From an uncultured Pseudomonadota bacterium (GTDB lineage Bacteria > Pseudomonadota > Alphaproteobacteria > Acetobacterales > Acetobacteraceae), in the NCBI GenBank assembly GCA_963827925.1, contig CAWHDE010000007.1, positions 56,023-80,022 of the forward strand: 24,000 nucleotides of DNA. The letters are read 5' to 3'. Made by a program: the position numbers and the translations under genes. Positions 1 through 24,000 of the stretch are shown piece by piece (position 1 is the stretch's first letter; every line of letters begins with the position of its first letter). Below the pieces are notes generated by a model, which searched no databases, was not told the origin of the DNA, and worked only from the letters and a program-made list of their open reading frames with translations.

Positions 1-515
1 TGCGCGGTGGCGAAGGAGCGGGTCAGCCGATTGAGCATCGCCTTGCTGGCGCAATAAAGCTCGCTGGCGTCGTCGGCGTTCACCTCCAGGCTGCCCAGCA
101 CGGAGGACAAGAAAGCCAACACCCCGGTCTCGGGCCGCAGCGTCGGCACCAGCCGCTCCGCCAGCCGCACCGGGGCAATGGCGTTGGTCATCAGCAGATG
201 CATGATCTCCTCCGGCGTGGCGTCCATAATCCCCTTGTCGCGTGGGCCGTAAATGCCGGCATTCAGCACCACCACATCGAAGATCCGGCCCTTCATCCGC
301 GCCAGGAACTCCTCCGTCATGTGGAGGTTGTTGACATCGAGCGTGTCCAGCGAGAGCTGGGCGTAATATTCCTCAAGCCCGCCGCCAGAGATCGCCGTGC
401 GCACCGTGCCGGTCACATGGTAGCCACGGCGCAGGAACTCCTTCGTAAGCCCCAGCCCCAGCCCGCGCGAGGCCCCCACCACGAGAGCCTGCTTCTTTTC
501 CAATTTTGCGGCCAT
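1..515 (-). CDS. Short-chain dehydrogenase/reductase (SDR) family oxidoreductase, N-terminal part; the 3' end lies beyond the window start
   Basis: My own minus-strand translation from ATG 515-513 gives MAAKLEKKQALVVGASRGLGLGLTKEFLRRGYHVTGTVR...VVVLNAGIYGP...LYCASKAML. It has the Gly-rich dinucleotide motif GASRGLG, NAG, and the catalytic YxxxK (YCASK). An AAGGAG RBS lies about 8 nt upstream. The ORF is absent from the ORF track because it is open-ended. Confidence 0.85.
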   Translation of the reverse strand, partial: MAAKLEKKQALVVGASRGLGLGLTKEFLRRGYHVTGTVRTAISGGGLEEYYAQLSLDTLDVNNLHMTEEFLARMKGRIFDVVVLNAGIYGPRDKGIMDATPEEIMHLLMTNAIAPVRLAERLVPTLRPETGVLAFLSSVLGSLEVNADDASELYCASKAMLNRLTRSFATA

Positions 516-539
516 CGCCACTCCTTAAACCTCTTCTTC

Positions 540-577
540 AAAAAATGCGGTTTGCTCCCGGAAACAAGAGCGAACCG
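540..577 (-). terminator. Intrinsic terminator-like hairpin plus U-tract, read on the minus strand, located in the SDR leader
   Basis: A 10-bp stem pairs CGGTTTGCTC (548-557) with GAGCGAACCG (568-577) around a 10-nt loop. On the minus strand it is followed by CATTTTTT (547-540), then about 25 nt to the AAGGAG RBS of the SDR gene. Confidence 0.6.
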
Positions 578-739
578 AAAATATGTGCTTGGCAAACCGA
601 ATTTTCCTGGTTAGCCTCGCTACGCCATGCAAACCATTCAAGCCCTTATTCGCAGCGACCTTGCCATGATTATTGGCAAGGTATGGCTGCGCGCGGGGTT
701 GCGGAACGGTTGAAGACGAACAGTCCAGCCTGACCAGAC

Positions 740-775
740 AAACCCCGCCCGATCCTTCCGGCGGGGTTTGTTTTT
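740..775 (+). terminator. Intrinsic terminator, plus strand (possibly bidirectional), with no upstream gene to terminate
   Basis: The stem pairs AAACCCCGCC (740-749) with GGCGGGGTTT (760-769) around a 10-nt loop. It is followed by TTTGTTTTT (767-775), about 30 nt before the AGGAG RBS of the ORF starting at 820. Confidence 0.7.
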
Positions 776-819
776 GGGAAACCCGCTCCGCCCTTCCCCA
801 GCGAATAGGAGCCTTCCCC

Positions 820-1014
820 ATGTCCGCCCCCCTGGTCTTGATGCCGTTGTTGATCTTCTGTACCGCCGCCGGCCTCGGCTTTGCCGTCTCCGCCCTGGCC
901 GGAATTACCGCCCGCCGCCGCCCTGCGCCGCCACCGCCGCGCGGGTTCCGGCCGGTGGTGATCGAAGGCGGCAAGGAAGCTGCTCCAACGCAGATGCAGG
1001 ATGCCGCGCCATGA
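820..1014 (+). CDS. Small hypothetical membrane protein (64 aa, one predicted TM helix, Pro/Arg-rich tail)
   Basis: This is the internal ATG of track ORF 673..1014, chosen because the longer ORF would read through the terminator at 740-775. AGGAG lies at 806-810. The sequence is MSAPLVLMPLLIFCTAAGLGFAVSALAGITARRRP.... The third codon position is GC-rich. The stop overlaps the downstream start as ATGA (1011-1014). Confidence 0.5.
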   Translation: MSAPLVLMPLLIFCTAAGLGFAVSALAGITARRRPAPPPPRGFRPVVIEGGKEAAPTQMQDAAP

Positions 1015-2039
1015 TCACCATCCGCGCCGTAACCGAGGCGGACATGCCGGGCATCAACCGCATCTATAACCAGCCCAGCGTGCGCCGTTTTACCCTCGGC
1101 CTGCCGTTCGAGAGCGTGCTCAGCTCCACCCGCTTCTTTGACACGGGCACGCAATTGCGCACCTCCCTCGTGGCCTGCGGGCCGGATGGCACCGTGCTGG
1201 GCGAGGCCAGCCTCACCCGCAACAAATCCCCCCGCCGTGCGCATGTGGCCGCGCTGGGGCTGATAGTGGCGGAGGAGGCGCGCCGCCAGGGTATCGCCCG
1301 CGCCTTGCTCACCGCGCTGCTGGATCTGGCGGATAACTGGCTGAACCTGCACCGGCTGGAGTTGGATGTGTTCGCCAATAACCTGGCAGCCATCACGCTC
1401 TATAAATCGCTGGGCTTTGAGGTTGAAGCCACCTGGCGCCATCACGCCATGCAGGACGGCGTGCTGGCGGATAGCCTCGCCATGGCCCGGCTGCGCCCCG
1501 GGCTGCCCATCGATCAATCCGTCCCGCCGCCAGGCCCGCCCCTCGCCCCGCGCCAGGATTTCACCCTACGCGCCACCGAACCGGCCGATCTGCCCGCCAT
1601 CATTTCGCTGATGAACCAGCCCGGCGTGCGCCATGGCACACTTTCCACGCCTTATTCAGGGCCCGCGCGCTACCAGCAATTCGCCGATCCGCAGGAGGGC
1701 CAGAAAGTGTTTGCCGCCGTGGCGGGGGAAAAGCTTTGCGGGCTGGCAATGCTGGTCCCGGGCCAAGGGCGGCGGGTACATTCAGCCTATTTCGCACTAT
1801 TGGCCGTGGATGATGCCTATACCGGGCAAGGCATCGGGCGCGCTCTGCTAGCCGAGGCGCTGGATATTGCGGACAACTGGCTGGGCCTTGCCCGCATTGG
1901 CCTTGGCGTGCTGGCGGATAACCACCATGCCATCCGGCTCTACGAGTCTTTCGGTTTCGAAACCGAGGGCCGGCTGCGCTCGGATGTCTTCCGCCAGGGT
2001 GCCTATGCCGATGTGGTAACCATGGCGCGGCTGCGCTGA
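1011..2039 (+). CDS. Tandem (two-domain) GNAT family N-acetyltransferase
   Basis: The start was moved to ATG 1011 (MITIRAVTEADMPGINRIYN). The two halves are paralogous. Each carries the acetyl-CoA motif (RRQGIARALL and TGQGIGRALL) and ends in ...DxADNWLxLxRxxLxVxAxNxxAIxLYxSxGFExE...MARLR. Confidence 0.85.
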   Translation: MITIRAVTEADMPGINRIYNQPSVRRFTLGLPFESVLSSTRFFDTGTQLRTSLVACGPDGTVLGEASLTRNKSPRRAHVAALGLIVAEEARRQGIARALLTALLDLADNWLNLHRLELDVFANNLAAITLYKSLGFEVEATWRHHAMQDGVLADSLAMARLRPGLPIDQSVPPPGPPLAPRQDFTLRATEPADLPAIISLMNQPGVRHGTLSTPYSGPARYQQFADPQEGQKVFAAVAGEKLCGLAMLVPGQGRRVHSAYFALLAVDDAYTGQGIGRALLAEALDIADNWLGLARIGLGVLADNHHAIRLYESFGFETEGRLRSDVFRQGAYADVVTMARLR

Positions 2040-2077
2040 AATCATATATATTCATTACCACACGGAGGAGCGCGCCC

Positions 2078-2317
2078 ATGAGCACTGCCCACTACAAGGT
2101 CGTTCCGCATGACGGCGGTTTCGCCTATACGCTGAACGGCACCTTCTCGGAAAGCTACCGGACCCATGAGGCCGCGCTGAAGGCCGCCCGCCGCGCCGCG
2201 AAGGAGCAGCGCGTGCCCGGTGAAACCACCCTCATCATGTACGAGACCGAGGACGGCGTCTGGCACACCGAGGAGGCTCTGGGCATCGACCGGCCAAACA
2301 CCGACGTGGAAGGCTAG
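2078..2317 (+). CDS. Small conserved hypothetical protein, DUF2188-like
   Basis: A GGAGGAG RBS lies 7 nt upstream. The sequence HYKVVPHDGGFAYTLNG...HEAALKAARRAAKEQ resembles the DUF2188 pattern (VxPxxxGWxV...A..A.). The family was recognised from memory only. Confidence 0.55.
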   Translation: MSTAHYKVVPHDGGFAYTLNGTFSESYRTHEAALKAARRAAKEQRVPGETTLIMYETEDGVWHTEEALGIDRPNTDVEG

Positions 2318-2318
2318 A

Positions 2319-3593
2319 TCAGGCTGCGCGGCTGACGCCGATACGGATTTCCGCGCCATCGATGGCACGGCAGACGCGTAAGCTGGCAGGGTTGAAACCG
2401 CGCGGGGCCGTGAAGCTGAACGCAGCCCGCCCGGCACCGATGCCGGCCTTCGCCAGATCCCTCCGGTAATGGCACGCCAGCGCCTCACCCAGCTTACGGT
2501 GGCCTGCGTAAAATTCCAGTGCCTGCGGCAATTCCGGCCAATCGATATCCTGCGCCCAACCCTCTATGCGCCGCCCATCCGCGATATCGACGCAGCCGCG
2601 CAGCGGGCCCGGTTTTACCCCCGGCGCGGCGCGGGCAATCACCGGGCGCAGCGCTTGCTCCAGCGCCGCTCCGTGCAGCGGCCGGGAGGCGCAGAGCGAA
2701 ATTTCATCCGGTTCGCCGTAGCCGGGATAAAGCGCATGAAAATCCGCTTGGTTTTGAAACTGGCGGCGCAGGCCGGGGCCATCGGCGAAGCTCTCGCTCC
2801 AGGCGCCCTCGGCCAGCAGGCAGTCATGGGTCTCGAATTCGGGCAGAAAATATTCCGCCCCCGCCCCGTCATGCGCCTGGGTGATCGTCACGCCATTCAC
2901 CAGCGCCCTGGCCAGCACCAGCACGCCGTTCACCAACATCGAATGGCCCGGCGAGACGTAAAGTGCGCGGTGCGGCAAGCCCTTCCCTAGCGCGCCCGGA
3001 TGGATGCAAACGGGAATACGCTCCCGGTTACCCCGTACCTCTTCCGGACCGAAACTCTGCCTGCCGATCCATTTGATCCGGCGCGGCCCGCCAAAGCGAG
3101 TGGGCAGCATGTCACCAATCCGCAAATCCGCCACGTCCCGCTCGCCCTGCATGGTCTGGATGAGCGTGCCGCGCCGGTAGCAGATCACGATCTCCGTGCC
3201 CTCCGCCACCGTATTGACGGTGAAGGCCTCCGCCGAGAGGCTGCCCACGAAATCCAGCGTGACACTCGTGCTGCCCTGCGCCAGGACCAGCCCCGTGCCC
3301 GGCGTAAACATCTCGCTGGCGGCGGTGAAACCTTCCAGCAGCAGCGCATCGCCTTGGGTGAAGCCCGCAATGCTCTCCCCGCCCGCGAGCTGCGCCACCC
3401 CGCCCTCCAGAACCCAGTCCGACCCGGTGGCGAATGAAATTTCGCTGAAACCCGAAAAGCTGCCGCCCATATCCAGCATGGCGGGCGTGGCGGAGCCGGT
3501 CAGTACCAGCGTGCCACTGCCCGCATGGTCCGTCACGTTGCCCTGGAAAACCGCCCCCGGCGCCACGGCGAGTTGCGCGCCCGCCGACGCCAT
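2319..3593 (-). CDS. Hint (bacterial intein-like, Hint_2-type) domain protein with a C-terminal domain of unknown function; probably the C-terminal part of one gene together with 3628..5121
   Basis: The Hint N-terminal block is C-YRRGTLIQTMQGERDVADLRIGDMLPTRFGGPRRIKWIG, with the Cys codon at 3180-3182. The Hint C-terminal block is FETHDCLLAEGAWSESF. The frame stays open upstream of the annotated Met (..CNAGTLAGSYAVYMASAG), continuing the GGxLxNxGT repeat of the upstream ORF. Confidence 0.8.
   Translation of the reverse strand: MASAGAQLAVAPGAVFQGNVTDHAGSGTLVLTGSATPAMLDMGGSFSGFSEISFATGSDWVLEGGVAQLAGGESIAGFTQGDALLLEGFTAASEMFTPGTGLVLAQGSTSVTLDFVGSLSAEAFTVNTVAEGTEIVICYRRGTLIQTMQGERDVADLRIGDMLPTRFGGPRRIKWIGRQSFGPEEVRGNRERIPVCIHPGALGKGLPHRALYVSPGHSMLVNGVLVLARALVNGVTITQAHDGAGAEYFLPEFETHDCLLAEGAWSESFADGPGLRRQFQNQADFHALYPGYGEPDEISLCASRPLHGAALEQALRPVIARAAPGVKPGPLRGCVDIADGRRIEGWAQDIDWPELPQALEFYAGHRKLGEALACHYRRDLAKAGIGAGRAAFSFTAPRGFNPASLRVCRAIDGAEIRIGVSRAA
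2787..3182 (-). other. Hint / bacterial intein-like autoprocessing module within the above protein
   Basis: This covers residues about 138-269 of the 424-aa ORF. It is bounded by the nucleophile Cys (ICYRRGT) and the LLAEGAWSES terminal block. Confidence 0.7.
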
Positions 3594-3627
3594 ATAAACC
3601 GCGTAGCTGCCCGCCAGCGTGCCAGCA

Positions 3628-5121
3628 TTACAGGAAGCTGCCGCCCGCCAGATCCACCGCCACCTCGGTGCCGGAAATCAGCCCGTCATTCTCCAGCGTG
3701 CCGCCCTGCATCGCTACTGCCGCTTGGCCGGTAATGGTGCCGCTGTTGGTGACTTGGCCGCCGCCCATCCACAGCCCCATGGATTGCTGCCCGCCGCCAC
3801 TGAGCCACCCCTCATTCTCCAACGTGCCGCCATACAGCACCACACCGGCGCCAAGCCCCGTGCCCCAGATATATTGGCTGCCAGTGCCACCCTCCACGCT
3901 GCCCTGGTTCACCAGCACGGCATCGTTTGTGAGCACCACGCCGTTCCCACCGGAAACACCGCCATCCCCGCCGAGAATGGTCCCGCCATTGAGCAGGGAG
4001 CCACCGGAGAGCAACGCCCCCGCCCCGCCATAAGTGCCCGCTCCGCCGGTAATAAGTCCGTTATTGCTGGCGGCAAGCTGAGACGCTCCAGCCAGCCCCA
4101 CCCCGCCATGGGTGGCATAGGCCCCGCCGCCTCCGGCAATGGTGCCGCTATTGGTCAGCGTGCCCGCCCCCAAGATCAGCCCGCTCCCGGCCGAGCCCGC
4201 CTGCATCAGCGGATCCTCCGGCACGTCATTACCCTGGATGATGCCTTCATTGGTCACGAGGCCATTGGTCAGTTCCACCGCCGCGCCGCTGACGAAGCTA
4301 TAGCCCGTGGAAGGGAAGGACAAAGTCAGCCCACCGCCGCTTTCGATCCGCCCGTCATTCACCAGCGTGACGGTGCCGGACGCACCCCACACCCCGTTGA
4401 AGCCGCCTATATAGCCGCTATTGCTGACATAGGCCGCGCTGCCCAGCACCACGCCCTCATGCCCCGCGCCGGTGAGGGTGGCGCTGATGCTACCCGCATT
4501 GACGAGGCTGGCCCCCGCCTGCAGCACTACGCCAGACACGCCGCCAGACACCGCGCCGCTGGCCTGGTTCGTCAGCATGCCGCCATTGGCCAGCACCAGC
4601 CCGGCGGCGCCGCCGGTTATCTGCCCCGTATTCCGCACCTGCCCGGCGGCGCTCAGGCTTACCCCATAGGCTCCGCCCTGGATGAGCCCGTCATTCTCCA
4701 GCACACCGCCATCCAACTGGACGCCGATGCGCCCCAGCCCAACGCCAGCGCCTCCCACCCCGCCCAATATGGTGCCCTGGTTAATGGCAACGCCCCCGGC
4801 CAGCAGCGCGAGACCCGCCTCATTGCCCTCGATCAACCCGGACGAGGCATTGGTCACACTGCCCGCCCCGGCCAGTCGCAACCCGGCCCCCACCGCTGCC
4901 CCCGAGGCCAGCGTGAGGTCCGCCGCCAGCGTGCCCTCGTTCAGGAGAGTCCAGTCCGCCCCGGGGCCGCCATAGGCCGCGCTGGTGAGGCTGAAATCCG
5001 CGCCCGCCACACTGCCCGCCAAGGCGATGGTGACACCCGCCTGCACGCTCACCGGCGATTGCCCCGCCGCAGTCAGCAGCAGGGCGGCGGTACCGCTGGA
5101 ATTGATTGTCGTGCCGGACAT
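3628..5121 (-). CDS. Gly-rich parallel beta-helix repeat protein (autotransporter-passenger-like repeats), no obvious signal peptide; probably the N-terminal part of the Hint protein
   Basis: There are dozens of degenerate repeats of the type GGxLxNxGxIxGG (GGTLENEGWLSGG, AGTLTNSGTIAGGGG, GGSLLNGGTILGGDG, GQVTNSGTITG). A GGGAG RBS precedes the ATG at 5121. The ORF ends ..DLAGGSFL-TAA in mid-repeat. Confidence 0.8.
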   Translation of the reverse strand: MSGTTINSSGTAALLLTAAGQSPVSVQAGVTIALAGSVAGADFSLTSAAYGGPGADWTLLNEGTLAADLTLASGAAVGAGLRLAGAGSVTNASSGLIEGNEAGLALLAGGVAINQGTILGGVGGAGVGLGRIGVQLDGGVLENDGLIQGGAYGVSLSAAGQVRNTGQITGGAAGLVLANGGMLTNQASGAVSGGVSGVVLQAGASLVNAGSISATLTGAGHEGVVLGSAAYVSNSGYIGGFNGVWGASGTVTLVNDGRIESGGGLTLSFPSTGYSFVSGAAVELTNGLVTNEGIIQGNDVPEDPLMQAGSAGSGLILGAGTLTNSGTIAGGGGAYATHGGVGLAGASQLAASNNGLITGGAGTYGGAGALLSGGSLLNGGTILGGDGGVSGGNGVVLTNDAVLVNQGSVEGGTGSQYIWGTGLGAGVVLYGGTLENEGWLSGGGQQSMGLWMGGGQVTNSGTITGQAAVAMQGGTLENDGLISGTEVAVDLAGGSFL

Positions 5122-5130
5122 GAGACGCTC

Positions 5131-5150
5131 CCGGCGCCCATTTGCGCCGG
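5131..5150 (-). promoter_or_regulatory. Hairpin between the pssA stop and the repeat-protein start, partly covering the Shine-Dalgarno sequence
   Basis: CCGGCGC (5131-5137) pairs with GCGCCGG (5144-5150). On the minus strand the 3' arm runs into GGGAG, 6 nt before ATG 5121. There is no U-tract, so it is not a classical terminator. Confidence 0.3.
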
Positions 5151-5190
5151 AAGTGAAACTAAAATTACAAGTTGTTTAGAGCAACAGAAA

Positions 5191-6036
5191 TTAACCCATA
5201 GATTGCCGGTTGGGTTCTTCCTCTACCTCTTCCACCGCCGCGCGCCGTGCCTCGGCCTCGCGGGCCAGCTTGCGGTAGCTGCGCACGGAAAAGGGCAGCA
5301 TGACAATATAGGCCAGCCCCGCCAGCGCTCCGGCGAGATAGGGGTCAGCGAAGATCAGAGCGACGAACACCACCAAACCCAGCAGCAAGGGCAGGATGCC
5401 CGCCGTCGGGATCTTGAAATTCTTGAAGCTCCAGACCGGCAGGGTGGAGACGCAGAGCAGCGCCGTGATGACCAGGAAAGCGCCGGTGAAGAGCGGGTAG
5501 CTCACCAGATCCTGCAGCCAGAACTGGTTATGCTGGTTCGCCTCCAACCCCACGAAGAGCGGAAACAGCACCAGCCCCGCCGCAGCCGGAGCTGGCACGC
5601 CGGTGAAAAAATTATACGCGAAGGCCGCTTTAGGCGCGGACTCCAAGGCCGCATTGAAGCGCGCCAACCGCAGCGCCATGGCGGAGGCGAAGATCAAGGG
5701 CGGCAGAAACCCGATCGCCCCCCAGGGCTGCAGCGACCACATATAGAGCAGCAGCGCCGGCGCGACGCCAAAACACAGAAAATCCGCCAGCGAATCGAAC
5801 TCCGCCCCGAAGCGCGAAGTTGCCTTCAAAAGCCGCGCCAGGCGGCCATCCAGCCCGTCGATCACGCCGGAGACAGCAATGGCCAGAACCGCCGTGCCAT
5901 AGCGCCCATCCAGCCCCAGCCGGATGGAAGAGAGCCCGATGCACAGCCCCAGCAGCGTCATCAGGTTGGGCAGCATCCGGTTGAAGCTCAGCCCGGAGAA
6001 ACGCTGCCGCCTGGGCAGGCGGCGGATCGGCCTCAT
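5191..6036 (-). CDS. pssA: CDP-diacylglycerol--serine O-phosphatidyltransferase
   Basis: The CDP-alcohol phosphotransferase motif is DGLDGRLARLLKATSRFGAEFDSLAD (DGx2ARx8Gx3Dx3D). The protein is multi-TM. The gene overlaps psd by 4 nt. Confidence 0.92.
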   Translation of the reverse strand: MRPIRRLPRRQRFSGLSFNRMLPNLMTLLGLCIGLSSIRLGLDGRYGTAVLAIAVSGVIDGLDGRLARLLKATSRFGAEFDSLADFLCFGVAPALLLYMWSLQPWGAIGFLPPLIFASAMALRLARFNAALESAPKAAFAYNFFTGVPAPAAAGLVLFPLFVGLEANQHNQFWLQDLVSYPLFTGAFLVITALLCVSTLPVWSFKNFKIPTAGILPLLLGLVVFVALIFADPYLAGALAGLAYIVMLPFSVRSYRKLAREAEARRAAVEEVEEEPNRQSMG

Positions 6037-6722
6037 GGGAAGGAGGTCACCTTGGGCGTCAACTCGGCGATCACCGTCTCACCGCCGATCATGCGCTGAC
6101 CCACCGCCACCAGCGGCGTGCAGCCCTCTGGCAGATAAAGATCAGTGCGCGAGCCGAAGCGGATGATGCCGAAACGCTGCCCCGCCAGAAGCGGCTGGCC
6201 TTCGGACACCTCGCACAGAATCCGCCGCGCGATCAGCCCGGCGATCTGCACCACCACCACATCATGCCCGGCGGAGGTGCGCAGCAGGAGGGAGTTGCGC
6301 TCATTATCGTCGCTCGCCTTGTCCTCGGCGGCGCTCAGGAACAGCCCGGGATGATACGCGATTTTCTGTACCGTTCCGGAGATGGGGGCACGGTTCACAT
6401 GCACATCCAGCACCGAAAGGAAGATCGCCACACGGGTGCGCGGCTCAGGGGCGAGGCCCAGCTCGGCGGGCGGAATCGCCTGCTCGATGCTCACCACCAG
6501 CCCATCCGCCGGCGCCACGAACACATCCTTGCGCGGGGGCAGCACACGCTCCGGGTCGCGGAAGAAATACAGGCAGAACAGGGTGAAAAGCAGCCCCACC
6601 CAAGTCAGCGGGTGCCAGAGCAGCAGCCCTACGACCGCCACCACAACGCCGCCGATGATGAAGGGATACCCCGCCTTATGCGGCGGGCTCATCACCGATT
6701 TTACAGTCTCAGCAATATTCAT
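6033..6722 (-). CDS. psd: Phosphatidylserine decarboxylase proenzyme (short alphaproteobacterial type)
   Basis: Supporting motifs are LSVLDVHVNRAPISG and the self-cleavage region IIRFGSRTDLYLP. It has N-terminal TM helices and is operonic with pssA. Confidence 0.9.
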   Translation of the reverse strand: MNIAETVKSVMSPPHKAGYPFIIGGVVVAVVGLLLWHPLTWVGLLFTLFCLYFFRDPERVLPPRKDVFVAPADGLVVSIEQAIPPAELGLAPEPRTRVAIFLSVLDVHVNRAPISGTVQKIAYHPGLFLSAAEDKASDDNERNSLLLRTSAGHDVVVVQIAGLIARRILCEVSEGQPLLAGQRFGIIRFGSRTDLYLPEGCTPLVAVGQRMIGGETVIAELTPKVTSFP

Positions 6723-6741
6723 TCAGCCGGTCGCCTTTTGC

Positions 6742-7721
6742 TCAGTTCGCCTGTTTCTTGGGCAAGGCAAAGGCCTGCCCGGGGAAAATCAGGTTCGGGT
6801 CGTGGATCTGCGCTCGCATTGGCGGAATAGATCAGCGTGTACAAGGTGCCGCGCCCATAAACCCGGCGGGCGATCATCCAGAGATTGTCGCCGGGGGCGA
6901 TCACCACATGGCCCTGCTCCAGCGCCTTGGCCAGCTCTTCCGGCGCGAAGGGCACCGTGACCGGCGACGATGGCGCTGCCGTCAGGTGCGGTGGCGTTGA
7001 GGGTGATCATGCCCGGCGCCGTGGGCACCGGCGCCTGCACATGCCAATGGCCGGAGGCATCCGCCTTGGCGGTGCCGATGGCCTTGCCACCCAGCATCAC
7101 CGTGACATTGGCACCCGCCGGGGCGGTGCCGCTAAACATGGCATGGCCCTGCGCGTCATAATCCACCGCGCCCATGCCAAGCTGGCCGGGCTGCGGCCCC
7201 TGGCCGGTAACGACAGCACTGCCATTCGGGCCGGAGACCACGGCCAAAGCCGGTTGGCCATTGCCGGGCAGGGAGATGGAGGCGCTCTGCGAGCCCTCCA
7301 CCGTTTTGCCGCCGGGCAGGGTTTCGGAGAGCGTGATCTCATGCGAGCCGGGCGGCAGCGGGTTGGCGGGGATCAGCACGAAAGCGCCCTGCGCATCCGC
7401 CGTGGCGGTGCCCAGAACAGCATCGCCATCCTTCACCGTCACGGTGGCGCCCGGCAAGGCGCGCCCGGCCAGCACGGCATTGCCCTGCGGGTCCACGCGC
7501 ACAATGTCGAAGCTGGGCGCGGCGGGGCCGCTGGCCGCCTGCGGCGCGGGGGCTGGCGCCGTGGGCACCGGCTGCGCGGGCGGTGCCGCCTGGCGGCCGT
7601 AATGCAGGTAAAGCAGCAGCGCGCCATCCCCCAGCGCCAGCGCAGCCAGCACAATGAGGGCGATGAGACGCAGATTATGCCGCTTCGGTGCGGCGGTGTC
7701 CGGGGTGTCGTTGCTTGCCAT
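6742..7721 (-). pseudogene. LysM peptidoglycan-binding protein (N-terminal membrane anchor, repeated Ig-like FDIVRVDPQG/AxADAxGxW modules, C-terminal LysM); frame broken twice
   Basis: Part 1 is track ORF 6789..7721 up to ..LNATAPDGSAIV. Part 2 is track ORF 6719..6955, (S)PVTVPFAPEELAKALEQGHVVIAPGDNLWMIARRVYGRGTLYTLIYSANAS. Part 3 is my translation in the third frame, QIHDPNLIFPGQAFALPKKQAN-TGA, with the stop at 6742-6744. The LysM signature is therefore split across frames. The breaks lie near 6960-6970 and 6805-6820. Confidence 0.8.
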
Positions 7722-7774
7722 GGCGACGCCAGCCTGCCACGAACAAGCCCGAACTGGAAGCGAGGCAGAGTTTC

Positions 7775-8332
7775 ATGGGCAGTTTTTCCGTCACCGTGTT
7801 TTGCGGCTCCAACCCGGGGGTAGACCCGGTGTACGCGGCGTCCGCCAAGGCGCTGGGTGAGGGGCTGGGCGGGCGCGGCATACGCCTTGTGTTTGGGGGC
7901 GGCAATGTCGGGCTGATGGGCATTACCGCGGGCGCCACGCTGGGTGCCGGCGGCGAGGTCACCGGCATCATTCCCGACTTCCTGCGCAAGCGCGAGGTGG
8001 AGTTCCAGGGGCTGACAGAGCTGATCGTTACCGACTCGATGCACACCCGCAAGCGCCGCCTCTTCGCGCTGGCGGATGCCTTCGTGGTGATGCCGGGCGG
8101 CCTCGGCACTTATGATGAGACGATCGAGATCCTGACCTGGAAGCAGCTCGGCCAGCACAGCAAGCCGATCATCCTGGTGAACATCCTCGGCTGGGCGGAG
8201 CCTTTCGTGGCGATGGTGGACGAGACCGTCAAGCGCGGCTTCGCCAAGCCGGAAGTGCGCGATCTGTTCGAAATTCAGCCCGATGTGCCCGCCGTGCTGG
8301 CGAGGCTGGAAGAGCTGCGCGCCGCCGGCTGA
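7775..8332 (+). CDS. LOG family protein (cytokinin riboside 5'-monophosphate phosphoribohydrolase-like, TIGR00730-type)
   Basis: The start was moved to ATG 7775 (MGSFSVTVFCGSNPG). Supporting motifs are GGGNVGLMG and PGGLGTYDE (PGGxGTxxE). Confidence 0.88.
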   Translation: MGSFSVTVFCGSNPGVDPVYAASAKALGEGLGGRGIRLVFGGGNVGLMGITAGATLGAGGEVTGIIPDFLRKREVEFQGLTELIVTDSMHTRKRRLFALADAFVVMPGGLGTYDETIEILTWKQLGQHSKPIILVNILGWAEPFVAMVDETVKRGFAKPEVRDLFEIQPDVPAVLARLEELRAAG

Positions 8333-8722
8333 TCGCCGCTCTGCGGCGCCTCCTCGGCGCGGATCATCTGCCGGGCGAGCTTCAGCGCTTCCAAAGCCGT
8401 TTCCTCCGTGCTCAGCCGCAACAGCGCGGCCCAGCCGCGACCTTGCCGCCTCATCGGTCGCGGCGAGGTGCGTGCCGATCATCTCCCGCGCCTGGCACAG
8501 GGCCCCCTGCCGCTCCTCGTCGCGGCCGATATAGGCCTGTTGCAGCGCATAATAGGCCTGGCGGGTGGGGCTGGTCGCCTCCTCCGCGCGCATGACCTGC
8601 TTGCCGAACAGAAAGCGTGCATGGCTGTTCAACTCCAGCCGCGCCTTCGTCTTGAACCGGATGATCGCCCCATTGAGGATCATCGATTCGCCCTGTTTGA
8701 ACTCCAAGACCAGTGAAGACAT
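8275..8722 (-). pseudogene. flbT: Flagellar biosynthesis repressor FlbT; frame broken once (otherwise the ORF runs 427 aa antisense through the LOG gene)
   Basis: The N-terminus MSSLVLEFKQGESMILNGAIIRFKTKARLELNSHARFLFGKQVMRAEEATSPTRQAYYALQQAYIG matches the FlbT pattern. After about 8430 the sensible continuation AALLRLSTEETALEALKLARQMIRAEE... is in the next frame. That frame stops at 8275-8277. Confidence 0.7.
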
Positions 8723-8802
8723 CTCATCCTGCCAGAACGGGGTTATGAAATATCTCTGATCTTGCCACCGCCCTTGTTAACAGGCCGTGAAACGGAAACG
8801 CT

Positions 8803-9618
8803 TCAAAGTACCGGCATGGCAGGCGCCAGCCGCCCGCCCAGGCGCACAGGCTCTATCCGGCGGGCGAGGCCGGTCGCGTCATCCGTCTCCACAAAGGCGC
8901 CGCTGAGTGTCGCCGGGCCGTCCGCCGGGCTCAGCTTCTCGCCCGGCATCTTGCGGATAAAGCGGTTCAAAGCGGGCGCCTTGGTCATGCCGATGACGGA
9001 ATCATAATCCCCGCACATGCCGAGATCCGTCGCATAGGCTGTGCCCCCGGGCAGCACCTGATGATCCGCCGTGGGCACATGGGTGTGCGTGCCGGTCACG
9101 GCGCTCACACGCCCGTCGAAAGCATGGCCGAAGGCCATTTTCTCCGAGGTTGCCTCGGCATGGATGTCCACTAGGACCGCATGGACGGTGACACCCAGCC
9201 TGTGGCGGGTGAGCAACTCGTCAATGGCGCGGAAGGGGCAATCCATCGGGTCCATGTAGAGCCGCCCCATGGCCTGCGCCACCAACACCTTGCGCCCATC
9301 CGCCAGCGCCGCCAGATGCGCCCCCGCCCCCGGCGTGCCGGGCGGGTAATTGATCGGCCGGATCAGCCGCTTTTCATTGGCGATGTAGGGGATGATCTCG
9401 CGCCTGTCCCAGGCATGGTTGCCGAGCGTGATGACATCCGCCCCGACGGCGAACAAAGCCTCCGCCATATCCGGCCCCAGCCCGAAGCCATGAGAGGCGT
9501 TCTCGGCATTCACCACCACGAAGTCGAGTTTGAGTGAGGCGCGCAATAAAGGGATATGTTTCAGAGCCGCCTCGCGGCCGGAACGGCCAAGCAGGTCGCC
9601 GAGGAGAAGAATTCGCAT
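8803..9618 (-). CDS. YmdB-like metallophosphoesterase (TIGR00282 family)
   Basis: The start was moved to MRILLLGDLLGRSGR (ATG 9618). Supporting motifs are VVVNAENASHGFG, GNHAWD and GTHTHVPTAD. Confidence 0.85.
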   Translation of the reverse strand: MRILLLGDLLGRSGREAALKHIPLLRASLKLDFVVVNAENASHGFGLGPDMAEALFAVGADVITLGNHAWDRREIIPYIANEKRLIRPINYPPGTPGAGAHLAALADGRKVLVAQAMGRLYMDPMDCPFRAIDELLTRHRLGVTVHAVLVDIHAEATSEKMAFGHAFDGRVSAVTGTHTHVPTADHQVLPGGTAYATDLGMCGDYDSVIGMTKAPALNRFIRKMPGEKLSPADGPATLSGAFVETDDATGLARRIEPVRLGGRLAPAMPVL

Positions 9619-9647
9619 GCGGCTCCATACGATGGAACGCGGCGAAA

Positions 9648-10741
9648 TCAAAAACCTGACAATAGCTCCAACGTGCCGTCCTGCACACGGTAGGGCGCGG
9701 CATCGAAGCCTGTGAAGGTCTCGATATCGGTGCCGGTCAGCCAGGCCGGGAAATCGGCCTTTTCCAACGCCACGAACAAAGCCGCCCGGCGTTGCGCATC
9801 CAGATGCACCAGCGGCTCATCCAGCAGCAGCAGCGGGGCCTCGCCACGCGCAGCGGAAATCATCGCGGCATGGCCGAGCACGATGCCGATCAGCATTGCC
9901 TTCTGCTGCCCGGTGGAAGATAGCGCGGCGGGCTGCCCGGCCATGGCGTCGGCAATCAAGAGGTCGGCTTTCTGCGGCCCTTGGCCAGCGGATTTCACCG
10001 CCGCATCGGCGCCGCGCGCGGCTGCCAACGCTGCCCGCAGCCAGTCCTCCACCTCCACGGCCGGTTCCTGCTGCAGCCTTTGCGCGATGGGACAAGCCAG
10101 CCCCAGCACCACGCGCGGAAACGGGTCCGCAGCACCCGCCGCCAGCGTGGCATTCAGCCGGGCAATGAGCGCCGCGCGCGCCGCCGTGGCCGCAACGGCA
10201 TGCCGCGCCATCGCATCCTCCAGCGCCGTGGCCCAGGCTGCATCATAAGGCGGCTCGGCCAGCAGCCGGTTGCGCTGGGCGGAGGCGCTCTCAAACGCGG
10301 CGATCTCGCGCGCATGGAAGGGTTCCAGCGCGATCACCAGCCGGTCCAGGAATTTGCGGCGGCCGGAGGCGGTGTCGGTAAACAGCCTGTCCATCTGCGG
10401 GGTAAGCCAGACGGCGGAGAGTTGCTCCGCCACCTCGCTCTGCGCGCGGGGTTTCACGCCGTTCAGCCGGAATTCCCGGCGTTCTGGGTGCACCCTCCAC
10501 CGCGCCGGTGCCGATCTCCAGCCCGTTATCAAAGCGCGCCGCCACGGCCCAGCCCCCTGGCCCCGCCTTGGCGCGCCAGCTCGGCAAAGCGCGCCGCGCG
10601 CAGGCCGCGCCCCGGCACCAGCAAGGAAACCGCTTCCAGCAGATTGGTCTTGCCCGCGCCATTCGGCCCCGCAAACACCAAACGCCGCGCCTGCGGTTCA
10701 AAACGCAGCGCGGCGTAGGAGCGGAAATCGGCAAGGGTTAA
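9648..10741 (-). pseudogene. recF: DNA replication/repair protein RecF; frame broken twice and no canonical start codon found
   Basis: Frame a, by my translation, reads ..[62 protein letters not shown] and contains the Walker A motif. Frame b (track ORF 10291..10734) reads [22 protein letters not shown]. Frame c (track ORF 9648..10532) reads PERREFRLNGVKPRAQSEVAEQLSAVWLTPQMDRLF...LLLLDEPLVHLD. The breaks lie near 10549-10570 (G-runs) and 10482-10500. Confidence 0.88.
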
Positions 10742-10767
10742 TCGATTTAGGTTCGTTTCAAGAATCC

Positions 10768-10902
10768 TTTGCAGCTTTTTGAAAAAAGCTGCACCAAAAA
10801 CTTTTAAACTTAAGGCTGTGAAGCCGTATCCTTGGGGTCAAGGCTTCGTGGCCAGGTTTCAAAGTTTTTTGGGTGCAGCCTTTTTTTCAAAAAAGGCTGC
10901 GT
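10768..10902. repeat. Nested palindromic, REP/MITE-like structured element in the dnaN-recF intergenic region
   Basis: Hairpin A is TGCAGCTTTTT/AAAAAGCTGCA (10770-10793). Hairpin B is GCAGCCTTTTT/AAAAAGGCTGC (10875-10900). In addition, the 3' arm of A plus its flank (GCTGCACCAAAAACTTTT, 10788-10805) is the inverted repeat of AAAGTTTTTTGGGTGCAGC (10861-10879). Small inner hairpins are GGCTgtgaAGCC and CCTTGgggtCAAGG. Confidence 0.6.
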
Positions 10903-10908
10903 CTTTCT

Positions 10909-12033
10909 TCACACCCGCATCGGCATCAGAACATAGACGGCGGAATTATCGTCCTGGTCTCGCACCAAAGTCGGCGCCGCGCCATCGGCAAACGCGAACT
11001 CCACCTTGCCTTTGATCTGCTCCGTCACGTCCGACAGATACCGCGCCTGGAAGCCAATTTCCAAAGGCCCAGCCTGGTAATCCACCAAATCCCCGCCCAG
11101 CTCCTCAGAAGCGGAGCCCTGCTCGGCGGAGGCCGCGGAGATCACCAGCAGCTCCTTGGCGAGCGAGAGCTTCACCGGGCGATGTTTCTCGGCCGAAATG
11201 GCGGAGACGCGGCCCACCGCATCGTTGAAATCCTTCTTGTCCACACGCAGGATCTTGTCATTCCCGCGCGGGATCACCCGGTCATAATCCGGGAAGGTGC
11301 CGTCGATCAGCTTGCTGGTCAGCTTCATCGTACCGATGGTGAACTGGATGCGCGTCTCGGAAAGCGCCACCTCCACCTCGCCAGTCGCTTCGTCCAGCAG
11401 CTTGCGCAGCTCGGTCACGGTCTTGCGCGGAATGATGATGCCGGGCATCCCCGCCGCGCCTTGCGGCAACGGCTCCTCCACGCGGGCCAAGCGATGGCCA
11501 TCGGTGGCGACAGCGCGCAGCACCGCCCCGTCAGAGCCTTCAGCCGCGTGCAGGTAAATGCCGTTCAGATAATAGCGCGTCTCCTCGGTGGAGATGGCAA
11601 AGCGTGTACGGTCAATCAGCCCGCGCAGCTCCTGGGCGGAGAGCACGAAGCTGTGCGAGAGCTTGCCGGCATCGAGCTTCGGAAACTCCTCAACCGAGAG
11701 CGCGACCAGGCTGGTGGAATAGCGCCCGGCACGAAGCGCCAACTGGGCGTCTCCGCCCGGATGGTCCAGCTCGATCACCGCATTCTCCGGCTGGCGGCGC
11801 ACAATCTCATAAAGTGTCGCGGCGGGCACGGTGATGGCGCCGTCGCGAACCGTTTCGGCAACGACCTCCTCCACCAGCGCGATCTCAAGATCCGTCGCGG
11901 CGATGGTCAGCTTGCCGTCCTTCACCGAGAGCAGCACATTGGCCAGGATAGGAATGGTGTTCCGCTTCTCAACCACATTCTGCACGTGGGCGAGAGACTT
12001 CATCAACGTGGCGCGATCGGCCTTGAACTTCAT
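10909..12033 (-). CDS. dnaN: DNA polymerase III beta sliding clamp
   Basis: The 374-aa sequence begins MKFKADRATLMKSLAHVQNVVEKRNTIPILANVLL and also contains ..ISTEETRYYLNGIYLH.. and ..LMPMRV. It sits in the dnaA-dnaN-recF order. Confidence 0.95.
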   Translation of the reverse strand: MKFKADRATLMKSLAHVQNVVEKRNTIPILANVLLSVKDGKLTIAATDLEIALVEEVVAETVRDGAITVPAATLYEIVRRQPENAVIELDHPGGDAQLALRAGRYSTSLVALSVEEFPKLDAGKLSHSFVLSAQELRGLIDRTRFAISTEETRYYLNGIYLHAAEGSDGAVLRAVATDGHRLARVEEPLPQGAAGMPGIIIPRKTVTELRKLLDEATGEVEVALSETRIQFTIGTMKLTSKLIDGTFPDYDRVIPRGNDKILRVDKKDFNDAVGRVSAISAEKHRPVKLSLAKELLVISAASAEQGSASEELGGDLVDYQAGPLEIGFQARYLSDVTEQIKGKVEFAFADGAAPTLVRDQDDNSAVYVLMPMRV

Positions 12034-12144
12034 GGTACCCTTCCAGACAGCGACCGAATCCCCGGATTTTATGGACCGATTCGTACCTTAGACTAGCAAG
12101 GCGACCCAAAACTGGGAAGCGCCAGCAAATTCTCCGGAATCAGA

Positions 12145-12174
12145 ACGGGGCAAAGCGCTACCGCCCTGCCCCGT
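12145..12174 (-). terminator. Hairpin downstream of dnaA (weak terminator candidate)
   Basis: ACGGGGCA (12145-12152) pairs with TGCCCCGT (12167-12174). On the minus strand only a poor U-tract (TCTGATT) follows. Confidence 0.35.
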
Positions 12175-12194
12175 ACACGATCATAACGGCCGTC

Positions 12195-13634
12195 TCAGTT
12201 CTCCAACAGGCGCTTCAGCAGCTCCACATCCTCGGCGAAGGCAGCATCCTGGGCGATCAGATCCGTGATACGCGAAACCGCATGCATCACCGTGGTATGG
12301 TCGCGGTCGCCGAAATGCCGGCCGATATCGGGCAGGCTCTTGGAGGTGAGCTGCTTGGCCAGATACATCGCCACCTGGCGCGGCCGGGCAATGTTGCGCG
12401 CCCGCCGGGCAGAGGACATCTCCGCCACACGTATATTATAATGCTCGCAGACGCGCTTCTGGATCTCCTGAATGGAGATCTTGCGGTCATGCGCCTTCAG
12501 CACGTCGTGCAGCACCTCATGCGCGGTGTCGATGGTGACCTGCCGGTTGAACAGATTGGCATGCGCCACCAGCCGGTTCAGCGCGCCCTCCAGCTCGCGG
12601 TTATTGCTGGTGATCTTGCGGGCCAGGAATTCCACCACTTTCGTCGGCACCTCCACCCCCGCGCGCTGCGCCTTGGCTTCCAGAATGGAGTAGCGCAGCT
12701 CGAAGGTGGTGGCGTGCAAATCGGCCACCATGCCGCAGCCCAGGCGCGTGCGCAGCCTGTCCTCCAGCCCCGAAAGATCGGAGGGGGATTTGTCGGCGGA
12801 GATGACGATCTGCTTGCCCGCATCCACCAGCGCGTTGAAGGTGTGGAAGAACTCTTCCTGCGTGTTGTCCTTGCCGATCAGGAACTGCAGATCGTCGATC
12901 ATCAACACATCGACCGAGCGCAGCTCGTTCTTGAATTCCAGCGTGGATTGCGAGCGCAGCGCGTTGATGAAGCGGTACATGAAGCGCTCGGCCGACATAT
13001 AGGCGACCGAAACCGGGCGCCCGCCACGCGGCGTGTTGGACAGCTCCCAGGCGATGGCGTGCATCAGATGCGTCTTGCCCAGCCCGACGCCGCCATAGAG
13101 GAAGAGCGGGTTGAACCCGGCCGTCGCCGGCGCCTCGGCCACGCGCCGGGCACAGGCATAGGCAAACTCGTTCGGCTTGCCGACCACGAAGGTTTCAAAG
13201 GTGAAGCGCTGGTCCAGCGCCGCCATGTTCTCCGGGCGCTGCTGTTGCAGTGCAACAGGCGCCGCCACCGGCGCAGGCTCCGCCAAGTCCGGCACCGCCG
13301 GGCGCGCCGCCGGGGCCCCGGTGCGGAACTCCACACGCTTCACCGCCGGGTTTTCCTGCAGCCAGAAGGCCGCGATCAGCTCGCCATATTCCTTGTTCAC
13401 CCAGTCGCGCAGAAACCGAGTGGGCAGCATCACCACCGCCTCGTCGCCCACCAGCCCGCCAAAGCTCACCTGCTTCAGCCAAGTCCGGTACTCGACCTCA
13501 CCCACCTCCGCCTGCAGCCGCGCGCGCACGCGTGCCCACTGCTCAACCAGCCGCGCCTCGTCACTCCAGACCGCGGAGGTTTGCAGCGCAGCGCTGCTCT
13601 TACCAGAGGAACCGATCTCCAGGTTGATACCCAT
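12195..13634 (-). CDS. dnaA: Chromosomal replication initiator protein DnaA
   Basis: The Walker A motif is GGVGLGKTHLMHAIA. The AAA+ box is VDVLMIDDLQFL. The C-terminal DNA-binding region is ARPRQVAMYLAKQLTSKSLPDIGRHFGDRDHTTVMHA. I prefer the start at ATG 13634; the track ORF starts 11 codons earlier at 13667. Confidence 0.95.
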   Translation of the reverse strand: MGINLEIGSSGKSSAALQTSAVWSDEARLVEQWARVRARLQAEVGEVEYRTWLKQVSFGGLVGDEAVVMLPTRFLRDWVNKEYGELIAAFWLQENPAVKRVEFRTGAPAARPAVPDLAEPAPVAAPVALQQQRPENMAALDQRFTFETFVVGKPNEFAYACARRVAEAPATAGFNPLFLYGGVGLGKTHLMHAIAWELSNTPRGGRPVSVAYMSAERFMYRFINALRSQSTLEFKNELRSVDVLMIDDLQFLIGKDNTQEEFFHTFNALVDAGKQIVISADKSPSDLSGLEDRLRTRLGCGMVADLHATTFELRYSILEAKAQRAGVEVPTKVVEFLARKITSNNRELEGALNRLVAHANLFNRQVTIDTAHEVLHDVLKAHDRKISIQEIQKRVCEHYNIRVAEMSSARRARNIARPRQVAMYLAKQLTSKSLPDIGRHFGDRDHTTVMHAVSRITDLIAQDAAFAEDVELLKRLLEN

Positions 13635-13914
13635 TCTGCTTTGCCTGCCCCGCGAACACCACCGCAAACAACCTCTTTCCGCAAAGCTGAGGTCTCCGAA
13701 AAGACTCTACTTTCCCAGAAATGAGACAGTTGTAAACGGTCAATTGAGGTCCTGAGTTTAGGTCCAAACCACCCGATGAAGCAAGCGCTCAAATTCTCCG
13801 CCAATGCTGCCAAAGCGCTGACAGAATAAAAAAATATAGTAAAATCATATATTTATGAAGGCAAAACTTTCTTGCTTCCCGATTCGGAAGCTGCGCAAAG
13901 GCGCCATGCGGGGG

Positions 13915-13964
13915 CCAAAACAGCAAAACCGCCGTCCCTTGTCATTACAACAAGATGACGGCGG
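13915..13964 (-). terminator. Intrinsic terminator downstream of rpsT (second of two)
   Basis: The stem pairs CCGCCGTC (13929-13936) with GACGGCGG (13957-13964). On the minus strand it is followed by TTTTGCTGTTTTGG. Confidence 0.7.
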
Positions 13965-13980
13965 CTTAATAATGTGTAAA

Positions 13981-14008
13981 TTTTAAAACAGGAGCTGAAG
14001 CCCCTGTT
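13981..14008 (-). terminator. Intrinsic terminator-like hairpin immediately after the rpsT stop
   Basis: AACAGG (13987-13992) pairs with CCTGTT (14003-14008), with an extra inner GC/GC pair. On the minus strand it is followed by TTTTAAAATTT. Confidence 0.55.
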
Positions 14009-14019
14009 ACACGCCCTTG

Positions 14020-14289
14020 TCAGGCGGCGGCGACAGACTTCACGCTGGCGGACAGGCGGGAGAGCTTGCGCGAAACAGCATTCGCCTTCAACACACCCTT
14101 GCCAGCGGCACGCTGCAGCTCGGGCTGCGCGGCGCGGAAGGCGGCCAGCGCCTCATCCTTGTTCCCGGCAGCCACGGCCTCTTCCACCTTGCGGATGAAG
14201 CTATGCACGCGGGACTTACGCGCCTTGTTGCGCGCCGTGCGCTTCAGCGTCTGGCGGATGCGTTTCTGGGCAGATGCGATATTGGCCAT
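14020..14289 (-). CDS. rpsT: 30S ribosomal protein S20
   Basis: The start was moved to [28 protein letters not shown] (ATG 14289). The protein is 89 aa and basic, with the typical S20 N-terminus. Confidence 0.93.
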
Positions 14290-14373
14290 GATGTCCGAAC
14301 AAAAAAGGTGTATAATGGAGCGCGCCATCTAGACCGCTAGGCACGCTACGTCAAGCTTTATGCCGGAATGCTC

Positions 14374-14718
14374 CTATTCGTGGATCACCCAGCTTTTGCG
14401 CATATGGGAGCGCACCTCCCAGGTGCCGGTGAAGCCGGGTTCGATGACGAATTTATCGCCCGGCCCGGCCTCGATCCTGCGGCCATCATCGCCCTCCACC
14501 ACACAGGTGCCGGAGATGACCTCAACATACTCCCACTCGGTATAGGCGATACGCCATTTGCCGGGACTCGCTTCCCATTCCCCGGCGGAAAGGCCCCGGG
14601 CGGTGTTCTCATAGAGAACAAAGGTGCGGGTCTTCGGGGTACCGTCGATCAGCTTGTCCGCCGGCACCTCCTCCCATTGCGCCATGCCGGCGTGCGGCAG
14701 CAAAGCAAGCCGGGTCAT
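14374..14718 (-). CDS. Cupin domain protein (Cupin_3 / DUF861-like)
   Basis: The supporting sequence is GEWEASPGKWRIAYTEWEYVEVISGTCVVEGDDGRRIEAGPGDKFVIEPGFTGTWEV. The start overlaps the upstream stop as ATGA. Confidence 0.75.
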   Translation of the reverse strand: MTRLALLPHAGMAQWEEVPADKLIDGTPKTRTFVLYENTARGLSAGEWEASPGKWRIAYTEWEYVEVISGTCVVEGDDGRRIEAGPGDKFVIEPGFTGTWEVRSHMRKSWVIHE

Positions 14719-15476
14719 TGCGGTGCACCCCCCAGGCCAGCCGGGCCAGCACCAGGCAGATAACTCGGCACGGCGCCATTGCCGTTGATCTGGCCGGCGG
14801 GCGCCATTGCGGCAGGAGCGCTGGTGGCCGGAGCCGTGGCAACACCAGGCGGGGCGGACAGGGGAGCGGACTGGATCATCCCACCCCCATTGCCCGCGGC
14901 GGCCGACGAGGCCGTGGAAGCAGCCGCCCCGACGGCGCCATTATTGGTCCAGGAGACCCAGCTCGGCAGATTTTTCTGGATCTGGTACTGCAACTGAACA
15001 TTCATCTGCGTCATCAACTGCTTGGTCAGGGCATAAAGCGCCGCTCTCGTATCGTCCGGATTGCTGGAGTCGGGCGCGGTCTGGCTGGCGCTGACACTGG
15101 CCTCGGTGAAGCCGGTGGCGTGGCCATCGGCGCTGGCCAGGTTCAGGTCCACCGTCATCGAGCCGGTGAGATTGCCGTTCACATTATCGACATAGGCGCT
15201 CTGCACCGTCACCGTCGCGGTGCCGGGCTGGCCCGCGGGCTGCAGGCGCTGATGCAACATGGCCATCAGCGTATCGGCCGGCGGGGCGGGGTCCATCCCT
15301 GCCATCTGCACCTGCGAAGGGGTGGGCACGTAGGCATTCACCACATTCACTTGGGCGACCTTCAGCAGGACTGGCGGCAGATAGGAATAATCCAGCGGCT
15401 GGTAGCTGGGCGCGGGCGGGGTTGAGCCGCAGGAGGCCAGCGCCAGCAAGGGAAGTGCGAAAACAAGTTTTTTCAT
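14715..15476 (-). CDS. Hypothetical lipoprotein with an Ala/Gly/Pro-rich C-terminal tail
   Basis: The start was moved to MKKLVFALPLLALASC|GS (ATG 15476), which has a lipobox LASC. The upstream 76 codons of the track ORF are actually displaced hslO sequence. Confidence 0.75.
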   Translation of the reverse strand: MKKLVFALPLLALASCGSTPPAPSYQPLDYSYLPPVLLKVAQVNVVNAYVPTPSQVQMAGMDPAPPADTLMAMLHQRLQPAGQPGTATVTVQSAYVDNVNGNLTGSMTVDLNLASADGHATGFTEASVSASQTAPDSSNPDDTRAALYALTKQLMTQMNVQLQYQIQKNLPSWVSWTNNGAVGAAASTASSAAAGNGGGMIQSAPLSAPPGVATAPATSAPAAMAPAGQINGNGAVPSYLPGAGPAGLGGAPQ

Positions 15477-16476
15477 TCGGTTGCTCCAGCCTCCGTTGGA
15501 TTTGGGCGCCCGGCGACATCGTCGCGGGCGAAGCGGAAATCGAAATTGCAGAATTCGCAGGTCATAACGATCTGCCCTTCCACGGCCATGTGGTCCAGCT
15601 CTTCCTGCTGGAAATCCCTCCAGAATTCCACCCAGTCGCTGGCGCGAGCAGCGGCAGCCAAAGCTCAAGCGTGCGCGGCTTGGAAACCGCCACCCCCTCG
15701 CCATGGAACAGCCGGTAGAGCAGGTGTTCAGGCGTTAGCGCGTCATCCAGCAGCTCCGCCGCCGTCACCGTCTCGGCCAGGATGGAGGCGGTGCGCCAGG
15801 CTTCGGTCTGGTCGTCCTCGGAAAGCTCCTCCCCCACGCCGCCAGCGCCTGCCACACGCTCCATCACCAGGGCGGAAGCGCGCCATCCGGCCCCGGTCTC
15901 CGCCGCCGCCACAAAGATGCGCGCGGGCAGCTGCTCGGAGGTGGTGAAATAGAATTCCGCCATCTCCGCCAGCGTCTCGCCCTCGATAGAGACAATGCCC
16001 TGGGTCGGCTCGCGGTCCAGCCCCTGGTCCACGGTAAAGGCGACATAGCCGCTGCCCAGCAATTGCCGGGCCGTGGCGCCCTCCTGGATCTCCGCCTCCT
16101 CATTCACCCGCACATAGCCGCGCAGGGCGCCGGCATCGGTGCAATCCACCACCAGCATCGGCACCGGCCCGTCGCCGCGGATCTGGATGGAGAAGGACCC
16201 CTTGAACTTCAGCGCGGTGGAAAGCCCCGCCGCCAAGGCCAGCGCCTGGCCCAGCAGCACGCGCACCGGAGCCGGATGCTCGTGGCGCGACAGCAGCGTG
16301 GCCGCCAGCGGCCCCAGCCGCACCAGCCGCCCGCGCACCGGGCGGTCAGGCAGATAAAACGGGGTTACGCCGCGAGGCACGGAAAGATCCGGCACCTGGG
16401 GCCGGGTGGAATCGAGAAACGCCGGAAGCTCTGTCATGATGGTTGTCAAATAAGCATGTTTTTGCGCCGTTGCCAT
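15473..16476 (-). pseudogene. hslO: Hsp33 family redox-regulated chaperone HslO; frame broken twice in the C-terminal zinc-binding region
   Basis: Frame 1 (track ORF 15562..16476) reads ..VRGRLVRLGP..KFKGSFSIQIRGDGPVPMLVVD..HGEGVAVSKPR. Frame 2, the N-terminal extension of track ORF 14715..15704, reads ARLSFGCRCSRQRLGGILE. Frame 3 (track ORF 15473..15661) reads DFQQEELDHMAVEGQIVMTCEFCNFDFRFARDDV. The CxC and CxxC motifs are thus separated into different frames. The breaks lie near 15662-15680 and 15608-15623. An alternative start is M14 at 16437. Confidence 0.88.
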
Positions 16477-16504
16477 AAGCCCGGGGGCGCGTTAGCGGTT
16501 TCCC

Positions 16505-17965
16505 ATGGCCCAAGATTCCACTGCCGACCTCGGCGCCCATGTGAAAAGATTTTCCCGCGCCAGCGTGCTGGTGGTGGGAGACGCGATGCTGGACCGCTAT
16601 GTTTACGGCGAAGTCGCCCGCGTCAGCCCGGAGGCGCCGGTGCCCATCCTCACCGTCACGCGCGAGGTGGCGATGCCGGGCGGTGCGGGCAACGTGGTGC
16701 GCAACCTCATCGCCCTTGATGCCGCCGCCGCCTTTGTTTCCGTGGTGGGCGACGACCAGGCAGGCTCCGACCTCACCGGCCTGATCGGCGGGCAGGAGCG
16801 TGTGGAGCCCTGGCTGCTGGTGCAGAACGGCCGCACCACCACGCTGAAAACCCGCTATATCGCGCAGGGCCAGCATCTCATCCGCGCCGACCGCGAGGAG
16901 ACGATGAGCCTGCCGGAGAAGCTCTCCGAGCGGCTGGTGAAGATCGCGCTGGACGCCATGGCCGCCACCAGCGTCACCGTGCTCTCCGATTACCGCAAGG
17001 GCGTGCTGAGCGCCTCCGTCTGCGCCGCGCTGATCGAAGGCGCCCGGAAGCTGGGCCGCATGATCATCGTTGACCCCAAAGGGCGGGATTATGCCCGCTA
17101 TCGCGGGGCGGACATTGTCACGCCCAACCGCAAGGAGCTGGCCGAAGCGACCGACATGCCGGTGGAGAACGAGGCCGAGATCGTCGCCGCCGCGCAAGCG
17201 CTGCGGACGCGCTATGCCTTCGGCGCCGTCCTGGTCACGCGCTCCGAGGATGGCATGAGCCTGATCACGCCCGACGAGGTGCGCCATTACCCCGGCGAGG
17301 CACGGGAGGTGTTCGACGTCTCCGGCGCCGGGGATACGGTGGTCGCCACCCTGGCCGCCGCCCTGGCCGCCGAGGTGCCGCTGGCCGATGCCGCGCGGCT
17401 GGCCAATATCGCGGCGGGCATCGTGGTCGGCAAGGTCGGCACGGCCGTGGCACGGCCGCCTGACATTCTCGCCGCCATCGCCCCCGCCACCGGGGCGCTG
17501 CAGAAGGTCGTTACCCCCTCGGCCGCCGCCGAGGCCGCCGAGCGCTGGCGCTTGCGCGGCTATAAGGTGGGCTTCACCAATGGCTGTTTCGACCTGCTCC
17601 ACCCCGGCCATGTGCATCTGCTGGAGCAATGCCGCGCGATGTGCGACCGGCTGATCGTCGGCATCAATGCCGACAGCTCGGTAAAGCGCCTGAAAGGCCC
17701 CACTCGCCCCGCCCAGGGCGAGGCCGCCCGCGCCGCCGTGCTGGCCTCGCTCGCCTCTGTCGATCTGGTGTGCCTGTTCGAGGAGGATACCCCGATCGAG
17801 CTGATCAAGCGCATCAAGCCGGACGTTCTGATCAAAGGCGCCGACTATACCCGCGAGACCGTGGTGGGCGCTGATCTCGTGGAAAGCTGGGGCGGCTCCG
17901 TGGCGCTTGCCCAATTGCTGCCCGGCCACTCCACCACCGCCACTCTGGCGAGGCTGCGCGGCTGA
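16505..17965 (+). CDS. hldE: Bifunctional D-glycero-beta-D-manno-heptose-7-phosphate kinase / heptose-1-phosphate adenylyltransferase
   Basis: The N-terminal part is a ribokinase-like domain (VLVVGDAMLDRYVYGEVARVSPEAPVPIL, DVSGAGDTV). The C-terminal part is a cytidylyltransferase domain (GFTNGCFDLLHPGH). The protein is 486 aa. Confidence 0.92.
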   Translation: MAQDSTADLGAHVKRFSRASVLVVGDAMLDRYVYGEVARVSPEAPVPILTVTREVAMPGGAGNVVRNLIALDAAAAFVSVVGDDQAGSDLTGLIGGQERVEPWLLVQNGRTTTLKTRYIAQGQHLIRADREETMSLPEKLSERLVKIALDAMAATSVTVLSDYRKGVLSASVCAALIEGARKLGRMIIVDPKGRDYARYRGADIVTPNRKELAEATDMPVENEAEIVAAAQALRTRYAFGAVLVTRSEDGMSLITPDEVRHYPGEAREVFDVSGAGDTVVATLAAALAAEVPLADAARLANIAAGIVVGKVGTAVARPPDILAAIAPATGALQKVVTPSAAAEAAERWRLRGYKVGFTNGCFDLLHPGHVHLLEQCRAMCDRLIVGINADSSVKRLKGPTRPAQGEAARAAVLASLASVDLVCLFEEDTPIELIKRIKPDVLIKGADYTRETVVGADLVESWGGSVALAQLLPGHSTTATLARLRG

Positions 17966-18642
17966 TGGATCTCCCCATCGGCCCCGAGGTGGACACCTGG
18001 CCCCGCCCGCTGCCCTCCCGCCAGAAATTCTCCGGCCAGCGCGTCTCTCTGGAGCCGCTCACCCGCCGCCATGCGGGCGAGCTGCTTGAGGCCGCGCAAT
18101 TCGCCGATGACAGCTTCACCTACATGTCCTTCGGCCCCTGGCGCAGCGTGGGCGAGGTAGAGGCGCTGATCGCGGCAAACATATCAGACCCGGCGGCCGC
18201 CTTCTGGGCGGTGCGGCCCGTTACCACCGGGCGCGTGACCGGCTTTCTCTCGCTGATGAATATCGAGCCGAAGAACGCCGCCATCGAGCTTGGCAATATC
18301 TGGTTCGGGCCGGAACTGCGGCGCACCCGCGCGGCGACGGAGGCGATGTTTCTGCTCCTGCGCCACGCGGCGGATGATCTCGGCTATCGCCGCCTCGTCT
18401 GGAAATGCAACGCGCTCAACGAGCCTTCCAAACGCGCCGCTCTGCGCCTTGGCTTTTCCTATGAGGGCCTGCTTCGCGCGCATATGGTGGTGAAGGGCCG
18501 CGAACGCGACACCGCGATGTATTCCATCATCGCCTCCGAATGGCCCAGCCGCCGCGATGCGATTCTTTCCTGGCTGGATAAGGGAAATTTTGACGCGGAG
18601 GGGAACGCGATTAAATCGCTGGCTGAGTTCAGAGGCACGTAG
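17965..18642 (+). CDS. GNAT family N-acetyltransferase (RimJ/RimL-like, Acetyltransf_3-type)
   Basis: Supporting sequences are VSLEPLTRRHAGELLEA, IELGNIWFGPELRRTRAATEAMFLLLRHAADDLGYRRLVWKCNALNEPSKRAALRLGFSYEG. The start overlaps the hldE stop (TGATG). Confidence 0.8.
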   Translation: MDLPIGPEVDTWPRPLPSRQKFSGQRVSLEPLTRRHAGELLEAAQFADDSFTYMSFGPWRSVGEVEALIAANISDPAAAFWAVRPVTTGRVTGFLSLMNIEPKNAAIELGNIWFGPELRRTRAATEAMFLLLRHAADDLGYRRLVWKCNALNEPSKRAALRLGFSYEGLLRAHMVVKGRERDTAMYSIIASEWPSRRDAILSWLDKGNFDAEGNAIKSLAEFRGT

Positions 18643-18666
18643 GCACGCGCCTTAAACCCGCACCAC

Positions 18667-19527
18667 CTACGGCCTCACAACCCGGCGGTATAAATGCCAG
18701 GTGGAATGGCCCAGCACAGGCAGCACCAGGATCAGCCCAACGAAACACGGCAAGGCGCCCACGAACAAAGCCGCCGCCACCAGCAGCCCCCACAATCCGA
18801 GCTGCACCGGGTTGCGCCGCACCGCCATCACAGAAGCCGAGATCGCGGTGCGCAGCGCCACTGGCCTGTCCAGCAACATTGGAAACGACACCACGCTGAT
18901 CGCCAGCACGCCAACGGCAAACAGAACGCCTGCGGTCCAACCAAGAATGATCATCGTCCAACCCGCCGGGGTGGTGAAAATCTCCTGCACGAACGACCAA
19001 ACCGAAGCCGGGGGCGCTGGCCCCAATGTCAAATCGTAAATCCCCTGCGCCACCGCCAGCCAAGCGAAAAACAACGCGATGAGCAGCAGGCCCAGAACGG
19101 CGATCGCCCCGATCGAGGGCGAGCGCAGCACGTTGAACATGTCGAGCCAGCGCATCTTGCCCGTCATTTCCCGCTGCCGGCTCATCTCATACAGCCCGAC
19201 CGCGAAAAACGGCCCGACCAGCGCAAAACCCGCGGCTGTCGGGAACAAGAGCGGCAATAACCCCCCTTTCGCTTCGGCGGCGGCGATGAACAGCCCGATG
19301 ACCGGATAAATCAGGCAGAGAAACATCACGTCGGTTCGGCAGGTCGCGAAATCATCCACCCCAAGCCGCACCGCTTCCCGCAGATCCGCCACGGTGATGG
19401 TCTGTATCTCGGGTGCGCTGGCCTGCTGCGGTACCGACCAATAAGTCTCGGGCGGGGCGTTGCCGATGGTTTTTCCAGGGGCTTCGAACTGCGCCACCAC
19501 CCATTCTATTGGATTGCGTAAATGCAT
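18667..19527 (-). CDS. Integral membrane protein, DUF2189-like
   Basis: The start was moved to MHLRNPIEW (ATG 19527), which has a GGAGGA RBS. The sequence ITVADLREAVRLGVDDFATCRTDVMFLCLIYPVIGL is followed by about 5 TM helices. The family was recognised from memory. Confidence 0.6.
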   Translation of the reverse strand: MHLRNPIEWVVAQFEAPGKTIGNAPPETYWSVPQQASAPEIQTITVADLREAVRLGVDDFATCRTDVMFLCLIYPVIGLFIAAAEAKGGLLPLLFPTAAGFALVGPFFAVGLYEMSRQREMTGKMRWLDMFNVLRSPSIGAIAVLGLLLIALFFAWLAVAQGIYDLTLGPAPPASVWSFVQEIFTTPAGWTMIILGWTAGVLFAVGVLAISVVSFPMLLDRPVALRTAISASVMAVRRNPVQLGLWGLLVAAALFVGALPCFVGLILVLPVLGHSTWHLYRRVVRP

Positions 19528-19638
19528 GGCTCTGGTCCTCCATCCGCGCGATTTTTGGCCCGCGCAGGTGTGTGGGTTTCCCATGCATAGCCGGAAATGG
19601 CCCAAAAGTCTTGAAATTTGTGCCCCGGGCCTACCCGC

Positions 19639-20220
19639 TCACCCCGTCAGCCGCGCCACCTCCGCCTTCAGCCGCGGCAAAATCTCCTCTCCGAACCATG
19701 GGTTTTTCCGCTCCCACGCCATCGTGCGCCAGGAGGGATGCGGCAGCGGCATGAAGCGCCCGCCCGGCGCCTGGGCGCGCACAGTCTCCGTCATGCTCCC
19801 CTTGCCCAGATAGCGCCGTTGCGCGTAGCCGCCGACGAGCAGGATCAGCTCGATTTGCGGCATCCCCGCCAGCAGCTTCTCATGCCACAAGGGCGCGCAT
19901 TCCGGGCGGGGCGGTGCGTCGCCGCCATTGGGCAGACGCCCCGGATAGCAGAACCCCATCGGCAGGAAATTCAGCCTGGTTTCGTCATAAAAAACATCGC
20001 GGGCGATTCCCATCCAGCTCCGCAGCCGGTCGCCGGAGGCATCGTCGAACGGCAAGCCGCTTGCATGCACCTTCGTTCCCGGCGCCTGGCCGATCACCAG
20101 CAAGCGCGCCGTGGTGGTGACGCGGAACACCGGCCGCGCGCCCAGCGGCAGCACATCATGGCAGAGGCGGCAGGCGCGCGGCCTGCAGCTGCGGCTTCGC
20201 TCAGCCCTCGCTGCCGCCAC
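19639..20220 (-). CDS. Uracil-DNA glycosylase superfamily protein
   Basis: Supporting motifs are CRPRACRLCHDVLPLGARPVF, LLVIGQAPG, SGLPFDDASGDRLRSWMGI and the HPSWRT motif. The start is uncertain. I chose GTG 20220; the track ORF starts at 20325 inside petC. Confidence 0.75.
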   Translation of the reverse strand: MAAARAERSRSCRPRACRLCHDVLPLGARPVFRVTTTARLLVIGQAPGTKVHASGLPFDDASGDRLRSWMGIARDVFYDETRLNFLPMGFCYPGRLPNGGDAPPRPECAPLWHEKLLAGMPQIELILLVGGYAQRRYLGKGSMTETVRAQAPGGRFMPLPHPSWRTMAWERKNPWFGEEILPRLKAEVARLTG

Positions 20221-20909
20221 ACCCTGCGCTTGGTGACCACCGCCACAATCGACAGGAAGGCGAAGAAGATCACCGCCCTTAAGCCCACCGCATGCCGGGC
20301 CGAAAGATTTGGGTCCGAAGCCCACGTCAGAAACTCCGCCACATCCGCTGCTTCCTGCGCCGTGGTGGCTTGCGTGCCATCGGCGTAGGTCACCGCGTTA
20401 TCGCGCAGCACGGCGGGCATGGAAACCTGCCCGCCCGGAAAGGCGGTGTTGTAATAATGGCCGGAGAGCAGCGTCACACCCGCCGGCGGCGGGGCGAAGC
20501 CGGTGAGGAAATCAAAGATATAGCGCGTGCCGCCTGGGCGCTGCGCCACGATGGTGGAAAGATCAGGCGGCTCCGCCCCGCCCATATTCACCGCCCCGGG
20601 CTCTTTGAACCGGGAGTCCGCCGTGGCGGCACTGCCATCTGCCAGCTTCACACTGGCGGCGATGCCCGCCACCTGCTCGGGCGTCAGCCCCAGCCCTTGC
20701 AGATCGCGGTAATGCAGCGCGCTCAGGCCATGGCAGCTCGCGCACACGCCCTGATACACGGCAAACCCCCGCTGCGCGGCGGCGATGTCGATGCTGCCAA
20801 ACACGCCCTCGGACTGGAAATGCACGGGCGAGAGCGTGTCCTCCGCCCGCGCGGCAACGCCCGCCAGCAGCCACACCGCCAGCAGCGGCGCAAAGAAACG
20901 GCGCATCAT
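20094..20909 (-). CDS. petC: Cytochrome c1 (canonical motifs) with an unusual 45-aa extension after the C-terminal membrane anchor
   Basis: It has a signal peptide, the heme motif CASCH, EPPDLSTIVAQRPGGTRYIFDFLTGF, the SMP Met ligand region, and the C-terminal anchor GLRAVIFFAFLSIVAVVTKRRVW. The start overlaps the petB stop as ATGA. Confidence 0.85.
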   Translation of the reverse strand: MMRRFFAPLLAVWLLAGVAARAEDTLSPVHFQSEGVFGSIDIAAAQRGFAVYQGVCASCHGLSALHYRDLQGLGLTPEQVAGIAASVKLADGSAATADSRFKEPGAVNMGGAEPPDLSTIVAQRPGGTRYIFDFLTGFAPPPAGVTLLSGHYYNTAFPGGQVSMPAVLRDNAVTYADGTQATTAQEAADVAEFLTWASDPNLSARHAVGLRAVIFFAFLSIVAVVTKRRVWRQRGLSEAAAAGRAPAASAMMCCRWARGRCSASPPRRACW

Positions 20910-22030
20910 GCGGCCTCCATCGTCGTAACCAGCGGGGTGAGCACCAGGAAGTGAAAGAAGAACCAGAAGCTGAACAAGTCCGGCAGCGCCGCGCCCGCCG
21001 GGCAGGCAGTCACGAGGCCCAGCGCCAGCACATCCAGCCCCAGCAGCCAGGTCAGTGCCTTATAGAGCCAGCCCGGCCGCGCGCCGTTCGAGCGGTCCAG
21101 CCAGGGCAGCGCGTACAAAACCGCCGCCGCCGCGATCACCGCCCAGATATGCCCGGCCACGCCCGGAAACACGCCCGCCAGCCCGGCCACGGGGGTGAGA
21201 TACCAGGGGAAGGAAATGCGCGCCGGGACGGCAAGGGCCGAAGCCGGAATCGCATTCTGCGCCCCCTGCCCCCAATGCGGCGCGAAACCGAGCAGAATGG
21301 CAAACACCAGTGCCAGCACCGCAAGCGCGGCGAAATACTGCGCGGCATAGACGGGCCAGAAGGCAACCGCCCGCCCCTGCGGCGCCGGGCGCACCTGCCT
21401 AGTGGCAAGGCGGGCCAGCCAGATCACCAGCACCGCGCTGAGCGCCAGCAGCACATGGAACACCAGCAGCCGCGCCAGGGTGGAACCGCCCCCGATGCCG
21501 CCGAAAAACCACATCGCCACCGCACCGGGAAAACCGGAGAGCGTCAGCGCCGCCCCGGTGGCGTTGAACAGGGACCAATAGCCCCCAGCCCCGCCCGTCA
21601 TCACAAAGCCGAGCCAGCCGGTCAGCAGCAGCACCGCCAGCAGCTTGACCCAGAGCATCCAGACGAACTCCCCCGGTGCCCGGTAGCCGCGCACCAGCAG
21701 CGTGCGGAACAGATGGATATACAGCACCACGAAGGCGAGGCTCGCGCCGGTCGCATGGTAGCCCTGCACCAGCCAGCCGCCGCGCACCTCCCGCGCGACG
21801 CTCTGCAGCGACGCATAAGCATGGCGCGGATCGTAATAGACCGCCAGCACCACGCCGGAGGCCAGCAGCACCAGCAGCAGCGCCCCCAGCAGGTTGGGCA
21901 ATGTGGCAAGCCACGGCGCACCCGGCGCGCGGTCCTGCCGTATCAACCCGGCGCAGATCTCGCACAGGCAAGGCACGCGCGACGTCAGCCAGCCTTGTTT
22001 CGCATGTTCCAGTTTTGCGTCCATGCTCAT
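20906..22030 (-). CDS. petB: Cytochrome b-like subunit of a bc1-type complex; divergent (fourth heme His ligand and PEWY Glu absent)
   Basis: It is alignable to cytochrome b throughout: GGWLVQGYHATGASLAFVVLYIHLFR, LARLLVFHVLLALSAV, ISFPWYLTPV, ALPWLDRS. See the findings for the missing residues. Confidence 0.8.
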   Translation of the reverse strand: MSMDAKLEHAKQGWLTSRVPCLCEICAGLIRQDRAPGAPWLATLPNLLGALLLVLLASGVVLAVYYDPRHAYASLQSVAREVRGGWLVQGYHATGASLAFVVLYIHLFRTLLVRGYRAPGEFVWMLWVKLLAVLLLTGWLGFVMTGGAGGYWSLFNATGAALTLSGFPGAVAMWFFGGIGGGSTLARLLVFHVLLALSAVLVIWLARLATRQVRPAPQGRAVAFWPVYAAQYFAALAVLALVFAILLGFAPHWGQGAQNAIPASALAVPARISFPWYLTPVAGLAGVFPGVAGHIWAVIAAAAVLYALPWLDRSNGARPGWLYKALTWLLGLDVLALGLVTACPAGAALPDLFSFWFFFHFLVLTPLVTTMEAA

Positions 22031-22035
22031 GCCCC

Positions 22036-22593
22036 TCAGCCCAGCTGGATTTGCGCGGGATTGATGAAGCTGAAGCGCGGAATAACGAGATTGCGCCGCG
22101 CCGGGCCGGAGCGGACCCGCCCCAGCGCGTCATACTGGCTGCCATCGCAAGGGCAGAGCCAGCCATCGTAATCGCCGCGCGGGTCGGCGGGGCTGTTGCC
22201 CTCCAGCGCGCAAGGGGTTCCGGTGTTCAGCCCCACCACCACCACGAAATGCCCATTGCCAGGGGCCACGCGCGCGGCCAGCTCCGCCGGGTCAGGCAGA
22301 TCCGCCATCGCCACAACCGCAGCATCGGCGATCTGCTTGTCCGTCAGCCGCCTGATCAGCACCGGCACACCGGCCCATTGTACCGTTTTGGCGCTGTTAT
22401 CTGGAATATCGGAAATTGTAATGACCGGCCTTGCTTGCGCTTCGCCTGCCTCATCGGGGTTCAGCGCGTCGATCAGCGGCCAGATGATGGAGGCCACTCC
22501 CACGGCACCTCCCGCCATGGCCAGGATCCTCAAGAAATCGCGCCGGTCTTCGCCCCCATGCGCTTCAGTCGCGTTCGCTGTTGATTTAGCCAT
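22036..22593 (-). CDS. petA: Rieske-fold (ubiquinol-cytochrome c reductase iron-sulfur subunit-like) protein lacking 3 of the 4 cluster ligands
   Basis: It has the Tat motif RRDFLRILAMAGG, VQWAGVPVLIRRLTD, and the C-terminal GWLCPCDGSQYDALGRVRSGPARRNLVIPRFSF..IQLG. Box I reads NTGTPC instead of CTHLGC. Confidence 0.8.
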   Translation of the reverse strand: MAKSTANATEAHGGEDRRDFLRILAMAGGAVGVASIIWPLIDALNPDEAGEAQARPVITISDIPDNSAKTVQWAGVPVLIRRLTDKQIADAAVVAMADLPDPAELAARVAPGNGHFVVVVGLNTGTPCALEGNSPADPRGDYDGWLCPCDGSQYDALGRVRSGPARRNLVIPRFSFINPAQIQLG

Positions 22594-22697
22594 ATTTCGC
22601 TCCCTGGAAGATTAACTCTCCCTGAAACGCAGCGTGGCGGCTGAGCGCGAAAATTTCAAGAGTGGATCGTCTTCCCCGCTTGTCCTAAACGGGCACC

Positions 22698-23552
22698 ATG
22701 ACCACCAAGCCCCCGCATGAAAGCCTGAAGCCCGAGGCCATCGCCTGGTTCGCTGGCCTGCGCGACCGCATCTGCACCGAATTCGAGACACTGGAACAAG
22801 AGGCCGGGCCGAACCCCAACCGGTTCACACGCACCGCCTGGGACAGGCCGGGCGGCGGCGGCGGCGTGATGAGCGTGCTGCGCGGGCAGCTCTTCGAGAA
22901 GGCCGGGGTGAATATCTCCGTGGTGGAAGGCGAATTCACGCCCGATTTCGCCGCCAGGATCCCCGGCACGGAGGCAGGGTCAAAATTCTGGGCGGCGGGC
23001 ATCTCGCTGGTGGCGCATCCGCGCAGCCCGAAGGTCCCGGCGGTGCATATGAACACGCGCATGATCGTCACCGCCAAGGGCTGGTTCGGCGGCGGCGGCG
23101 ACCTCACCCCCCTGCAACCCGGCACCCCGCAAGCGGCAGAGGACGCCGCCTCCTTCCACGCCGCCTACAAGGCGGCCTGCGATCAGCACGACCCCGCTTA
23201 TTACGAAAAATTCAGCAAATGGTGCGACGAATATTTTTTTCTGCCGCACCGGAATGAGCCGCGCGGCGCCGGCGGCATCTTCTATGACTATCTGGATAGC
23301 GGCAGCGCCGAGGCTGATTTCGCCTTCACCAGGGACATAGGCGAAGCCTTCCTGGCCGCCTACCCGCCTATTGTGCGCCGCCGCATGGGCGAGGCCTACA
23401 CGCCCGAAGAGCGCGAGGCCCAGCTAATCCGCCGCGGGCGCTATGTGGAGTTCAATCTGCTCTATGACCGGGGCACGACCTTCGGCCTGAAAACCGGTGG
23501 CAATACCGAGGCGATTTTGATGTCCATGCCACCCGAGGTGAAATGGCCGTGA
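22698..23552 (+). CDS. hemF: Oxygen-dependent coproporphyrinogen III oxidase
   Basis: Supporting motifs are WDRPGGGGGVMSVLRG, ISLVAHPRSPKVPAVHMNTR, GWFGGGGDLTP, HRNEPRGAGGIFYD and RRGRYVEFNLLYDRGTTFGL. Confidence 0.93.
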   Translation: MTTKPPHESLKPEAIAWFAGLRDRICTEFETLEQEAGPNPNRFTRTAWDRPGGGGGVMSVLRGQLFEKAGVNISVVEGEFTPDFAARIPGTEAGSKFWAAGISLVAHPRSPKVPAVHMNTRMIVTAKGWFGGGGDLTPLQPGTPQAAEDAASFHAAYKAACDQHDPAYYEKFSKWCDEYFFLPHRNEPRGAGGIFYDYLDSGSAEADFAFTRDIGEAFLAAYPPIVRRRMGEAYTPEEREAQLIRRGRYVEFNLLYDRGTTFGLKTGGNTEAILMSMPPEVKWP

Positions 23553-23558
23553 CCGGCT

Positions 23559-23628
23559 GGCGCCTGCGTGGCGGCCAGCCTCAATAAAAACCGGGCGCCT
23601 GCGTGGCGGCCAGTCTTAAATAAAAAGG
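23559..23628. repeat. Two tandem copies of a 35-bp unit just downstream of hemF
   Basis: GGCGCCTGCGTGGCGGCCAG occurs at 23559-23578 and again at 23594-23613. Each copy is followed by yCTyAA(T)AAAAA. Copy 1 with its flank forms the hairpin GCTGGC..GCCAGC. Confidence 0.7.
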
Positions 23629-23650
23629 CCGGAGCGTTGCTCCGGCCTTT
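23622..23650. terminator. Bidirectional intrinsic terminator between the convergent hemF and the low-complexity protein gene
   Basis: AAAAA-GGCCGGAGC (23627-23635), loop gtt, then GCTCCGGCC (23639-23647)-TTT. The U-tract is strong on the minus strand (TTTTTATTT) and weaker on the plus strand. Confidence 0.8.
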
Positions 23651-23656
23651 GCTGCA

Positions 23657-24000
23657 TCAAGGCGTAATGCCGACCCCGCGTGGGGTAATGACCACGGAGG
23701 GCACCGGCGCCACCATAACGGGCGGGGGCGGTGCATAATAAACCGGGGGCGGCGGAGGCGGCGCGTAATAGGCCGGCGGCGGCGGAGGCGGCGCATAATA
23801 AGCCGGCGGCGCGGCATATACCGCCACACCCGGCGCCCACATCGGCATAGGGCCTACGTAGCCGTAGGCCGGACCCCAGCCCGCGTACCAGTGCCAATGA
23901 TGTCCGCCATCCCACCAGCCATGGCCTTGCCAGTTATTATAAGCGTGGCCGTTCCAATGGCCGTGACCGCCGCCCCAACCAGGGCCACCGCCATGATCAC
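23657..24000 (-). CDS. Low-complexity protein: Gly/His/Trp-rich region followed by PPPPPPxYYA repeats; the 5' end lies beyond the window
   Basis: Extending track ORF 23657..23848 upstream in frame to the window edge gives ..DHGGGPGWGGGHGHWNGHAYNNWQGHGWWDGGHHWHWYAGWGPAYGYVGPMPMWAPGVAVYAAPPAYYAPPPPPPAYYAPPPPPPVYYAPPPPVMVAP.... There are no stops, and a strong terminator follows immediately. Confidence 0.6.
   Translation of the reverse strand, partial: DHGGGPGWGGGHGHWNGHAYNNWQGHGWWDGGHHWHWYAGWGPAYGYVGPMPMWAPGVAVYAAPPAYYAPPPPPPAYYAPPPPPPVYYAPPPPVMVAPVPSVVITPRGVGITP

Follow-up and report, generated by a model that had tools for sequence, protein, structure and literature searches.

The window analysed here, a stretch of 24,000 nucleotides, carries a petABC operon of canonical descent that has lost cofactor ligands and whose product is probably selected as a non-catalytic membrane assembly, scaffolding cytochrome c1, partner complexes or both. 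The ligand-less bc1 complex of Acidocella has already been published: it is the 'deranged bc1 complex' that Degli Esposti et al. (2023, Microbiol Spectr 11:e00575-23, PMC10715153) described in acidophilic Acetobacteraceae/Acidocellaceae, and the value of the window is therefore confirmatory.

The operon spans positions 20094..22593 of the minus strand and is translationally coupled, with start/stop coupling and Shine-Dalgarno sites retained at its junctions; the petC start overlaps the petB stop (ATGA). The genes and their surroundings are the following.

22036..22593, minus strand: petA-like gene for a 185-aa subunit with the Rieske fold and no [2Fe-2S] ligands (ORF, PF10399, TIGR01416, AF2/Foldseek)
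20906..22030, minus strand: petB-like gene for a 374-aa cytochrome b homolog in which only the heme bL ligand pair is left (ORF, PF00033, PDB cytochrome b match, AF2)
20094..20909, minus strand: petC gene, canonical cytochrome c1, ORF of 271 aa (ORF, PF02167)
22594..22697, no strand: 104 bp separating hemF from the divergent petA-like gene, with a GGGAG Shine-Dalgarno site before the petA ATG
22698..23552, plus strand: hemF, oxygen-dependent coproporphyrinogen III oxidase, the divergent neighbor (PF01218, 324.9 bits)

Pfam and NCBIfam searches, together with the gene coupling, identify a three-gene Rieske/cytochrome b/cytochrome c1 operon of the bc1 family. Both degenerate subunits score weakly against the profiles and c1 strongly. 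The Rieske-like protein reaches 17.3 bits against PF00355 (Rieske), under the 20.3 cut-off, 48.5 bits against PF10399 and 120 bits against TIGR01416, over the 97.4 cut-off. The cytochrome b homolog scores 77.7 bits against PF00033 and matches PDB cytochrome b with E=1e-36, and c1 scores 204.6 bits against PF02167. The three ORFs are those that a sequence-only reading of this DNA had given. A promoter scan of the petA-like/hemF intergenic region found no sigma-70 consensus, but is uninformative in such GC-rich DNA, and a terminator scan of the GC-rich operon gave nothing informative. The best genome matches to the window cytochrome b are from Acidocella spp., and none of the matches listed exceeds 41% identity outside the Acidocella clade. 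The operon thus belongs to an Acidocella species (Acidocellaceae, Alphaproteobacteria). The window represents an additional Acidocella genome: its closest match among the best 80 loci of a genome scan is the MAG SMAG_U15134, with 90% cytochrome b identity, and an exact-sequence look-up recorded no protein identical to its cytochrome b.

The Rieske-like protein retains its Tat anchor, its fold and its disulfide cysteines. Three of its elements are referred to below.

22540..22545, minus strand: codons of R17 and R18, the twin arginines in RRDFL (Tat/anchor motif); R18, F20 and L21 invariant in the family, R17 and D19 nearly so
22210..22227, minus strand: what is left of box I (canonical C-T-H-L-G-C), N123-T-G-T-P-C128; Asn replaces the Cys ligand and Gly the His ligand, disulfide Cys kept
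22138..22155, minus strand: what is left of box II (canonical C-P-C-H-G-S), C147-P-C149-D150-G-S; Asp replaces the His ligand, disulfide Cys kept

The soluble domain is modelled by AF2 with pLDDT >90 and matches 1rie in Foldseek with a TM of 0.95 and an rmsd of 1.4 Å; superposition on Rieske domains gives 1.4-1.6 Å. Alignment to solved bc1 structures and the R. sphaeroides ISP pairs box I G-V-C-T-H-L-G-C with G-L-N-T-G-T-P-C, and box II C-P-C-H-G-S with C-P-C-D-G-S. In place of the [2Fe-2S] ligand pattern C-x-H ... C-x-x-H, the protein thus has N-T-G...C and C-P-C-D. The kept Tat motif and fold, the altered boxes and the replacement of one Cys and both His ligands had all been proposed from the sequence alone, and all hold. 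The ligand loss can also be read independently of any alignment, from a Cys/His census: the whole protein contains Cys128, Cys147, Cys149, His12, a non-conserved His115 and nothing else, which makes a site of two Cys and two His impossible. Within the family, Asn123 occupies the canonical Cys position in 100% of 159 sequences, Asp150 is 100% conserved, the position of the first His ligand is Gly or Ala, and no His is conserved in the soluble domain. Three cluster ligands are lost in the window protein and four in the about 10 members in which Cys147 is Ser; C128 and C149 are retained. In the family alignment, the old cluster-binding loops are the most conserved part of the protein. Separately, a retrieval of context for a CPCC ISP-like group returned mostly canonical ISPs.

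The cytochrome b model (AF2 pLDDT 87) superposes on bc1 cytochrome b with a TM of 0.86-0.89. Its relevant positions are listed here.

21755..21757, minus strand: His92, helix B heme bL ligand, invariant in the family (alignment)
21455..21457, minus strand: His192, helix D heme bL ligand, invariant save in one family locus, L026 (alignment)
21713..21715, minus strand: His106, vestigial helix B heme bH ligand, kept here; H/Y/L/A/F/T/Q/S/G/K/W in the family
21413..21415, minus strand: Ala206, in place of the absent helix D heme bH histidine, H192+14 (alignment)
21200..21211, minus strand: F-P-W-Y for the Qo motif P-E-W-Y, with Pro275 for the catalytic Glu; Pro in 100% of the family
21572..21595, minus strand: cd-loop GGAGGYWS for PWGQMSxWG (alignment)

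Alignment bears out the earlier assignments of three histidines (H92, H106 and H192), of Ala at the fourth axial position and of both altered Qo motifs. The four-His set of helices B and D is therefore incomplete: both heme bH histidines occur together in none of 124 family cytochrome b sequences, and all four histidines for hemes bL and bH are present in 41 of 41 canonical loci. We infer heme bL retention from the His pair only, since the family varies at the Arg position that, in canonical enzymes, makes contact with the propionate of heme bL. The Qo site has neither PEWY nor PWGQMSxWG, and His252 is, like Pro275, among the fixed switches of the family cytochrome b. The Qi site is likewise altered; the region after helix D is devoid of His and of GSNNP, and the Qi Lys, which canonical loci conserve at 100%, has become Gln in 95% of the Acidocella-type family. 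His360 was considered as a new family-specific ligand and rejected, as a canonical locus (L060) shares its FFHFLVL motif.

Cytochrome c1 had been read as canonical. This stands for CASCH, PPDLS and the Met164 region, and the end of the ORF had to be corrected.

20730..20744, minus strand: heme-binding motif C56-A-S-C59-H60 (sequence)
20418..20420, minus strand: Met164, sixth heme ligand, in S-M-P-A-V-L (sequence)
20199..20216, minus strand: one extra C, a 1-nt insertion that precedes the conserved c1 stop by three codons (alignment with five orthologs)

CxxCH, PPDLS and the Met ligand are intact at all family loci. In the window, the extra C bypasses a TGA, now out of frame at 20201-20203, where the ortholog-equivalent end lies (approximately). 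The last 36 residues of the 271-aa ORF are thus an unconserved tail, orthologs ending at ~235 aa, and deletion of the extra C restores ...KRRVWRQEG* and 235 aa. The heme domain and the C-terminal TM anchor are spared by the insertion, which could be a sequencing error.

The same ligand loss was found, with intact ORFs, at about 39 Acidocella genome loci among the best 80 of the genome scan, including A. aromatica, A. facilis and A. aquatica. At least 120 clusters of Rieske-like proteins, none with a PF00355 hit, and 94 of cytochrome b make up the family, and its loci reach down to ~41% cytochrome b identity. As all orthologs carry the same substitutions, and the motifs recur in independent isolates and MAGs, neither a frameshift nor a sequencing artefact accounts for them; substitution rather than frameshift had been the original reading. 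Judged across these genomes, the ligand loss is a lineage-wide, indeed genus-wide, trait of Acidocella and not a lesion. As to a second, canonical petABC in Acidocella, no Acidocella record occurs among the 41 canonical petABC loci within the best 80 of the scan, which is suggestive at most. A search with the canonical cytochrome b of L060 listed matches that were all at least 82% identical, and neither an Acidocella name nor a chromosome-length contig was among them.

At all family loci whose sequence extends far enough, hemF is the neighbor of the operon; it also lies beside canonical petABC in Azospirillum, Rhodopila, Stellaceae, Paracaedibacter and L060. On this synteny, hemF-petABC is the ancestral locus and the operon arose in situ from that of a canonical ubiquinol-cytochrome c reductase. 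Downstream synteny (UDG, DUF2189, GNAT) is confined to the closest subclade, and these genes thus give no functional clue. Across the family loci, no new conserved partner gene was found beside the operon; ancestral hemF alone is syntenic.

Median dN/dS is 0.22 for the Rieske-like gene, 0.27 for cytochrome b, 0.16 for c1 and 0.11 for hemF, by NG86, in which dS is compressed in GC-rich genomes and absolute values are approximate. The bootstrap upper 95% bounds are at most 0.38 for the operon genes. By this measure, all three genes remain under purifying selection. Because of the dS compression, and because Azospirillum controls give 0.12-0.20 by the same method, relaxation was measured as the rate relative to hemF. 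Compared with canonical lineages, this rate is 3.8x for cytochrome b, 1.6x for the Rieske-like protein and 1.3x for c1. The most relaxed cytochrome b segments are the bH half of helix D and the ef, de and cd loops, and conservation of helices E-H matches that of canonical enzymes. In the family, the bH ligand positions drift; Asn123, Asp150 and Pro275 are invariant.

With no iron-sulfur shuttle, and with heme c1 expected from the established bc1 mechanism to lie at a distance from heme bL that precludes direct transfer, the complex would thus be incapable of quinol oxidation and of a Q-cycle. Such incapacity, with heme c1 and perhaps one b heme left, had been put forward beforehand and fits all sequence-level tests. 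We favor the explanation that the complex persists as a non-catalytic membrane assembly, whose scaffold would consist of the cluster-less Rieske protein together with a cytochrome b that keeps heme bL in order to fold. This scaffold may hold a redox-active, membrane-anchored cytochrome c1 that exchanges electrons with periplasmic carriers only, may stabilise partners such as complex I or the aa3 oxidase, or may do both. The folds predicted intact, the purifying selection on three genes and the relaxation centred on the catalytic segments all argue for it. Nothing usable on expression or proteomics of the operon was found in the literature. Against an inert scaffold stand the invariant Asn123, Asp150, His252 and Pro275, since an inert site would be expected to drift like the bH positions; the Rieske tip may thus have a new specific role.

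Such a role would fit a repurposed complex, which we regard as rather unlikely, in which the remodelled Rieske tip (Asn123, Cys128, Cys149, Asp150 and Cys/Ser147) and the Qo pocket (Pro275 and His252) make up a new binding or catalytic site, for instance a mononuclear metal site or a docking site. The complex would then have a new specific job, such as that of a c1-centred entry/exit module for acidophile iron redox chemistry. The replacement residues are 96-100% conserved among sequences otherwise 45-60% identical, the old cluster loops are the best conserved part of their protein, c1 is under near-canonical constraint, and these taxa have a functional cytochrome oxidase and Cyc2/Cyc1 iron pathways (PMC10715153). 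However, few plausible metal ligands are left, because Cys147 is Ser in some members and the first His position is Gly/Ala; the locus has gained no conserved partner gene; and Asn and Asp could merely hydrogen-bond the loops in place of the cluster. A narrower version, in which the cluster-less Rieske head and the Qo surface form a new site within a quinone-independent, c1-centred electron module or docking platform for low-pH, iron-linked respiration in Acidocella, is more doubtful still.

The scaffold reading also has to be weighed against a residual redox enzyme, which seems improbable. Here quinol would be oxidized in a linear, non-bifurcated way, as in an antimycin-blocked bc1, the high-potential acceptor being perhaps a cluster with unconventional ligands or some unknown partner. 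The conserved heme bL ligands, PWY of the ef loop and c1 are consistent with this, and an analogy between bH loss and linear flow has been discussed (PMC10715153). However, there is no high-potential acceptor: every member has lost three of the four cluster ligands, and the soluble domain conserves no His. Pro stands for the Qo Glu in 100% of the members, remodelling has also affected the cd loop, and ISP ligand loss closes the 'back door' (PMC10715153).

The sequence-only reading had also offered a decaying relic, that is, pseudogenes in the making under neutral drift, and this has not survived. The acceleration of cytochrome b, the drifting bH positions and the 3' insertion in the window c1 would suit it, and we consider it very improbable nonetheless: the dN/dS values and their upper bounds exclude pseudogenisation, the three ORFs are intact in ~39 genomes and down to the most divergent loci, start/stop coupling and Shine-Dalgarno sites are kept, replacement residues are fixed and predicted folds are confident. 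Neither broken frames nor a dN/dS near 1 was observed, and the only lesion, the terminal c1 insertion, spares the heme domain and anchor. A sequencing or assembly artefact, or a misalignment hiding canonical ligands, has that single insertion in its favor and nothing else, and can hardly be credited given the recurrence in independent isolates and MAGs, the alignment-independent census and the close superposition on Rieske domains.

A complex III without catalytic cofactors, yet selected genus-wide, is a natural experiment on what bc1 architecture does beyond the Q-cycle, where it might assemble supercomplexes, stabilise complex I or anchor cytochrome c1, and raises the question of how Acidocella acidophiles feed their cytochrome oxidase. 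If the new-site reading were true, this would be a repurposed complex III and not an inert scaffold.

The window operon does not differ in kind from the deranged bc1 complex, for which a structural role has been proposed (PMC10715153): it has the gene order petABC, an ISP without 3-4 cluster ligands that keeps the disulfide Cys pair, and an acidophilic Acetobacterales host (Acidocella). A 2015 bd-oxidase paper does not mention the bc1 defect. To the published description we add selection and rate measurements, the invariance of the bL pair and of the Asn/Asp/Pro replacements, the Qo and Qi losses, hemF-based orthology and fold models. These quantitative additions sharpen it with respect to purifying selection, an acceleration mainly of cytochrome b and Q-site relaxation. 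Like canonical bc1 (R. sphaeroides 2qjp/2fyn, P. denitrificans 2yiu), the family has a three-gene operon next to hemF, a Tat-anchored Rieske fold (TM 0.85-0.95), an eight-helix cytochrome b fold, heme bL ligands and a c1 with CxxCH and Met. Unlike canonical bc1, it has no [2Fe-2S] ligands, no bis-His heme bH site, Pro for the PEWY Glu, GGAxxYWS for PWGQMSxWG, Gln for the Qi Lys, no GSNNP and a 3.8-fold higher cytochrome b rate. Acidiphilium petBC is reported to encode a cytochrome b lacking both heme bH histidines, in taxa that retain cytochrome oxidase; Acidiphilium is also reported to lack the ISP gene altogether (PMC10715153), whereas Acidocella keeps a conserved cluster-less ISP. An Acetobacter COX1-like protein that lacks all metal ligands, retained beside ctaB and proposed to be structural, is according to the same text (PMC10715153) likewise kept after cofactor ligand loss, although it is a single subunit of another enzyme family.

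The genes considered here are the following:

22036..22593 (-), Rieske-like protein (petA)
20906..22030 (-), cytochrome b (petB)
20094..20909 (-), cytochrome c1 (petC)
22698..23552, divergent from the operon and adjoining it, hemF (coproporphyrinogen oxidase)

ORF calling and profile matches identified the first three as consecutive ORFs of bc1 families (20094..22593, -). The Rieske-like protein matches PF10399, the N-terminal Tat/anchor domain, with 48.5 bits and TIGR01416 with 120 bits, and its Pfam Rieske match of 17.3 bits lies below the cut-off of 20.3. Cytochrome b matches PF00033 weakly (77.7 bits), and cytochrome c1 matches PF02167 with 204.6 bits. The three genes are tightly coupled: the cytochrome b ATG follows 5 nt after the Rieske stop, the stop of cytochrome b and the start of c1 overlap in ATGA, and Shine-Dalgarno-like GGGAG and GGAGG sequences precede the starts. 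The surroundings belong to the core chromosome, dnaA and dnaN lying at 10.9-13.7 kb. Since these two genes (10909..13667) are only ~7 kb from the operon, the window lies near the chromosomal replication origin. Also in the window are a Hint_2-domain protein of 424 aa (PF13403, 129.6 bits) at 2319..3593 (-) and, at 23657..23848 (-), a short proline-rich ORF that repeats PPAYYAPPPPPP units and has no Pfam match.

The sequence-only reading had held that the Rieske and cytochrome b subunits have lost cofactor ligands while cytochrome c1 stays canonical, and its details on ligands and motifs are all correct. Alignment with solved bc1 structures and the R. sphaeroides Rieske iron-sulfur protein (ISP) places G-L-N-T-G-T-P-C under G-V-C-T-H-L-G-C in box I and C-P-C-D-G-S under C-P-C-H-G-S in box II. 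A census independent of any alignment finds only Cys128, Cys147, Cys149, His12 and a non-conserved His115 in the protein, which makes a 2Cys+2His site impossible. Cytochrome b has His92, His106 and His192, and the residue 14 positions after His192 is Ala206; the Qo motifs PEWY and PWGQMSxWG read FPWY and GGAGGYWS. Cytochrome c1 keeps CASCH, PPDLS and the Met164 region. Ligands for the iron-sulfur cluster and for bis-His heme bH are absent and the Qo and Qi signatures are lost; the motifs for heme bL and c1 are preserved. The folds of all three proteins are predicted to be intact. For the Rieske-like protein, AlphaFold gives residues 55-185 a pLDDT >90, and the model superimposes at 1.4 Å on the bovine Rieske fragment 1rie (TM 0.95) and at 1.6 Å on the soluble domain of R. 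sphaeroides. Modelled cytochrome b (pLDDT 87, pTM 0.86) has a TM of 0.86-0.89 to bc1 cytochrome b chains.

As called, the c1 ORF is 271 aa, 36 residues too long compared with its orthologs. Against five orthologs, the window carries an additional C three codons ahead of the conserved stop (20199..20216, -); this stop is bypassed, and the resulting 36-aa tail is unconserved and runs into the downstream UDG-family gene. Without the C, the ortholog ending ...KRRVWRQEG* and a c1 of 235 aa are restored. The extra C may reflect a genuine mutation or an error in sequencing.

The sequence-only reading had left the same substitutions to be looked for in orthologs. They are common to the Acidocella family, as we call the orthologs with a ligand-less bc1, which is a lineage trait and not a lesion. 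Cytochrome b as a protein query matched 94 clusters at 42-90% identity, the named ones being Acidocella or Rhodospirillales MAGs. The best 120 of 190 Rieske-like relatives all match PF10399 only, without a Rieske domain match. We also scanned one genome per species and took the best 80 loci. Among these are 39 family loci at 41-90% identity, all from Acidocella or Acetobacteraceae MAGs, including A. aromatica DSM 27026, A. facilis ATCC 35904 and A. aquatica NBRC 112502. Below them, identity falls straight to 28-36%, with canonical cytochrome b from other Alphaproteobacteria. All 41 canonical loci carry the four His, PEWY (PDWY/PVWY-type variants elsewhere) and PWGQMSxWG, which all family loci lack.

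In the 124 parsed family sequences, a bH His is found in helix B only in 23, in helix D only in 12, in neither in 89 and in both in none; the helix-B position is occupied by H, Y, L, A, F, T, Q, S, G, K or W. With one exception, the heme bL pair His92/His192 is invariant. It is this pair that points to retention of heme bL, since the Arg contacting the bL propionate in canonical enzymes varies in the family. The exception, the only family member with a non-His second bL ligand, is MAG NGEE_A_bin39 (locus L026), with Leu at the His192 position in helix D; this could be a sequencing error, or heme bL could be lost there too. In the Rieske-like protein, Asn123 and Asp150, which replace the first Cys and second His ligands, are each fixed in 100% of 159 sequences; both disulfide cysteines are retained, and the last remaining Cys ligand is replaced by Ser in ~10 members. 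MAG DATJXU01 (Acidocella sp. SMAG_U15134) has two degenerate operon copies (loci L003 and L012), whose cytochrome b is 90% and 55% identical to that of the window. The second lies on a contig of 2.5 kb, and the pair most likely comes from the binning of two Acidocella populations, not from a genuine duplication.

The hemF gene adjoins the operon in all family loci that extend far enough to include it. The same arrangement, which served here as an orthology marker, is found beside canonical petABC in Azospirillum, Rhodopila, Stellaceae, Paracaedibacter, a Sphingomonadales MAG and a canonical Acetobacteraceae locus (L060). The Acidocella operon thus occupies the ancestral petABC locus, has diverged in place, and is an ortholog, not a paralog, of canonical petABC. 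The divergent hemF-petABC order, linking a heme-biosynthesis gene to a bc1 operon, is conserved across many alphaproteobacterial orders (window and loci L042-L082). Four Stellaceae-like MAG loci (L042, L044, L046, L049) have a fully canonical cytochrome b (four His, PEWY) with hemF near, but a Rieske gene upstream was not detected in them by tblastn (E<=1e-5) with the Rieske-like protein of Acidocella. Their ISP is either too divergent for detection or encoded elsewhere.

We also searched 50%-identity representatives. The whole Acidocella family falls in one representative (294 bits), the next match scores 189 bits, and both cluster-binding boxes are missing in 23 of the 150 best. Among these 23 is a separate group of ~11 bc1-type ISP-like proteins (P0252, P0254, P0255, P0259, P0275, P0296, P0307, P0312, P0342, P0348, P0354; loci L129, L135, L137 and L136, 4890..5588). 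They have the Tat motif, anchor and hinge, box I C-T-x-x-x-C, box II C-x-C-C-G/A-S/A and five invariant Cys; the box I His is variable and the box II His is replaced by Cys. These ligands point to either an all-Cys cluster or no cluster. In L136, the only long locus obtained, neither cytochrome b nor c1 occurs within 5 kb of the gene, an orphan flanked by an AI-2E transporter and an FAD amine oxidoreductase. Other altered sets (GVGPDDGC...SPCDGS, CGRDGG...CPIDGS, CTHDAC...CPCNGT, CPCDAC) occur outside the Acidocella family in P0216, P0227, P0293, P0295 and P0346. Bc1-type ISPs may therefore have lost or changed their Rieske ligands on several occasions.

Neutral drift, which the sequence-only reading had associated with simple pseudogenisation, is not what dN/dS indicates: with medians of 0.16-0.27, all three bc1 genes are under purifying selection. 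Across nine close genomes, median NG86 dN/dS is 0.22 for the Rieske-like gene, 0.27 for cytochrome b, 0.16 for c1 and 0.11 for hemF, with bootstrap 95% upper bounds <=0.38 for all three bc1 genes in four pairs, dS being compressed in GC-rich genomes such as these and Azospirillum controls giving 0.12-0.20. For these reasons, protein distance was normalized to hemF. On this scale, family proteins evolve faster than canonical lineages, 3.8-fold for cytochrome b, 1.6-fold for Rieske and 1.3-fold for c1. Relaxation in cytochrome b is concentrated in catalytic elements, with family/canonical conservation ratios of 0.47 (helix-D bH half), 0.54 (ef/PEWY loop), 0.58 (de/Qi loop) and 0.66 (cd loop), whereas helices E-H are conserved as in canonical enzymes (~1.0-1.3). 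Family-specific switches are fixed at Glu to Pro275 (100%), Qi Lys to Gln231 (95%) and Asn to His252 (96%).

The Rieske cluster is the high-potential acceptor required for bifurcated quinol oxidation, and its mobile head carries electrons to c1. Heme bL is too distant from heme c1 for direct electron transfer. From this established mechanism we infer that the complex, having no Rieske cluster or shuttle, is unable to oxidize quinol or run the Q-cycle, and that c1 is cut off electrically from the membrane quinone pool. The complex is probably a non-catalytic assembly kept for structural reasons. Such an assembly would hold a membrane-anchored, redox-active c1 and would, in addition or instead, stabilize partner complexes. 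That the Rieske tip or Qo surface is a truly repurposed site appears unlikely; the invariance of Asn123 and Asp150 speaks for it, but few plausible ligands are left. Residual linear quinol oxidation is very improbable in a complex that lacks the cluster and its shuttle. Neutral decay, set against purifying selection, is hardly credible, and an artefact shared by 39 loci is a negligible prospect.

A non-catalytic role agrees with what has been published. A "deranged bc1 complex" of acidophilic Acetobacteraceae has already been described (Degli Esposti et al. 2023, PMC10715153), so the finding is already known. These authors propose that the complex is non-functional and retained to stabilize complex I, for which they cite Paracoccus work by Stroh et al. 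2004, with cytochrome oxidase fed via Cyc2/Cyc1 iron oxidation instead. Their wording implies that Acidocella genomes have no second, canonical operon. Our literature search found no experimental test of deranged bc1 function. The published PetB has lost some or all of its heme bH histidines with c1 intact, and Acidiphilium reportedly has no ISP gene at all. To this description, the present analysis adds the selection and rate measurements, the 0/124 result for bH ligands, the finding that the bL pair and the replacement residues are invariant, the losses at Qo and Qi, the hemF-based orthology and the fold models.
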